Under the pieces are notes generated by a model that did not search any database, was not told the origin of the DNA, and saw only the letters and a program-made list of their open reading frames with translations. From assembly GCA_016211215.1 (NCBI GenBank), contig JACQSR010000008.1:6546-70545 (forward strand): a DNA stretch of 64,000 nucleotides, read 5' to 3'. Of the stretch, positions 1 through 64,000 are shown in pieces. Each line of letters begins with the position of its first letter. Position 1 is the stretch's first letter. Source of the DNA: Candidatus Woesearchaeota archaeon (GTDB lineage: Archaea; Nanobdellota; Nanobdellia; Woesearchaeales; JACQSR01). Made by a program: the position numbers and the translations under genes.

Positions 1-116
1 ATCAAGGCTAGGTAGAAGGAAAGGAACACCACCAATGAGTTCAGGAACTTGTCAAATATTATGATGGAGTTTATTATAAGGTTGATTTCCCTCATTACCC
101 TTGCAAAGTTCTTCAT
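1..116 (-). CDS. hypothetical membrane protein, N-terminal part only (gene runs off window start)
   Basis: ATG at 116-114, open to position 1 on the minus strand (MKNFARVMREINLIINSIIIFDKFLNSLVVFLSFYLAL...). Hydrophobic. Starts 9 nt after the stop of 126..641. Absent from the supplied track because there is no stop in the window. Confidence 0.3.
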   Translation of the reverse strand, partial: MKNFARVMREINLIINSIIIFDKFLNSLVVFLSFYLAL

Positions 117-125
117 GTTTTGCCT

Positions 126-641
126 TTATGGGCAGGTGCACAGCGCTTTTTGTGCAGTGCATGCATTATAATCTGCCTCGCAATCGTTAACATCTTCTTT
201 CAGCTCAGTTATCTCCGATTCCTTGTTTGCTATTTCCGCAGTCTTGGCCGCAAGGTCCTGCTCCATCTGAAGCATCCTTGCAATCCTGTCCGCAATCTCA
301 TTCTGGGCATCCCTTAAATCCGCCTGAAGCTTGTTTCTTTCATTCTCAACCTTTTCCTTGTCTGTTCGCAGGCTGTCGTACTTTGACTGCAGGTCAGAAG
401 CGCGCTCTTCACGAACCTCCAATTCCACGCTTGTTTCGTTGAGGATGTTCCTGTTAACCTGAAGCTCATTTGTGACTTTCTCAAGCTGGGCAAGCTTTGT
501 GCGGTAATCCTCGGTAAGGTTGTAGAACCTCATCTGGTAAAATGTGGTGAATCCGACAAAGATTATCAGGGTAACTATGATAAGAACCAGAAAGGTAAAG
601 TTCAAGTCGCGATTCATTACTGCCATTTTCCAGACCTCCAC
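126..641 (-). CDS. single-pass membrane protein with long coiled-coil and Cys-rich C-terminus
   Basis: N-terminal TM segment (FTFLVLIIVTLIIFVGFTTF), then heptad-like charged sequence, ending CEADYNACTAQKALCTCP. Overlaps the stop of the upstream VWA gene, which suggests the same operon. Confidence 0.6.
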   Translation of the reverse strand: MEVWKMAVMNRDLNFTFLVLIIVTLIIFVGFTTFYQMRFYNLTEDYRTKLAQLEKVTNELQVNRNILNETSVELEVREERASDLQSKYDSLRTDKEKVENERNKLQADLRDAQNEIADRIARMLQMEQDLAAKTAEIANKESEITELKEDVNDCEADYNACTAQKALCTCP

Positions 642-3022
642 GCCTTTAATTCCCTAAGCTTCCTGAACGCAATCTCGGTTAAAAGTATAACCATTAATGC
701 AATTAACAGCGGCCATTTGTACTCAACCGTATGCACCGTTGTTCGCCTTGAGTTCTTTTTCACGGTTTCCACTATCCTGTCAATATCCCTGGGGTCAAAT
801 ACACTTCCGCCTACAGTTGATACAATGTCTGCCATATCTGTATTCATGCCAACATAGTCATATTCCAGAGGATAGTTAACTGCAACAACCGCATCCATGA
901 CATCATGAAATCCGGTTGAGTTTGAGGTGAACTGGGCAACATAAACGCCGTTATCCACCTTGGAAAAATCAAGCCCGGAAGGCGTCTTGTCTCCGGTAAC
1001 CGTAACGGTTGTTGGGTCTCCAACGGTGGTGTCCCTTACATCTATGTCTGACTTCATTGTCCTTGATGGGTCTCCGACTGCAAAGTTCACCATCCTTATC
1101 AGCAATTTAAAGTTATCCTTTGACAGCATTGAACCTGACCATTGGGAACCATCGTCTGTAGTGTATGCAACAACATTCCCGAGTCCATACCTCCACGCCG
1201 TGATTAGGGGGTCGCCGGTGTTTGTCGAAACCAGCACTTTTGCAATCTCCTTCGGCACAACGAAATTATAGCCCGATATCATGGCCGACACTCCAATGTT
1301 TTTTGTGATGAATTCATTTGAGTTCGTAATTGTGACACTAATCTTCTTGTCGTCCAAGTCCTCCTCCACATCACCGAACAGTATTTTAAGATTTTGCTTT
1401 TCTGAAGGCCTGTAGTAAATGCCATCGCCGGCAGACGCAAGGGCCTTCATGAATGGCTCATTTGTCCTGTCACCAACGCTTACAGTATATGTTTTTATGC
1501 CGTTCTTTGCAGCTTCTCTTGCTTCCTCCAATGCATTTTCAGGATGCTGCGTCACACCATCGGATATCACTATTATGTTTTTTGAGCCCTGGGCGCTTTG
1601 GAGGGCGTAAACTGCCTTCCTTAATCCGGCATACACAAGTGTACCGCCAGTATCGCGAAGGCTTGCAATTTTTGAGACCATTTCAGGATGCTCTGATTTC
1701 ACTCCCAGCGGGCTTACCTGGAATGCATTGTGGTTGAATGCTATTACCCCGACCTTATGGGTAGCCCCTATGTCCCTGAGTATGTCAATTGCAAGGGATT
1801 TTTCAACATCTATGGAGGCGCTTGAGCCTGCGGAAAGGCCAGTGCTTTCGGAGATGTCAATGACAATCATTATGTTCATCTTGCTTTCCGTCCTCTTTTC
1901 ACCCTCGCCTACTTTGACAGGCATTAGCGATTCTATTACATTGTCCTTGTATGAGCCGCGTGCGAATGACTTATCGCCGCCAATTACCACAAGGCCGTTG
2001 CCCTCCGAAACATAATCAGATAATGTGCTGAAACGGGGCTCTATCTCTGCCGCCTCAAGGTTGTTCAGCACAACTGCAGAAAATCCCTCAATACGCTCCG
2101 GCACCTTGTCCTCTGCCTTGACATCATAAATGCTCTGAAGGTTTTTCAGGAACGGCGAGTCCTTCTTTGTGATATAGAGAAGCCTCGGCCTTGGCACAAC
2201 CTTTACTGTCTTGTAGAAAACATTGTTCTGCGGGAAGAAATCGCTGGCCGTTGCAGTTGCCGTAATCCTGTGGAACCCTTCATCAAGCTTCAGCTTGAAT
2301 TTTTTTGTCTCGGCATTCTTCTCCTTCAGGATTTGCTGGCCATCCACATCAACTGAAACCTCGTAGTCAACTTCACCCGCCTTGTTTATGTCGAGAAGGA
2401 ATTCCGTGTCAGAATCAACAATGACTTCCCTGGGACCAACAATTTTTACGCGAACATCTGAATGCACCGGCTCCATGTCCAGTGAGTTGACAGTTGAGTT
2501 CAGCATCGATGCAAACAGCATCATGTCCCCAAGTTCCCTGCCCTTGTTGCTGTTGCCGTCGCTTACAAGCAGTATGTTGTCATTTCCCTTGAGATTTGAC
2601 AGCAGGGCATCGCCCAACGGAGAGCTTTCCCCGATGCCTATGGTCCTTACCTCGGTAGGAAGCCTTCCTTCCAACCCATTTATGAGATTTTCCGAAATCG
2701 AGGAATCGAACATGGAAAATGAAGTTGAGTTGTCCACGAGTATTGTAAGAGTGGGGTCGCCTTCCACAACCGACTCTTCGGAAGTATAAGGCGAAGCAAA
2801 TGCCACTGCGAGAAGGGCGAATATTAAAATTCTGGTGATTATCATCAGCAGCTTGGGGAATTTTGTTGATTCCTCATACTCAGCCTGGTCTTTTTTTGAC
2901 TTGAATTTTACAAAGTCAGCTCGCAGAAGCAAAATGACCAATATTGCGACAGGTATTACTGCAAGCAGGGCATCCGGATGCCTGAGGCAGTAGTTTGCGT
3001 AGCACACATTTGAAAGTATCAT
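617..3022 (-). CDS. membrane protein with two von Willebrand factor A (VWA) domains, BatB-like
   Basis: Two MIDAS-like DxSxS motifs (LVDNSTSFS and VIDISESTG) with downstream SDG motifs (LLVSDGNSNKG, IIVISDGVTQ). N-terminal and C-terminal TM helices. 4-nt overlap with the upstream gene. Confidence 0.7.
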   Translation of the reverse strand: MILSNVCYANYCLRHPDALLAVIPVAILVILLLRADFVKFKSKKDQAEYEESTKFPKLLMIITRILIFALLAVAFASPYTSEESVVEGDPTLTILVDNSTSFSMFDSSISENLINGLEGRLPTEVRTIGIGESSPLGDALLSNLKGNDNILLVSDGNSNKGRELGDMMLFASMLNSTVNSLDMEPVHSDVRVKIVGPREVIVDSDTEFLLDINKAGEVDYEVSVDVDGQQILKEKNAETKKFKLKLDEGFHRITATATASDFFPQNNVFYKTVKVVPRPRLLYITKKDSPFLKNLQSIYDVKAEDKVPERIEGFSAVVLNNLEAAEIEPRFSTLSDYVSEGNGLVVIGGDKSFARGSYKDNVIESLMPVKVGEGEKRTESKMNIMIVIDISESTGLSAGSSASIDVEKSLAIDILRDIGATHKVGVIAFNHNAFQVSPLGVKSEHPEMVSKIASLRDTGGTLVYAGLRKAVYALQSAQGSKNIIVISDGVTQHPENALEEAREAAKNGIKTYTVSVGDRTNEPFMKALASAGDGIYYRPSEKQNLKILFGDVEEDLDDKKISVTITNSNEFITKNIGVSAMISGYNFVVPKEIAKVLVSTNTGDPLITAWRYGLGNVVAYTTDDGSQWSGSMLSKDNFKLLIRMVNFAVGDPSRTMKSDIDVRDTTVGDPTTVTVTGDKTPSGLDFSKVDNGVYVAQFTSNSTGFHDVMDAVVAVNYPLEYDYVGMNTDMADIVSTVGGSVFDPRDIDRIVETVKKNSRRTTVHTVEYKWPLLIALMVILLTEIAFRKLRELKAWRSGKWQ

Positions 3023-4845
3023 GCGTCACCCCTGAATTTAACTATTAGGAGCTCTGCTATAAGCAACAATGCAATAAGCGCAAGCAACGGCAGGTCAAGG
3101 CTGACCTCGCGCTCTGATGCCTCTTCAGCGGAGCCTGCAATGGATTCCTTGCCGGATTTCAGCATGTTGATTGCACCCACATTTGATTCCTTCTCGCTTA
3201 TCAGGTTGGAGGCTATTTCACGGCCTGAGTATGAATAGAATCCTGTTTCATCAAAGTAAATCCTGTTGGTCTTTAATGTTGCGCCCGGAGTGGATACCTC
3301 CTGCTCGGCTACAGGAATAATCTCGCCGGTATGCACGTTGAAATTCCCTATGTCTTCGGCGCCTGAAAGGAAGCCTATGAGCTCGGCCCAGAATATGGGG
3401 TATTCCGAGGTTGACTTGAAATCAGATTCGCGGTCAAAGATTCCGTAATAAACAGCTTTTCCGCTTCCATGCTCCTTCATCACAATGATTGGCACTTCCG
3501 AATCTGTTTTTGCAATTGCTGTAGTGCCGTTCTGCGCAGTAACATTGAAATATGGTGATTTTGTGAAGCAGCCATCGCCAAGGTTCTTGGTGAATCTGTT
3601 CACAATCTGGACGCATACCTGGGCGCTTTGCTGCTTTGCCCCCAATGGAAATGGCAGGATGTCTGACATGTCTATTGCGCCTAAGTCATTTTGGGGCATT
3701 ACAATCACGCTTGAGCCGCCCTTGGCGTATTTTGATATCAGGTTAAAATCGCCCGGAACAAGAAGATTTTTGTCAACATCATTGATTATCACGATGTCAT
3801 GGTTGAGATTTTCGGGATTTATTGTTGGGGGCCTTCTTACATCGAGCGATACGTCCGGAATTGCCTCCATTACCGCCTGCACATAGTTGTTTTCCTTCAG
3901 GTTTGAGACCAAAAGCACCTTTACCTTTTGATTGAAGGGATTGCTTATGGATACCTTGTTGTCGAGCATAAAATCGTCCTTTCTGTCCAGTATTATCTCT
4001 GACTTTCCCTGCGGCGTTGCAAATGTGAACTCCTCGACTGAATCAGGCTCGATGCTTACCGAGGCGCTGTCAAGCTTCTTTGAATCCCGCAGGATTTCTA
4101 TATCTGACTTAATTGCGTCCTTGTTGAAGTTTTTCACGGTTACTTTGGTTGTTATCTTGCTGACGCTCAGCGCTATTATGCCGACATTATCTGAATCCCC
4201 GCTCAGGTCCCTGAACTCAACAACGTGCTCTGCTGACTCAAGCCTGCTCTTTGCAACCATTATATCAGCACCTTCGGTTGGTATAAAATCACTGAGAACA
4301 ACTACCTTGCCCTTTTCGGTGCCCAAAATGTCGTTGGCCATCAGCAACGCGTCACCAATGTTGCTTGTGGTTGCCTTGGGGGAAATCTTCCCAAGAACGG
4401 AAAGGGCATCGCTCTTGCTTCCCTTGGTGAGCAGTGCGGAAGGAACATTTTCAGCAAGTATTATGCTTATCTTCCCGTCAAGGCTTTCCTTTGCCCTGGA
4501 AAGCGCAGTGTCAAACCTTGTCCCGATGCCGTATGAGGCCTGCATCGATGCGCTTCCGTCTATTATTATTACTGTGTTTTCGGATGAGGTTGTGAAAGGC
4601 ATGATTATGTAAGGGGATGCTATGGCAAGGGCAAGCCCGGCCAATGCAAGAAACTGAAGATAAAATATTATGTTCTGCACGAATCTTCTGAAGAATGTCT
4701 GCCTCTTGGTAAGCTTCTTCTCCTCCATGATGAACATCAATGAAGGAATAACCTTTTCTATGGGCTTTGGTTTGATGAGATAGATTATTATCAGGGGTAT
4801 CAATGAAAGCAGCGCATACAATCCCCACATGTTTGTGAACTGCAT
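3019..4845 (-). CDS. BatA-like membrane protein (aerotolerance-regulator N-terminal TM domain plus VWA domain)
   Basis: N-terminus MQFTNMWGLYALLSLIPLIIIYLIKPKP matches the BatA_N pattern. VWA MIDAS motif IIIDGSASM and VVVLSDFIPTEG. C-terminal TM LPLLALIALLLIAELLIV. Confidence 0.7.
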   Translation of the reverse strand: MQFTNMWGLYALLSLIPLIIIYLIKPKPIEKVIPSLMFIMEEKKLTKRQTFFRRFVQNIIFYLQFLALAGLALAIASPYIIMPFTTSSENTVIIIDGSASMQASYGIGTRFDTALSRAKESLDGKISIILAENVPSALLTKGSKSDALSVLGKISPKATTSNIGDALLMANDILGTEKGKVVVLSDFIPTEGADIMVAKSRLESAEHVVEFRDLSGDSDNVGIIALSVSKITTKVTVKNFNKDAIKSDIEILRDSKKLDSASVSIEPDSVEEFTFATPQGKSEIILDRKDDFMLDNKVSISNPFNQKVKVLLVSNLKENNYVQAVMEAIPDVSLDVRRPPTINPENLNHDIVIINDVDKNLLVPGDFNLISKYAKGGSSVIVMPQNDLGAIDMSDILPFPLGAKQQSAQVCVQIVNRFTKNLGDGCFTKSPYFNVTAQNGTTAIAKTDSEVPIIVMKEHGSGKAVYYGIFDRESDFKSTSEYPIFWAELIGFLSGAEDIGNFNVHTGEIIPVAEQEVSTPGATLKTNRIYFDETGFYSYSGREIASNLISEKESNVGAINMLKSGKESIAGSAEEASEREVSLDLPLLALIALLLIAELLIVKFRGDA

Positions 4846-5048
4846 TATGGCGACCTCGCGCTTTTCTTCAGCAGCCTTGAAAGGTCCTCATGGCTGCATA
4901 AATCCTTGGTGACAATGAGGAATCCATCGACGGAATACCAGTAGACTTCGCTTCCAACCTCAACGCCGAGGCCCGAGCGCCCTTCCATGGGCAGCGTGGT
5001 CTGGCCCTGCGTCGTGAGCCTCGATTTTCCCAAAAAGCTGACTTTCAT
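4845..5048 (-). CDS. AbrB/SpoVT/MazE-type small DNA-binding protein
   Basis: SRLTTQGQTTLPMEGRSGLGVEVGSEVYWY fits the looped-hinge-helix pattern (KGQvtIPkeiR..lgi..Gd.v). Its TAA overlaps the ATG of the BatA-like gene (TAATG). Confidence 0.6.
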   Translation of the reverse strand: MKVSFLGKSRLTTQGQTTLPMEGRSGLGVEVGSEVYWYSVDGFLIVTKDLCSHEDLSRLLKKSARSP

Positions 5049-5132
5049 TGTTTATTAATATTAATCCTTGTAATACTAATCTTATCTATCTTAGAACTAA
5101 TCAATTTAATAAGCACTATTTAAATGTTGCGG

Positions 5133-7208
5133 TCAATGCACCGTCCCTTCCTTTACCTTATCAACAACAACATCCTCAGGGCCGGCCGAGAGCGATTGAT
5201 TGCCGTACAGGACTTTGCCGTCATGGACAATCATCTTCAGCTTTTCAAACTCCTCATAGGTTACCTGCAACTTTGAGTTTTCCGAACTGCCGAACATTGC
5301 ACTTTCGCCGTCTTCTGCGGCTTTTACAGTGAGTATTCCCACATTTCCATTCTGGTCTTCCCCGGCAAGAAGCATTCCGTTGCTTTCTATGCCGCGGAGT
5401 TTTGCAGGCTTGAGGTTTGCAACAACAATTATTTTTTTGCCCTTCAGTTCGTCAGCAGAGTAATGCTTCCTGAGCCCTGCAACAAGCTGCCTTTCCTCCT
5501 TTCCAATCCGGATTTTAAGGATGTAAAGCCTGTCTGCATCGGGATGCTCCCTTACTTCAACAATCCTGGCAACTTTCAGGTCAAGGGGAAATAAATCCTT
5601 CTTCTTTTGCTCAAATCTTTCGACAAGGACTTTTGGCTCATTGATGGAATAAGCCTTGGTTTCCACGCCGATGTCATTCCACGAGAGCTTTTTCAGGTTA
5701 AGCTGGTTTTGAAGTGTGGAAGAAAAGACAGGAAGTACCGGAGAAACCACAATGCACAGTATTTTTGTGATGTCAACGCAGGTTCCCAGCACATCATGGG
5801 CTTTTTTCCTGTCCGTTTTCAGCAGCTTCCACGGCTCATTCTCCTGAAAGTATTTGTTTCCAAGCGAGGATAATGCAAGAATCCCCTTAACTGCTTCGTT
5901 GAGGTTGACGGATGAGTAGCTGTCTTTTATCCTTGCAACAACATCATCAATTTCCTTCAGCAGCTTCCCATCCCTGCCTTTGCCCCTGATTTTGCCATCA
6001 AAGTTTTTCGCAGTAAATGAAAGGACGCGATAGCAGAAATTTCCAATGTTGGCTGCAAGCTCATTGTTTATTGAATCTTCAAATTCCCTGAAGTTGAGGT
6101 CTATGTCGGCCATCTTCTTGCTGATGGTTTTTGCATAATAATACCTTAGATATTCGGGATTATACTGCGATGCAAATTCCCCTGCGGTAAGGAAAGTTCC
6201 GCGTGATTTTGACATCTTCTGCCCGTTTACCGTAAGAAAGCCGTGAACCACAATCTCTTCCGGAAGGTTGAAGCCTGAGCCCATGAGCATTGCGGGCCAG
6301 AAGAGGAAATGGAAGTAGATTATGTCCTTTCCGATGAAGTGGATTATCTTCGAGTTTTTTGACTTCCAGTAATGCTTTTCCGCGTCAAGCTTATTGGCCT
6401 TGCAGTAATGCTGGGTGGATGCTATGTAACCTATCGGCGCATCGAGCCATACATAGTAGTAGAGATTTTCCTCGCCGGGAATTTTGAACCCGAAGTATGG
6501 GCCGTCCCTTGAGATGTCCCAGTCCTGCAAACCGTCCTTAATCCAGTTTCTTATGTAGTTGACTATTTCCGGCTGAAGGGATTTATTGGCGGTAAGCCAT
6601 GAATCAAGCTTACCCGAGAAATGGCTAAGCTTAAAAAAATAATGGGTTGATTTTTTTCTTCCCGGAGAGGAGCCGCAGATGGTGCAGTAAGGGCTTACAA
6701 GGTCAGTTGTGTTGTATGTTGCATTGCAGCTCTCGCAAACATCGCCGTACTGGTCAACAGCATTGCACTTGGGGCATTTCCCCTTGACATACCTGTCCGG
6801 AAGAAACCTTTTGCAGTGCGGGCAGTATGTGAGCTCAACTTCCTTCTGGTATATTAAATCCCCTTTCTTCAGCTCATTGAATATCTGGTTGGAATAATGC
6901 TGGTTTTCGGGGCTGTTAGTTGTGTAGTAGGAATCAAAGGAGATATGGAATTTTTCAAAATCTTCCTGATGCCCGATATGAAATTTGCCTATTATTTCTT
7001 CCGGCTTCACGCCCTCCTTCATTGCTGCAATTTCTATTGGGGCGCCGTGAGCATCATCCGCGCAGCAGTAAATTGCGTCTTCGCCGATAAGCTTTAGAAA
7101 TCTCACGTAAATATCAGTCTGTATGTATTCCACCAAATGCCCTACGTGTATTGGGCCGTTGGCGTATGGCAGTGCCGATGTAATTAGGATTTTCTTTTTT
7201 GGGGGCAT
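5133..7208 (-). CDS. metG: methionyl-tRNA synthetase with C-terminal tRNA-binding (Trbp111/EMAP-like) domain
   Basis: HIGH motif (PIHVGHL), KMSKS motif (KMSKSRG), Zn knuckles (CPHCKR, CPKCN, CESCN). C-terminal VARIVEVREHPDADRLYILKIRIG. Confidence 0.97.
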   Translation of the reverse strand: MPPKKKILITSALPYANGPIHVGHLVEYIQTDIYVRFLKLIGEDAIYCCADDAHGAPIEIAAMKEGVKPEEIIGKFHIGHQEDFEKFHISFDSYYTTNSPENQHYSNQIFNELKKGDLIYQKEVELTYCPHCKRFLPDRYVKGKCPKCNAVDQYGDVCESCNATYNTTDLVSPYCTICGSSPGRKKSTHYFFKLSHFSGKLDSWLTANKSLQPEIVNYIRNWIKDGLQDWDISRDGPYFGFKIPGEENLYYYVWLDAPIGYIASTQHYCKANKLDAEKHYWKSKNSKIIHFIGKDIIYFHFLFWPAMLMGSGFNLPEEIVVHGFLTVNGQKMSKSRGTFLTAGEFASQYNPEYLRYYYAKTISKKMADIDLNFREFEDSINNELAANIGNFCYRVLSFTAKNFDGKIRGKGRDGKLLKEIDDVVARIKDSYSSVNLNEAVKGILALSSLGNKYFQENEPWKLLKTDRKKAHDVLGTCVDITKILCIVVSPVLPVFSSTLQNQLNLKKLSWNDIGVETKAYSINEPKVLVERFEQKKKDLFPLDLKVARIVEVREHPDADRLYILKIRIGKEERQLVAGLRKHYSADELKGKKIIVVANLKPAKLRGIESNGMLLAGEDQNGNVGILTVKAAEDGESAMFGSSENSKLQVTYEEFEKLKMIVHDGKVLYGNQSLSAGPEDVVVDKVKEGTVH

Positions 7209-7303
7209 TTAATGGTAGAAAAAGGGAGCATATAAAAAGGTTGGGGAAGCACAACCGATAACGGAAAGATTTAAATATTAATACACATTTATACACACCT
7301 GTA

Positions 7304-7645
7304 ATGAAATTCACGCTTAGCAGGAAGGATATCATTGCACTCAACCAGTGCTTTGACAACGGCCACGTGCATAATGAGGCAAGCCTCGATTTTGCCCTGG
7401 ATTATGCAAGGAGGACTGAAAACTGGACAAAGGCTCTGGCATGGCTCACGAGGGCCATACTGCTCGACCATGTTTTTGAGGAGGGGAACAAAAGAACGGC
7501 AGCTTTGCTGATAGTCACATATGCGGAATTTGAGGGGCATGACACATATGACGATAAGGTACTTAAATTGATTAAGGAAGTTATAATAAAGAAGACCACC
7601 AGTATAACCAGGATAGAGGAGATGATTAAGGATGCCATCAAATAA
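7304..7645 (+). CDS. doc: Doc/Fic-family toxin (death-on-curing type)
   Basis: HVFEEGNKRTA matches the Doc-type variant of the Fic motif, HxFx(D/E)(A/G)NKR. 113 aa, a typical Doc size. TATA-like TTTAAATA about 25 nt upstream. Confidence 0.8.
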   Translation: MKFTLSRKDIIALNQCFDNGHVHNEASLDFALDYARRTENWTKALAWLTRAILLDHVFEEGNKRTAALLIVTYAEFEGHDTYDDKVLKLIKEVIIKKTTSITRIEEMIKDAIK

Positions 7646-7874
7646 GTTTGTGAAGACTGCGAAGAGGATTGCTGAAAGGGACAAGGCTCTTTTTGATGAG
7701 CTTTTGGAGTTCGAGAAGACCAAGAAAATCAGGACTAAAACAAGGCTTAACTTTACTATTGACAAAGGAGTTGCTTCAAGGTTTAAGAGGCTCTGCAGGG
7801 AAAAGGGCTACAACATGAGCGCAAGGGTAGAGCAGGCTATCAACAAAATGATAAAGAAAGGCGAGGCTGCTTAA
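7632..7874 (+). CDS. ribbon-helix-helix (CopG-like) protein, putative Doc antitoxin
   Basis: C-terminal RLNFTIDKGVASRFKRLCREKGYNMSARVEQAINKMI fits a strand-helix-helix layout. Overlaps the doc stop by 14 nt. Confidence 0.55.
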   Translation: MPSNKFVKTAKRIAERDKALFDELLEFEKTKKIRTKTRLNFTIDKGVASRFKRLCREKGYNMSARVEQAINKMIKKGEAA

Positions 7875-8284
7875 TCCTCGTCAATATCCTTGCCGCCTTT
7901 CCCCTCCTTCATCTTCTTTGTAATGCCTATTTTTTGGCTGCAGAAGGTGCATGAAAATACATAAGCCTGAATTCCGTTGAAACTCTTTCTCCTGTATTCC
8001 GTGGTTGCTTCCCCTGATTTTTTGCAGTGGGGGCAGGCGTATTGTATTTCCATCATGAGGCTGTTCTCATGCTCTGCCTTTTCTTCCCTGTAGCCGCAGC
8101 CGGGGCAGACATATTCAAGCGCCCTTATCTTTTTTTTCCCCTTCTCAACGGGCTTTCCCATGGTTGCCTTTTTGCACTTCGGGCATGGCTTGCGGTAAAC
8201 CCACGCAACAGCCTTCCCGCTTCCAATAGTGCGATTGGTAAAGTAAATGCACTCATCCATGCTGTTTGGGAATTTTAATGCCAT
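7871..8284 (-). CDS. double zinc-ribbon protein, function unknown
   Basis: Four CxxC pairs (CPKCKK, CPGCG, CPHCKK, CTFCSQ). Basic/acidic tail. Confidence 0.55.
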   Translation of the reverse strand: MALKFPNSMDECIYFTNRTIGSGKAVAWVYRKPCPKCKKATMGKPVEKGKKKIRALEYVCPGCGYREEKAEHENSLMMEIQYACPHCKKSGEATTEYRRKSFNGIQAYVFSCTFCSQKIGITKKMKEGKGGKDIDED

Positions 8285-9073
8285 TCAAACCACCTTCAAT
8301 CTTTTCACTTCGATGCTAATTGCGTTGTCCAGCACCCGGATGTATCTCGGACAAAGGGTAAATTCTAAGCCATTGCCTCTGCAGTAATTTATAAGATTTT
8401 GCTTTTCGGATTCATTGCGAAATCTGGCAATAACGTTGATTCCTGAAAGATTTGGGTGGATAATTTCATAGCCTGAAAGGTCTTTTTTTATTCTTTCCGC
8501 CATTTCTTTGTATTTTGAATATTTAATTTCCAGCAAATTAAGCTCTCCTCCTAATTTGTCAAGATATCCCCCATCAAACTCCTCAAATTTCCTTGCAGGT
8601 TCGATTAGCATATCATCGCCAAATGCCAAACATCCCCCATATCCGGCATTTATGGGCTTCCATTTTCCGAAAGAGCATACAACTATATCGCAATATTCGG
8701 GAGGGTACATTTCACTTCCAACGCAGCCCGTAATGTCAAGGATAACTTTGCATTTATTCTTGCAGATTTCATAAATTTCCTTTGACTTCTGCTCCGCAAA
8801 ATAGCCAGCAGGATTCTGGTAGATGAAAACATCAGAATAAGCTGCCTTTTTCCTTAAATCTTCCAAATCAATAACACCAAAATCCGTTTTTACCTCTTCA
8901 ACTTCATACCCTAATTTCAGAGGAATTTTTTTATAGGAAAGCCATCCGCCCTGGTCTGGAATGAGGCATTTCTTTCCCTTGAGAATTGAAAACACTGCCT
9001 TGATGGCGTGGTCGCCTGAGGGAGTGAGGATTAAATGTTTTTTTCCAATAAGCCTTTTCAAATTCTCATCCAT
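8285..9073 (-). CDS. PLP-dependent (fold type I / DegT-like) enzyme-like protein
   Basis: DIVVCSFGKWKPINAGYGGCL resembles the DegT/aminotransferase lysine region (D..vfSF...K......GG). The protein is short for the family and the assignment is weak. Confidence 0.4.
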   Translation of the reverse strand: MDENLKRLIGKKHLILTPSGDHAIKAVFSILKGKKCLIPDQGGWLSYKKIPLKLGYEVEEVKTDFGVIDLEDLRKKAAYSDVFIYQNPAGYFAEQKSKEIYEICKNKCKVILDITGCVGSEMYPPEYCDIVVCSFGKWKPINAGYGGCLAFGDDMLIEPARKFEEFDGGYLDKLGGELNLLEIKYSKYKEMAERIKKDLSGYEIIHPNLSGINVIARFRNESEKQNLINYCRGNGLEFTLCPRYIRVLDNAISIEVKRLKVV

Positions 9074-9120
9074 ACCTAAAAGAAAATGGGTTTGGTTTAT
9101 ATAATATTAGGAATGGGCGG

Positions 9121-10020
9121 TTACTTAACAATTCCCCGAACCATTTGAGGGTATTGAATGTCCTTATAGGTGCAGTCAATATCTGCCCTGTCGAGTAGGG
9201 CGCCATGGTATAATTGCCTTGCAAAAGAGATGCTCTTCAGATATTGATTGTAATAGAAGTTATCGGGTAGGCTGCCAGGGGGTACAATCTTAGTTGGCTC
9301 TCCTTTCATAAAAGTGTCTTCCCGTTTTTTTAATTCCCTGTGCACCCAGAACTTAAACATATCATCATAATCCTCGCTTATTGCCGGAACCATAATAAAC
9401 TCCCTGTACAAGAAACGCACGTTCATTTCAGTAACGCGGTTTTCATTCGAGAAAAGACCATAATCCTTTGCAACATCCCTAAATGCCCACAAGGTTAGCC
9501 CCTCTTCAGCAAGGCGGTTAGTGGGTATATTCAGCTCGAATTCGTTCCCTTCCCTGCTTAGTAAGTATACCCTCCTTTCCTGAGGCTCTTTATGCAGATC
9601 TTCTTCAGCTACTCCCTTATGCACATCATAAAATTCTTCCAATCCAAAGATATGGAGATTCTCGAGTCTTCTAGCCACATCATCGGAGAGTATGTCTTCC
9701 ATTTTGATTTTTTCCGCCTCGGCCTTTTTTGCGGGGTCTAACAATGGTGACTCGCGGACCAGCAAAAGAGGGTTATTCGGGAGATATACAGCACCCTCTA
9801 CAACAAACCCCCCGGTGTCGCACAAGGAATCCTCCTTCGCGGACTTCATTCTTGCATATGCCAAATCCCTCAAAGAAATCATGCTTGACGCTCCAGCCCG
9901 CTCCAACTGCCCAATCGCCTCAAACAAGGGAGCCTTAGCCATCATAATCTTTCCCAAGCCCTCAACTACACCCTCCAATAGAACTTCTGAAGTTTTGTAT
10001 GGGAGCGAATACCTGTCCAT
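9121..10020 (-). CDS. hypothetical protein
   Basis: Long ORF with no competing frame. No motif recognised. Confidence 0.5.
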   Translation of the reverse strand: MDRYSLPYKTSEVLLEGVVEGLGKIMMAKAPLFEAIGQLERAGASSMISLRDLAYARMKSAKEDSLCDTGGFVVEGAVYLPNNPLLLVRESPLLDPAKKAEAEKIKMEDILSDDVARRLENLHIFGLEEFYDVHKGVAEEDLHKEPQERRVYLLSREGNEFELNIPTNRLAEEGLTLWAFRDVAKDYGLFSNENRVTEMNVRFLYREFIMVPAISEDYDDMFKFWVHRELKKREDTFMKGEPTKIVPPGSLPDNFYYNQYLKSISFARQLYHGALLDRADIDCTYKDIQYPQMVRGIVK

Positions 10021-10075
10021 TAGAAGAGGGATTGGCGGAGAATTTAATTAGTTTTGTATACTGCGGCATACAACC

Positions 10076-10119
10076 AATCACTTCAACCCAGATTAAAGTT
10101 ATGGCTATATATTTAAATA
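10076..10119. repeat. left copy of an imperfect direct repeat (relic promoter/5' end related to 12800..12843)
   Basis: AATCACTTCAACCCAGATTAAAGTTATGGCTATATATTTAAATA versus the copy at 12800: 38/44 identical by hand alignment. Weaker similarity continues to about 10185, including GTGAT..TATG at the same spacing from the TATA box. Confidence 0.7.
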
Positions 10120-10206
10120 GGCTTGTCTTCAGGATGTTTGGAGTGTGATGAGTATGAATGAGTACAAGAAATCTACTGCGATTGGGAACATTCTGCAATA
10201 GTCCAC

Positions 10207-10779
10207 CTAGATATCTTTAAATGACATAATATTGCCCGGGCCAATAAAATCCAGCAGCAGTTTGTTTTCCTTCAATTTTCCAAAGCTGTCTGCTTTTAGC
10301 CTTTTCCTGTCAAACTCAATGCTGTAGGCTTTAATTCCATCTGCTATCTTTCTTGACAAAAAATCGCCATCACTTTTAAGCTGACTGACGAGGCTGACAA
10401 CCATTATGTCGTTTGTGATACCTTTGCTGTATTTCTCCAGTTCTTCAAGAATCGACTTTGTTTTAAATATGAATCCCAACACCGCTTTCCTATATTCCAT
10501 TTCGTCTGCGATGTCAATCCTCAGCCGGAACTGGCCAATCTCCTCCGTGTGGAATTTGAACTGCAGATGGGGGTATGAATGCTTTGCAGGTGGCATGTGG
10601 TGCTCGATTGCATAATCTCGATGGACCGTTTTTGGGTTTTCAAACCTTGTGGTAATCCTAAATGAGTATTCCTCTTCCAAAATATTAAGGCTTGGCCTCT
10701 CATCTATAACAACCCTGACTCCCGATTTGTCATAAATCGGCTTGTTGAAATACGTTTTTATAAAATGGAATTCTTTCAT
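10207..10779 (-). CDS. hypothetical protein (downstream partner of the VapB-like fusion gene)
   Basis: ATGA overlap with 10776..11498. AT-rich. No recognised motif and no PIN-like acidic pattern. Confidence 0.55.
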   Translation of the reverse strand: MKEFHFIKTYFNKPIYDKSGVRVVIDERPSLNILEEEYSFRITTRFENPKTVHRDYAIEHHMPPAKHSYPHLQFKFHTEEIGQFRLRIDIADEMEYRKAVLGFIFKTKSILEELEKYSKGITNDIMVVSLVSQLKSDGDFLSRKIADGIKAYSIEFDRKRLKADSFGKLKENKLLLDFIGPGNIMSFKDI

Positions 10780-11498
10780 CTTGTTCTGAATAATTTTCCA
10801 TATTCATTAATCAGCATTTGGGCTTTAGATGCCTGAACTTTGATTGCCCATTCTTTTGGGGGTTTCTCCTCCTCGTTCAATCTAAGCGGGGTTTCTATAT
10901 CATCCCTGAAAGAATCTTCGCTTAGGTTGTAAGAATAGTACAACTTTCTCCAACTTGCAATATTATCGTAGTCTTCAAGTTTTCCTGCATAGAATTTTGC
11001 CCTGAACTCCCTTTCCAAAGCAAGAGCAACTGCTTTTAAGTAGATAGATAAGAAGAAACTGGAATAATGCTTATGGGGGTTATCAACTCCAAAGAATTCA
11101 GAAGGGTTCAGCACGCTTTTCTTCAAGAAGACTTTTTTTATCTTCAAGTCAAGCACAAAATCTGACTGGTTTGACTTAACATCATTGTATTCGTATTCAA
11201 ATCCGATTTCCTCTCCGTATGTATAATCATCAAAAAACTCAGTTTTTCTTTTGTACTTGATTGCATTTGCATTCTCATCTCCAATTGAGGCAGTTTTTTC
11301 GCTTAATGTTGCCAAAATTACATCATCAAATGTTTCATTCGGCCCCTTCTTTCTTTTTAGGGCATCCCAAGTCCTAATGCCTACCTTAATTGTTTTGGTT
11401 CTTGGGGGCGATATAACCCTCGCAGTATTAATTTCATTGCTCCTAATCATTGCTTCACCTTTGTATACTGGGTATACTAAGTGTAGTGGTGTACTCAT
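10776..11498 (-). CDS. protein with N-terminal VapB/DUF217-like antitoxin motif fused to an unknown ~170-aa domain
   Basis: TKTIKVGIRTWDALKRKKGPNETFDDVILATL resembles the archaeal PF02697 pattern (ktItv..e.ye.Lk.lK...eSFsdvI..Ll). The rest is unrecognised. Confidence 0.5.
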   Translation of the reverse strand: MSTPLHLVYPVYKGEAMIRSNEINTARVISPPRTKTIKVGIRTWDALKRKKGPNETFDDVILATLSEKTASIGDENANAIKYKRKTEFFDDYTYGEEIGFEYEYNDVKSNQSDFVLDLKIKKVFLKKSVLNPSEFFGVDNPHKHYSSFFLSIYLKAVALALEREFRAKFYAGKLEDYDNIASWRKLYYSYNLSEDSFRDDIETPLRLNEEEKPPKEWAIKVQASKAQMLINEYGKLFRTR

Positions 11499-11532
11499 AT
11501 TTAAACTTTACTATTGATTTATAGATAAAATG

Positions 11533-11790
11533 TCAACTTACAGTAAAACCTATCTCTTCTTGATCGAAGTTCCCTGCCTTGTCAGTTGCCCTGATGAGGA
11601 GGTTATGCTGCCCAGAAGTGAAGCTTTTGTATTTCTTACTTGAGTAGCCATATTCATTGCAGTCTCTGCATAATGGGCTCAAACTACTCCTTGGGATAAT
11701 TGTGTCATTATACTCAATATCAACCTCTTCAGAAACCGTAATGTTGAAGTAAATCTTGCTGCTTTCATAACCATAGCAGCAAATAGAGAG
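11533..11790 (-). pseudogene. 5'-truncated remnant of an Ig-like surface protein gene (C-terminal ~85 codons, no start codon)
   Basis: Minus-strand frame open from a TAG at ~11791 to a TGA at 11535-11533: PILSICCYGYESSKIYFNITVSEEVDIEYNDTIIPRSSLSPLCRDCNEYGYSSKKYKSFTSGQHNLLIRATDKAGNFDQEEIGFTVS*. No ATG in it. ATDKAGN is the D.AGN motif seen at the ends of the Ig-like repeats in 61814..64000. Confidence 0.4.
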
Positions 11791-11810
11791 AATCGGCTAT
11801 AAGTATTTTA

Positions 11811-11830
11811 CCCCACAGCAAGCTGTGGGG
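11811..11830 (-). terminator. perfect 9-bp palindrome hairpin downstream of 11848..12072
   Basis: CCCCACAGC-AA-GCTGTGGGG, 18 nt past the stop codon of the 74-aa gene. No clear oligo-T follows, so terminator function is uncertain. Confidence 0.3.
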
Positions 11831-11847
11831 AATTCTCTAAGTTAAAT

Positions 11848-12072
11848 TTATTTAATTTTATATTCACCTATCGGAAGTATAAATGCCCTAGTGAATCTTT
11901 CAGAAGCAAAACCCAGATCTTCAAAATTGCCCCCCGATTTATTAAATCTATAAGGAACTTCAACTAGTCTAAATCCAGTTACAATATCAGTTATATCTCT
12001 AGTGCATTCACGGATGGTCTTTCCAAACATGTTCCTGTCTTTAATCCAAAGCTTCCAATCAGGCTTCTTCAT
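11848..12072 (-). CDS. hypothetical small protein downstream of the wHTH-nucleotidyltransferase gene
   Basis: 14-nt overlap with 12059..12649. No motif recognised and no HEPN Rx4-6H motif. Confidence 0.45.
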   Translation of the reverse strand: MKKPDWKLWIKDRNMFGKTIRECTRDITDIVTGFRLVEVPYRFNKSGGNFEDLGFASERFTRAFILPIGEYKIK

Positions 12073-12649
12073 CTTGTAACTGCCTCCACCATTCCATCCC
12101 TACAAGAATTACCTTGTCTTTCTTAAGCTTTTTGAAAAATTCTTTAGTGGGATTATGAAATGATTCTTTGAATTCTTTATAGCCGAGATAAACTGAGTTT
12201 AACTGCGTGCTTGTTTTCATGCTGATTTTTTTTGCAGTATTTTCAATCTCTTTAGAATTTTCAATTTTCTGAAAAACCAATAAGATATCAACATCCGAGT
12301 TTTTTGTATAAGTACCATTAGCATAAGAACCAAAAATAACAGCTATCACGGGCTTATCCTTTAATTCCCTTAAGAAATCGTTTACAGATAATTTTACTTT
12401 TGCTGGAAGCCTTTCAAATCTGGAATGTTCAACGGCGCCAAGTGCTGAACTAAGCATTTCTTTTGAGTAATCTAAGAAATAGTTAATCTGGTTACCAGCC
12501 TTTTTCTGTTTAATTAACTTGTTTATCTTTTTAAGTCCGTAATCTATGGAGGGCATTCCTAATTTGAGTTGCTTGGAAAGCCCCCTCTTATGAATCCCGG
12601 GATTAAGGTAAATTTGTTCCAAGATCCTAATTTCAGTTTTGTCATACAT
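12059..12649 (-). CDS. winged-HTH plus minimal nucleotidyltransferase (Pol-beta superfamily, MNT-like) protein
   Basis: N-terminal HTH-like IHKRGLSKQLKLGMPSIDYGLKKI. NTase signature VIFGSYANGTYTKNSDVDILLVF (GS...G....SDxD). Confidence 0.75.
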   Translation of the reverse strand: MYDKTEIRILEQIYLNPGIHKRGLSKQLKLGMPSIDYGLKKINKLIKQKKAGNQINYFLDYSKEMLSSALGAVEHSRFERLPAKVKLSVNDFLRELKDKPVIAVIFGSYANGTYTKNSDVDILLVFQKIENSKEIENTAKKISMKTSTQLNSVYLGYKEFKESFHNPTKEFFKKLKKDKVILVGMEWWRQLQDEEA

Positions 12650-12650
12650 T

Positions 12651-12692
12651 GTATATCGATTGCCATATAAAGTATATCGATAGTATATAAAG
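12651..12692 (-). promoter_or_regulatory. tandem 21-bp duplicated TATA/operator-like unit directly upstream of the wHTH-NTase start
   Basis: The minus strand reads CTTTATATACTATCGATATA / CTTTATATGGCAATCGATATA followed by CAATG (start). GTATATCGAT occurs at 12651-12660 and 12672-12681, spaced 21 bp. Each unit contains an ATCGAT palindrome. Confidence 0.35.
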
Positions 12693-12799
12693 CTTTGCTT
12701 TTCATTCCCGCCTTAAAGTGATGTAAGCTATTCTACGCCCCAAGCCCTGCGAATAGCAGTTAAGATTTGTGCCTCTAGATTCTTGTTCCTGATACCCCG

Positions 12800-12843
12800 A
12801 ATCACTTCGACCCAAACTGAAGTTATGGACATATATTTAAATA
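12800..12843. repeat. right copy of the imperfect direct repeat; functional promoter region of the beta-propeller gene
   Basis: AATCACTTCGACCCAAACTGAAGTTATGGACATATATTTAAATA. TTTAAATA at 12836-12843 lies 22 nt upstream of the GTG at 12866. Confidence 0.7.
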
Positions 12844-12865
12844 TGGCGGGCTTACGGAGCATCAG

Positions 12866-14974
12866 GTGATAATTATGTATAAACACAACAAGATTATCTT
12901 TGCGGTTATAGCGGTTTCATTACTTCTCATAATAGGGTGCGCCAAGGAGCCTGTAAAACCTGAAGAGCCACAGCAATCATTAGAGGCAACTCAGGAGCTA
13001 AAGAAGTTTAATTCTGCCGAGGATGTCAAAGACTTCCTGCAGAAGAGTTCCCAGCAGCAGCCGATTTACAGGAGAGGGGGAATAATTGCTGACATGATGG
13101 TGGAGACTGCAGCAGTTTCGAAGGAGGCAGCTCCAAGCGCAGCACCAGCAGCCGAGTATTCAACAACAAACGTACAGGTGGAAGGGGTTGATGAGGCAGA
13201 TTTTGTAAAGAATGACGGAAAGTATATATATGTTCTTGCGCAGAATAAATTGGTCATTGTCAATGCTTTCCCCGCTGAAGATGCAAAGAAGATTTCCACA
13301 ACAGAAATAAAAGGGCATCCAAGGGACATGTTTGTGAACGGGGATACATTAGTTGTATTTACGGATGATTACGATGAGATTTACACAATTTCCGATTATG
13401 ACTTCCTGCCGAGGCCAACCCAGACGCAAATGACGCACGCAATAATTTATGATATTTCCGACAGAAGCAGCCCTGAGAAGGAAAAAGATTACACTATTGA
13501 TGGTTATTACTTCCAGTCGAGGATGATAGGCGATTATGTGTACCTGATTTCAAAGAAGGATGCCTACTATGGTCCGGGGCCTATAATGCCAATATTAAGG
13601 GAGGCATCAACAAAGATAGTTCCCGATGTTTACTACTTTGACAACCCGGAGCTTAATTATGTATTCCACACAATAACTTCAATAAACCTGAAGAACGAGG
13701 AGACAAAGGCAAAGTCATTCCTGATGGGATATTCCAACACGGTTTATGTGTCGCAGGACAACATCTACATTGCATACCAAAAAAATCTGCCGTACTCTTA
13801 CTATCAGTCTTACAACTCAGACAGGTTCTTCAAGGTTGTTGTGCCTCTGCTGCCGGATGAAGTCCAGGACAAAATCGGGAAGATAAAGGCGAAAGACCTG
13901 GAACCATACGCAGAATGGTCGGAGATTTCCGACGCCCTTGAGGAAATGTACAACAAAATGGATGAAGCGGAAAAAGAAGAGCTGAGCGAGGAAATTACGG
14001 AGGCTATAGAAGAATACGAGATAAAGCTTGAAGTGGAGAGAAGAAAGACAGTAATCCACAAGATTGGCATTAGCAATGGAGACATAGAATACAAGGAAAA
14101 GGGCGAAGTTCCGGGATACCTATTAAACCAGTTTTCGCTTGACGAGTTTGACAATCACCTTAGAGTTGCAACCACGACAGAGCTTTATGTAAGGAACAAG
14201 GCTGAAATGTACAACAATGTTTATGTGCTCGACGAGGATATGGACAAAGTTGGAGAGATAGGGGCGATTGCAAGGGACGAAAGGATATACTCCACAAGGT
14301 TTTTGGGCGACAGGCTTTACATGGTTACATTCAAAAGAGTTGACCCCTTGTTTGTGATTGACCTGAGCAATCCCGAGAATCCAAAGGTTCTTGGCGAGCT
14401 TAAGATTCCGGGATTTTCAGATTACCTGCACCCATACGATGAAGACCACATAATAGGAATAGGAAAGGAAACAGAGGGAAATGAATGGGGCGGAGTTTCA
14501 ATTAAAGGCGTAAAGGTTGCATTATTTGACGTCTCTGATGTTGAGAATCCAAAGCAGGTTGACAGTATTGAAATAGGGGAGCGCGGGACAGACTCAGAAG
14601 CATTAAGAGACCACAAGGCATTCCTGTTCGACAAGAGAAACGACCTTGTTGTGATTCCGATCAGGGAGGTTAAGGGTGAGGTGTATGACGAAAGAGGATA
14701 CTATCGTCAAAGAATATGGCAGGGCGCCTATGTTCTTGAGGTAAGCCCGGAAAAGGGAGTAAAAGTCAGGGGCAAGATTTCCCACGGCGAGGAGGATGAA
14801 AGATACTACTGGAATTCCCCAAGCGCAGTCAGAAGGTCATTGTACATGGATGATGTCCTCTACACAGTATCGGCAAGGAAGATAATGATGAACGGCATTG
14901 AAGATGGCTCTGACATAAACGAGGTTAAGCTGCCCTTTGAGGAGGAAAAGTACTACCAGTACGGGTGGTATTAG
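12866..14974 (+). CDS. secreted beta-propeller domain protein (PF09826 Beta_propel family), lipoprotein-like signal
   Basis: YSTTNVQVEGVDEADFVKNDGKYIYV is the hallmark N-terminal motif of this family. Signal/lipobox-like LLLIIGCAKEP. The start could be the GTG at 12866 or the ATG at 12875. Confidence 0.85.
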   Translation: MIIMYKHNKIIFAVIAVSLLLIIGCAKEPVKPEEPQQSLEATQELKKFNSAEDVKDFLQKSSQQQPIYRRGGIIADMMVETAAVSKEAAPSAAPAAEYSTTNVQVEGVDEADFVKNDGKYIYVLAQNKLVIVNAFPAEDAKKISTTEIKGHPRDMFVNGDTLVVFTDDYDEIYTISDYDFLPRPTQTQMTHAIIYDISDRSSPEKEKDYTIDGYYFQSRMIGDYVYLISKKDAYYGPGPIMPILREASTKIVPDVYYFDNPELNYVFHTITSINLKNEETKAKSFLMGYSNTVYVSQDNIYIAYQKNLPYSYYQSYNSDRFFKVVVPLLPDEVQDKIGKIKAKDLEPYAEWSEISDALEEMYNKMDEAEKEELSEEITEAIEEYEIKLEVERRKTVIHKIGISNGDIEYKEKGEVPGYLLNQFSLDEFDNHLRVATTTELYVRNKAEMYNNVYVLDEDMDKVGEIGAIARDERIYSTRFLGDRLYMVTFKRVDPLFVIDLSNPENPKVLGELKIPGFSDYLHPYDEDHIIGIGKETEGNEWGGVSIKGVKVALFDVSDVENPKQVDSIEIGERGTDSEALRDHKAFLFDKRNDLVVIPIREVKGEVYDERGYYRQRIWQGAYVLEVSPEKGVKVRGKISHGEEDERYYWNSPSAVRRSLYMDDVLYTVSARKIMMNGIEDGSDINEVKLPFEEEKYYQYGWY

Positions 14975-15055
14975 CTTATTTTTCCAAAGTTTTAAATAGA
15001 AATTGTCACTACTTTGTGTCATAAAGGGGGTTTCTATAGTATTTGAGGCACAAAC

Positions 15056-16753
15056 ATGAAGAAGCTTGCAGCTGTAATCACAATGCTCGTTTTGGCTAGC
15101 TTTATTGCTTATGCATTTACACAAGGCACTGCATCATTGACGTGGGTAAAAAACTCATCAACATCCGTGCAGGAAAATTTCACGGTCACCAACACCGATT
15201 CAAGCGGCATTGCAAGCGTTACATTCACTGTTTCTGCGCTTACAAGCGGCTCAAACACACTTTCAGGAGATATTGCAATTTCACCTAATGGAACATCGCT
15301 TAACGCCGGCCAGTCAAAGGACATAACCGTTTCCCTTTCAGGGGTATCTGCCTCGCAGGCATTGGGAACTTACACGGGCATTATAACTTCAAACCACGAC
15401 GGAAACCAGACAAACTCCACAATTACTGTTGAGGTTGAGAGCACATCCATACAAGTGGGTGTTCCTTCCTCATTAAGCTTCGAGAATGCAAAGAGGGGGC
15501 AAAGCTTTGCAAAGACATTTACAATTAATAACACAGGAAACGTGGCGCTCAACAACATCGTTCTTGGGACAACTGTTCCCGCGCAATACTCGCCTCTGTT
15601 CAATGCAACATCCTTTTCGCTGGCGCCCTCCAAAACAAAGGATGTCAGCCTTAATATCACGATACCGGATGACGAATCTTTCGGCAACAAAACTCTTGGC
15701 TCAATATCAATAAACAGCAACGAGCAGAATTTCGGCAATCTTATCTCGGTAAGCGCGGACGTTGAGAGCAACCTGAACATTGTCGATGTCGATGCAACCA
15801 TAGGCACTGAAAGGGAAGGCGTCGAGGAAGACGAAACGCTTGACACCAAGGCAGTTCCGGGAGACAGGGTTGTGTTTGAGGTGAGGGTGGAAAACCTCTT
15901 TCCCGACAGCGAGGATATGGAAATAAGGGACATAGCTGTAACAGGCACCATAATAGAAATAGATGACGGAGATGACCTTGAGTTCGAGGCTGATGAATTT
16001 GACCTTGAGTCTGACAGAAGCGACAGCGTTTTCCTAACCTTTGAGCTTCCTGAAGATTCAGAGGACGGCACATTTGACGTTGAGATTGAGGCAACGGGAG
16101 AGGACGAAGACGGCGTTACTCATTCAGACACATTCGATTTCTCAATCGAAGTGGAAAGGCGCAGGCACGAGATAAAATTCACAAGCGTGGAGCTTGACAA
16201 TAGCCAGGTTTCCTGCAATGAGGAGGCACAGCTCAGCTACGAAGTCATAAACGTAGGAAGGGAAGACGAAGACAACGTAAAGGTTACGGTGAGTTCTTCA
16301 AAGATAAGCCTTGAGGAAGAGCAGGCGGGCATCGAACTGGAATCAGAGCCGGATGGGGACAACACCTACAGCGGAAGTTTTACTGTAAAGGGGGCAAGCG
16401 AAGGCGCTTATCAAATAACCGCAAGGGCATACTATGACACCATACTCGATGATGCCGAGACAGTCACATTAACTGTTAAAGACTGCGGGAAGGAAAATGT
16501 GTCAGTTACTGTACCGGTGATAGTGCCGAAGAATATTACAACCACTCCAACGCCGCAAGTTCCGAAGCAGAATGCAACTCCTGCTGCCGAGAATGCGACA
16601 GCAACACCAATCGCTGTTACGAGAAGCATTGAGACATCCTTTTTCGAGACAGGGGAATACACATTACTGCTTGTGCTTGGCAGCGTGGTTGCCCTATTGC
16701 TCATAGTTATTTTGCTTGCCTACCTGATTCCGAGAAATGTTAATCCCTATTAA
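15056..16753 (+). CDS. acidic cell-surface protein with CARDB-like domains, Thr/Pro linker and C-terminal TM anchor
   Basis: Signal peptide MKKLAAVITMLVLASFIAYA. Repeated Ig/CARDB-like segments. Acidic core IEIDDGDDLEFEADEFDLESD. C-terminal TTTPTPQVPKQN linker plus LLLVLGSVVALLLIVILLAYLIPR. Confidence 0.7.
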   Translation: MKKLAAVITMLVLASFIAYAFTQGTASLTWVKNSSTSVQENFTVTNTDSSGIASVTFTVSALTSGSNTLSGDIAISPNGTSLNAGQSKDITVSLSGVSASQALGTYTGIITSNHDGNQTNSTITVEVESTSIQVGVPSSLSFENAKRGQSFAKTFTINNTGNVALNNIVLGTTVPAQYSPLFNATSFSLAPSKTKDVSLNITIPDDESFGNKTLGSISINSNEQNFGNLISVSADVESNLNIVDVDATIGTEREGVEEDETLDTKAVPGDRVVFEVRVENLFPDSEDMEIRDIAVTGTIIEIDDGDDLEFEADEFDLESDRSDSVFLTFELPEDSEDGTFDVEIEATGEDEDGVTHSDTFDFSIEVERRRHEIKFTSVELDNSQVSCNEEAQLSYEVINVGREDEDNVKVTVSSSKISLEEEQAGIELESEPDGDNTYSGSFTVKGASEGAYQITARAYYDTILDDAETVTLTVKDCGKENVSVTVPVIVPKNITTTPTPQVPKQNATPAAENATATPIAVTRSIETSFFETGEYTLLLVLGSVVALLLIVILLAYLIPRNVNPY

Positions 16754-16867
16754 GTGGTATAAGTTATTAACCATTATAGTAGAGTGAAAAAAACGAAACA
16801 TTTATAAAGGCTCCGGGATTAGTTACCTCAAAATAACGCTCAAAAACAATAACATGGGGGAATATGC

Positions 16868-18214
16868 ATGAATAAAAGAATCTTGGTTGGACTTTTCTGC
16901 TTTATGGCAGTGATTTTTTCAGGTTTGGCTTACGCTAACCCGGTTATTACGGCAATACCGAATCAGGTTGTCAATGAAGGCAGCCTGCTTACAGTGAGCA
17001 TAACTTCAACTGCTCCGAACAACGGAGGCACAGTCTGGTCTTTGCTTTCATTTCCATCAGGAGCTACACTGGCGAATGTCAGTGATACGCAGGCAACATT
17101 CTCATACACTCCGGGAGATGTCACCACATCAAGCATACAGTTTCCTGTAACCGTGCAGGCTTCGGATGCTGACTCTTCTGATGTAAAGTCATTCATAGTT
17201 ACAGTTAACGATGTTTCCCAGCCATCCGGCAACCTTTCAAAGCTGGAGATTGTTGACCTTGATGTTAAAGTAGGATCAAACACCGACAAGAACGTTGACA
17301 ACAACTCAAAGATAAGCGAGGAAGGGCAGCCGGGCGATTCCGTAACTTTCTCTATTGAAATAAAGAATATCTTTGATGAGGATGTCAATGACACCGAGAT
17401 AAAGGACGTTTCCGTAACAGTAACCATATTCGGCATTGATGATGGAGATGACCTCGATGAGGATTCGGACGAGTTTGACCTTGATGCAGAAGAAAAGGAC
17501 ACTGTTGACATAGACTTTGAAATCCCCATGGAAGTTGAGGAAGGCATCTTTGATGTGGAGATAAGGGTTGAGGGTGAAGATGAGTTTGACAACAAGCACG
17601 AGCTTGTATGGGAGCTTCAGATTGAGGTTGAGAAGGACGACCACAAGATTATGATTAGGGACGCTACCCTAAACCCGTCGTCTGTTCAGTGCGCCCGTGA
17701 TGCAACGCTTGATGTTAACATACTTAACATAGGCTCAAAGGACGAAGATGAAGTGGTGCTGGAGATAAGGAATTCAGACCTTGGGATAAATGTCAGGGAC
17801 ACCGACCTTGAGCTTGATGAAGGTATTGACGACAACGACTACTCAAAGACAGTCAGCATAGATGCAACCGGTGCGAAGGCAGGCAACTACCCTGTAACAG
17901 TCAAGACATACTACGACACAAGCAAGCAGTCTGACTCAAAGACTCTTACTTTGACGGTGCAGGAATGCGCTGAGACAAAGCCTGTTGTTGTAATCACGCC
18001 TCCCGAGGAGGAAGAGGAAGATGAGGAGGAAGTTGAAGTTGTAACCGTGCCTCCTGTAACCACGGGAACCGTTCCAGTAACTGCACAGCCGGTTGCGCCA
18101 ACGACATTTGCGGTTAGGGACACGACAACCTACACGGCAATACTGATTATACTTATTGTTATAATCGTGATACTGCTTGTGTTTGCAATAGTGTCAATCA
18201 TAAGGAGAAGGTAA
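16868..18214 (+). CDS. acidic cell-surface protein, tandem paralogue of 15056..16753, with N-terminal cadherin-like/He_PIG-type Ig domain
   Basis: Shares colinear motifs with the upstream gene (IFGIDDGDDLDEDSDEFDLDAEEKD, FDVEIRVEGEDE, IEVEKDDHKI, KTYYDT). PEEEEEDEEE linker. C-terminal TM plus RRR. Confidence 0.7.
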   Translation: MNKRILVGLFCFMAVIFSGLAYANPVITAIPNQVVNEGSLLTVSITSTAPNNGGTVWSLLSFPSGATLANVSDTQATFSYTPGDVTTSSIQFPVTVQASDADSSDVKSFIVTVNDVSQPSGNLSKLEIVDLDVKVGSNTDKNVDNNSKISEEGQPGDSVTFSIEIKNIFDEDVNDTEIKDVSVTVTIFGIDDGDDLDEDSDEFDLDAEEKDTVDIDFEIPMEVEEGIFDVEIRVEGEDEFDNKHELVWELQIEVEKDDHKIMIRDATLNPSSVQCARDATLDVNILNIGSKDEDEVVLEIRNSDLGINVRDTDLELDEGIDDNDYSKTVSIDATGAKAGNYPVTVKTYYDTSKQSDSKTLTLTVQECAETKPVVVITPPEEEEEDEEEVEVVTVPPVTTGTVPVTAQPVAPTTFAVRDTTTYTAILIILIVIIVILLVFAIVSIIRRR

Positions 18215-18216
18215 GC

Positions 18217-18238
18217 TTCTCTTTTTTATTTTCTTTTT
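18217..18238 (+). terminator. oligo-T tract after the surface protein gene (archaeal-type terminator candidate)
   Basis: TTCTCTTTTTTATTTTCTTTTT starts 3 nt after the TAA at 18212-18214. Confidence 0.35.
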
Positions 18239-18242
18239 AAAT

Positions 18243-18923
18243 ATGTCCGATATGAAGTTGGAATATAGAATTGCGAAGACTCATGTTGGGAAAGGGTTAA
18301 TTGAGACACCTGACGTAGTTGTGCAAGTGGCAAATCCTCATTGGAGTTATGCAAGACATTTACCTGCAGATTGGGATTTATCTAAGATTGATAGAAGGAC
18401 TCATGTTACTTCTGATTTGCTGACAAATCTTGAAAATGCTCCAGAAGGTCCGGAAATGGATTTAAGTCCATTAAGAAATGACCAAAGGGCATCTGGAATT
18501 GTTTACGGTAGCAATCCAATACAAAATATGTACAATTTAATCGGAGAATATGCCCAAAGATTTCCAGAGCATGAATTTTTTGGAAAATGGGGGGGTTATC
18601 AACCATATAAAGAGGGGAAAAGATTTGTTTTTTATGTTGAAGATGAAAATGATGCAAATTTAATGGTGCAAAGGCTTAATGAAGTTTCTAAAACAATGAG
18701 AATTCCAATTTCAGCAAATCATCAGTATGGTTTGACACAATATCAAGATTTTGTTGAGATTAATGAAAGATTAAGAAGTACTGTTAGAAACAAAGAAGGA
18801 TTCAAACAGCTTCTTGGGGAATTAGAAGGATTCCCACATTTCTTCCATGAATTCTTTTTAACAAATGACTTCTCAGATCCTCAAGCCCCTTCTAAAGATA
18901 GCCGCAACTCAGATTTAATATAA
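18243..18923 (+). CDS. hypothetical protein (AT-rich orphan)
   Basis: Clean ORF with no motif recognised. Its stop overlaps the left copy of the 37/38-nt repeat. Confidence 0.5.
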   Translation: MSDMKLEYRIAKTHVGKGLIETPDVVVQVANPHWSYARHLPADWDLSKIDRRTHVTSDLLTNLENAPEGPEMDLSPLRNDQRASGIVYGSNPIQNMYNLIGEYAQRFPEHEFFGKWGGYQPYKEGKRFVFYVEDENDANLMVQRLNEVSKTMRIPISANHQYGLTQYQDFVEINERLRSTVRNKEGFKQLLGELEGFPHFFHEFFLTNDFSDPQAPSKDSRNSDLI

Positions 18924-18954
18924 CCCGCTACTCAATAAACTTCCTCATCCTGTC
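18917..18954. repeat. left copy of direct repeat duplicating the 3' end of gene 19789..20586
   Basis: AATATAACCCGCTACTCAATAAACTTCCTCATCCTGTC versus 19779..19815 AATATAACCCCTACTCAATAAACTTCCTCATCCTGTC, with a single 1-nt indel. The minus strand of this copy still reads ..ALDRMRKFIE*, as at the real gene end. Confidence 0.85.
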
Positions 18955-19102
18955 TAACGCCCTTACGAAGTAAAGTGCAACGGGGTCAAGGAGCGCGACG
19001 AAGAATTTGGAAAAAAAGTCCCCGTCAGTAAATATGTAAATACCACTAAATGGTGGTAAATAATAGTAAAGTTTATATAGTTCGGATTATTGCAAGGAGA
19101 AT

Positions 19103-19693
19103 GTGAACCATTTAGAATACTCTCAACAGGTTAAAGCAGAAATAGAAAACTCTCCTTTGTATAGCCTGTTAAGGAACCATTTTATAGGTCAAAAAAGATT
19201 TTCTGAGTCTTTGGGAGAAGGAGATCACTTCAGACATCTGAAAACTAAAAGATTAGACTCAGGATTGTGGATTGCTATAAAAGAGCCAAAACAAGAGCAA
19301 GAAAATCCAGTCCCCTTAGAAGCACATTGTCGAGCGACATACGCTTTCGCTGAATCTTATCATCCGGCGGGTCACAAAAGTATTCAGGATATATTAAAAA
19401 ATCCGGAAAGGTATTATTTGGTAACTAGTGCTTTTTGTATAGGCGTAAAATATAGACAACAACATTTGGGTCTTTGGAATTATGCTGCTTTGGTAGAGGA
19501 TTTAGCATCTTTGAGCATTCCTATTAAACCAGCAGTAAAATCGGGTGATAAGGGAGAGGTTAAAATAGGTGATAAGACTATTCACATTTATTTTGATATA
19601 GACTATTTACTAGAACAGCTTGTAGAAGATATGGGTGGGGAAGATAAGATTCCGAATTGTATGGTTGATGATAAAATGATGATTTTTGAGTAA
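19103..19693 (+). CDS. hypothetical protein (orphan between the two repeat copies)
   Basis: GTG start in the track. No motif recognised. AT-rich. Confidence 0.5.
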   Translation: MNHLEYSQQVKAEIENSPLYSLLRNHFIGQKRFSESLGEGDHFRHLKTKRLDSGLWIAIKEPKQEQENPVPLEAHCRATYAFAESYHPAGHKSIQDILKNPERYYLVTSAFCIGVKYRQQHLGLWNYAALVEDLASLSIPIKPAVKSGDKGEVKIGDKTIHIYFDIDYLLEQLVEDMGGEDKIPNCMVDDKMMIFE

Positions 19694-19778
19694 GGTGCAG
19701 TTATTATTAAGCCGACCCCTTAATTTTCTTTATCAATTTTATCGAACAAGCCCCATTAAATAAATCTCCAGCCGATTG

Positions 19779-19815
19779 AATATAACCCCTACTCAATAAA
19801 CTTCCTCATCCTGTC
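19779..19815. repeat. right copy of direct repeat (authentic 3' end of the NTase-HEPN-like gene)
   Basis: See 18917..18954. Covers the stop codon and last 9 codons (DRMRKFIE*) of 19789..20586, plus 10 nt downstream. Confidence 0.85.
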
Positions 19816-20586
19816 GATGAACTCCTGGGCTTCCTTGTGGCATTTGTCGTATTCAACGCCGCTAATCTGAGTTATGTTGCGGTGCGTGATGTCCTTGGAG
19901 AGCTTGTAGAATTTCCTCATGGTGGTTGCGTATCTTTCTTCCAGCAAACCCTTCCTGACCATCTTCTGCTCGAGCATGTCTGCAACGTGGTCCGGCGAAG
20001 GCGGTATTTCGCCAAGCTTCATCAAAGATGCATGCGCAGCGTCAATAACTCCCCAGTAAAGGTCTATTGTGCCCTGCAGCACATGCCACTTGGAGTTGTG
20101 CAGCGAGTTTGGAGCGCGTACAAAGTAATTCCATATGCTCTCCTGAGTTGGCCTTATCCTGCCCTTTTTCAGGAGCATCTGCAACGGCTCAAAGAACCCG
20201 GTATCGGACAGTGCAACACCATCGCGCAGGATGTTTATCGCAATTGGGTCGCCGTTCCTTACGTATTCCCAGAAGGATGAAAAGCGCAGTGATATTATGT
20301 GAAGGCGGGGAGAGATTTTCATGATGTAGCGCTGCACGATAAGCCTGTACGCCTCGACAAGCTCAGGGGTAATGTCAACCAGGGTATCATCAATGACTAG
20401 GAGAACATCAACGTCGCTTCCCTTCGTCTGTGTGCCGCGTGCCGAAGAGCCGAATATTACAACTGCGCGCAGAAACGCCTTGAGCTCCTTCTCAATCTCG
20501 GCGGCAAACTGGGTTGCAATGTCCATGTCTGACTTATTGTAGAGCTCGAGGTTGGGATTTGCCTTTCTTGGAATCTGGAACTTCAT
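19789..20586 (-). CDS. nucleotidyltransferase domain protein with C-terminal helical HEPN-like domain
   Basis: VVIFGSSARGTQTKGSDVDVLLVID is the minimal NTase signature. The C-terminal ~130 aa is all-helical by composition. No clean Rx4-6H motif seen, so HEPN is tentative. Confidence 0.75.
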   Translation of the reverse strand: MKFQIPRKANPNLELYNKSDMDIATQFAAEIEKELKAFLRAVVIFGSSARGTQTKGSDVDVLLVIDDTLVDITPELVEAYRLIVQRYIMKISPRLHIISLRFSSFWEYVRNGDPIAINILRDGVALSDTGFFEPLQMLLKKGRIRPTQESIWNYFVRAPNSLHNSKWHVLQGTIDLYWGVIDAAHASLMKLGEIPPSPDHVADMLEQKMVRKGLLEERYATTMRKFYKLSKDITHRNITQISGVEYDKCHKEAQEFIDRMRKFIE

Positions 20587-20686
20587 TTAGCCACCGGGTA
20601 GTTACCCAAATTTTCTTTATTTAAAGCTTTCTGATTTCAGGTCCCGAATAACAACCTTTTAAAACAGGCCTGTTTCATCAACCGGC

Positions 20687-21112
20687 ATGAAGAAATACGA
20701 GTACTTTGACCACACCGCTGATGTCGGCATTTTCGCCTATGGGAAGGATACTGCGGAGTTGTTCAGGAACGCGGCACTCGCAACAACAGGGCAGATGGTT
20801 GAGATTAAGGGTGTAAAACCGAAGGTTGAGAGGAAGATTTCGCTGAAGAGCGATAACCTTGAAGGGCTTCTTTTTGATTTCCTTGGAGAGCTGATTTACC
20901 TTAAGGACGCTGATAACCTGCTGTTCTCAAAATATGGCATATCTGTAAAGAAAGTGGAAAAGGGTTATAAACTAAGCGGAACTTTAAAGGGCGACAGGAT
21001 AAACAAAGATGCGATGGAGCTGTTGAACGACGTCAAAGCTGTAACAATGCATATGTTTAAGGTTGAAAAAACAAAAGGAGGCTACAAGGCAACGATAATA
21101 CTGGATATATGA
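20687..21112 (+). CDS. archease (RtcB activator)
   Basis: N-terminal YEYFDHTADVGIFAYG hallmark. 141 aa. ATGA overlap with rtcB. Confidence 0.9.
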   Translation: MKKYEYFDHTADVGIFAYGKDTAELFRNAALATTGQMVEIKGVKPKVERKISLKSDNLEGLLFDFLGELIYLKDADNLLFSKYGISVKKVEKGYKLSGTLKGDRINKDAMELLNDVKAVTMHMFKVEKTKGGYKATIILDI

Positions 21113-22572
21113 CAGAAACAAAAAAACCGGAAATGAAGAAAATCTCTGATTACATCTGGGAGATTTCGCCTGAGTACAAAAAAGGCATGAACGTGCCTGC
21201 AAGAATCTATGCATCCAAGAAGCTTTTGGACGGAATGGATGCAGGCGTGTTTGAGCAGGTAACAAATGTGGCTTGCCTTCCGGGAATCCAGAAATATGCA
21301 TACTGCATGCCAGACGGCCATTGGGGATATGGTTTTCCCATCGGCGGCGTGGCTGCATTTGATGTGGATGAAGGAGTAATCTCGCCGGGTGGAATTGGCT
21401 TTGACGTAAATTGCGGAATGCGCTTGCTGACTACAAACCTTACGTTCAAGGATGTAAAGCCAAAATTGAAAGAAGCAGTTGACTCCCTTTTCAGGCAGGT
21501 TCCCGCTGGCGTTGGATGCAAGGGATTTTTGAAGGCAACAAAGGCGCAGTTCAGGGAAATATCTGAAGTTGGCTCGAAATGGTGCGTTGAGAACGGCTAT
21601 GGATGGGAGGGTGATTTGAAGAGGATTGAGGAGCACGGCTGCATAAAGCAGGCGGATTTCTCAAAAGTAAGCGATAAGGCAATATCACGCGGGATTGAGC
21701 AGCTGGGAACATTGGGAAGCGGAAACCATTACCTGGAAATCCAGATTGCGTCATCATCCAATATTTTTGACGCTGAAGCGGCAAAGACAATGGGGATTGA
21801 CACTCCCGACCAGGTTGTTGTAATGGTGCATTGTGGAAGCAGGGGATTTGGGCACCAGATTGGAACTGATTACCTGAAAGTTTTTTCCGAGATAATGAAA
21901 AAATACAATATCCACGTTGGAGATGCGGAGCTTGCATGCGCCCCATTCCAGTCGAAAGAGGGCCAGGACTATTACAAGGCTATGGCCTGCGCCGCTAACA
22001 TGGCATTTGCAAACAGGCAGGTGATACTGCACAGGATAAGGGAAGTGTTCTCGAAAGTGTTCGGAAAAAGCGCCGAAGAGCTTGAGATGAACCTTGTGTA
22101 TGATGTTGCGCACAACATTGCAAAGGTTGAGAAGCACAAGATTGACGGAAAGATGAAGGATGTTGTAATGCACAGGAAAGGGGCAACGAGGAGCTTCGGC
22201 CCCGATTACGGGGATTTACCTCCGGAGTATAAAAAAATCGGACAGCCTGTTATACTCGGCGGCTCAATGGAAACCGGCTCTTACCTTCTTGTTGGAACCA
22301 ACAAGGCAATGGAGGAGACTTTCGGAAGCACTGCGCACGGCTCAGGCAGAACAATGTCAAGGACGCAGGCGAAGCGCGAGTTCAGGGGAGACGCACTGCA
22401 GAAAGAAATGGAATGCCGCGGCATTTATGTACGTGCAACTTCAATGGCAGGACTGGCGGAAGAGGCAGGGGCGGCATACAAGAACATTTCCGATGTTGTT
22501 GACACCATTGACAAAGCCGGAATCTCGCATAAAGTTGTTGGGTTTACGCCCATTGGAAATGTGAAGGGGTAG
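21109..22572 (+). CDS. rtcB: RNA-splicing ligase RtcB
   Basis: GGIGFDVNCGMRLL, GSGNHYLEIQ, HCGSRGFGHQ and AHGSGR motifs. 487 aa, contiguous, with no intein-sized insertion. Confidence 0.97.
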   Translation: MTETKKPEMKKISDYIWEISPEYKKGMNVPARIYASKKLLDGMDAGVFEQVTNVACLPGIQKYAYCMPDGHWGYGFPIGGVAAFDVDEGVISPGGIGFDVNCGMRLLTTNLTFKDVKPKLKEAVDSLFRQVPAGVGCKGFLKATKAQFREISEVGSKWCVENGYGWEGDLKRIEEHGCIKQADFSKVSDKAISRGIEQLGTLGSGNHYLEIQIASSSNIFDAEAAKTMGIDTPDQVVVMVHCGSRGFGHQIGTDYLKVFSEIMKKYNIHVGDAELACAPFQSKEGQDYYKAMACAANMAFANRQVILHRIREVFSKVFGKSAEELEMNLVYDVAHNIAKVEKHKIDGKMKDVVMHRKGATRSFGPDYGDLPPEYKKIGQPVILGGSMETGSYLLVGTNKAMEETFGSTAHGSGRTMSRTQAKREFRGDALQKEMECRGIYVRATSMAGLAEEAGAAYKNISDVVDTIDKAGISHKVVGFTPIGNVKG

Positions 22573-22692
22573 AGATTTCGGAAAATTACTGTGTATTTCA
22601 CTGAAATGCTGGATGTAATCAGATTGCTATGGCGTAATTCTTCCGGAAAAACCTGAGTAAGGTTTATTAGACAGTGATTCCTCCCCTAAGGG

Positions 22693-23136
22693 ATGGTTAA
22701 CGAATACAGCCAGCTCATAAAGAGCATAGGCAAAGCTCTTGAAGAAGGGAGGAGACAAGTTGTTCGCACGGTAAATAATATCTTAGTTACCACTTATTGG
22801 GAAATTGGAAAACGCATAGTAGAGTTTGAAAAACAAACGGGGAAAAAATCAGCTTATGGCGAAAAGTTATTCGAAAGGATAGCAAAAGACTTAAGGATGA
22901 TGTATGGCAAAGGGTTCAGCAGAAGCAACATCATTTACATGAGGCTTATTTACCTGGAATACCCAAAAAGTCAGACACTGTCTGACCAATTGACGTGGAG
23001 CCATTATATTGAACTTTTAGGGATAGACTATTCACTTGAACGAAGGTTTTACGAGAAACAATGCATGCTTGAAAACTGGTCTGACACCCGAAGAGACGCC
23101 TCAAGCAAGGGGCGTTCAGAAAACGCAAGCATTTAA
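22693..23136 (+). pseudogene. truncated DUF1016/YhcG-family gene (N-terminal domain only; PD-(D/E)xK nuclease domain missing)
   Basis: TTYWEIGKRIVE, LTWSHYIELL and RRFYEKQCMLENWS match the family N-terminal half. The ORF ends 20 codons later. No continuation seen in other frames. Confidence 0.6.
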
Positions 23137-23165
23137 AAACTTATTTCGGCTACTATACTCTGAAA

Positions 23166-24038
23166 ATGGCCCAGGCAACGCCTAATCCGGACTTGGAAGT
23201 AAGGGTGCGCACGCATAGTTCCATTACTGTTCCGGCTGCTGCTCCTGAATATCCAACAACTGTTCCGGTAATGCAATATGCTAATGAAGCACGGCAATAT
23301 GCTGCTGATGGAGTGCCGTACGAAACCGACCCACAAATAAACCCCGGAAATTATTTGCGTTTTGTCATGAATTTCTTAGGCACGGGTCATTTATATCAGA
23401 AAGCTGGGGTTTCTTATGATAAAAAAGGACAAGGATATGCAGTGCTGCAAAGAAACTCTGCAACTGGAGAGGCACCCAGCTTTGATTATGTTACGATGCC
23501 TCAATCCATTGATGATATTGCTGTTAATGCTCCTTCAAGCAGGATTTATTTAATTCCCTTGAAAAAGGCGGATGAGAAGGTGTATGGCTCAAGGGAAAAA
23601 GATGAAAAGAAGAAGCAGGGCATTGAAAGGGCTGTTGAAGCGTTAAAGAGTGCTTCTGACTCTAAAAAGAAATCCGAATATGTTAATCAGTATGATTCAA
23701 AATATTCCCCATATGATACTATCGAGGTTGAGAAAACAGAGGAGTCCAAAAAGCCGTATTTTGACCCTAGAATAAGTTTTCATGAGCAAGTGATAGCACT
23801 TGCTATGGCTAACAACAGGGATTCTTCTCCTGAAGTATTTGACAACACCCACACAAGAAATAATCCTCTGGTAAAGGCTAATGCGGAGGTTAAGGAAAGA
23901 TATTTCCAGCCTTATTCGAATGAGGTGTCGCCAGATGGTACGGCGGTTGCTTTGGGGATTATGGCAAATGCAGGGGTTTCTGTTGGTTCTGGCAAGGCCA
24001 AAGACAAGAGTCGGAAGGAAAGATACCTTAAAAATTGA
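23166..24038 (+). CDS. hypothetical protein
   Basis: Clean ORF. ATGA-type 4-nt overlap with the next gene. No motif recognised. Confidence 0.5.
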   Translation: MAQATPNPDLEVRVRTHSSITVPAAAPEYPTTVPVMQYANEARQYAADGVPYETDPQINPGNYLRFVMNFLGTGHLYQKAGVSYDKKGQGYAVLQRNSATGEAPSFDYVTMPQSIDDIAVNAPSSRIYLIPLKKADEKVYGSREKDEKKKQGIERAVEALKSASDSKKKSEYVNQYDSKYSPYDTIEVEKTEESKKPYFDPRISFHEQVIALAMANNRDSSPEVFDNTHTRNNPLVKANAEVKERYFQPYSNEVSPDGTAVALGIMANAGVSVGSGKAKDKSRKERYLKN

Positions 24039-24901
24039 GACACGAAACTAATTTAAACTTTCCCCTATCCAATTCTGAAATGTTCCCTCAGCTTAAAGAG
24101 AAATTAAAATCCAACATCAAAGCATTGGAAATCCTGGCTTTGATTAAGGGCAATAAAGCAGGCGCAAGGATTCTTGTGCGGGAAGATGATGCAAAGGCAA
24201 TGTGTGATTTTCTTGATGGAATTGGGATTCAGACAGTAAGTTCTGACTTCAAAGTTCTTAAAACTGATGCAGGGGCATATTCCGATGCAGGGGAAAAAAC
24301 CAAGGCGGATGACGCAAGGAAGGGCTATTATGTTTTTTACCTTTCAAAAGACCGAAGCGAGGCAGAAAAAATAAAAGCCCTTGAGGAAAGAAACGACCAT
24401 TACAATCTTGGAATTGCACTGGGGTATCCTGAATGCTGCTGCAGGTTTTTCCGGGAGAATTTCTCGGAAAAAAACACCGATTTGACGCTTTCAACGCTTG
24501 GCAATTCCAACGGCTTCAGATTTGATTTCCGCAGCAACATTGCGATGAGGCATTTTGATGTTTCCCTTCTTTTTCACTTCCCATGCTCCTTCAAATGCAA
24601 AGAATCCATGAAGATTGCAAAAGAAAACCTCCGGATTTTGGGAGGGGAAGACAGGGAATCGGCAAAAATCTTTGAGGGCATGCTTAAAGGGGCAGTAATT
24701 TACGGCGCTTCAAATGTAATCCTTCTCAGGCGCGCAAGGCTTGACGGCAAAAAGATTTATTACAACGGCCTTATGGCGCTGAACAGGAATGCACTTTACA
24801 GGCAGCTGAAAGAATCCGGGCATATTTTGGTCAATAGCCATGGAAGCTTTAAGGTGGGAAATACGGAATATTCCGGGATTGGAATTGCCTATTTTGAATG
24901 A
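24035..24901 (+). CDS. cysteine-motif protein (DUF483-like: GYPECC ... HFPCSFKC)
   Basis: LGIALGYPECCCRFF and LLFHFPCSFKCKES resemble the archaeal DUF483 signature as I recall it. Function unknown. Confidence 0.45.
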   Translation: MRHETNLNFPLSNSEMFPQLKEKLKSNIKALEILALIKGNKAGARILVREDDAKAMCDFLDGIGIQTVSSDFKVLKTDAGAYSDAGEKTKADDARKGYYVFYLSKDRSEAEKIKALEERNDHYNLGIALGYPECCCRFFRENFSEKNTDLTLSTLGNSNGFRFDFRSNIAMRHFDVSLLFHFPCSFKCKESMKIAKENLRILGGEDRESAKIFEGMLKGAVIYGASNVILLRRARLDGKKIYYNGLMALNRNALYRQLKESGHILVNSHGSFKVGNTEYSGIGIAYFE

Positions 24902-25425
24902 TTCCTGTAAACCCCAATTAAGGTGTCATTCACAAAGAACTCATCAACCTTCTTCAGGCTGTTTGGATGGAAGTGGGGGCCAAACACAACCAATTTTCCG
25001 GTAAGCTCCCCTGCAAGCTTATCCTCCACAGAATCCCTGAACAATGGCTTGTCGGGATTAAGGAAGACAACATCATAGCCGGATATAAAATGGCTATTGA
25101 AGTCGCCGTTGATGAATTCAGCGTTCTTTGCGCCAAGCTTCGCTGCAAGATTGACTGCGATGGAATGAAGCTCTGAATCCCATTCTATGCCAACTGCCTT
25201 TTTTGCGAAATTGGAGGCAAGCAGCACAACTTTCCCGTCGCCGGAGCCAAGGTCGATGAATTTCCCGTGGGGGCCGATTTTTTCCAGCACCTGCCATATG
25301 GTTTTTGTGTCCGCGGCATTCCAGAAGCCCTTGCCGGTGTCCTTCATGGGCAGCTTTCCTTTTTTCAGGAGAGAGCGATAGAAGCTGTCATAAGACCCAT
25401 TTATTGATTCATATTTTACCGCCAT
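24889..25425 (-). CDS. SAM-dependent methyltransferase (class I)
   Basis: Motif I FIDLGSGDGKVVLLAS, post-I acidic GIEWD, motif IV-like VVFLNPD. Confidence 0.7.
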   Translation of the reverse strand: MAVKYESINGSYDSFYRSLLKKGKLPMKDTGKGFWNAADTKTIWQVLEKIGPHGKFIDLGSGDGKVVLLASNFAKKAVGIEWDSELHSIAVNLAAKLGAKNAEFINGDFNSHFISGYDVVFLNPDKPLFRDSVEDKLAGELTGKLVVFGPHFHPNSLKKVDEFFVNDTLIGVYRNHSK

Positions 25426-25466
25426 AATATAAAAATAGAATCTGTTATATATAAAACTAGTGGTGC

Positions 25467-25919
25467 CTATCTGATTCCGTATTTCTTCACCTGGGTAAAT
25501 GCTCCACGGGAGGTGGAAGAAATCTCGATTGCTATGTCGCCCACGCTTCGGTATCTTGTGGTGTCTATGAACAATGTGAGGTTTACGTTAGTTTTCGGGG
25601 CGTAGCCTGCTATCTGCTCATAACCATCAAAGCTTACGGAAGAAAGGTAGCTTACATCAAAATCAACCGAGAAAGGCGCATTTTGGACTGCGCCTTCAAT
25701 GCCCTCTTCCACGCCGAAAAGGTGTGAGATGTCAACTTCAGTAATAGGCGGGACATCGACAATAACTTTGGACTGCTCTATGAGTTCCTGCTGCGACTTT
25801 TTGATAAGCTTGCCAATCTCCTTAATCTCCTTCTTTTCCTTTTCCTCTATGTCCCTGAGCTTTTTCAGCCTTTCATCGGGCTTCAGCTTCAGAAGCTCTT
25901 CTTTCTTGAATTCAACCAT
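25467..25919 (-). CDS. hypothetical protein with N-terminal Lys/Glu coiled-coil
   Basis: KKEELLKLKPDERLKKLRDIEEKEKKEIKEIGKLIKK followed by a beta-rich C-terminal half. Confidence 0.5.
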   Translation of the reverse strand: MVEFKKEELLKLKPDERLKKLRDIEEKEKKEIKEIGKLIKKSQQELIEQSKVIVDVPPITEVDISHLFGVEEGIEGAVQNAPFSVDFDVSYLSSVSFDGYEQIAGYAPKTNVNLTLFIDTTRYRSVGDIAIEISSTSRGAFTQVKKYGIR

Positions 25920-25943
25920 ACTGGGAGAAGAGCAGCCTGAAGG

Positions 25944-26528
25944 TTAAATAATTTTGGATTTCAGCCTTCCGTTGAGAACTTTCTGCAGGTTGGTGAGGTA
26001 TAGGGCGCATGATATGCACGCATTTTCAGCATCCCTTGAGTTTCCTGCAAACGCAACAACTAATGTGTCATTGCGCTGAAGATTGAATTCATTGCCGAGA
26101 AAAGAGAAATCTGCCCTGCTGTAGCACGGAATCTCAAGCCTGCTCCCGTAGCTCAGGATAAGAGCACCCTCTGCACCATTCTTGACCGCAATATCCCTTA
26201 CCTTGTAATCGGGGACATTTCTTGATTTTTTCCTTATTATGCATCCCTTTTCCTTCAGCTTTGGAAAAATACCTAGCCTTACGGATTTTGGCTGCCCCAT
26301 CATGAGGCCTATCTTTTCCATAAGATTTTTGCCCTTTCCGCTTAGAAAATGCCCCTCCTGGGTCGATGCTATAAGCCCGTTTCCCTTAAGCCCGTCCAGG
26401 ATGGTCCTTACGGTTCCCTCGCCAAGCTCCAGCGACCTAGACAGCTCAAGCCTGCTCACCGGCTCTTCAAGGTAAAACATGCTCCTTACCAAGTCAAGCG
26501 CAGAGTAATTTGGGATATTGCCTACCAT
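25944..26528 (-). CDS. winged-helix regulator-like protein (DUF4443-like)
   Basis: VSRLELSRSLELGEGTVRTILDGLKGNGLI is wHTH-like. The C-terminal domain is unassigned. Confidence 0.5.
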   Translation of the reverse strand: MVGNIPNYSALDLVRSMFYLEEPVSRLELSRSLELGEGTVRTILDGLKGNGLIASTQEGHFLSGKGKNLMEKIGLMMGQPKSVRLGIFPKLKEKGCIIRKKSRNVPDYKVRDIAVKNGAEGALILSYGSRLEIPCYSRADFSFLGNEFNLQRNDTLVVAFAGNSRDAENACISCALYLTNLQKVLNGRLKSKII

Positions 26529-26570
26529 GACACTGCAGTATACCGAAAAGCTTTAATACTTTGCGCTTGG

Positions 26571-27260
26571 TTGGATATTATATCCAATAAAGGGGTGGTT
26601 AGCATAGGAAAGGCAGATTCGATTGCCGACATCATAGATGCCGAGATAAGGAAACTGAAGAAAAGGGGCGAAAAGAAAAAAGCCGAAAAAAAACCAGCCG
26701 AAGGAGTAAAACTGCAGCCCAAAAAGCAGGAGTCCATAAACGACATCGTGAAGAAGCTGTCGAAAACTAAGCCGAAATCATTAACCGAAGATGAAAAAAA
26801 GGAGCTTGATATCTTAAAAGATATTTTTACCATGGTTAAATACCTCGACAAGGTTGAGGATAAAGACGCGTTCATAGCCAACCTCTACAGCCTAAGTCCG
26901 CGCGGGCAAAGCACGCCTTATGCAGGGGCAATGCCTCAGTCCCAATATGCGGACTACGGAAAGATATGGGGACATCTGGGGAAAGACACGGTTGTAAGGA
27001 TGTACGACGGGGATTTTTCTGCCGGCAGCTCTTCCGCGGGAACGACAAAGCAGGAGCTTGTTTCCTACCAGACGTTTGAGAAGAGCATGAAGAGCATAAA
27101 ATACTTCACACCTGGAGGCCACAGCTCCATAATGCTTGACGCGTTTTACGGGAACGTGCCGATGCACGGCGTTGATTCAAAGGAGTGGGAGAAGATGAAG
27201 CTTTACATGATGGTTGACAACGGCGTAATGTTCAAGCTGATGATGGGGACGGGGATTTAG
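26571..27260 (+). CDS. hypothetical Lys-rich protein (start uncertain)
   Basis: The track ORF starts at 26349 but its first ~60 codons overlap the opposite-strand gene 25944..26528. In-frame TTG at 26571 and GTG at 26595 are more plausible starts. Confidence 0.4.
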   Translation: MDIISNKGVVSIGKADSIADIIDAEIRKLKKRGEKKKAEKKPAEGVKLQPKKQESINDIVKKLSKTKPKSLTEDEKKELDILKDIFTMVKYLDKVEDKDAFIANLYSLSPRGQSTPYAGAMPQSQYADYGKIWGHLGKDTVVRMYDGDFSAGSSSAGTTKQELVSYQTFEKSMKSIKYFTPGGHSSIMLDAFYGNVPMHGVDSKEWEKMKLYMMVDNGVMFKLMMGTGI

Positions 27261-27361
27261 AATTGATTATTGCGCCATTTGAATCAGAATCCAATGTTAA
27301 ATGAAGTATTGTTTCAGTTGATGCTTGTTAAATGCAATAATTTTTTGGGATTAACGACGAA

Positions 27362-27374
27362 AGGGCGAGAAAAC
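27362..27374. repeat. left arm of 13-nt inverted repeat flanking the 27.4-29.1 kb cassette
   Basis: AGGGCGAGAAAAC. Its exact reverse complement GTTTTCTCGCCCT occurs at 29135-29147, with a 12-nt version GGTTTTCTCGCC at 29167-29178. Confidence 0.6.
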
Positions 27375-27448
27375 CTAATGACGACTCTAAAACCGAAAAA
27401 GTTATATTCTACAGCATATATTTGACTCAAGGGGGCGGGAAAACTAAG

Positions 27449-28531
27449 ATGAAAAAGATCTTCATGGTCACTTCGTTGATTTTCTTGTTAAGTAATAATC
27501 TAGTATTTGCCGATCCAGCCGAATATTTATTTAAGAACGAATCTTTGGGGCAAACAGATATGATTGTAGAAGTTAATGATCAAAACTATACAATTTATAA
27601 TATTGATAGGAGTCAAGAAGGTAACCTTTTACTTATAGATTCTAATGGATTTCTACCATCTGATGGAATAATACAAAAGAGTATCGTTACTTATTATACT
27701 TATTTATACATAAATAACCATGAAGAAGAAATTGAATCACACTTCCACATAACCGCCAATAAATTAGACAAAGAAGCAAAATCAAACTATCAAAAGATAC
27801 TCGATACTTTCAAATCTTTATCAGCAGTATGTGTAGATATTCCTCCTTTCCAGCTATTGCAAGTTTGTGTTAAACCTAGTGATAAATTGAGTATAATGAA
27901 AGTTACAATTGTAGTTGTCAAATTACTTCCAGACTGGAATATCGCACTTAATAATTACAAAAATCTTGGGGGCAATATTTTATATTTTACTGATAAATCA
28001 GATACAATGAGATATGGTTTTACCGAAGATCTATATAGTGATATTATTGCAACTTACAGTTTTCTTACTGTTGTCGAGGAAGTGACTGGTGAAAAATTTA
28101 CTGAGAATGATATTATTAAGCCGGAGAAGATTGCGAATGAAGTCGGCAAAAGTACAGAACTTGAATTTAACAGCATCAAACTTAGGTTATTCACATTAAA
28201 AGACTCTGAGAAAAGTAAGTTTGATCAGGTAAAATCAAAGATTAAAGAAATAAGTATCCTGATGAAGGATATTGCTAGAATAAATGGGGATTTGGACGAT
28301 ATTAAAACTAAGAACACCGGTTTGAAGGGTGAAATCGCACTGATAAGCTTAAATGATCAAAAATTGAGGTCAGATATAGACGATTTAGACAACATTTTAC
28401 TAAAAGCTGAGGAATTGAGAAAACAAGCCGAAAATTCATATACTACCCAACAAGATATTTACCAAAAAGAACGTTGGGACTCTAAGGCTATTGATTATGT
28501 TATGGGTTTAGTTAGGTCAATGGTTTACTAA
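27449..28531 (+). CDS. secreted protein with C-terminal coiled-coil (AT-rich orphan)
   Basis: Signal peptide MKKIFMVTSLIFLLSNNLVFA, preceded by an AAGGGGG SD-like sequence. The track starts at the TTG at 27422. No family recognised. Confidence 0.5.
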   Translation: MKKIFMVTSLIFLLSNNLVFADPAEYLFKNESLGQTDMIVEVNDQNYTIYNIDRSQEGNLLLIDSNGFLPSDGIIQKSIVTYYTYLYINNHEEEIESHFHITANKLDKEAKSNYQKILDTFKSLSAVCVDIPPFQLLQVCVKPSDKLSIMKVTIVVVKLLPDWNIALNNYKNLGGNILYFTDKSDTMRYGFTEDLYSDIIATYSFLTVVEEVTGEKFTENDIIKPEKIANEVGKSTELEFNSIKLRLFTLKDSEKSKFDQVKSKIKEISILMKDIARINGDLDDIKTKNTGLKGEIALISLNDQKLRSDIDDLDNILLKAEELRKQAENSYTTQQDIYQKERWDSKAIDYVMGLVRSMVY

Positions 28532-28532
28532 A

Positions 28533-29135
28533 ATGAAAGATTTCAACAAGAATAAGATTATTGAACAAATCTTACTTTCCCTAGAGAGGTTCCAGAAAGA
28601 ACTAGGGTCTGTATCCGGTTCAGAAAGATTTTTCTCCTCAATAACTCTATTTGACCAGATGGAAAAAGGAGTATTAGCAAATCTTCTATTTGAACTTTGG
28701 GAAAGGAATATTCAATCTGCTCTAAACAAATATTGCAGTATGATAGATAAAATAAAAGAAAGTCGTGGAAACATCTTAAAAGTAAATCCAAAATATAATC
28801 AATTCAAAAGAGAAGGTGAGGTTATAAAAAGGGAACAAGATATTACAATTAAAGATAAATTAGAAAAATATAAATCATTATTTGAAAAGACCACTATTGA
28901 AATAAACTATTTAAAAGATAATAATACAAGCTTAATTAGTGAAGGTAAAAGAAGTTATTTGAAAATATACCTCCTTTGTGCAACTTTAATAACTGCTTTT
29001 TATTCAACTGTTGTAGGATTTTATTTTAGTGGTGATGTATCTGCTATAAATAAGAATTTAGTGTTGGTGATTATAATATGGGCGGCTATATTATTCTTTC
29101 TATGGAATAAACTGTTTGAGTGGATTAACAAGTAG
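28533..29135 (+). CDS. hypothetical protein with two C-terminal TM helices
   Basis: Starts 1 nt after the upstream stop. YLLCATLITAFYSTVVGFYF and LVLVIIIWAAILFFLW are TM-like. Confidence 0.5.
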   Translation: MKDFNKNKIIEQILLSLERFQKELGSVSGSERFFSSITLFDQMEKGVLANLLFELWERNIQSALNKYCSMIDKIKESRGNILKVNPKYNQFKREGEVIKREQDITIKDKLEKYKSLFEKTTIEINYLKDNNTSLISEGKRSYLKIYLLCATLITAFYSTVVGFYFSGDVSAINKNLVLVIIIWAAILFFLWNKLFEWINK

Positions 29136-29178
29136 TTTTCTCGCCCTCCCACCACTACGACTAAACGGTTTTCTCGCC
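29135..29178. repeat. right arm(s) of inverted repeat
   Basis: GTTTTCTCGCCCT (29135-29147, starting in the stop codon of 28533..29135) and GGTTTTCTCGCC (29167-29178). Confidence 0.6.
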
Positions 29179-29300
29179 TTGATTCTTGTTCTTGATGTGT
29201 CGCTTTGTTCCTTTGATGGAACTTAGCCCAAAAATTACTTTTCGGACGAAATTTTCCCACACTTTGTAGGGGAAAAGAGTATAACAAGTATCCCTGGGTT

Positions 29301-29528
29301 TTAAAGCAATTTCAGGAATTCCTCTTTCTTCAAACCCGACTGGCGTATAATCTCCAGGAGCGTGCCCCTGTCTACTTCGTCATGCAACGGAACAACTGTT
29401 ACCTTTGTGCCTTCCGAAGTTTCTTTCCTCAGAATAACGTGACTCCCTTTCTGTCTTGCGGCAACAAACCCGTATTTTGTTAGAATTTTGATGACATCCT
29501 TACCGGAAAGTCTAGGCAGCTTTTGCAT
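29301..29528 (-). CDS. hicA: HicA-family mRNA interferase toxin
   Basis: LSGKDVIKILTKYGFVAARQKGSHVILRK is the YcfA/HicA signature (G.H). 75 aa. Confidence 0.85.
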   Translation of the reverse strand: MQKLPRLSGKDVIKILTKYGFVAARQKGSHVILRKETSEGTKVTVVPLHDEVDRGTLLEIIRQSGLKKEEFLKLL

Positions 29529-29733
29529 TTTCCTTTACAGCAAAGCGGGCAATTATTGCTTCTTTCCCCTTAAACTCCTGAGGCAGACCCATCTCTTCTA
29601 TGTACAGTTCAACGGCTTCCTTTAGGTTGGAAAGAGATTCTTCTACTGTATAACCCTGGCTAACAATGTCCACTTCAGGACACAATGCAACATACTGTTT
29701 CTCTCCTTTTCTGATAATAGCTGTAAAGTCCAT
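29512..29733 (-). CDS. hicB: HicB-family antitoxin (UPF0150 fold)
   Basis: FTAIIRKGEKQYVALCPEVDIVSQGYTVEESLSNLKEAVELYIE is a typical HicB N-domain. Overlaps hicA by 17 nt. Confidence 0.8.
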   Translation of the reverse strand: MDFTAIIRKGEKQYVALCPEVDIVSQGYTVEESLSNLKEAVELYIEEMGLPQEFKGKEAIIARFAVKENAKAA

Positions 29734-29803
29734 ACAATTCGCCTGTTTATGTTAGTAGTGCACTCTACTTTATAAAACTTTCATTAAACAACAAGAATTC
29801 AAA

Positions 29804-32005
29804 TCACTCCATCGGCACTGCAGACCACAATGTCCAGTCGTTTGACGGAGAGTATCCTCCAAACACATATTGTGGAGGCCTGTTCTGGCCGAAATAGGAA
29901 TACTGGATTTCGCCCCATACCTGAGGCTGAGCAGCCCTTGCGCCCCCTATGCCATACACGGGGCTTCCAAACTGCCTCCATGCCTTCATAAGCCCGTGGA
30001 AATCTGAAACATCAGTTGAAGCGTCTGCACCAGGCTCTACCGTAATTGCCTTGTCGTAGCCGTTCTTCTTCAGGAGCTTAATCACGTCCTGTATGGGCGC
30101 ATTTCCCTGTCCGGGCGCAAGATGGTCATCCTGAAACCCAAAGTTGTCAACAATATGCACGTTCTTAATCATCTTTGATTCTGCAAGCTTCTTAACCTGT
30201 TCCACATACCACTTGTTGAATGCCTCCTCGTTCTGCTCCAATGTCAATCCCGGCTGTGGGTCCCAGTATTTCCTCCACAAATTCAGATGCCCGGTGTCAA
30301 GGGTAACGCCTATGTGCGTTTCTGCAATCTTTGCCGCTTCTTCTTTGCTCATTCCGGGCTTATAGAAAGGGTTTGCCCTCTCCTGGGGTTTTCCCTCACT
30401 GAACCACTTGGTTCTTTCTTCGGGCGTAAGGGGCTCTCCAACTCCGTACCTGTCTGTGGGTGTGGTGAGGAATTCGACCATCTTTTCCCTTGATTTTTTA
30501 ATAAGCCACACAAGCTCTTCAGGATGCCCGCCAAACCTGTCAGGAAATAAATTTTCCACGGTAAGATACAACGGCTTGTCGGGGTTTTTCGAACGCTCCC
30601 AGGCGCGTATGCCAAGCTCTGCATAGAATCTTGTCGGGTGCCTCTCAAGCCTTTTAATAGGAGTTACAAGGTGAAGCCTTGTCTCATAGGTATCCTGCGC
30701 CTGCTGCTCCTGCGATGTTGATGCCTGTTTCGCAAACTCAAGGTTTTTTGAATTGTCATGGAGGGCTTCCTTAAGCCATTCTGAAGGAAGCTTGTTCTCG
30801 GGAGGCAAAAATGTGCCTCCAACTCCAAGCCCACGGACAAACTGAGTGTCTGATTTCATTAATTTCCAAAGCTCTTCCTTTGGGGTTGTTTCTTCAAGTT
30901 TTTTGTAGAAGTCGTATGCCTTCTCTAATTTGGTTATGTTTTCGATTCTTTCATCAGCCTCTCGTCCGTACTGCAATGCCCATCCGCGGGAGTGAGCCTC
31001 GTTTGTGAGCAGTGTTGCATGAAGAAATGCCTCTTCAGGGTATCTTTTTTCATAATAATCCGGCTTCCTTCCGTTCTTCAGCTCGAACACCTTGTTTTCC
31101 TCTTCGGCAACTTTCCTGAAATCATCGAAGTGGAGATACCTCGTCTGAAAACGACCTTTTTCCCTATCGTACTTTGGAACCCTGCCTTTAATGGGGTCGT
31201 AAATATCCTTAAGAGGTATAAGCTTGCCCTGATAATCGGTATAATCACCCTTCTTAATGCTGGTAGGATTGTCCCAAATGTCCTTTCCGTCGTAATCCTT
31301 TTCTGAAACATTCCAGTCCGGGAATGCAACAACTCTATCGCCCTGTACGGTTTCCATGACCTGGGAAGTTCGGTCGTCAAGCAATACATAGGCCGCATCT
31401 ACAGGTTCAGAATGGCGTTTCCTGAACATCAATCTTCCTGTCTTTGGGTCAACTGCGAGGTTATGCTTTCCGGTCTCGTCGTCTATCACCATGCCCACAA
31501 TAGGCCTTTCAAACTCGCCGGTGTGCATTACAATCGAGCCGGAGCCTGCAACGTCAGCTGCGAAGTCAACTGCCCGTGCAATCTCATCCTTGCAGAGCTT
31601 TGCGTTTGTGATGGAGAAATTTCCCCGCTCATCACGCCCCATCAGCCCCATTACGTTGTAAGCTGCATGCGTGGTAAAATTAACCTCGTTTATGGCGCCC
31701 ATCTCGCGCAATGCCTGGCGCTGGTCGTGGCCGTAAACTCCGGGCGTATGAGCGCCGCGCTGAGAGGAAAATGCACCCGGAAATCCCAATTCAATTGCGC
31801 CAACACCCATCCTGATTTTAGAGTAAACGCCTGCAACATTTGCAGCGGATATTCCCAACGGGACAGACATTCCAACGTCCTTGATGCCATACCCTAAACC
31901 CGATAAGTCCTTCTTATCCCGAGGCTGTGGAGAAGAGCGGCCATAAGTTTCGGAGTCCATGGAGTTAAAGTAATCAACCATAGGGTGATAGTTGTAGAAC
32001 TGCAT
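29804..32005 (-). CDS. xylose-isomerase-like TIM-barrel (AP endonuclease 2 / sugar-phosphate isomerase superfamily) protein with ~315-aa internal insertion
   Basis: Barrel motifs: GAIELGFPG, FTTHAAY, SIVMHTGE, then after the insertion LYLTVENLFP, VTLDTGHLNLW, VHIVDNFGFQDDHLAPGQGNAPIQDVIKLLKKNGYDKAITVEPG. Confidence 0.7.
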   Translation of the reverse strand: MQFYNYHPMVDYFNSMDSETYGRSSPQPRDKKDLSGLGYGIKDVGMSVPLGISAANVAGVYSKIRMGVGAIELGFPGAFSSQRGAHTPGVYGHDQRQALREMGAINEVNFTTHAAYNVMGLMGRDERGNFSITNAKLCKDEIARAVDFAADVAGSGSIVMHTGEFERPIVGMVIDDETGKHNLAVDPKTGRLMFRKRHSEPVDAAYVLLDDRTSQVMETVQGDRVVAFPDWNVSEKDYDGKDIWDNPTSIKKGDYTDYQGKLIPLKDIYDPIKGRVPKYDREKGRFQTRYLHFDDFRKVAEEENKVFELKNGRKPDYYEKRYPEEAFLHATLLTNEAHSRGWALQYGREADERIENITKLEKAYDFYKKLEETTPKEELWKLMKSDTQFVRGLGVGGTFLPPENKLPSEWLKEALHDNSKNLEFAKQASTSQEQQAQDTYETRLHLVTPIKRLERHPTRFYAELGIRAWERSKNPDKPLYLTVENLFPDRFGGHPEELVWLIKKSREKMVEFLTTPTDRYGVGEPLTPEERTKWFSEGKPQERANPFYKPGMSKEEAAKIAETHIGVTLDTGHLNLWRKYWDPQPGLTLEQNEEAFNKWYVEQVKKLAESKMIKNVHIVDNFGFQDDHLAPGQGNAPIQDVIKLLKKNGYDKAITVEPGADASTDVSDFHGLMKAWRQFGSPVYGIGGARAAQPQVWGEIQYSYFGQNRPPQYVFGGYSPSNDWTLWSAVPME

Positions 32006-32006
32006 G

Positions 32007-33407
32007 CTAGCGCCCCCAATTCAGCATGCCGTGGTGCTTCTTGAAATGGTGGTAAGTTCCCCACGTGGCTTTTCTCACCAAAGGGTCTGCCTCCTTTCTT
32101 GCAAGCTCCTGCTTCCATGCCTTGTTCTTGTCAACTTTTGGCTTAGATGGTTTTGGATTCCTAAATGTGGTGGAAAATCCCTTTAGTATTGAGGAAAGCG
32201 GCCCATAATATTTTGGGGGTGTTTCTTTCGGCTTTAACGTGCCTATGTCTTCTCCGGCCTCCTTCAGGTATTTCATCAATTCATCGCCCATGGCGTCCAT
32301 CGCAGCTTTAATGGAGGAATCAATGACTTCCAAAAGCCTGAATTCCTCCTCGTCGCGCATGCTCCTGTACTTTTTAATTTCATCATCGCTCCAGACATAT
32401 GCGCGGAAGTCAATCATGACCCTGCCAACGTGAACCGGGCCGCGCTGGTATTCCTGGGAATAGCTCATCTCAGGGCGCGTACGGTAGAGGTAATGCATAA
32501 GCACGACCTCATTTATTCCCGTATCTTTTACAGGTTTTCTTGCAAGAATCTCAATCTCTATCATTGAAGTTTCAAATGCAACAACCAAGTCTGCAGTATC
32601 AACCTTGTTCTGGTCAAGGGTAAGCCTCCTGATGTTTTTCAGGTACGGCTTCGCCCATGCCATGTACATCTTGATGATTTCATAATGCTGCCTTAGGTAT
32701 TTCAGGGTAAACTTCCTCCTGTTCTTGAGCTCTTCATAGGTATGCTCCTTCCAGGCAAGGTATGCGCGGAGCTTTCTCTTCAGGACTTCACGGACCTTGC
32801 GGTTGAACTGGCCGCGCTCACGCTCGACAACCTCGTCGACATCCTCCTGCTGGAAGGGATGGGTGGAGAAGAACAAATCAGGCAAAGTTGTAAACTGCAC
32901 CTCGCGGGCCATTCCATAGACGGATGCAGGGTTCTTTGCCCCCTGCTCGACCATATCCACCCATATTCCCTTTAATGTAATTTCCGCGGATTCGCGGCTC
33001 CTGCTGTTTGCGTATGAGTCAGCATAGTAGCCGAGCCTCTCGTCAAGTATCCTAAGCTCGCGCACAAGCTGGAATATTTCCTTGACCATCTTGCCGATGG
33101 TTGCAAGAAACTGGGACACCTTGTCCTGCTGGGCTCCAAGGCGCTGCTGGGCTGCGCCAAAAAAAGCAGAATTTTCAGCTGCCGAGAAAACATCCGTAAT
33201 CTTGTCAATATAGGGATAGCCATGAAAATACCTCAGATAGTCCAGAACCCAGAAGTAGGGCTCTTCAACCGAGATGTTAAATCCCTCTATGTAGAGCTTG
33301 TACCTCACCAAAGGCTTAGGGTAGCCTGTGGGAATGGTAGGGCCATTGCGGGTTTCCTCGTCCTTTTCTATGCCGAAACCGAACTTTGCTATGTCTACTG
33401 GCTCCAA
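32007..33407 (-). CDS. conserved-looking hypothetical protein, mostly helical, basic C-terminal tail
   Basis: Stop codon is 1 nt from the start of the TIM-barrel gene. Core-like codon usage by eye. No motif recognised. Confidence 0.6.
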   Translation of the reverse strand: MEPVDIAKFGFGIEKDEETRNGPTIPTGYPKPLVRYKLYIEGFNISVEEPYFWVLDYLRYFHGYPYIDKITDVFSAAENSAFFGAAQQRLGAQQDKVSQFLATIGKMVKEIFQLVRELRILDERLGYYADSYANSRSRESAEITLKGIWVDMVEQGAKNPASVYGMAREVQFTTLPDLFFSTHPFQQEDVDEVVERERGQFNRKVREVLKRKLRAYLAWKEHTYEELKNRRKFTLKYLRQHYEIIKMYMAWAKPYLKNIRRLTLDQNKVDTADLVVAFETSMIEIEILARKPVKDTGINEVVLMHYLYRTRPEMSYSQEYQRGPVHVGRVMIDFRAYVWSDDEIKKYRSMRDEEEFRLLEVIDSSIKAAMDAMGDELMKYLKEAGEDIGTLKPKETPPKYYGPLSSILKGFSTTFRNPKPSKPKVDKNKAWKQELARKEADPLVRKATWGTYHHFKKHHGMLNWGR

Positions 33408-33438
33408 AATATCAACCCCTTTTTTGCATTGTAGTGAT

Positions 33439-33726
33439 TCATGGCTTATATATAGTTTTTCCTTTTTGCAATACTATTATATTTCCAACGCTTTCCACCA
33501 ATACTGCATCAACCCTTTTGCTGATTTGAAGGGCCAGTTCCCTAGAACTTTTGCCGGAAGCATATGATTTCAGCAGCTTTATTTTTATCAGGACTTTTTT
33601 GTCCAACTGGGACCTGATTTCTTTTATCATTGCATCGCTTAACCCGTTTTTTCCTATCCTAAGCATCGGCTCAAGACCCTTTGCCCTTGCTTTAATCCTA
33701 TTCATGGCGCGGATGCTCATGGCCAA
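33439..33726 (-). CDS. YhbY/CRS1 (CRM-domain) RNA-binding protein
   Basis: LEPMLRIGKNGLSDAMIKEIRSQLDKKVLIKIKLL matches the YhbY pattern (iGk.Glt......i...l..hELiKvk). The start may be the internal ATG at 33705, which would avoid overlap with the antiporter gene. Confidence 0.8.
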   Translation of the reverse strand: MAMSIRAMNRIKARAKGLEPMLRIGKNGLSDAMIKEIRSQLDKKVLIKIKLLKSYASGKSSRELALQISKRVDAVLVESVGNIIVLQKGKTIYKP

Positions 33727-35473
33727 GCCTCTTTCTTTCTTTCAGTTCGTCAATGTGCGCAACCTTAAGCTTCAATATGCTCTTGAGGTCCCTGTGGTAA
33801 TCTTCAATCATCATGGATATGTGCTTGCCGCCCAGGAAGTGGGGCAATATCACGTAATCTGCCCCCTTTTCGTACAATGTCAGCGCCTCATCAATCTGGT
33901 TTGCGGTCAATATTATGGATATCTTCGGGTTTTCCTTCTTTGCCTTCTCTATAATCATCTCGTTGTCATTCAGGGTAGGAACCGTTGAGATAACTATCCT
34001 CGCGTGCTTGAGGTCAACCCGCTCCATGATTTCATTGTTGCCTATGTCGCCAAATATGCAGGGCACTTTTTCCTCCTTCAGCTTTCTTATGACATCCGGG
34101 TTGTAATCTATCACCAGCATCTTCTTCTTCAGGCGCTTCAATGTATTGCCTATGGAAAATCCTATCCTGTTGTAGCCGCAGACAATTACGTCGTACCTGC
34201 CCTTCGGCACATTCCCCAAGTTTGCGGAAGTTGCGGTAACCTTGTCAAGGCCGGAGATGTAGGATGACATCCAAAGGTAGATTGGAGTTTCATATTCCAT
34301 AAGGTAAGAGGTTATGATTATTGAGAAGACAGCCAAAAGGATGGTTATGGTTACTATGCCTTGCGAAACATGGCCGAGCAGAAATCCCTGCGATACCAAA
34401 ATAAGCGAGAATTCCGAAATCTGGCCCAATGAAATTCCTGCAATGAAAGACGGCCTGTGGAGGTAGCCAAAGAATGAAACCAGGATGAACACTATGAGGG
34501 GCTTTAGAGCCACGACGAGGACAAGCAATGCAACAAAAGGAAGGATAACTTCCCTTACCGAGCTGATGGAAACTCCAAGGCCCAGGCTCACAAAGAATAT
34601 TGTGGAAAAAAAGTCCCTAAGCGGCTTTACCTGCCCGATAATCTGGAAGTTGAATGGCAGGCCTGCAAGGCCAACTCCTGCAGCAAATGCGCCTATTGCA
34701 ATTGAAAATCCCGGGCTAAGGACATTGATTATTTCGCCGCTTAAACTGACATCAATGTTTTGCAGTATGGAAACTATTATGCTGCCTATGTGCTGGAACA
34801 GCAAAGAGATTGCAAAAAGGAATGTTATGGCCATGAGGAACAGTATTTCCTGGTTTTTTGCGGCGCGCCTGAAAATATGGGGGATAATGAGGCGGGTGAA
34901 TACAACAACAAGCCCAATAAGGATTACTGCCTTTACGGCAGAAATCAGCATGAAAAATCCGGAGAAGGAATCGACTGACCTTAGTATTGAAAGGGAGATT
35001 ATTGCGACAATGTCCTGAACTATGAGGATTCCGATTATTATCCTGCCGTGCAGTGTGTCTATGGAGCGCTTGTCCGATAATATCTTGACAATCACCATGG
35101 TGGAGCTCAATGCAACTATGAGCCCCAGATAGACAGACTCTATCTTTCCGAATCCAAAAATCAGTGACAGCAGAAATGCAGCGGAAAACAGGGAAATAAT
35201 CTGGGCAAGGCCGCCTATTGACGCAACAGCGCCAACCTCACGAAGCTTTCTGAGGTCAAGCTCCAATCCCGCAATAAAAAGCAGGAAGGCTATTCCTATC
35301 TCGGACAATGTTCCGATTATGCCTGAGTTGGTTATAATCCCCAGAAGAGGGCCTAAGATTACGCCTGCAACAACATACGCAGGAATCATGGGCTGATTTA
35401 TCATCCTTGCAAGGTATGAAAGTATTGTTGCAACTATCAACATAATGCCAATGGCAAGGAATATGTCTTCCAT
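33698..35473 (-). CDS. Kef-type monovalent cation:proton antiporter (CPA2) with C-terminal RCK/TrkA-N domain
   Basis: About 12 TM helices. Rossmann-like VIVCGYNRIGFSIGNTL followed by an RCK-like domain. Confidence 0.9.
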   Translation of the reverse strand: MEDIFLAIGIMLIVATILSYLARMINQPMIPAYVVAGVILGPLLGIITNSGIIGTLSEIGIAFLLFIAGLELDLRKLREVGAVASIGGLAQIISLFSAAFLLSLIFGFGKIESVYLGLIVALSSTMVIVKILSDKRSIDTLHGRIIIGILIVQDIVAIISLSILRSVDSFSGFFMLISAVKAVILIGLVVVFTRLIIPHIFRRAAKNQEILFLMAITFLFAISLLFQHIGSIIVSILQNIDVSLSGEIINVLSPGFSIAIGAFAAGVGLAGLPFNFQIIGQVKPLRDFFSTIFFVSLGLGVSISSVREVILPFVALLVLVVALKPLIVFILVSFFGYLHRPSFIAGISLGQISEFSLILVSQGFLLGHVSQGIVTITILLAVFSIIITSYLMEYETPIYLWMSSYISGLDKVTATSANLGNVPKGRYDVIVCGYNRIGFSIGNTLKRLKKKMLVIDYNPDVIRKLKEEKVPCIFGDIGNNEIMERVDLKHARIVISTVPTLNDNEMIIEKAKKENPKISIILTANQIDEALTLYEKGADYVILPHFLGGKHISMMIEDYHRDLKSILKLKVAHIDELKERKRLGHEHPRHE

Positions 35474-35616
35474 CAGCGCTTCACCTCAAGCAGAAATCCC
35501 TTTGGATGCTTCTTGAATTCGAGCTCCACGCCCTTATCGAGGCCCTCGTATTCCGCAATAGCCTTGGGTATAGTTATTGTCAGCTGTCCCGACGGAAGTT
35601 TTTGGATTTTGACCAT
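35473..35616 (-). CDS. unlisted 47-aa AbrB/SpoVT-like protein translationally coupled to the antiporter gene
   Basis: Hand translation: MVKIQKLPSGQLTITIPKAIAEYEGLDKGVELEFKKHPKGFLLEVKR*. QLTITIPKAIAE..GL.KG fits the AbrB looped-hinge pattern. Its TGA shares one base with the antiporter ATG (TGATG). Below the 60-aa track cutoff. Confidence 0.55.
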   Translation of the reverse strand: MVKIQKLPSGQLTITIPKAIAEYEGLDKGVELEFKKHPKGFLLEVKR

Positions 35617-35759
35617 ATTAGATTTAATAGTTTTTTGACTAGTTATCAGGTTATTAGTGTAAATAGTATATAAAACTTGCTATCATGTGTCTGTTGAGGA
35701 TATATGGATAAATTAACACAATAATCCTTAAAAGACAAGTTTCGTTACCAACCATTTCC

Positions 35760-36110
35760 ATGGTAAACTATTCAAAAGGCAAAGAGAGGGTTATAACTAT
35801 AGGTATTCCCTTAATAACGGCTATTCTCTTAGGGTTGCTAGATGTCTTTGGGAAATCCTACCTGACTCCTATTCTCCTTGTTGGACTGGGGGTATTTTTA
35901 TCCTTAGCTATATTATATTTTGCCATTCGTTTTTTAGAAGACCGAGAATTAAGATGGAAGGGTAATAAGAGTTCACATGATGATTTTAGAGCGCGTTTAG
36001 ACAAACTCGAAAGCTCATTAAAGGATTTCTTAGTTCAACAAAAGACTCATGAAAAGATTAATAAACTTGAGAATCGTATATCCTATCTTGAGGGAAGGAC
36101 AAAAAAATGA
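35760..36110 (+). CDS. small membrane protein with C-terminal coiled-coil
   Basis: Two TM-like segments, then RARLDKLESSLKDFLVQQKTHEKINKLENRISYLEG. Confidence 0.45.
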   Translation: MVNYSKGKERVITIGIPLITAILLGLLDVFGKSYLTPILLVGLGVFLSLAILYFAIRFLEDRELRWKGNKSSHDDFRARLDKLESSLKDFLVQQKTHEKINKLENRISYLEGRTKK

Positions 36111-36376
36111 AAGGAAAAAACGCCCAGGTTGAATTGGCAATAATAAAAGGACTTGCCCTGGCATTGGGAATAGTCGGTGCTTTTTTAGTATATGAGGTTA
36201 TAACCGCCCAGACGCCGGATGGTGACTCTATAAAGTGCGAATGGGATTGTTCAAAAGCGCAATGGAGTGTTTGTGCAGGCGGATATTCCTACAGAGACGT
36301 GAATTTTTGTGTGTCTAACGATAATCGTTGTTTAAATAGCGAACCGAAACCTCCAACTAAGACTAAATGCGACTAA
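36107..36376 (+). CDS. small membrane-anchored Cys-containing protein (weakly pilin-like N-terminus)
   Basis: MKGKNAQVELAIIKGLALALGIVGAFLVY, then 6 Cys in the extracytoplasmic part. ATGA overlap with the upstream gene. The class III signal assignment is weak because position -2 is N. Confidence 0.45.
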   Translation: MKGKNAQVELAIIKGLALALGIVGAFLVYEVITAQTPDGDSIKCEWDCSKAQWSVCAGGYSYRDVNFCVSNDNRCLNSEPKPPTKTKCD

Positions 36377-36466
36377 ATCCCCCTACGGTGGCTTGGAAAT
36401 TTGGTCTGTTGGAATTTTTTGTTGGAAGGAAAACAACTATAACTGACCAGTACAACAAGTAAGGTT

Positions 36467-37297
36467 TTACACCGAGACTCTTCCAATCTCCTCAACCATA
36501 TCGCTTGCAAGATATGTAAATCCTTTTTTCTTTTTCAGCAAAATGTCCCCAATCATGCCGTTTATGTAAGCTGCATTGCACGAGCTCTGCCACAGGTCAT
36601 GCGATTGCGAAAGAAATCCTGCGCATAATCCTGCAAGAACATCGCCTGTCCCTGCCTTGGTCATGCCTGCATTTCCTGTTTTGCTGTAGATTATCTTTTC
36701 TTTTGAGATTATTGTATCGGCGGGGCCTTTTAGCAGGAGGATGTTATTGCTGAGATGCTTTTGGATGTCTTTTCTTTCAATTCCAGAGTTTTTCAGAAGA
36801 ATATTAAGCTCGCCAAGATGCGGGGTAATGATGGCGTTGCAGATATCCTGAATCCTTAACGCCTTAATGGCATCTGCATCAATTACCATGGGGCATTTAA
36901 CCGATTTGACAACCTTCCTGACAAATTCTTTTGTTTCTTCCCTTAACCCAAGGCCGTTTCCAATTAAGACAACGTCGAAGGAGTTGCTTAGCTTGATAAT
37001 TTCACCTGCATGCCTTAATTCAAAATATTTTCCGGAAAACTTTTTTGTGACTAAATCGGGGCTTAGGCAGCTAACAGCCCATGCGGTCTTTTCCGGAGCT
37101 GCAACAGTCACCCAATCACAGCCGGAGCGCAGGGCAGCCAATCCTGAAAGCGCAATTGCCCCAACGTAATCTTCCGAGCCTCCAACCGCAAGGACACGGC
37201 CATTATCCCCTTTATGCGAACCCCTCTCCCGCCCGGGAAGCTTTAGGTCACTTTTACTTAAGAATATCTTTTCTTTCATCTTTAAGCCACAACTCAA
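36467..37297 (-). CDS. nnrD: ADP-dependent NAD(P)H-hydrate dehydratase (YjeF C-terminal domain)
   Basis: SHKGDNGRVLAVGGSEDYVGAIALSGLAALRSG and TKAGTGDVLAGL motifs. Confidence 0.85.
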   Translation of the reverse strand: MSCGLKMKEKIFLSKSDLKLPGRERGSHKGDNGRVLAVGGSEDYVGAIALSGLAALRSGCDWVTVAAPEKTAWAVSCLSPDLVTKKFSGKYFELRHAGEIIKLSNSFDVVLIGNGLGLREETKEFVRKVVKSVKCPMVIDADAIKALRIQDICNAIITPHLGELNILLKNSGIERKDIQKHLSNNILLLKGPADTIISKEKIIYSKTGNAGMTKAGTGDVLAGLCAGFLSQSHDLWQSSCNAAYINGMIGDILLKKKKGFTYLASDMVEEIGRVSV

Positions 37298-37877
37298 CCC
37301 TTTTGGTTATGCCCCTGTACGCATTAAGGCCCTTCTTAAGGTCGTGCAGGGCTATTAGAAGGTTGGGAACTGCAAAAACATTTGCGCGCTTCCCTGTATC
37401 GGGGTCGATGCCGCTTGGCACGTCTATGGAAACCTTATAGCCCATGGCTCTGTTGAAGCGCAGAATCGCCGAAGCAATGGGCTCCCTGATGCTCCCCTCA
37501 AGGCCGGTGCCAAATATTGCATCTATGAGAAAGTTATAGTCATTAAAATTGACAAGTGCAGGATCGGTGATGATGCGCAGGTTTGAAATGCTCCTGAGCT
37601 TTATGAGATTTCCTAAAGCCTCGAAGCTAAGCTTGGATTCCTGGCCAAGAAAAAGAACATCAACCGGGCATTTTTCTGCAATGTACCTGGCAGCAACAAA
37701 CCCATCGCCGCCGTTATTGCCATGATAGCAAACCACGAGAACCCTTGCCTGCGGCTCAAGAAGCGTTTCCAGCAGCTTAAAGACACCTTTTCCGGCCCTT
37801 TCCATGAGAAGCTGCGCGGAAACACCATAGCCCATGCTCCTGGCCTCAAGCTTCCTCATTTCAGCAGTTGAAATCAT
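37254..37877 (-). CDS. nnrE: NAD(P)H-hydrate epimerase (YjeF N-terminal domain)
   Basis: VLVVCYHGNNGGDGFVAARY and DAIFGTGL motifs. Its 3' end overlaps the nnrD ORF by 44 nt in another frame. Confidence 0.85.
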   Translation of the reverse strand: MISTAEMRKLEARSMGYGVSAQLLMERAGKGVFKLLETLLEPQARVLVVCYHGNNGGDGFVAARYIAEKCPVDVLFLGQESKLSFEALGNLIKLRSISNLRIITDPALVNFNDYNFLIDAIFGTGLEGSIREPIASAILRFNRAMGYKVSIDVPSGIDPDTGKRANVFAVPNLLIALHDLKKGLNAYRGITKRVELWLKDERKDILK

Positions 37878-38766
37878 CTCCCAGCACTTCCCTCAATTTG
37901 GACTTCGCATGCGCATTGCGCTCAAAATCATTGATAATGCTGTCCATCTCCTGCCTGCTATAAATACCTTTCTCAACAAGAAACTGCGTAAGGTCGATGC
38001 TTTCAGATTCGCTTGCCTTTGCCATTATGGAATCATAATCACAATTCATCAGGGGTTTTACGGCCCTGGATTTCATTAAGCTTATGATGGTGGAATTGAC
38101 CCAGCTGGTAACATAATCATTTTCAACCGCGTTTAGAAATGTCGGGCCAAAGCTCTCGTGCAGGAAACTTATCATCCCCTTAAAGTCCGGGGGCATTTTG
38201 GGCGTTATGCGCTCTATTGCAGGGCATCCTCCAAAAAGGGATGACTCAAATCCCTCTGTCCTTAGAAATGGGCTTTTCTGGAATGGGAACAATCTGCAAA
38301 TGAATGCCCTTTTTCCATAAATCGAGCACTTTCCTCCGCGCAGGAAAACACAGGAGTCAGCATCAATGGAGTAAGTGACAATTATGGTTTTTCCCAAAAT
38401 TTGGTCGTATACTGCCCGCGAGGGTATAATTTTGTGGTCAATGCCCAACTCAGATGCCCCATGCATGAGCCTTTTTGCCTCCCAATCCCACAAGGGAAAT
38501 GATGTCCTCTCAATCGGGATAAGCTGGAACAGGGGAAGCTTTCCGTATGCAAACTCCTCAAAGAATGCTTTTTCCTCCTCGCCCACAAAACCCCTTATGT
38601 GAGAGCAGCATTTTCCGGTTTCACGGCAAACGAACTTCGAGCTACTCAATCCTGCAACCTCCTGCCGGAAGGAAACGAAGAATCTCGTCCGTGTCTGCAT
38701 TAAACCTTTTATGGAGCTTTTTTGCAATCTCTGATGGAAGCTCGGTGCCCTGAACAATTGCCGCAA
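37861..38766 (-). CDS. YkgJ/UPF0153-family cysteine-cluster (CxxCxxCC-type) protein; start uncertain
   Basis: FVCRETGKCCSH and GGKCSIYGKRAFICRLFP match the family. The track start overlaps the upstream gene by 125 nt. An in-frame TTG at 38649 is a plausible true start. Confidence 0.6.
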   Translation of the reverse strand: MRQLFRAPSFHQRLQKSSIKGLMQTRTRFFVSFRQEVAGLSSSKFVCRETGKCCSHIRGFVGEEEKAFFEEFAYGKLPLFQLIPIERTSFPLWDWEAKRLMHGASELGIDHKIIPSRAVYDQILGKTIIVTYSIDADSCVFLRGGKCSIYGKRAFICRLFPFQKSPFLRTEGFESSLFGGCPAIERITPKMPPDFKGMISFLHESFGPTFLNAVENDYVTSWVNSTIISLMKSRAVKPLMNCDYDSIMAKASESESIDLTQFLVEKGIYSRQEMDSIINDFERNAHAKSKLREVLGDDFNC

Positions 38767-39415
38767 AGTCCTTTGCGCGCTTTTTAACGGCGTTTACAGG
38801 CCCGCCGATTACTTTTCCATTATTGTCTACCCCCACTGCAACCCCAAGCGTTGGATGGAGATAGGATGTCTTCCCGTAAACCATGAAGGAGCCTTTCTGC
38901 AGGTATTCCCCGGGCCTTGCCTTTTTGGTAACCTGCTCGGGGCTTACATAAAAAACATCCAATGTGCTCAACCCAAGCCTCCAGGCACGGCTGTAAGATG
39001 CTGTTGCAATGGCAGTTTCTTCTATAGCTTCTTTTGAAATCTGCCTGCCTTCGGATTTTATTACGGCAAAAGGGCTTCCTGCCATGTCTGTATGGAGGAC
39101 AAGGTCGTCTGCATTGGTGTGCTTCTTGATTATTATTTCGTTTGTTGTGGCATCCCGGCCCAGTATGACAAGAAAATCATCCGAAGTAAAAAACCAGCGG
39201 AATTTTTCATACCATTCCCTTTTCACAGGTGCTTTCCTTGCGGACTCCTTTTTCTCATCTGTAAATTCCTTCTGAAGCCTGTCAAGCTGCTTTCTGGTCT
39301 TTTCAAGGGCATCCTTTGCGCCCTGAATCTTCCGCTTCATCTGCTTGGCTTTCTCAAAATACACTGCTGCATTCTCCTCAACAGACTTGTGAACGTAAAG
39401 CGTGACGGAAGCCAT
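38642..39415 (-). CDS. stand-alone NFACT-R (DUF814) domain protein with N-terminal coiled-coil
   Basis: WFFTSDDFLVILGRDATTNEIIIKKHTNADDLVLHTDMAGSPFAVIK is the NFACT-R/DUF814 core. No NFACT-N domain is present. Confidence 0.7.
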   Translation of the reverse strand: MASVTLYVHKSVEENAAVYFEKAKQMKRKIQGAKDALEKTRKQLDRLQKEFTDEKKESARKAPVKREWYEKFRWFFTSDDFLVILGRDATTNEIIIKKHTNADDLVLHTDMAGSPFAVIKSEGRQISKEAIEETAIATASYSRAWRLGLSTLDVFYVSPEQVTKKARPGEYLQKGSFMVYGKTSYLHPTLGVAVGVDNNGKVIGGPVNAVKKRAKDFAAIVQGTELPSEIAKKLHKRFNADTDEILRFLPAGGCRIE

Positions 39416-39493
39416 GCAGGATTAGAGCCGATGATGGTATATAAAACTTCTTAATTCACAATATTTATATAATGAGTTATTGTTGGATGGCAT

Positions 39494-40114
39494 ATGGAAA
39501 AAAAATTGACTCCTGAGCAGATTGCCGAGCTGAAGGAGAAGATAAAGAACATGTCTCCGGAGGAGCTGAAGGAGTTCCAGAAAAAGCAGTGCATATTCTG
39601 CCAGATTGTCGAGGGGAGGGTTTCCGCAAAGAAAGTGTATGAAGACGAGGTTTCGATTGCAATACTTGACATAAACCCCGCAAATCCGGGGCACATACTG
39701 CTGATGCCCAGGGAGCATTACACCATTCTGCCCCAGGTTCCCGAAAGCGAGATTAACCATCTTGCGGCTGTTGCAAAAAAGCTTTCCAATGCTGTGCTGC
39801 GAGCTCTTGATGCAAAGGGGACCAACATAATTGTTGCAAACGGAGTTGCCGCAGGACAAAAAGCCCAGCACATGATGATTCACATAATCCCGAGAAAGGA
39901 AAAAGACTCCGTGGCGTTCAGCATACCGCAAAAGGAGCATTCCATGGAGGAGCTTGACAGCGTGCAGAAGAGGCTTGCCCAAAAATTCGGGACTGTTGCC
40001 GAGGAAAGGCAGGTGCCAAAACCAAAAGAAGTGGAAGCGGAAATAAAAGAGGAAAAACCGGGAAAAGTTGACCTGGATGAGATATCATCGTTGTTTTCCG
40101 GGAGAAAAAAATGA
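39494..40114 (+). CDS. HIT-family protein with non-canonical triad (H-x-M-x-H) and charged C-terminal tail
   Basis: ILDINPANPGHILLMPREH and GQKAQHMMIHIIPR. Canonical is HxHxHxx; here the middle His is Met (nt 39869-39889). Confidence 0.8.
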   Translation: MEKKLTPEQIAELKEKIKNMSPEELKEFQKKQCIFCQIVEGRVSAKKVYEDEVSIAILDINPANPGHILLMPREHYTILPQVPESEINHLAAVAKKLSNAVLRALDAKGTNIIVANGVAAGQKAQHMMIHIIPRKEKDSVAFSIPQKEHSMEELDSVQKRLAQKFGTVAEERQVPKPKEVEAEIKEEKPGKVDLDEISSLFSGRKK

Positions 40115-40641
40115 GCGAATGCGTGCTTTGCGGGATTGTGGAGTCTACGGTGCCGTCAAAGAAAATATACGAGGACGATTCCATAATTGCGGTCCTGGAC
40201 TTCATGGGCGCGCTTCCGGGACACTGCTTCGTTTTCCCGAAGAGGCACTACACCATAATGGAGCAGGTCTCAGACGAGGAAATTGGAAAAGTGTTCGAGG
40301 TTGCAAACAAAATATCATCTGCCCTGTTTGAAACGATGGAGGTGCAGGGCACGAATATCTTCATTGCAAACGGAGTTGCCGCCGGACAGCAGGCACCCCA
40401 TTTCATCTGCAACGTGATACCCCGCCTTGAAGCAGATGGGATAAACCTGCAGTGGAATACCAAGCAGCTCAGCGAGGAGGAAATGTCAACTGTCGAGCTC
40501 AAGATAAAGGAGCAGATCAGGGATGTTGTAAGCTTCAGGGCGAAGGGAAAACCCGAGGTTGCGGAAAAAAAGGCCGTAAGGATATCCGAAGAGGCAGGCG
40601 AAGAGAATTATTTAATCAGGCAGACCAGAAGAAGGCCCTGA
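40111..40641 (+). CDS. HIT-like paralogue with degenerate triad (H-x-I-x-N)
   Basis: VLDFMGALPGHCFVFPKRH and GQQAPHFICNVIPR (nt 40399-40419). ATGA overlap with the upstream HIT gene. Confidence 0.7.
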   Translation: MSECVLCGIVESTVPSKKIYEDDSIIAVLDFMGALPGHCFVFPKRHYTIMEQVSDEEIGKVFEVANKISSALFETMEVQGTNIFIANGVAAGQQAPHFICNVIPRLEADGINLQWNTKQLSEEEMSTVELKIKEQIRDVVSFRAKGKPEVAEKKAVRISEEAGEENYLIRQTRRRP

Positions 40642-43600
40642 TTATTCTGTTGTTGTAACATCATAGGTTGTCACGCCGGCATTCTGACGGACGTACCATT
40701 CGCCTTCAATGCAGGTGTCTTCCACAAGGATGTCATCAAGGTTATCACCGCTTTCAAACTGCACCCAGGAATCGTTGATGCCGTTGTTTCCGCAGCACTT
40801 TGCATAGCCTGAGTTTCCGGCATAGGATGTTGAGTAGCAGAATGTTTCATTGTGGATGTCGCACACGCCCGCATTTAATCCGGCTTCAAGAACACCCATA
40901 ATATTGCACAGGCATGAATTGTTATCGGGGTTCAATCCCTGCGCGAGGCATCCGTCTTCCACGCAGGTCTTCAGAGGGTAATAGCAGGCGGAATTTTCAA
41001 CGCAGCTGTCCTGCTCTAAGTCACAGTCAATGCAGGCGCAGGATTCTCCGGGGTCGCATGGGCCATTGAAATCACCCACTATCGGGACAGTGTAGATGCT
41101 GCCGCCAAACCTGAATCTCATGTCTTCAGGACCTTCGTCATTGGAATTCTTTAAACGGAATTCTGAAACAGACGCGTTGTATAACCCTATTGTGTCAATG
41201 CCATCGCCGTTCCAATCGCCTGCAACGGGAAATTCGTCCATAGGCACGCCGCTGCCGAAAACAATCTCCAAGCTGGACGATTCAGAGACTCTTAGTATGA
41301 ACTTTCTTTCGCCGTAAACATAAACCCCCGGCTTATCCTTTCCATCACCGTTCCAATCCCCTATGACAGGCAAACCCGCTGAGCTGAGCGGTATTGAAAT
41401 TTCCAAGTCAGCGCCACCTTCTGAATTGGAATTCCTGAGGTAGAAAACTCCGTCCAAAATATTCATTATTCCAATAGTGTAGTATCCGTCTCCGTCCCAG
41501 TCTCCTGCAATCGGCCACAAGTATGCCCTGTCGGCAGCCGGGTCCGGATTGTAGGTAAATGACAAATATGCCTGTCCCGAATCATCGCTAAAGGAGAATG
41601 TTCTGGAAGATTCGTTGTATAATCCCACTGTGCTTATTCCATCGCCGTCCCAGTCTCCGCTTATAGGCGTCAAATCATTAGGGTTAACATCGCCAAAACT
41701 GAACGTCTGGTCTGAAGAACCAGCAGTGTTTGAGTCTCTCAGATAAAATTTGCCCTCAAGGAGATTATACAGCCCAATGGTATCGACACTATTATCATCA
41801 TCGTTGCATCCCAAATTCCCGCCGCAATTGCCGCAGTCAGAACAGCACTTCCCGTCCTCGCATAACGTTGTTCCGGCTATGCATGGCTTGGTGCACAGTT
41901 CAAGCTCAGGATTGCAGGAAGCACCGTATATGCATGTGTCATTCTGCAGACTGCAATCACTGCAATCGCACCCCTCTCCAGTTTCGCAAATGCCATTTTG
42001 AATGTCGTTTATGCAGCCGGGGTATTCAGAGCCGCAGTCTGAACTGCAGCTGTATAACTGGGTGGTTGAGTTGTAGCATAAAGTTGTTCCTGCAGTGCAT
42101 GGAGGCCCGTCAACGCACGTTTTTACGCCGTAATCGCAAACTAACCCTGATGCACAGCTGTCCTGCTGTCCATTGCAGTCATCACAGTCGCATGACTCCC
42201 CTTCATCGCAGCCTGAAGTTCCGCCGTTTACAGCGCTAATACATCCCAGGTTATTGTTTCCGCAGTCGGACTGGCAGGTTCCGTCCGAGCACAATGTTGT
42301 TCCAACGGGACATTGGGGGCCGTCAACGCAGATTCCTGCAAGGTAGTCGCATGACAAGCCATCCAAACAGGAGTCCTGCTCGCTGTCGCAATCGGAGCAT
42401 GTGCAGCTTTCACCCACTTCGCAGGCTGAATCATAATCACAGGGCGCAAATCCGGTATCGCATGTGTAGCAATTGTAGCAGCAATCTCCCGTAGTGCACA
42501 ATGTTTTACCGGCATCGCAAAGCTCAGGGGCGCAGTTGGGGTCTACGGGATTTGCTCCTCGCGGACAGTCTTCATCGCAGATTAAATCATCTGAAGCATT
42601 GCAGCAGTCTCCTGCAATAGGTGTGCAATTCCCGCAGTCAGGGTCATAATCCTGCTGGCAGTTGACATCGCATACAGTGTCGTTTTCCGGCAGGCAGCAG
42701 TTATCAGGGGTGTTTTCGCATCCAATACAATCAGGGTCTATTAAAGGAACACAATCGGTATCGCAGATGTAATCCAAAGTTTCATTGCAGCAGTCATTCG
42801 GCATTGGCGTGCAATTTGGCGGGCAATCGGGGTCAACACCTGAATCGCAGTTGGGGTCGCATTGGTTGGGAGTATCATCAGTATCATCGCAGCAGTCATC
42901 TGCTGTCGGAAGGCAAGTAGTTGAACAATCAGGGTCTTTTCCTGCAGGGCAGTCTGTATCGCAGCCATTATTGCCGAGGTCATTGCAGCAGTTTCCCGGT
43001 GTTGGAAGGCAGTTGGTGCAATCGGGGTCTGCTACTTCGGTGCAGTCGGGGTCGCAGATGCCGGATGAATTTGAGGAGCAGCATCCGTCTGCCAAGCCTG
43101 TGCAGTATCTGCAGGTTGAGATGTTTAAGCCGCAATCATTGCATCCAAGAGCCCCATAGTCAAAGCCCAAATCCGTGCATGAATTGCTGCCATCCCCAAA
43201 TAGCAGGATGTTGTTCACAGTTTCGCATTCTTCATTAGCGTCAATTATTCCATCACCGCAGGTTGCAGCCCGAGTGCAGCCCGAGGTGTCCACAATGCAG
43301 TCTGTACCGCATGATAATGCGCCGCCACTAAAACTATCAAAGTCAGTGCATGCAAGGCCGCCAAGCTGAGTGCCATCGCATTGTTCTCCAAGGTTGATGG
43401 CTCCATTGCCGCATGCTCCCGGAGTTATGCCTGTGCATAAGCTTACGTTTATCAGGCATTCATTTTCATAATCAGCCGGAATGCACGATAAAGTTCCTCC
43501 AAGATAAGTATCAAAGTCGGTGCATTGGTCAGAGCCTGCGCCATAGATTGGCTGACCGGTTAATATGTTGAAATCGCATTGCTCAGCCGGGTCAATAATG

Positions 43601-46485
43601 CCATCACCGCAGGTTGCTGCCCTGGCGCAGTATGTTGTATTGAAGCCGCATGCGTCGCATTTTAATGTCCCGCCTGTGAACGTGTCAAAATCATTGCAGG
43701 TTAAGCCCCTGAGATTTGAGCCGTCACATTCCTCGCCTGTCTCAAGTATTCCGTTGCCGCAGAAAGAATTGCAGCCTGTTGTGTTCAATATGCATGTATT
43801 GTGATAACACGAGAGGGTTCCATCATAAAATCCTGCTTCAGCGCAACTGCCAACAGCACCAAAAACGCCTGCCCCTAAAGCATCGAAATCGCATTGCTCT
43901 GGAGAGTCCACATACCCGTCACCGCAGAAAATATCATGACAACCGCTTGTATCAAATGCGCATGTCTGGGTGTTGCATTTCAAAGTCCCAACATCGAAAT
44001 CCAGTTCCTGGCAGGTGTCTGTGTCGCCGAAAATGTAATCTCGGCCTGAAAAGGAAAAGGGCGCGATATCTGCAAATCCAGGGGTGTTTGAGTTTCTAAG
44101 GCGGAATGTGCTGTCTGAAGGCCTGTAAACCCCGATTGTGTCTATGCCATCTCCATTCCAGTCACCTGCAAGGGGTACATCATCTGCATTGCCAAAATCT
44201 ACATTTATATCCGGATTTCCGGCAGTATTGGAATTTCTGAGCCTGAAGCTTATTCCGTGACGAACTCCTACCGTATCAACACCATCTTTATTCCAATCTC
44301 CAATCACCGGCAGATCTCCGGATGTGCCATAAATAAATCCAACAATTAGTTCTTCTGTGTCTGCATTTACATTCTTTAGATAAAATTCGCTTGTTGACGG
44401 CCTGTAAACCCCGATTGTGTCATCACCATCTCCGTCCCAGTCGCCTACAACTGGAATGTCCCCCGCTACACCATAAGCAACCTGTATGTCCGGATAGCCA
44501 GCATTGTTTGTGTTTCTTAGCATGAAAGTGTTTGTCAACGGGGCGTAAATCCCAATTGTATTAGTTCCATCGCCGTTCCAGTCTCCGACAACAGGAACAT
44601 AGGTTTGAACTCCATAGTTAATCGTTAATTCCGGGCTTCCGGGTGTGTTTGAGTTTCTCAGGAGGAAGTTCATGGAGTTTTGAGGGTCGTTCGGAATTGG
44701 CTTGTAGAGTCCAATTGTGTCTATGCCATCATTATTCCAGTCGCCTGCAACGGGGAATAGGTTATAATAATCGCAATCTTCATTTGGGTCTAAGTATTGG
44801 TCTCCGCATACGCTTTCCTCGCATTTTGGAGTGGTTGAATTCCACCAGCACCCTAAATTGCAGTTATCGCCTGTGCAAGATAACTCATTTGTATAGTTGC
44901 CGCATTCGGCTCCAGTGCAGTCTGTGCATCTGTTTGGCCATATTAGACTGTAAACAAAGAGGCAATTCTGTCCAGCACAATCAACCGTGCATTCCTGGTA
45001 ATCGCAGAAATTCCAGACTCCATTGCCGCAGTCATCGCATGAGGTGCAGATGCACGCAGTGTCTGGCTTGCAGTCTGGGTTGTCGCAGTTGGGGCAGCCG
45101 TTTGAGGAATTTATTTCAGGACATTGAGGAATAGTATTAGGGCACTGGTCGCAGTAGTTGCTTATGCCGTCCATATCAGAGTCAAAGCTAATCCCCCCCG
45201 GAAAAGATGCATCAACAGTTATTGTAAATGTATCCTGGGCAGTCAGACCTCCGGTATCCCTTACCTGAACTGTAACATCAGAAGTTCCCTCCTGGCATGA
45301 CTCTCCTGGAGCACGGGCAGGCACAGAGCAGCTAAGATAATTCTGGTCAGCTGAAACCTGGCAATTCACAAGCGCGGGGTTTGTTTGGCTGACAAGGGTG
45401 AATGAAAGCTCGGAGGGCAAATCCTCGTTATCATTAGCTGAATTGCGCAAGTTGACAAAACCGGGATACGTCTGCCCTGAACCCGCAGGAGCGTTTACGT
45501 CCGTGATGGTTATAGTGGGCGGAGTATTTTGAACAACATTCACTGCTGTTGGCCCGCAAGTCTGCCCGAACCACCTAACATTTTCCTGAAGCATTTTCCA
45601 CCTGCTTGAATATGTTCCGGGTGTTAAAGGCGCAGTAATGCCAAACTCGAATGTATGCTGCTGGCCTGGTGCAACATTCGCAGAAACCCTGTCCCTTGCG
45701 ATACCCCACCGAAAATTGTCCTGAGGGTCCTGGGAGCCAAGCCTGTAGTTTGCTGCATCCGTCCATGTTGTACTCCCTGTGTTTTTCATCGTGACTGAAA
45801 CTGACTTCGTGGAGCCTGTTGAAATTGAAGCCGGTATGGTGTTGCTTACGCACTGGGAATCATCCGTAATTGGTGTATAGTCTACAAGGAGATATACCGG
45901 ATAGCCGCCGGAATCACCGCCTGTTGTTGTTGCACTCATAAAATAATAACTTGTAAGCTCGGGATATCTCCAAATCCTAAATGAGGATACCCAATTTGGG
46001 TTGATTACTGCATTATTTTTATCCAGCACAATGTCTTTGTAACCTTCGGAACTGCACACCAGGGTTCCAACTTTTGGCTTAAGGACCGTCCATTGACATG
46101 CGCCAGTTGCAGGGATGTACGGATTAATCGAGTCTATGTTAAGGGAGGTTGCAGTTGTTGTAGGCCACTCGTTTGGATTTGGACCTACAAACTTCTGGCA
46201 GTAAATCCTCAGCGTAAGGGAGTTCAGGGTGAATGCATCGGGCAGGGATGAAGTATCAAACTGTACAAAACCTTCGGTAAGCTCATTCTCACTTGGAGTA
46301 TATCTTGCCTGTATGCGCTGGCATCCATTTATGCTGAGAGTGCTCCCGGCAGTGCCTGTGCACCATCCACCGCCACTGCACGAAGCAGCATTCTGTATCT
46401 GGACAAAATCTGCATAAACCCCAGAAGTCAAGATAACTAACGCAAGAACAAGTATTGCAAACCTCGCCTTTTTCATCCACACCAT
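40642..46485 (-). CDS. giant (1947 aa) secreted cysteine-rich modular surface protein with FG-GAP/VCBS-like repeat blocks
   Basis: Sec signal MKKARFAILVLALVILTSGVYA/DF. NBR1-FW-like Ig domain (TMKNTGSTTW..RWKM..RWFG). Ig-like domain (PPTITITD..TFTITVDA). TSP3-like DSDMDGISNYCDQCPN. Several Cys-repeat families. Two blocks of GDW(N/D)GDG.DT.G.Y repeats. Own TATA (RC of GCTTTTAAATAACT at ~46519-46532). Confidence 0.9.
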   Translation of the reverse strand: MVWMKKARFAILVLALVILTSGVYADFVQIQNAASCSGGGWCTGTAGSTLSINGCQRIQARYTPSENELTEGFVQFDTSSLPDAFTLNSLTLRIYCQKFVGPNPNEWPTTTATSLNIDSINPYIPATGACQWTVLKPKVGTLVCSSEGYKDIVLDKNNAVINPNWVSSFRIWRYPELTSYYFMSATTTGGDSGGYPVYLLVDYTPITDDSQCVSNTIPASISTGSTKSVSVTMKNTGSTTWTDAANYRLGSQDPQDNFRWGIARDRVSANVAPGQQHTFEFGITAPLTPGTYSSRWKMLQENVRWFGQTCGPTAVNVVQNTPPTITITDVNAPAGSGQTYPGFVNLRNSANDNEDLPSELSFTLVSQTNPALVNCQVSADQNYLSCSVPARAPGESCQEGTSDVTVQVRDTGGLTAQDTFTITVDASFPGGISFDSDMDGISNYCDQCPNTIPQCPEINSSNGCPNCDNPDCKPDTACICTSCDDCGNGVWNFCDYQECTVDCAGQNCLFVYSLIWPNRCTDCTGAECGNYTNELSCTGDNCNLGCWWNSTTPKCEESVCGDQYLDPNEDCDYYNLFPVAGDWNNDGIDTIGLYKPIPNDPQNSMNFLLRNSNTPGSPELTINYGVQTYVPVVGDWNGDGTNTIGIYAPLTNTFMLRNTNNAGYPDIQVAYGVAGDIPVVGDWDGDGDDTIGVYRPSTSEFYLKNVNADTEELIVGFIYGTSGDLPVIGDWNKDGVDTVGVRHGISFRLRNSNTAGNPDINVDFGNADDVPLAGDWNGDGIDTIGVYRPSDSTFRLRNSNTPGFADIAPFSFSGRDYIFGDTDTCQELDFDVGTLKCNTQTCAFDTSGCHDIFCGDGYVDSPEQCDFDALGAGVFGAVGSCAEAGFYDGTLSCYHNTCILNTTGCNSFCGNGILETGEECDGSNLRGLTCNDFDTFTGGTLKCDACGFNTTYCARAATCGDGIIDPAEQCDFNILTGQPIYGAGSDQCTDFDTYLGGTLSCIPADYENECLINVSLCTGITPGACGNGAINLGEQCDGTQLGGLACTDFDSFSGGALSCGTDCIVDTSGCTRAATCGDGIIDANEECETVNNILLFGDGSNSCTDLGFDYGALGCNDCGLNISTCRYCTGLADGCCSSNSSGICDPDCTEVADPDCTNCLPTPGNCCNDLGNNGCDTDCPAGKDPDCSTTCLPTADDCCDDTDDTPNQCDPNCDSGVDPDCPPNCTPMPNDCCNETLDYICDTDCVPLIDPDCIGCENTPDNCCLPENDTVCDVNCQQDYDPDCGNCTPIAGDCCNASDDLICDEDCPRGANPVDPNCAPELCDAGKTLCTTGDCCYNCYTCDTGFAPCDYDSACEVGESCTCSDCDSEQDSCLDGLSCDYLAGICVDGPQCPVGTTLCSDGTCQSDCGNNNLGCISAVNGGTSGCDEGESCDCDDCNGQQDSCASGLVCDYGVKTCVDGPPCTAGTTLCYNSTTQLYSCSSDCGSEYPGCINDIQNGICETGEGCDCSDCSLQNDTCIYGASCNPELELCTKPCIAGTTLCEDGKCCSDCGNCGGNLGCNDDDNSVDTIGLYNLLEGKFYLRDSNTAGSSDQTFSFGDVNPNDLTPISGDWDGDGISTVGLYNESSRTFSFSDDSGQAYLSFTYNPDPAADRAYLWPIAGDWDGDGYYTIGIMNILDGVFYLRNSNSEGGADLEISIPLSSAGLPVIGDWNGDGKDKPGVYVYGERKFILRVSESSSLEIVFGSGVPMDEFPVAGDWNGDGIDTIGLYNASVSEFRLKNSNDEGPEDMRFRFGGSIYTVPIVGDFNGPCDPGESCACIDCDLEQDSCVENSACYYPLKTCVEDGCLAQGLNPDNNSCLCNIMGVLEAGLNAGVCDIHNETFCYSTSYAGNSGYAKCCGNNGINDSWVQFESGDNLDDILVEDTCIEGEWYVRQNAGVTTYDVTTTE
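41068..41805 (-). repeat. FG-GAP/VCBS-like repeat block 2 (about 5 units, cysteine-free), aa 1561-1806
   Basis: ISGDWDGDGISTVGLY, IAGDWDGDGYYTIGIM, VIGDWNGDGKDKPGVY, VAGDWNGDGIDTIGLY and IVGDFNG. Confidence 0.75.
41806..42531 (-). repeat. three and a half ~70-aa repeats C.(A/V)GTTLC ... GE.C.C.DC...QDSC..GL.CDY....CVDGP, aa 1319-1560
   Basis: QCPVGTTLCSDGTC..GCDEGESCDCDDCNGQQDSCASGLVCDYGVKTCVDGP and its neighbours. The fourth unit stops after PCIAGTTLCEDGKCCSDCGNCGGNLGC. Confidence 0.7.
42532..43101 (-). repeat. six ~27-34-aa six-cysteine repeats C.P...(D/N)CC(x7-9)CD.(D/N)C(x4-8)DP(D/N)C, aa 1129-1318
   Basis: For example TNCLPTPGNCCNDLGNNGCDTDCPAGKDPDC, PPNCTPMPNDCCNETLDYICDTDCVPLIDPDC and IGCENTPDNCCLPENDTVCDVNCQQDYDPDC. 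Confidence 0.75.
43102..43938 (-). repeat. five intact ~50-60-aa CG(D/N)G...E(E/Q)CD cysteine repeats (myxococcal cysteine-rich-repeat-like), aa 850-1128
   Basis: FCGDGYVDSPEQCD, FCGNGILETGEECD, TCGDGIIDPAEQCD, ACGNGAINLGEQCD and TCGDGIIDANEECE. Each is followed by C.DFD...G(T/A)L.C...C......C. Confidence 0.7.
44032..44757 (-). repeat. FG-GAP/VCBS-like repeat block 1 (5 units, cysteine-free), protein aa 577-818
   Basis: Units begin VAGDWNNDGIDTIGLY, VVGDWNGDGTNTIGIY, VVGDWDGDGDDTIGVY, VIGDWNKDGVDTVGV and LAGDWNGDGIDTIGVY. Each is followed by F.LRNSN..G. Confidence 0.75.
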
Positions 46486-46540
46486 CTTTTTTAAGGTTCT
46501 TTAGAATTTCCCGGCTTTTGCTTTTAAATAACTTTCCCTT

Positions 46541-47464
46541 TCAGCCCAATGAAGGCACGGTGAAATCTATTTTGCCTGCACCTGAGCACTTGCTTTCGTC
46601 GTTCGCCCAGGAAATGTCCTTTTCACCGGAAACAAGGCGGATAGTTTTGGCGGCCCTGCAATCATCGACAGAAATTTTCCTTGAGCCGGAGATAGTGCCA
46701 TGCGACTGGCCGTCTATGAACAGGTTGCCGGCAAGCTTCTGGCCCGTGTCTTCGGCGTAGAAGTCAAGAACCACCTCAGTTATTCCCACTTCCTTCCTCT
46801 TGATAACATAGGTTATTTTTTTTGAGGAGCAATCGCCGGGATATGCATCAGCAATGTAAACTTCATCACCCTGCTTGAGCGCAAGCTGGCTGGCGTTGCT
46901 GCAGAAGTCAAGCGGCAGGCCGGAAAAATAATCACCGGAGAACTCCCCTATTTCGGCACCGTTGTAGAGAACCTTGCCGTACATAAGGTCGTTTGTCTCT
47001 GAATCCACAAAAGCAATTTTTGGCGGAATGGTTCTGTTGTAGAAAAATATGGCCACGATGGAAAGTATCAGCACTATTGCAATAACAAGCAGCCAAAACT
47101 GGGGCTTTTTCCAGTAAGACTTTTTTTCAATGCCAACCGGGTTCTTTGCAGGAACTTCCTCGGCGATTTTTTTGGGCTCTGCATCATCAGACTCCGCTTC
47201 TTCATCAGCACTCTGCTGTGTTTCCTGCTTTTCCTCTTCTTCGGACTCCTGGGTTTCTTCATCTTCCTGCGTTTTTTCGTCTTCCTCGAGGGTTTCAAAG
47301 ACAAAGGAACGGGTTGGGGTTTCCGGAATTGGCTCCGGGGGCTCTATGGGCTCTTTGGATGCCTGCAAAAAAAATTCGTCAATCAGCTTTTTCTTTGAAC
47401 CCCACTCCTTATCAGATGAGTCCTGCGCCGGCTTTTCCTCTTCAAGAATGTCATCTTCCACCAT
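46541..47464 (-). CDS. single-pass membrane protein with acidic cytoplasmic N-terminus and extracytoplasmic domain
   Basis: Glu/Asp-rich first ~115 aa. TM FWLLVIAIVLILSIVAIFFY. Lies between the peptidase gene and the giant gene on the same strand. Confidence 0.55.
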   Translation of the reverse strand: MVEDDILEEEKPAQDSSDKEWGSKKKLIDEFFLQASKEPIEPPEPIPETPTRSFVFETLEEDEKTQEDEETQESEEEEKQETQQSADEEAESDDAEPKKIAEEVPAKNPVGIEKKSYWKKPQFWLLVIAIVLILSIVAIFFYNRTIPPKIAFVDSETNDLMYGKVLYNGAEIGEFSGDYFSGLPLDFCSNASQLALKQGDEVYIADAYPGDCSSKKITYVIKRKEVGITEVVLDFYAEDTGQKLAGNLFIDGQSHGTISGSRKISVDDCRAAKTIRLVSGEKDISWANDESKCSGAGKIDFTVPSLG

Positions 47465-47485
47465 GTCCCTTTTCGGGAAAAGCTA

Positions 47486-48373
47486 CTATATAAATGTTTT
47501 TAATAGCAGGAGTATATAATTCCTAAATACCAGGGCGCAAATGAATGCCAAAAAAAAGCTTGGCACAAAGGGTATGCCCTCCTTTACCATTATGCGCCTA
47601 ATCTTGCCGTTCATTTTGAGCCTTAGCAGGGCTTTAATCTGCCTTTTCTCAATCCCCAAATCCTTTGGCCCGCATATCCTTTTTCCGTTGATTATGACCT
47701 CTTTGGCAATCCAATCTCCTTCGGTAAGCTGCTCGGGCTTTACCCATTTTTTCATGCACCCGTTTTCCATCGAGCGTATAAAGACCCAGAGGGGAAAAAC
47801 CAAAACAAGGGCAGACGGAAGTATCAGAAGGGCCAAACGCATATCCTGAGTTGAGAGAAATGCCAAAATAAAAAGAAAAATGGCGAGCAGGGAGGCTGAA
47901 GCCGAGATATAGATAAAATTTTTTCCTGCAACAATCTTTTTCGCTTCGCGCTTGACTGCCCTGAAGTTTTTAATGCCAACCGCAATGCTCCATACAACGC
48001 CGTATATTGCGCCAACAAGCAGCAGGCTTACCAGAAAAGACAGCATGAAAGTATCCATTGAAGCCCTTATGCCAAACAATGCCCCAAGGCCCATGAGAAG
48101 CTTTGAATCTCCGCCGCCCCACTGGCCTGAGTAGTACATCCCATAGGATACAAGCACAAACACCAGCAGCCCGACAATGCTGTAGCCTATGAAGCTAAAG
48201 TCATGGTAAATCAAGGAAAGCAGTAAGTTTATACCTAACCCGGTGCCGATTAGCGCAAAATTCAGGGAGTCCGGAACTTCCCTTGTCCTGATATCCGATA
48301 TAGAAGCCACCAAAAGCACAACAAAAGCTATTGCAATAAGGATTATTTCTCCAACCGCCATGACCTTCCCCAC
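47486..48373 (-). CDS. A24-family prepilin/preflagellin peptidase (PibD/FlaK-like)
   Basis: First catalytic Asp region VASISDIRTREVPD. Second in WGGGDSKLLMGLG (GxGD). Multi-TM, with an extra C-terminal soluble domain. Confidence 0.8.
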   Translation of the reverse strand: MGKVMAVGEIILIAIAFVVLLVASISDIRTREVPDSLNFALIGTGLGINLLLSLIYHDFSFIGYSIVGLLVFVLVSYGMYYSGQWGGGDSKLLMGLGALFGIRASMDTFMLSFLVSLLLVGAIYGVVWSIAVGIKNFRAVKREAKKIVAGKNFIYISASASLLAIFLFILAFLSTQDMRLALLILPSALVLVFPLWVFIRSMENGCMKKWVKPEQLTEGDWIAKEVIINGKRICGPKDLGIEKRQIKALLRLKMNGKIRRIMVKEGIPFVPSFFLAFICALVFRNYILLLLKTFI

Positions 48374-48405
48374 GTGGGCAAAGTATATAAAGGTTCTTTA
48401 ATTGA

Positions 48406-49134
48406 TTGCATGCTGACATGCTCGAAAAAGTAAAGGATATCCTGGGGATGGAAAACGGAGAAGTGAATATTCCGGGGCACATTGGAATCTCAACTTCCGG
48501 AATTGAGCTTTGGGCAAAGGAGAACGGCAAGGGACTTGATGAGGCCAACAAAAAAAGCTTCGCCAACATGCTTATGGTTCTACGGGAGCAGATAAGGCTG
48601 AAGATACCTTATGTCACAATTTACCTGATGAGGGAGGACATGGACAAGGAGGGCAGCCATTTCAAGGTGCTTGTTGATTCAATTGTGGAATTTTTCCCCA
48701 TGCTCAAGGATTTGGAAGAGATACACTCCAACAAGGTAAAGGTGTCAATAATCGGAAAATGGTACAATCTGCCAAGCAGGGTTGTTGACCCGATAAAAGA
48801 GGTTGTGGAATCTACACGCGACTACAACCAGTTTTACCTGAATTTTTGCATAAACTATGACGGGCAGGAAGAGATGACAGATGCGTGCAGGCTTATTGCA
48901 AGGCAGGTTGCCGCTGGAAAGCTGCAGCCTGAGTCAATTTCAAAGTCCACCATTAAGGAAAGCCTTTATTCGTCTTACTTTCCGCCCCCTGACTTAATCA
49001 TAAAAAACGGGAAGAAGCGCTCCACCAGGGGGTTTTTGCTCTGGGACTCTGCCGAGGCAAGAATTCACTTTTCTGAAAAGCTATGGCCTGATTTCACGAA
49101 AAGCGATTTTGAGAAGGCGCTGCATGAGCAATAG
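48406..49134 (+). CDS. cis-prenyltransferase (UppS)-fold protein with degenerate catalytic motifs
   Basis: Colinear with UPPS: HIGISTSGIELWAKENGK (vs HVAIIMDGNGRWAKK), LNFCINYDGQEEM (vs IAANYGGRWDI), PDLIIKNGKKRSTRGFLLWD (vs VDLVIRTGGEHRISNFLLWQ), LWPDFTKSDFEKAL. The DGN(G/R)R Asp and several other catalytic positions are substituted. Confidence 0.7.
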   Translation: MHADMLEKVKDILGMENGEVNIPGHIGISTSGIELWAKENGKGLDEANKKSFANMLMVLREQIRLKIPYVTIYLMREDMDKEGSHFKVLVDSIVEFFPMLKDLEEIHSNKVKVSIIGKWYNLPSRVVDPIKEVVESTRDYNQFYLNFCINYDGQEEMTDACRLIARQVAAGKLQPESISKSTIKESLYSSYFPPPDLIIKNGKKRSTRGFLLWDSAEARIHFSEKLWPDFTKSDFEKALHEQ

Positions 49135-49177
49135 TCGAAATCTTTAAAAAGCGGCCCGTTTTTCTCCCGCTAACCTG

Positions 49178-49205
49178 TGAATGATGATGGCGCAATGCCA
49201 GAAGG
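49178..49205 (+). promoter_or_regulatory. possible K-turn-like element in the L7Ae leader (weak)
   Basis: TGAATGATGA-TGGC-GCAAT-GCCA-GAAGG: a box-C-like UGAUGA, a 4-bp GC stem flanked on both sides by GA (potential tandem sheared G.A). TATA-like CTTTAAAAAG at 49142-49151. The outer C-stem pairs poorly in my hand fold. Confidence 0.2.
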
Positions 49206-49238
49206 AGGGGTTATTTCTAACCTCAGAAGGTGAGCAAA

Positions 49239-49556
49239 ATGGCTGAAGAATCAAAAGCGTATGAAGCAATCGAGATAGCAAAGGCTACCGGTAAACTGAA
49301 GAAGGGCACAAATGAGGTTACCAAGGCGCTGGAGAGGGGCATCGCAAAGCTAGTTGTTATTGCAAAGGATGTCACCCCAAAGGAAGTTGTCATGCATCTT
49401 CCGATTATTGCAAAAGAGAAAGGAGTTCCGTGCGTTGAAGTACCCTCAAAAGAGGAGCTTGGCGCGGCTGCAGGACTTGACGTTGGAACCAGCGCAATTG
49501 CAATTGTTCAAGAGGGCGATGCAAAAGACCTTATCAAGCAGCTCGGTGGAAAATGA
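49239..49556 (+). CDS. rpl7ae: 50S ribosomal protein L7Ae
   Basis: [25 protein letters not shown] and the rest are typical. ATG at 49239 is preceded by SD-like GAAGGTGA. The track uses the GTG at 49230. Confidence 0.95.
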
Positions 49557-49855
49557 AGGAAGAGAAGAAAGAAGATAGAAGGCCCCAAAGACAGCAGAGA
49601 ACAGAGGAAGCGCCAAAGGGCCAGGCGACATTCTCGTATGCTGTTCCAGCTAGTGTAGAGGAGATAATAGGCAGGACCGGCTCAAGGGGAGAGGCAATTC
49701 AGGTGCGCTGCAAAGTTATAGACGGAAGGGACAAGAACAAGGTTATGAGGAGAAACGTCAAAGGCCCAATTCAGGTTGGGGATATTCTAATGCTCAGGGA
49801 GACTGAAATCGAGGCAAGGCAGCTGAACAAGGCCGGAAGAGGCAAGCTGGGATAA
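49553..49855 (+). CDS. rps28e: 30S ribosomal protein S28e with ~30-aa basic/acidic N-terminal extension
   Basis: [61 protein letters not shown] overlap with rpl7ae. No alternative start is evident nearer the conserved core. Confidence 0.9.
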
Positions 49856-50025
49856 TGGCAAAGTGCACTTTCTGCGGAAGGGTAATCGAGCAGGGAACAG
49901 GCAAGATTTATGTGCTGAAGGAAGGCAAAATCCTGAACTTCTGCTCTTCAAAATGCGAAAAGAACCAGCTGAAGCTCAACAGGAAGCCCATTACAACAAA
50001 ATGGTCCCAGAGGTACATAAAGTAA
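49855..50025 (+). CDS. rpl24e: 50S ribosomal protein L24e (unlisted, 56 aa)
   Basis: Hand translation: [58 protein letters not shown]...C..C zinc-ribbon pattern typical of L24e. TAATG overlap with rps28e. The track ORF 49863..50057 is the wrong frame. Confidence 0.9.
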   Translation: MAKCTFCGRVIEQGTGKIYVLKEGKILNFCSSKCEKNQLKLNRKPITTKWSQRYIK

Positions 50026-50026
50026 A

Positions 50027-50533
50027 ATGGCAGTGGAGCAGTGCCTCGTCATTATAAAGCCCGACGGGATGGCAAAAGGGCTTACAGGGGACATAATACG
50101 CGAGCTTTCAAGGACAGACCTTGTGATGGCTGGCGCAAAGGTTGTGCAGGTTACGAGAGAGTTGTCCGAAGAGCACTACCAGCACCTGAAGGACAAGGAA
50201 TTCTTCAACGACCTGATAAAATACATAATGGGCGATTTCCATCACACCAAGTCTGTATTGGCATTGGTGTATGAAGGCGAAAAGGCAACCGAGAAAATAA
50301 GGAAGATATGCGGGGCAACCCATCCTGAAAAGGCTGAGCCAACCTCAATCAGGGGAAAATACGGCAGGGTTCATTCCGAAACAGGAGTTTTCGAGAATGT
50401 GATACACGCATCCGAGAATGCGAAAGAGGCTGAGCGCGAGATTAAGCTGTGGTTCAGGCCGAATGAACTGATACACACGATATTCCCGGTGGAAAGAAAA
50501 AACCAGAAGATGGATTCATTCTTCTGGAAGTGA
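50027..50533 (+). CDS. ndk: nucleoside diphosphate kinase
   Basis: CLVIIKPDG, active-site NVIHASEN. Conserved archaeal position after rpl24e. Confidence 0.95.
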   Translation: MAVEQCLVIIKPDGMAKGLTGDIIRELSRTDLVMAGAKVVQVTRELSEEHYQHLKDKEFFNDLIKYIMGDFHHTKSVLALVYEGEKATEKIRKICGATHPEKAEPTSIRGKYGRVHSETGVFENVIHASENAKEAEREIKLWFRPNELIHTIFPVERKNQKMDSFFWK

Positions 50534-51790
50534 CTGCTTCAGGCGCTTTATCACTTCATCTATCTTCAGCATCTCCTCTTTGCCCGTTTTCATGTCCCTG
50601 AGAGTCATCTTTTCTTTTTCCAGCTCCTTTTTGCCGATTAATATTACGTAGGGTATGCTTAGCGAATTTGCATAATCGAGGTTCTTGCTTGGACCTCTGC
50701 CGGAAAAGTCCATATCTGAATGTATACCGGAGCTGCGGAGCAAGTTCAGGATTTTCAGGCACACCTCGGCAGTGTTTATGGGTATTATGTAAACCCCTGA
50801 AACAACCTTTTTCCCTATTTTTCTTTTTTCACACACTGCATCGTGAATCCTGTCAAGCCCGAAGCTTATGCCCACTGCAGGATAATCCCCACGGCCAAGA
50901 AGCGAGGAAATCATCCTGTCATACCTTCCGCCTGCGCATATCGTGGACTTCACGGAGCTTTCCCTTGCAGCAACCTCAAACACTGTTCCGGTGTAATATG
51001 ACAATCCGCGTGCAAGGCTCTGGTCGAATCTTGCATTTACACCAAGGATTGAAAGGAATTTTTCCAGCTCCTCTATTTCCTTAATGCCCTCGCTTTTTTT
51101 CAGCAGCTTTCCAATCTTATCAATGCCCTTCATGGAAAGAACGTCCATTATCCTGGCAATTGCATCGTGGCTAATGCCCTTCCCATGCAGTTCCTTCTCA
51201 ACCTCTGTTGCACCAAACTTCTCAAGCTTATCCACTGAAAGAATAACTGTGTCGTGGCTTTCTTTTTTTACACCGCACCAGTCGAGAAGCTCGTTCAGAA
51301 GCTTGCGGTTGTTGAACCTTATCTCGACATCAATTCCGATGCGCTGAAACGCCTCCGAGGCCAATGAAAGCAGCTCAGCCTCCGCAAGCATGGTTTTTAC
51401 CCCGATAATGTCGACATCGCACTGCATGAACTGCCTGTAGCGCGAGGCGCTTATCGGGCCGTCCCTGAACACATTGCCCATCTGGTACAATTTGACTGGC
51501 ATTTTCATCTGGGAATTCATGCCGATGAATCTTGCAAGCGGCACGGTAAGGTCATACCTCAGTCCCAAATCACGGTTTCCCTGGTCCCTGAACTGGAAAG
51601 ATTCCTTCAGAATTTCTTCTCCTCCGGCGTATTTTGACGAAAGAATTTCGTAGCGCTCTATAACAGGAGTTTCAAACGGGGAAAACCCGTACAGCTCGAA
51701 AACATTTGCAAGCGCATTTTGAATATCATTCCTTACAATCTTTTCCTTTGGAAGAAAATCACGGGTGCCTTTGGCGTTTTGGAGCTCCAT
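50516..51790 (-). CDS. hisS: histidyl-tRNA synthetase
   Basis: GTRDFLP, RYRQFMQCDVDIIG and AGGRYD class II motifs. Starts 14 nt after the hisA stop. Confidence 0.95.
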   Translation of the reverse strand: MELQNAKGTRDFLPKEKIVRNDIQNALANVFELYGFSPFETPVIERYEILSSKYAGGEEILKESFQFRDQGNRDLGLRYDLTVPLARFIGMNSQMKMPVKLYQMGNVFRDGPISASRYRQFMQCDVDIIGVKTMLAEAELLSLASEAFQRIGIDVEIRFNNRKLLNELLDWCGVKKESHDTVILSVDKLEKFGATEVEKELHGKGISHDAIARIMDVLSMKGIDKIGKLLKKSEGIKEIEELEKFLSILGVNARFDQSLARGLSYYTGTVFEVAARESSVKSTICAGGRYDRMISSLLGRGDYPAVGISFGLDRIHDAVCEKRKIGKKVVSGVYIIPINTAEVCLKILNLLRSSGIHSDMDFSGRGPSKNLDYANSLSIPYVILIGKKELEKEKMTLRDMKTGKEEMLKIDEVIKRLKQSLPEE

Positions 51791-51804
51791 AGGTTAAATT
51801 TATT

Positions 51805-52503
51805 TCATTTTCTTTTAAACCTTTCCAAATCCTTCAGCTTAAGCTTGCCTGTGTAGAGCGCCATGCCCAAAACTGAATTAATCCCAAGCTCTTCAAGCTT
51901 TTCGATTTCGTGCATGGAATATATGCCACCTGCGGCCGTGATTTTGTTGTTTGTTGAATTCCCAAGCTTCTGCAATGCTGCCATGTCCGTGCCCTGCATC
52001 ATGCCTTCCCTGTCAACATAGGTGTAGAGAAATTCCGAGCAGTAAGGCTCAAGCTCCCTGATTGCTTCAAGCGCATTAATGCCTGTGCTGCTGCGCCACC
52101 CCTTTATGACTATTTCACCCTTTTTTGAGTCTACCGCAATAATAATCCTGTTTTTCCCTATCTCTGATTTAAGCCTGCCGAGAAAATTTCTGTTTATGCT
52201 GCCATGCCTGAATGCCATGCTGCCTATGATTATTTTTTTTGCCCCGGCATCAATAAGTTCCCTTGCCGTTTTTATGTCACGAATCCCGCCTCCAACCCTG
52301 CACGGAATTTTTTTGCATATCTTCTTTACCATGGCCTTGTTGCTGCCTTCCCCCTTTGCTGCATCCAGGTCTATGACCTGCACTTCAAATCCCCTGAAAT
52401 TTTCCAGGAGATTATCATAGCTGTCCAATTCTATCTTTTTTTTCTCGCCCTGCACAAGCTGGACTACTTTCCCTTTCATCAGGTCTATTGAGGGTATTAT
52501 CAT
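51805..52503 (-). CDS. hisA: ProFAR isomerase HisA
   Basis: [20 protein letters not shown]. Start set at the ATG that forms an ATGA overlap with the hisF stop. The track start is at 52515. Confidence 0.9.
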
Positions 52504-53255
52504 TCTCTCACGCAAATCCCATTTTTCCTGAGGAAAGACTTAACCTGCGCAACGGTGTATTCATTGTAATGGAATATTGAGGCTGCCAGGGCAGCGTCTG
52601 CCTTTCCCCTGCTGAAGACTTCGGCAAAATGGCGCGGGTTTCCTATTCCGCCCGATGCTATTACGGGTATGCTTACTGATTCGCTAACCTTCCTTGTCAG
52701 TTCAATATCGCACCCTTTTTTTGTGCCGTCCCTGTCCATTGAAGTAAGCAATATCTCCCCTGCACCCATTTTTTCAGCTTCCCCTGCCCATTTTACCGCA
52801 TCCAGCTTTGTTTCTTTTCTTCCGCCGTGGGTGTAAACAAGCCATCTTTTTCCCCTTTTCTTTGCGTCAATCGCAACAACAATGCACTGGCTTCCGAATT
52901 TTTTTGAAGCGGCGGTGATTAGGGGGGGATTTTCCACTGCCGCGGTGTTTATTGAAACCTTGTCTGCCCCAGCCCTTAGAAGGGAGGCGATATCATTTAG
53001 GGTTCTAACTCCCCCTCCAACGGTAAATGGTATGAACACCCTGGCAGCAACATTCCTGACAACATCAATCATTATCTTTCTTTTTTCATGCGACGCAGTT
53101 ATATCGAGGAATACCAGTTCGTCTGCAGATTGCGCATCATATTCCCCTGCAAGCCCAACAGGATTTCCCGCGTCCCTTATGCCAACAAACTTTATGCCTT
53201 TCACAACGCGCCCTGCATCAACATCCATGCACACAATGATTCTTTTCGCTAGCAT
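52500..53255 (-). CDS. hisF: imidazole glycerol phosphate synthase cyclase subunit HisF
   Basis: [31 protein letters not shown] and IASGGIG. Start at the internal ATG at 53255, 7-nt overlap with the upstream HAD gene. Confidence 0.95.
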
Positions 53256-53845
53256 AGCTCCAGCAACTCCGACAGGTTTTCTATCCTCTTGTCCGCGTCT
53301 ATCCTGAAGCCGATTGCAAGGCACCCTGCGCTTCTAGCAGATTCTATGTCGTATACAGTGTCTCCCACCATGATTGAGTCCTTGGCAGAAACTTTAAGCC
53401 TCCTGCACGCCTCAAAAGCCACGTCGGGAGCGGGCTTTCCCCTCTTCACCTCGTCCCCCCCAACAATGGCGTCGAAAAACTGGTGCAGCCCCGCTGATTT
53501 AAGGAGAAGCTCCACTATTTTGCGGTGGCTGTTTGAGACAATTGCCGTTTTAATTCTCTTCTTTTTCAGCTCCTGCAGTACAGACTTTGCCTCCGGATTC
53601 ACTTTTATTTTTTTTACAAAATCCGAGAACCTGGAAAAGTAGAACTTAGAAATTTCCGCAACTTCCTCATTTGGGAGGAATCTTGCTGCAACCGTATCAA
53701 AAGACTGGGCCCATGCGTCCCTGTCGAACCTTTCGACTGTAATTTCCTTCCTGCCGAATTTTTTCAGGGATGAATTAAGAACGTCAAACCATGCATCATG
53801 CGAGTCCAGCAGAACCCCGTCCATGTCAAACAGGATTGCCTTCAT
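53249..53845 (-). CDS. HAD-superfamily hydrolase (beta-PGM-like subfamily) embedded in the his operon
   Basis: Motif [46 protein letters not shown] overlap with hisH. Confidence 0.8.
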
Positions 53846-54438
53846 CGGCAGAACCTCTTCAGTATTTCCATGCCCAATTTTCCTGACTTTTCCGGATGGA
53901 ACTGGAATGCGACTATGTTTTTTGACTCAATCCCGGAAACGAATTCACTGCCATAGTTAGTGGTGGTTAAGACTGCCTTCCTGTCCAGTGGATTTGCATA
54001 ATAGGAATGCACAAAGTAAAAATATTTCCCAGATGGCGTGTTGGCGAGTATTCTGGAATCCTTTTTTTTGGATATGGAATTCCAGCCAATATGGGGTATT
54101 TTCATCTTTCCACGGAAGCGGAGCACATTCCCCTTCAGCACGCCAAGACCTTTTACTCCGGGAGCTTCCTCGCTTTTTTCGAACAGAAGCTGAAGCCCAA
54201 GGCATATTCCCAGATAGGGCTTTCCGCCGGAAATTGCATTTTTTATAGGGATTGCCAATTTTCTTTCCCGCAGGACTTTCATTGCCGCGCCAAAATGACC
54301 AACACCGGGAAGTATGATTTTGTCTGCATTCGCTATATCCTTTGGGTTTTTGCTGACCACATATTCAACTGACAAGGATTCAAGGGCATTTGCGACATTC
54401 CTTATGTTGCCTGCGCCATAATCAACCACCACAATCAT
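53842..54438 (-). CDS. hisH: imidazole glycerol phosphate synthase glutaminase subunit HisH
   Basis: [24 protein letters not shown] (nucleophile Cys) and FQFHPEKS. Start at the ATG forming an ATGA overlap with the hisB stop. Confidence 0.93.
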
Positions 54439-55016
54439 ATTCTTCCCTTCGTGCTCGGCAGTCTTTTTACGCGGCCAACAGAACAAGCCATCATCATGGA
54501 CTTTGCAAACGCCTTAAAGACAGCCTCAGCCTTGTGGTGGGGATTCCTTCCGTACGGCATGATTATGTGGATATTGCATTTTAAGCCCTGGGAAAATGCT
54601 ATAAAGAAATCCTCGAGAAGTGCTGTGTCCAAATCGCCTATCTTCTTTGCATCTATGTCCACATCAAACCTTGCATACGGACGCCCGCCTATGTCTATGG
54701 ATACAACTGCAAGGCTTTCGTCCATCGGATATACAAAATAGCCTGCACGCTGGATTCCCTTCTTATTGCCAAGAGCCTTTTCAAACGCCTGCCCAAGCAC
54801 TATTCCCGTGTCCTCAACCAGATGGTGCTGGTCCACGTCCAAATCTCCGCTGGCATTTAGTTTTATGTCAAAGAGCCCGTGCTTTGCGAAAAGCTCAAGC
54901 ATGTGGTCGAGAAAACGGATTTTTGTGCTTATTCTTGAATTCCCCCTGCCTTCAATGCGCAGGGAAATCCCTATGTCGGTCTCCTTCGTTTTCCTCCTTA
55001 TTGTTGCGGACCTCAT
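54435..55016 (-). CDS. hisB: imidazoleglycerol-phosphate dehydratase (monofunctional HisB)
   Basis: [19 protein letters not shown] and [12 protein letters not shown]. 193 aa, with no fused phosphatase domain. Confidence 0.93.
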
Positions 55017-55702
55017 TTTTTCTCGAGAATGGCCGGAAGCTCATTTACGCTTTCTATTACTTCGATGGCGCCGTGCTCCATGAGAAGCGACTTCAGCCCA
55101 TCGTCTTTTGCAACACCTATTGCGGGAATTCCTGCAGTCACTGCCATAGCCATGTCATCAACATTGTCGCCAACATAAACCGCATCCTTGGTGCTGAAGT
55201 GCCTCAGTGCAAGCCTTAATCCGCATGGATTTGGCTTTTTCCTGTCTCCAACATCCTCGGCGCACACGACTATGTCAAAGAAATTTCTTGCGGTGAACTG
55301 CTTGAGCGCAAAATCAGCGTCCTTTTTCGGGCGGCCGGTCACTATGCCAAGCTTGTACCTTGCATAAATCTTCTTTAATGCGCCATAATCAAAGAGCCAG
55401 CGCTCGTTCCTTACAAAACCATCATTCTTGTTTCCCCAGTAGAAGAGCTCAAATTTCCTCTCGACTTCCACAGGCTCCGGATTTTTGCCGCCAAGCTGTA
55501 TTATTTTAAGCGTAAGGTCATAATCATCATTATTTCCTGATTTGTTTTTCAGGCGCTGGATGATGCTTGGGTCTACCGGCCTGCCGAGGAAAAACTCTGC
55601 CGTTTTCTGGATTGCAGCCCTGTAAGAAGCAGATACATCAACCAATACACCGTCCATGTCAAAGACTATTGCTTTCATCTTACCATTTTGTTCCACTTCC
55701 AC
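55013..55702 (-). CDS. HAD-superfamily hydrolase, second copy in the his operon
   Basis: Motif [47 protein letters not shown] overlap with hisB. Confidence 0.75.
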
Positions 55703-55765
55703 TGGCCCTTAAGCACCCAATAGAGCGCGCCAAGGCCTATAATAGATAGTATTGCTATAAGCGCG

Positions 55766-56794
55766 TCATTCAAGGCAATCACCAATGCATTTCATAAGGC
55801 GCTTCATCTGGTCTTTTCTTCCAATAGTTATCCTGACGTAGCCTTTAATGGGGATTCTCCTTATCAGGATGCCTTTCTTCTTCAGGCAGGAGTATAGCTT
55901 TCCAGGGTTATTAAATTTTGCCAATATGAAGTTGGCATGGCCCCCATAGACATAAATTCCTCTTTTTCTCAGGAATTCCACGAGCATGATTTTGTTTTTC
56001 CTGACTTCCAGCACATATTTTCTTGCATGGCCAACATCACTCAATGCTATGCTTCCTATCAGGACAGCAAGGGAATTTACCGAATACGGCGAGCGCACGT
56101 TTTTCATGCAGGAGATGTTGTGCTTATCGGAGAGCAATGTGCCCAATCTTACTCCTGCAATCCCGAATACCTTTGAGAATGACTTCACAACAATGAGGGT
56201 GCGATATTTTTTGATTAAATTGATGCACGAGACACCAGAAAAGTCTGCATAGGCCTCGTCTATAAGCACGGCGGAGTTTTTTGCCTTTTTCAGGATTTTA
56301 ATCACGCCGGACTTTTCCAGCAATGTTCCGGTGGGGTTGTTGGGATTGGCTATTACCACAAGCTTTGTGCTTTTTTTGATTTCCTTCAGTGCTTTTTTTA
56401 GGGGAAAAGAAAAATCGCTTCCGTAGGGAATACTTTTTATTTTTGCGCCTGCAATCTGGGCATAAACCCTGAACATCGGGAACGTAGGTTCCACCATTAT
56501 GACTTCATCGTCCCTGTCAACGAATGTGTCAAACACAGTCTTTATGCCTTCGTCTGCGCCGTTTGAGGGAAGAATGTTTTCAATGCCTGTTTTGAAGTAG
56601 GATGAGAGTTTTTTGAGAAGAGAGGAGTATTCCGGATAAACTGATATGTATTTTGGGCTGAGCTTAATGCTGTTTAATTTCTGCGTTGCGCCATAGAGGT
56701 TTTCATTGAAGTCAAGCCTAAGATAAGCATCCCTTCCCTCTATCGGGGGCCTGTAGGGCTGCATCCCAATTACTGATTTTTTTGGCTTCAGCAT
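55766..56794 (-). CDS. hisC: histidinol-phosphate aminotransferase
   Basis: YPEYS, ANPNNPTG, and the PLP-lysine region SFSKVFGIAGVRLG. Confidence 0.9.
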   Translation of the reverse strand: MLKPKKSVIGMQPYRPPIEGRDAYLRLDFNENLYGATQKLNSIKLSPKYISVYPEYSSLLKKLSSYFKTGIENILPSNGADEGIKTVFDTFVDRDDEVIMVEPTFPMFRVYAQIAGAKIKSIPYGSDFSFPLKKALKEIKKSTKLVVIANPNNPTGTLLEKSGVIKILKKAKNSAVLIDEAYADFSGVSCINLIKKYRTLIVVKSFSKVFGIAGVRLGTLLSDKHNISCMKNVRSPYSVNSLAVLIGSIALSDVGHARKYVLEVRKNKIMLVEFLRKRGIYVYGGHANFILAKFNNPGKLYSCLKKKGILIRRIPIKGYVRITIGRKDQMKRLMKCIGDCLE

Positions 56795-58041
56795 TTTCTA
56801 ACCTCGACTGAGCGCTTATGGGCTGAAAGGCTCTCTGCATCTGCCAGTGCAGTTATGACTGGCCTTAATTTCCTAAGCCCCGATGCCGACAGCTTCTGAA
56901 CTGATGGCATTTTCACGAAGTCAAGCACGCTGATTCCAGACCTGAATTTTGACGCCTGCATTGTCGGAAGGACATGGGAGGGGCCCATCGCATAATCTCC
57001 AGCGGCCTCGCATGTAAACTCTCCGAGGAATATTGCTCCTGCGTTGCTTATTTTTCCGAGGATACTTTCCTCAAAAAGCTCCAGGTGCTCGGGCGCAAAA
57101 TCGTTGATGAATGCAACTGCATCACTCCTGTTTTTTGCAAGGATTATTGCGCCATAATTTTCAATTGATTGCGCTGCAATGCTGTTTTTGGCTAGTTTCT
57201 TCAACTGGATTTCCACTTCACGTGAAACCTTATTCGCCAATTTCACGCTTGTTGTAACAAAAATGGCAGACGCGTATTTGTCGTGCTCCGCCTGTGCAAG
57301 CATGTCTGCCGCTATGTAAGTTTCATTTCCCCTTTCGGCGTAAATCACCACCTCTGAAGGGCCTGCGAGGAAGTCAATGCCAACATCCCCGTACAATAAT
57401 TTCTTTGCGGCAGTTACATATATGTTTCCGGGACCCACAATCTTGTCCACCTTGGGAATGGATTCCGTGCCGTATGCCATTGCGGCTATCGCCTGCGCGC
57501 CGCCGACCCTGAAAATCCTATTGGCACCGGCCAATTTCGCCGCGGCAATTACCGCATCACCGGCCTTTGGGGGGGTGCATACAATTATTTCCTTCACGCC
57601 AGCGCATTTTGCGGGAACAACCGTCATCAGAACAGAGCTTGGCAGCGGATAATTTCCGGCAGGAATATAGCACCCAACCCTTTCTATGGGCCTTACAATC
57701 TGCCTTATCTCAATGCCATTTTCCCTTAATTTCATTTCTTTTGGCATCTGCATCCCTGAGAATTTTTTTATCCTGCCGATTGAAACCTTCATTGCATTTA
57801 GCAGTTTTTTGTCAACATTCTTGCATGCCTTTCTGATTTCAGAATCTGAGAATTCCATGTTCTTTTCGCTTAATTCAAAATTGTCAAATTTTGCTGAGAA
57901 CTCAAAAACAGCGCCATTGCCGCGCTTCTTTACCCCACTGATGATTATTTTTGCGCCTTCAATTGCCTTTTCAAGCTCGCCCGAAGAGCGCTGCTTAATC
58001 CTGTCCAGGGCTTCCCTATCGTTAATGGCGATAATTCTCAT
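56788..58041 (-). CDS. hisD: histidinol dehydrogenase
   Basis: GPGNIYV, AQAEHD and [13 protein letters not shown] motifs. Confidence 0.95.
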
Positions 58042-58907
58042 AGTATTATCTTGTTCAGGGCGTACTCGACAATGCCTTCCGCGCCTGCCTCCTTCAGCTT
58101 TGGTATTAACTCGCGGACGAATTTTTCGTCAATGATGGTGTTGAGGGCAACCCAGTTTATGTCGCTTAAGTCAGATATGGTGGGCTTGTTCAATGCCGGC
58201 AGAATCTTCAGGACTTTCGGAAGCTCCTTTTTGCTGACATTCATCATCAGCCCAACCTTTTCTTCCGCGAGAAGCGCTCCAAGGAGAAGCATCCTTATGT
58301 TCTCTATCTTTTTCCTCTTCCACGGATTTTTCCATGCCTCAGGGTTTGCGATGAACTTGGTGTTTGATTCCAGGATTATGTCAACAATGCGTAGGTTGTT
58401 TGCGCGCAATGACGAGCCCGTTTCGGTTATTTCAACAATTGCGTCCGCAAGCTCAGGAGGCTTTACCTCGGTTGCGCCCCAGGAGAATTCAACTTCGGCA
58501 TTCACATTGTGCTTTTTCAGGTACTGCTTTGTGAGGTTTACTGCTTCCGTTGCTATCTTCTTGCCCTCCAAATCCCTTACGCTCCTGATTTTGCTTTCAA
58601 AAGGAACAGCGAGAACCCATTTTACCCTTCCAAGGCCCTGCTTTGAATATATTAAATCGGCAATAGCTACCACATTTGAGCTGTTTTCCAAAATCCAGTC
58701 ATGGCCTGTCAACCCGCAGTCCATGTGGCCGTTTTCAACATAGCGCGACATTTCCTGCGCCCTAACCATTATGCATTCTATTTCCTCATCGTTGATTTTT
58801 GGGTAATAGGAGCGCTCGTCAACCTGTATTGAATATCCTGCCTTCCTGAAAATCCTTACGGTGGATTCCTGAAGGCTGCCCTTTGGTATGCCGAGCTTGA
58901 GTTTCAT
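58038..58907 (-). CDS. hisG: ATP phosphoribosyltransferase, long form
   Basis: [16 protein letters not shown]. 289 aa from the ATG that forms an ATGA overlap with the hisI stop. The track start at 58991 lies inside hisI. Confidence 0.9.
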
Positions 58908-59275
58908 GCCCTTTTGTACACCTTTTTCGGATTGAAAACTCTTTTTCCCATTGTTTTTAATTTTCCGTTTTTCAGTTTCCTGTAGAAGCACGATTTATAG
59001 CCTTTGTGGCAGGCTGCATTGACCTGCTCCACTTTCAGCAGGATTGAATCATTATCGCAGTCAACATATATTTCCCTTACCTTCTGGATGTTTCCTGATT
59101 CCTCGCCCTTTCTCCACAGTTTATTTCTGGACCTTGAGAAATAGCATGCCTTCCCTTCCCTTAATGTTGTTTCGAACGCCTCCCTGTTCATGAAGGCAAG
59201 CATTAAAACTTCGTTGGTCTTGAAGTCCTGCGCTATTGCAGGAATTATTCCGTTAAGCTTGCTGAAATTCATCAT
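58904..59275 (-). CDS. hisI: phosphoribosyl-AMP cyclohydrolase (HisI only, no HisE domain)
   Basis: [40 protein letters not shown] and [14 protein letters not shown] at 59275 is preceded by AGGGGGA, and the TATA (RC of TATTTAAA, 59309-59316) is about 35 nt upstream. The track TTG at 59305 is too close to the TATA. Confidence 0.9.
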
Positions 59276-59341
59276 ATTTATCCCCCTTAGTTTGGAGAAT
59301 GGCAAAGATATTTAAATGTTTCGGTTTACTTGTACTTTATT

Positions 59342-59552
59342 AAGTATAAATTAAGTATAAATAAAGTATAAATCCTAATTGTTACAAAATAAAATTGTTT
59401 AGTATAGAAAGGTTTAAATAAAGGAGTACTATGTTTAGTATAAATAAAGTATATATCAAATAAGGATATCATTATCCAAAAATAGGAAAAAACAATAAGA
59501 TTTATATATTGGAGTACTTGATTATGGATAAACTTAGTATATATCAAGTATA
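59342..59552. promoter_or_regulatory. array of at least 8 AGTATA(A/T/G)A motifs, mostly in 11-bp phased pairs or triplets, in the divergent hisI / RHH intergenic region
   Basis: TTAAGTATAAA-TTAAGTATAAA-TAAAGTATAAA (AGTATA at 59344, 59355, 59366). AGTATAGA at 59401. AGTATA at 59437 and 59448, and at 59536 and 59547. Also GGAGTACT twice. Confidence 0.6.
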
Positions 59553-59563
59553 AACACTATAAA

Positions 59564-59734
59564 ATGCCAGAATCCATCCAGATTAGGATAACCGTTTCTA
59601 AGGAGATAAATGACCTGCTGGAGAAGGTAGGCAAAAAACTTGGAAAGAAAAAATCAATGCTTGCGCGCGAATTGATGGAGCAGAAGCTCTATGATTTGCA
59701 GCTGATACAAAAGGAGCTTGGAAATGAGAAATAA
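59564..59734 (+). CDS. unlisted 56-aa ribbon-helix-helix (CopG/Arc-like) protein
   Basis: Hand translation: MPESIQIRITVSKEINDLLEKVGKKLGKKKSMLARELMEQKLYDLQLIQKELGNEK*. Strand (IQIRITV), helix (SKEINDLLEKVGKKLG), helix (KSMLARELMEQKL). Overlaps the next gene start by 11 nt. Confidence 0.6.
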   Translation: MPESIQIRITVSKEINDLLEKVGKKLGKKKSMLARELMEQKLYDLQLIQKELGNEK

Positions 59735-61817
59735 GGGGCAGGTGACACTTTACATAATAATGGGACTGGTGCTTCTGATAGCAGTTGCGCTTGTTTACTA
59801 TGTACGCACGCTTCCTGAGAAAGAGATTGCCGGAGAGGTGAAGCGCGCAGATGAATTGCCAACGCAGTTTTTGCCAGTGTCAGATTTCGTTGATGCGTGC
59901 CTTGCGAGGATTTCAACTGAAGCAATTACGAAGCTCGGGAATCGCGGGGGTTATATCCAGCCTGAAACTTACGGGATAACCTCGGTAACTGCCGACCCAA
60001 CTTCAGGTTCAGCGGTGCAGTTTTCCCCGCGCTCTTCAATGAATGTCCCGTACTGGTATTTCATGAAATCGGGAAACGGATGCAGGGGAAGCTGCGAGTT
60101 TATTGTTCAAAGGCCTTCGCTTCATGCATCAGGCAAGACTGACAGCTCCATCGAAACCCAAATATCGAATTATGTCTCGCAGAACATCGAGAGGTGCACT
60201 TCGAATTTTGAGCAGTTCAGGGCGCAGGCTATGGATGTTGAAAAGACAGGCGATATTTCAGCAAAGACGACTGTTACCGAGAATGACATTGCAATCGTGC
60301 TTAATTATCCGCTTAAGATAACGCAGGACAATTCCATCGGAGAGGTGAATGAGTTTTCTACAAGGATGGCATTAAACCTGAAGAGAATTTATGAGCTGGG
60401 CTCGCTGCTTACTGAGCTTGAGGGGCAATACAGGTTCCTTGAGAGGGATGTCCTGAACTTAATTGTGCTTTTTTCGGAGATTGACAGCAAAAAACTTCCC
60501 CCAATGGCCGAAACAGAATTCAAGTTTGGCTCCGGAACATCATGGACGAAATCCGATGTCAAGGACAGGATAGAAGGGATGCTGATGAGCTACATTCCGA
60601 TGCTGAAGGTTACCGGCACTTCAAACTACGAGCCGTTTACTGCCATAGGGGACGAGCTTCAGGAGGCATTGTACAATGTCCACAGCACGGTTCCATTGAA
60701 CAAAACCTTTTCTGACCTTGAGGTTAGGATGACTTACCTTGATTTCTGGCCGATATACTTTGACTTAAACTGCGACGGCGAGCATTGTACTTCTGAATCT
60801 GTGTCATCAAACCTTCTTGCGCTGATGGGCATTCAGAGGTATAATTTTGTGTATGATGTGAGCTTTCCGGTAATGGTGGAGATTTACGACAAAAATGCAT
60901 TGCGCGGGCAGGGGTATTACTTCAGGTATTTCCTTGAAGGCAACATAAGGAACAATGAAGTGTTAAAATCAGATTTTGTGCCACTGGAGATGGTTGACCC
61001 CAATCCTTCGTCGCTTTTGTGCAGGGAGAGCAGCAGGAATTCAGGGGATGTGGTTGTTACGGTCAGGGAAAATGACAAGCCGCTTGATGGTGTTGAGGCG
61101 ATGTATTCATGCGCAGGCGAGACATGCTATGTCGGAAAAACTTCAAAGGGCGCATTGGTTGCAAAATTCCCGATATGCTTTGGAGGCATTTTGACGCTTA
61201 ACAAGGAAGGCTATCTTGGGAGGAGCGAAATACTGAGCACCGAGATTGGGAAAAGCGCAACAGTTGAGGCAGGCATGGTGAAGCTTTCACCTGTTAATGT
61301 TGAGATAGGGAAGAAAAAGATGTCTTACACAAACGGAAAATGGGTTTTCAATTCCGCGTCATCTTCATTAAAGGATGAAGAGTACGGCATGATAACCTTC
61401 AGGAGGAAAGGCACTGTTCTCGACGACGAGGTTACTGCAACTGCAGAGTTCGGCAGGGGGGGAAATGTTTCCGTGCAGCTTGCTCCCGGCGATTACGAGC
61501 TTGAGATTAGGCTGTTTACGGACGAGGATGTTGTGATACCTGAAGACAAGAGATGCGAGGGGGCTCTTTTTACCGAGAAATGCTACAAGATTCCCAAGAC
61601 GGAGATAAACGAGACATTCCCGTTGGGAAGCGTGAAGATAAACATAACGATTACTGCAGAGGATTTGGAAAAGGCAAAGATGACTGCCTATGTGCTTGAG
61701 CTTGGGATACTTGATGTTCCGCCTGATGCAAGGAAGATTGAGATGCTGGAGCAGATAAACAAGATGGAGCAGTACTCTGCCGAAAATGAATATGAGCTGA
61801 AGCCGAGGTTTGGATGA
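59724..61817 (+). CDS. large extracellular protein with class III (type IV pilin-like) signal peptide
   Basis: MRNKG/QVTLYIIMGLVLLIAVALVYY fits the archaeal prepilin pattern (K/R)(G/A)-Q-(I/V)-(S/T)-L followed by a hydrophobic helix. A carboxypeptidase-regulatory-like beta segment lies near GDVVVTVRENDKPLDGVEAMY. The track start is the TTG at 59718. Confidence 0.65.
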   Translation: MRNKGQVTLYIIMGLVLLIAVALVYYVRTLPEKEIAGEVKRADELPTQFLPVSDFVDACLARISTEAITKLGNRGGYIQPETYGITSVTADPTSGSAVQFSPRSSMNVPYWYFMKSGNGCRGSCEFIVQRPSLHASGKTDSSIETQISNYVSQNIERCTSNFEQFRAQAMDVEKTGDISAKTTVTENDIAIVLNYPLKITQDNSIGEVNEFSTRMALNLKRIYELGSLLTELEGQYRFLERDVLNLIVLFSEIDSKKLPPMAETEFKFGSGTSWTKSDVKDRIEGMLMSYIPMLKVTGTSNYEPFTAIGDELQEALYNVHSTVPLNKTFSDLEVRMTYLDFWPIYFDLNCDGEHCTSESVSSNLLALMGIQRYNFVYDVSFPVMVEIYDKNALRGQGYYFRYFLEGNIRNNEVLKSDFVPLEMVDPNPSSLLCRESSRNSGDVVVTVRENDKPLDGVEAMYSCAGETCYVGKTSKGALVAKFPICFGGILTLNKEGYLGRSEILSTEIGKSATVEAGMVKLSPVNVEIGKKKMSYTNGKWVFNSASSSLKDEEYGMITFRRKGTVLDDEVTATAEFGRGGNVSVQLAPGDYELEIRLFTDEDVVIPEDKRCEGALFTEKCYKIPKTEINETFPLGSVKINITITAEDLEKAKMTAYVLELGILDVPPDARKIEMLEQINKMEQYSAENEYELKPRFG

Positions 61818-64000
61818 TATACTTTAAGTCATTGGCAATATTGATGTCAATCTTAATAGTTTCACTTCCCATAACCTACGGCGCGATAAGCTCGGTCAAA
61901 GTGGCTGGGGCAGACAACGTCAACGGCATAATACGGGCAGAAGACACCATAACATATACTGTAACTGTTGAAGGGAACATAAGCCCCGAGCTTCTGAAGC
62001 TTAACAGCAATATTCCGTTTGATTCCTGCGCCGAGCAGGGGGGAAAATCAGTTTGTATGCTTTCGCAGTCAACTGACGCTTCATTCCAGCTTCCCGTTGT
62101 GCCGTGGTCAGTTGCCCTTTTTGAAAGGGTAGATAATGTTACAAGGCAGGTTGACTCAAAATCAGGAATAATCGCGGTTGACAGGACAGGGCCGGAGGTC
62201 GTTGCGCTTGCAAAGGATATTTCGAAAAACAGGGTGACGCTTGATTTCAAGGCGCAGGATTACGGGTTTGCACGCGGAGACACACAGCACTGCTCCGGGC
62301 TGTCGAGGGTTGAAATAACGGATTCCGGCGGCAGCTTGTCAAAAACCATAGATGTGACTTCAAGGGAATGCAGCTTTTCGGGCAGTGTTTCGGAGGCAAA
62401 GTCGAGCTTCTCTGAGGGGCACCACATAATAACCGCAACTGCCTATGACATATTTGAGCAGGCTGGAAATGCGCGCACTGTTGAATTTGACATTGATTTA
62501 ACTCCACCCGAGATAGGCGAAAGCTCAGGGGCTTTGGACGCTTTTGGGAATTCACTTACTTTTATTGGACCTTCTCCTGTACGCATGCGTGTTGAGGTTA
62601 TGATTAAGGCGGATGACCTTGACGCGGGAAGTGTGGCTGGAGATTTTACTTCGCTTGGGTTTGAGAATGGAAATGCGAAGGGAAGCTGCTCAAGAAGCGG
62701 AAATGGGAGTAGGTGCGTGTTTTTCATCAATGCGCACGCAACTGCAGGGGGAAGCTTCAAGTATACGGTAACTGCGGCTGATGTTGACGGGAATACTGCA
62801 GCAACTGAGGGTTCGCTTGACTTGACGTTTGACGGAACAGGGCCTTCCATATCGGCAATTAATGTCGGAGTTGCTGCGCCTGACGGCTTTACTTACCTGC
62901 TTCCGGGAAGGAATGAAATAACTGCAACGGTTTCTGATGAAGGAATTGGATTTGACAAGAGCACCGTGTTTTTGGACTTGTCGGGAATAAATCTGGGAAA
63001 CAAAGTTGCTCCGGCTGAATGCTCCGGTGGAATATGCACATGGAAGAATATTCCGAACACCCTGCCTTCAGGATACCTTGGAACGGTAAAGGCCGGAATG
63101 CAGAGCCAGGACTTGCTGGGGAATTTACTGCAGCTGCCTTCGCTTACAATAGATGTGAAGTCTGACAAGAATGCTCCTGAGCTTATTTCCGCAAAGGCAA
63201 CTGCCGTTGGAACTGCCTTTGGACCTGCATACCAGAATTTAATAAAAACAGGAGACATACTGCTTGTTGAAGTAAAGGTACGGGAAAGGCACTCTTCAGT
63301 TGTTTCCGCCCAGCTGGATTTTTCTAACTTTTATGATGCGACGAACGGTTCCGCAACAGTCACAGGAGCCTGTTCAGCGTCAGAGGCAGTTTACACCTGC
63401 ACATTCCAGACGCCTGCAATAAACAAATTGGGGCATATTGTAAGCAGTGCGCGGATAAACATTACTGATGTAGCCGGAAATTCACTTATTTACGACATTC
63501 CGATTGAGGTTTTGGAGCTTGTTACTGAAAAGATAGATTACTGGAAGCATGAAGTAGTTTGCTCGCCACAGCCAATAGACAGGCAGGTGACATCGCTGCT
63601 TTCCCAGAGGATTTTCTGCGCAGTAACACTGACCCCAAAGGTTGATACCCCACGGACATTGATGCTTGCTTTAGGTGAGGTTACTGCAACTCCTGATGAG
63701 CAGGGGATGAATCAAACGGGAGATTTACTTGAAAGCTTTGAGCTGATAAATACGGAAGATAACACCACAGACCCCTACATTGTCTTGACTCTTGCAAAAA
63801 CTGATTTCAAGATGGACAAGCTGAAGGTTGATGCAGTATTGCAGATTATTTCACAGGCCGGGGATAAAGTTACGGGGGTTCCTGAAAACGAGAATATTTC
63901 AATGGAGCTTTCATTCTACAACATGCCTTTAGGAGAATTAAGCAAAAGCACGAAAGACAAGATAAACGAAGCAGTAGACCAGGCAAAGATATTGGGAGAC
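61814..64000 (+). CDS. large secreted protein with repeated Ig-like domains, 3'-incomplete (at least 729 aa; runs off window end)
   Basis: ATGA overlap with the upstream gene. Frame open for all 729 codons by hand translation. Signal peptide MIYFKSLAILMSILIVSLPITYGA. Repeated domain ends D(x)(A/L)GN...D.(t)(g/p)P (AYDIFEQAGNARTVEFDIDLTPPEI, AADVDGNTAATEGSLDLTFDGTGPSI, ITDVAGNSLIYDIPIEV). Absent from the track because there is no stop in the window. Confidence 0.7.
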   Translation, partial: MIYFKSLAILMSILIVSLPITYGAISSVKVAGADNVNGIIRAEDTITYTVTVEGNISPELLKLNSNIPFDSCAEQGGKSVCMLSQSTDASFQLPVVPWSVALFERVDNVTRQVDSKSGIIAVDRTGPEVVALAKDISKNRVTLDFKAQDYGFARGDTQHCSGLSRVEITDSGGSLSKTIDVTSRECSFSGSVSEAKSSFSEGHHIITATAYDIFEQAGNARTVEFDIDLTPPEIGESSGALDAFGNSLTFIGPSPVRMRVEVMIKADDLDAGSVAGDFTSLGFENGNAKGSCSRSGNGSRCVFFINAHATAGGSFKYTVTAADVDGNTAATEGSLDLTFDGTGPSISAINVGVAAPDGFTYLLPGRNEITATVSDEGIGFDKSTVFLDLSGINLGNKVAPAECSGGICTWKNIPNTLPSGYLGTVKAGMQSQDLLGNLLQLPSLTIDVKSDKNAPELISAKATAVGTAFGPAYQNLIKTGDILLVEVKVRERHSSVVSAQLDFSNFYDATNGSATVTGACSASEAVYTCTFQTPAINKLGHIVSSARINITDVAGNSLIYDIPIEVLELVTEKIDYWKHEVVCSPQPIDRQVTSLLSQRIFCAVTLTPKVDTPRTLMLALGEVTATPDEQGMNQTGDLLESFELINTEDNTTDPYIVLTLAKTDFKMDKLKVDAVLQIISQAGDKVTGVPENENISMELSFYNMPLGELSKSTKDKINEAVDQAKILGD

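What the first reader, a model, noticed from the sequence alone, without database searches (positions are those of the whole stretch)
59564..64000. RHH regulator, a 697-aa protein with class III (pilin-like) signal, and a very large Ig-repeat protein in one overlapped operon running off the window
The 56-aa RHH gene overlaps by 11 nt a gene whose product starts MRNKG/QVTLYIIMGLVLLIAVALVYY. That is a good match to archaeal prepilin signals cleaved by A24 peptidases, one of which is encoded at 47486..48373, although the protein is far larger than ordinary pilins. That gene is ATGA-coupled to an ORF of at least 729 codons (incomplete) with a Sec-type signal. The ORF contains at least four Ig-like modules, each ending in a D.(A/L)GN ... 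D(x)(T/S)(G/P)P motif. This may be a regulated adhesive-filament or tip-adhesin locus in which a giant pilin-like subunit anchors or presents an Ig-repeat partner.
Basis: partly seen in the sequence, partly recalled or inferred. Interest (0 to 1): 0.6.

Follow-up and report, generated by a model that had tools for sequence, protein, structure and literature searches.

The report
Conserved pilin-signal surface-protein operon, DPANN archaea
A small regulator gene heads an operon, kept in nearly every genome of a large group of tiny symbiotic archaea (Woesearchaeota), that encodes large cell-surface proteins of unknown family; one of them starts with a pilin-type export signal, so this is probably a regulated attachment complex, although nothing about it has been tested experimentally.

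Summary
RHH gene (59564-59734), 697-aa gene (59724-61817, 11-nt overlap) and ATGA-coupled third gene (61814-) are real. The third gene is 1056 aa, not giant. A fourth 1055-aa gene follows.

The genome is a 1.06-Mb Woesearchaeota (DPANN) MAG.

The pilin-like N-terminus is conserved family-wide: [KR][KR][GAS]|Q[IV]T[IVL]F..xG in 243 of 262 representatives. An A24 peptidase occurs in 144/151 genomes of the order.

Gene order is conserved:
- gene 3 follows gene 2 in 72/72 loci
- the gene-4 C-domain follows in 36/38
- the RHH precedes in 49/71

The RHH is 67-95% identical while gene 2 is 33-80%. It co-occurs with an upstream AGTATA[AT]A repeat.

The body of the 697-aa protein is not pilin-shaped. 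AlphaFold (pLDDT 88.6) gives a TM helix, a flexible linker, an alpha/beta domain without a significant PDB match, and three beta-sandwiches. No ATPase or platform gene is in the locus; they lie on another contig.

Best reading: an RHH-repressed surface adhesion complex anchored by a prepilin-peptidase substrate. Filament incorporation is unproven.

The family is large (8403 clusters), multi-copy, and has no Pfam, NCBIfam or PHROG model.

It is a new variant of a known kind, of moderate-to-good interest.

The parts
59306..59563 (.). AT-rich control region with repeated AGTATA[AT]A boxes (putative RHH operator overlapping the promoter)
   Evidence: Sequence read. The motif occurs 56 times forward and 54 times reverse in 47 RHH-upstream regions of relatives, against 3.3 expected from shuffles. 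It is present in only 1 of 23 loci that lack the RHH gene. An 11-bp spacing recurs.
59564..59734 (+). 56-aa probable ribbon-helix-helix DNA-binding protein, very strongly conserved
   Evidence: It is 67-95% identical across 28 orthologues, with 23 invariant positions. Family matches are weak only: RelB-like antitoxin E=1e-4, CopG E=0.6, PHROG CopG-like E=0.02. It precedes gene 2 in 49/71 loci.
59724..61817 (+). 697-aa surface protein (gene 2). It has a class III-type signal (MRNKG|QVTLY...), a hydrophobic N-terminal helix, a linker, an alpha/beta domain with no significant PDB match, three beta-sandwich domains and 8 conserved cysteines.
   Evidence: motif. (AF2, pLDDT 88.6). (fold matches only to beta-sandwich stalks). 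(no PDB sequence relative). Searches (no significant Pfam match; no PHROG; no NCBIfam).
61814..64000 (+). First 729 codons of the 1056-aa gene 3. It has a Sec-type signal, about six beta-sandwich (Ig-like) modules, then (beyond the window) a conserved Cys-rich all-helical C-terminal domain (residues ~706-1056).
   Evidence: (AF2 of the last 500 aa, pLDDT 76). (no significant PDB fold match, best E 0.008). (the C-domain also occurs as a stand-alone 375-aa protein next to a gene-2 paralogue; hhalign probability 97%, E=2e-11).
47486..48373 (-). A24 (prepilin-type) aspartic peptidase, the only one found in this genome; presumed processing enzyme for gene 2's product
   Evidence: PF01478, E=3.6e-16. 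The family is present in 144/151 genomes of the order.

Best explanation
This is the first half of a conserved, RHH-controlled operon of Woesearchaeota/Nanoarchaeia. It encodes a multi-protein cell-surface complex, most likely used for attachment to a host cell or a substrate.

Proposed mechanism:
1. The 56-aa RHH protein binds the AGTATA[AT]A repeats that overlap the promoter and represses the operon. (Inferred.)
2. Gene 2's product is inserted in the membrane and its 5-residue leader is removed between Gly and Gln by the genome's single A24 prepilin peptidase. (Inferred from a family-wide cleavage motif.)
3. Its conserved hydrophobic N-terminal helix then holds it at the cell surface, in the membrane or on a short type-IV-filament-like base. 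Its beta-sandwich stalk and unmatched head domain project outward.
4. Gene 3's product is exported by Sec. It docks through its conserved Cys-rich helical C-terminal domain and displays an array of Ig-like modules.
5. Gene 4's product, which has a variable N-terminal region and a conserved C-terminal domain, is a third, fast-evolving partner.

Shown here: gene structure, co-conservation, motif conservation, presence of the peptidase, and the predicted folds.

Inferred only: cleavage, complex formation, adhesion and repression.
For: The N-terminal motif [KR][KR][GAS]|Q[IV]T[IVL]F[IM]I.G is found in 243 of 262 family representatives. This is far more specific than a generic signal anchor.

Other candidate pilins in the same genome share the K-[GA]|Q context, for example the 91-aa MKKA|QSISINT.

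The processing and assembly genes exist:
- The A24 peptidase is present here and in 144/151 genomes of the order, while the gene-2 family is in 148/151.
- A FlaI/TadA-like ATPase and an 8-TM partner are present on contig C13. The partner's orthologue lies next to the ATPase in a closed relative genome and matches T2SSF weakly.

Synteny is strict: gene 3 follows gene 2 in 72/72 loci, often with an ATGA overlap, and the gene-4 C-domain follows in 36/38.

A gene-2 paralogue next to a large Sec-signal protein recurs in several places:
- in this genome on C8, C2 and C31
- in 0.5-0.7-Mb genomes of other orders of the class

One paralogue heads an operon of at least 12 small pilin-like proteins.

Conserved cysteines, Ig-like modules and beta-sandwich stalks fit extracellular display. 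The stalks resemble those of Gram-positive pilins, type V pilin-like adhesins and SlaB.

Conservation falls along the operon, as expected for an outward-facing, diversifying complex: RHH 67-95%, gene 2 33-80%, gene 3 23-62%, gene-4 C-domain 21-32%.

The AGTATA[AT]A boxes co-occur with the RHH gene.
Against: AF2 places a low-confidence ~17-residue linker between the N-terminal helix and the body, which is unlike a pilin.

No ATPase, platform or small pilin gene lies in this locus.

PF00482 finds no platform protein in this genome. The candidate partner has no Pfam hit itself.

The peptidase is near-universal in the order, so its co-occurrence with the family does not discriminate.

Docking between the gene-2 and gene-3 products is inferred from synteny alone. 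Homology between the gene-4 C-domain and the small third genes of paralogous clusters was not supported: hhalign E=0.06 and 0.26.

The RHH fold is supported only by weak matches.
Confidence: 0.45

Rival explanations
1. True pilus tip or minor-pilin complex. After cleavage, gene 2's product is loaded by the FlaI/TadA-like ATPase and its membrane partner onto a type IV filament built of small pilins. There it caps or decorates the filament and presents the gene-3 adhesin, as modular pilins or PilY1 with minor pilins do in bacteria.
For: The class III motif is shared with small candidate pilins. The ATPase, an 8-TM partner and the peptidase are all present. A gene-2 paralogue is co-operonic with at least 12 pilin-like genes on C31. 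The post-cleavage helix is strongly conserved (T+3, F+5, G+9), which suggests specific helix packing.
Against: A flexible linker replaces the continuous alpha-1 helix. The locus is unlinked to the machinery or to small pilins in every locus whose neighbouring genes were examined. The family has 1-13 (up to about 20) matches per genome, many for tip subunits. A published census found T4F systems sparse in DPANN (PMC13705601).
Confidence: 0.2
2. Ordinary uncleaved N-terminal signal anchor. The proteins form a T4F-independent envelope or S-layer-like structure, and the conserved N-terminal motif reflects helix-helix contacts in the membrane rather than peptidase recognition.
For: The family is near-universal and multi-copy, as expected for envelope components. 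There is a fold match to the S-layer stalk protein SlaB. A linker follows the TM helix. No machinery genes lie in the locus.
Against: Near-invariant small residue at -1 with Gln at +1 directly after two basic residues is the class III pattern and is not needed for an anchor. A dedicated repressor and paralogous cassettes fit regulated accessory structures better than a constitutive wall.
Confidence: 0.22
3. Bindosome-like nutrient-capture module. The class III-signal protein is a substrate-binding or degradative protein placed on a T4F-like base, as with the Sulfolobus sugar-binding proteins.
For: Large non-pilin proteins with class III signals and a linker are known in archaea (PMC13705601). 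The conserved LE.N.RNN strand could be a ligand site.
Against: There is no substrate-binding-protein domain, no ABC transporter next to the locus, no invariant His/Asp/Glu that would suggest catalysis, and no Pfam match.
Confidence: 0.08
4. Structural module of an integrated virus or other mobile element.
For: Foldseek matches to phage tail-fibre and baseplate proteins. Small mobile cassettes (NTase-HEPN, Bro-like) are inserted just downstream.
Against: The viral matches are generic beta-sandwich arrays with TM <= 0.17, and there are no PHROG hits. The family is present in 148/151 genomes of the order in conserved synteny. Base composition matches the rest of the contig.
Confidence: 0.03

Closest known systems
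Archaeal class III signal-peptide proteins cleaved by EppA/PibD/FlaK-type A24 peptidases, especially Methanococcus EppA substrates with Gln at +1 (own knowledge; PMC3875500 was listed but not read)
   Same: Short basic leader, a small residue at -1, Gln at +1, Ser/Thr at +3, a ~20-residue hydrophobic helix, and an A24 peptidase in the genome.
   Different: The protein is 697 aa, against roughly 100-250 aa. Position +5 is Phe, not Glu. A flexible linker and a large non-pilin body follow the helix. Cleavage has not been tested.
Modular (large) type IV pilins and the PilY1/minor-pilin tip complexes of bacteria (PMC9934059 and PMC7541494, listed, abstracts only)
   Same: A pilin-type N-terminus is fused to, or partnered with, a large adhesive module. 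A Sec-exported adhesin is encoded next to pilin-like genes.
   Different: There is no sequence or significant fold similarity. There is no von Willebrand, lectin or beta-propeller module. The locus is not linked to pilus machinery.
Sulfolobus bindosome substrates and other archaeal binding proteins with class III signals (PMC13705601)
   Same: Large non-pilin ectodomains carry a class III signal followed by a linker. The genes lie away from the T4F machinery.
   Different: There is no substrate-binding domain and no ABC transporter neighbour. The partner genes are Ig-repeat proteins.
Large adhesin-like Ig-fold proteins in archaeal T4F loci (systems 2, 4G; arCOG05616, arCOG03508/DUF2341; PMC13705601 and PMC4858521)
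   Same: Large secreted Ig-rich, Cys-rich proteins are encoded beside class III-signal proteins.
   Different: No DUF2341 or other family match. Gene 3 has its own conserved Cys-rich helical C-domain, which has no significant PDB match.

Membership tests
Type IV pilin / class III signal-peptide protein | Short positively charged leader ending in Gly/Ala(/Ser) at -1, directly followed by a ~20-residue hydrophobic segment | tested here: met
   The sequence is MRNKG|QVTLYIIMGLVLLIAVALVYYV. In 243 family representatives, -2 is K/R in 94%, -1 is G/A/S in 99%, and the leader is mostly 4-8 residues.
Type IV pilin / class III signal-peptide protein | Cognate A24 prepilin peptidase encoded in the genome | tested here: met
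   PF01478 at window 47486-48373, and in 144/151 genomes of the order.
Type IV pilin / class III signal-peptide protein | Actual cleavage of the leader by the peptidase | not testable with these tools
   This needs N-terminal proteomics or an in vitro cleavage assay.
Type IV pilin / class III signal-peptide protein | Pilin fold: a continuous N-terminal helix whose second half packs on a compact beta domain | tested here: not met
   AF2 (pLDDT 88.6) gives helix 3-29, a low-confidence linker 30-46, then a 360-residue alpha/beta domain and three beta-sandwiches. No pilin appears among the top Foldseek hits by that criterion.
Type IV pilin / class III signal-peptide protein | Assembly ATPase and platform protein available, usually linked | tested here: inconclusive
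   A FlaI/TadA-like ATPase (761 aa) and an 8-TM 719-aa protein lie on contig C13, unlinked to this locus. PF00482 has no hit in this genome. The orthologue of the 8-TM protein in a closed genome lies next to the ATPase with T2SSF E=0.004.
Ribbon-helix-helix (CopG/Arc/MetJ/RelB) regulators | Significant match to an RHH family model or structure | tested here: inconclusive
   No Pfam match at E<=1. NCBIfam RelB-like E=1e-4, 22 bits against a cut-off of 50. CopG structures E=0.6. PHROG CopG-like E=0.02. The strand-helix-helix pattern QIRITV / SKEINDLLEKV / G-KKKSMLARELMEQ fits by eye.
Ribbon-helix-helix (CopG/Arc/MetJ/RelB) regulators | Repeated operator boxes next to its own gene | tested here: met
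   AGTATA[AT]A occurs 110 times in 47 upstream regions against about 3 expected per strand. It is present in only 1 of 23 loci without the RHH gene. Binding itself was not tested.
Bacterial Ig-like domain proteins (Big_13 and relatives) | Match above the curated threshold, or a beta-sandwich fold | tested here: inconclusive
   Big_13 scores 24.7 bits against a cut-off of 27. The repeated D.xGN...D..xP motif is conserved in 54 orthologues. AF2 shows a beta-sandwich for residues 577-703. The N-terminal modules were not modelled.
Archaeal S-layer proteins | Homology to a known S-layer family, or a C-terminal anchor with constitutive single-copy organisation | tested here: not met
   There is only a generic beta-sandwich similarity to SlaB. 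The protein has an N-terminal rather than a C-terminal anchor. The family is multi-copy and sits under a dedicated regulator.
Bindosome-type substrate-binding proteins | Solute-binding domain and an adjacent ABC transporter | tested here: not met
   No such Pfam or NCBIfam domain. The neighbouring genes are surface proteins.

The most novel reading that the evidence does not exclude
The gene-2 family and its partners could be the building blocks of a DPANN-specific host-contact apparatus. Each paralogous cassette would pair one prepilin-processed 'presenter' subunit with one large, fast-evolving secreted partner. Under this reading the 1-13 or more cassettes per genome would set host or substrate range. 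The proteins of the attachment organelle seen by cryo-ET in cultured Nanobdellota are explicitly unknown (PMC11420986), and this class-wide cluster would be a concrete candidate. The nearly invariant RHH and its operator would be the on/off switch between free and attached states.
Probability: 0.15. Interest if true: 0.8.

Novelty: new variant of a known kind. Interest (0 to 1): 0.55.

Why it matters
Woesearchaeota and their relatives are abundant, uncultured, presumably host-dependent archaea, and their cell-surface biology is essentially unknown.

This locus defines a very large family: 8403 clusters at 50% identity. It has no Pfam, NCBIfam or PHROG model and no PDB sequence relative. It is present in about 98% of good genomes of the order and in most genomes sampled from other orders of the class.

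Three features make it tractable:
- a strongly predicted prepilin-type processing site
- a fixed set of partner genes
- an unusually conserved small regulator with a recognisable operator

Together these give testable hypotheses for how these cells build and switch on attachment structures. The high-confidence model of the 697-aa protein also offers a head domain that found no significant PDB match.

Tried and rejected
**Family searches**
- Pfam, PHROGs and NCBIfam found no significant family match for genes 2, 3 and 4. There was only a sub-threshold Big_13 match.
- Profile searches against PDB sequences found nothing for gene 2, only weak Ig hits for gene 3, and nothing for the gene-4 C-domain.

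**Fold searches**
- Foldseek of the gene-2 model against the PDB and BFVD matched only generic beta-sandwich arrays, with TM <= 0.17.
- A search of the head domain alone was not possible, because structure jobs are capped.
- Foldseek of the gene-3 C-terminal model found no significant match, best E 0.008.

**Other attempts**
- I proposed a three-module (A/B/C) scheme for the paralogous clusters. The B-module homology was confirmed but the C-module homology was not.
- The giant 1780-aa partner on C2 does not share the gene-3 C-domain.
- The viral or mobile-element origin was rejected on distribution and synteny.
- I tried to link the family to cultured Nanobdellales. Relatives in 0.5-0.7-Mb genomes of other orders carry only 'Nanoarchaeia/Nanoarchaeota archaeon' labels.
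- Small candidate pilins on C31 have no Pfam support.
- A look-up of earlier scan findings by sequence returned nothing.
Full report
**What is there**

The window is C33:6546-70545 of a 1.06-Mb, 35-contig, 84%-complete genome. Its close homologues are all labelled Woesearchaeota, Nanoarchaeota or Nanoarchaeia.

- a 56-aa ORF at 59564-59734
- a 697-aa ORF from the ATG at 59724 (11-nt overlap) to 61817
- an ORF starting at 61814 (ATGA overlap) that runs off the window

On the full contig the third gene is 1056 aa. It is followed, with an 8-nt overlap if MYSKNRK... is the start, by a fourth gene of about 1035-1055 aa. Then come a nucleotidyltransferase/HEPN pair and a duplicated copy of the fourth gene's 3' end at the contig end. 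No ATPase or platform gene lies downstream.

**The pilin-type signal**

In 23 and in 103 aligned orthologues the N-terminus reads [KR][KR][GAS]-Q-[IV]-T-[IVL]-F-.-I-.-G, with Gln6 and Gly14 invariant or nearly so.

Across 262 representatives of the wider family, 243 show the pattern:
- -3 is K/R in 83%
- -2 is K/R in 94%
- -1 is G (50%), A (30%) or S (19%)
- +3 is T/S in 95%
- +5 is F/Y in 98%
- +9 is G in 93%
- the leader is usually 4-8 residues

Most of the 19 exceptions are mis-called starts. This is the class III pattern, and it is more specific than a generic signal anchor needs.

The same genome has small pilin-like candidates with the same K-[GA]|Q context. It has one A24 peptidase in the window. 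On contig C13 it has a FlaI/TadA-like 761-aa ATPase and an 8-TM 719-aa protein. The orthologue of that 8-TM protein lies directly beside the ATPase in a closed relative genome and weakly matches T2SSF.

PF00482 itself finds nothing in this genome. Cleavage is therefore well predicted but untested.

**The body is not a pilin**

AlphaFold2 with 103 sequences gives mean pLDDT 88.6:
- helix 3-29
- a low-confidence linker at 30-46
- an alpha/beta domain at 47-410
- three beta-sandwich domains at about 440-660
- a short helical tail

Foldseek against the PDB finds only the beta-sandwich part. Hits are the B. anthracis TIE protein, CnaB-type Gram-positive pilins, SlaB, teneurin carboxypeptidase-like domains and Bacteroides type V pilin-like adhesins, all with TM <= 0.16. 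The viral library gives the same kind of generic hits.

A profile of the family finds no sequence relative in the PDB, and no Pfam, PHROG or NCBIfam model matches significantly. The invariant residues are mostly Cys, Trp, Tyr, Gly and Pro, plus an LE.N.RNN strand. There is no invariant His, Asp or Glu, so nothing points to catalysis.

**Partners**

Gene 3 has a Sec-type signal and about five N-terminal modules of roughly 110 aa with conserved D.xGN...D..xP ends. Big_13 matches just below threshold.

AF2 of its last 500 residues (pLDDT 76) shows one more beta-sandwich (577-703). This is followed by an all-helical, Cys-rich domain (706-1056) with no significant PDB match, best E 0.008. That domain is only marginally hydrophobic. 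It also occurs as a stand-alone 375-aa secreted protein beside a gene-2 paralogue.

Gene 4 has an N-terminal hydrophobic segment, a low-complexity variable region (orthologues range from 370 to over 2100 aa) and a conserved ~230-aa C-terminal domain.

**Co-conservation**

A scan of one genome per species found 347 genomes with a relative, and 80 loci were fetched. The tallies are:
- Gene 3 follows gene 2 in 72 of 72 loci with room, 26 of them with the ATGA overlap.
- The gene-4 C-domain follows in 36 of 38.
- The RHH gene precedes in 49 of 71. The rest form a subclade without it.

Further downstream many genomes carry a 250-aa multi-TM protein, a 51-aa AbrB-like protein, a second gene-2 paralogue (614-635 aa) and a giant 1800-2250-aa secreted protein.

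In this genome that second half lies on contig C2. The last 124 nt of C33 are identical to the end of C2.

The gene-2 family is found in 148 of 151 genomes of the order (>= 80% complete) with 1-13 matches each. It is found in 16 of 19 sampled genomes of other orders of the class. It comprises 8403 clusters at 50% identity. In 0.5-0.7-Mb genomes of other orders a gene-2 relative is again followed directly by a 1546-2183-aa secreted protein.

**The regulator**

The 56-aa protein is 67-95% identical across orthologues while gene 2 is 33-80%. Its strand-helix-helix pattern and weak matches to RelB-like and CopG models fit an RHH fold but do not prove it.

The upstream AGTATA[AT]A box that the scan had already noted occurs 110 times in 47 upstream regions of relatives, against about 3 expected per strand. 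It often has 11-bp spacing and clusters just before the start codon and near -90. It is found in only 1 of 23 loci that lack the RHH gene. This links the box to the protein and suggests repression at the promoter.

**Interpretation**

The evidence supports a regulated, exported, multi-protein surface complex whose anchoring subunit is a prepilin-peptidase substrate.

Whether that subunit enters a filament is open. Three points argue for it:
- the conserved post-cleavage helix
- the presence of an ATPase and partner
- a paralogue embedded in a cluster of at least 12 pilin-like genes

Three points argue against it:
- the linker in the model
- the lack of linkage to machinery
- the many paralogues per genome

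A viral origin is essentially excluded. Nothing supports a bindosome-like nutrient role beyond the signal type.

**Comparison with what is known**

The literature held here describes class III-signal binding proteins and large adhesin-like proteins in archaeal T4F loci, and notes that T4F systems are sparse in DPANN (PMC13705601, PMC4858521). It does not describe this family.

The proteins of the attachment organelle of cultured Nanobdellota are reported as unknown (PMC11420986). I could not show that those organisms carry this family.

**Limits**
- No multimer modelling was possible.
- The head domain could not be searched on its own.

Noticed in passing
Beyond the window: C33:74266-76361 (L002 10267-12362) and C2:11253-13376 (L011): The last 125-366 nt of gene 4 are repeated three more times. 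Each copy brackets a small inserted cassette: an NTase-HEPN pair, a 278-aa ORF that I guessed to be Bro/KilA-N-like (no family search run), and a second HEPN/NTase pair. The end of C33 is 100% identical to the end of C2, so the two contigs join. This looks like serial cassette insertion at the 3' end of gene 4.
   Followed up: partly
C31:8000-27500 (L095), minus strand: This operon runs: a 631-aa gene, a 471-aa gene-2 paralogue (MRRKS|QVTMF), a 1545-aa Cys-rich secreted protein, then at least 12 small proteins (91-368 aa) with a basic leader, a small residue and a hydrophobic helix. Two of these have Glu at +5, and one is a 91-aa MKKA|QSISINT candidate major pilin. The operon ends with a 494-aa protein that has only a weak SLT (lytic transglycosylase) match, E=0.089. 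None of the small proteins has a Pfam match.
   Followed up: partly
window 59306-59563: The AGTATA[AT]A boxes upstream of the RHH gene are conserved across the order and co-occur with the RHH gene (110 copies in 47 regions; present in 1 of 23 loci without the RHH). Two GGAGTACT boxes in this window were not examined.
   Followed up: yes
C13:23883-26042 and C13:32842-35088 (L009, L094): A FlaI/TadA-like ATPase (761 aa, with a long N-terminal extension) and an 8-TM 719-aa protein lie 6.8 kb apart here. Their orthologues (65% and 56% identical) are adjacent in the closed 0.77-Mb genome G023. This is probably a divergent T4F core that Pfam T2SSF barely detects.
   Followed up: partly
L004 19765-19920, L006 19051-19206 and about 15 other loci: A 51-aa AbrB/SpoVT-like protein (76-91% identical between genomes) precedes the second cassette (gene-2 paralogue plus giant protein). 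So each cassette appears to have its own very conserved small regulator. No copy was found next to the C2 cassette of this genome.
   Followed up: no
L003 8177-9421, L004 8402-9637, L006 8176-9318; own genome C34:7469-8371 and C8:28-507: A 380-414-aa protein is transcribed divergently from the RHH gene in most relatives. It has a conserved N-terminal cytoplasmic domain, one TM segment and a Cys-rich C-terminal part. In this genome the his operon takes that position, and the homologue lies beside the C8 paralogue cluster across a contig break.
   Followed up: no
C8:510-7242 (L010), minus strand: This paralogous cluster has a different gene order: a gene-3-like protein (1308 aa), a 173-aa secreted protein, then a gene-2-like protein (763 aa, MTKKS|QITFF).
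   Followed up: partly
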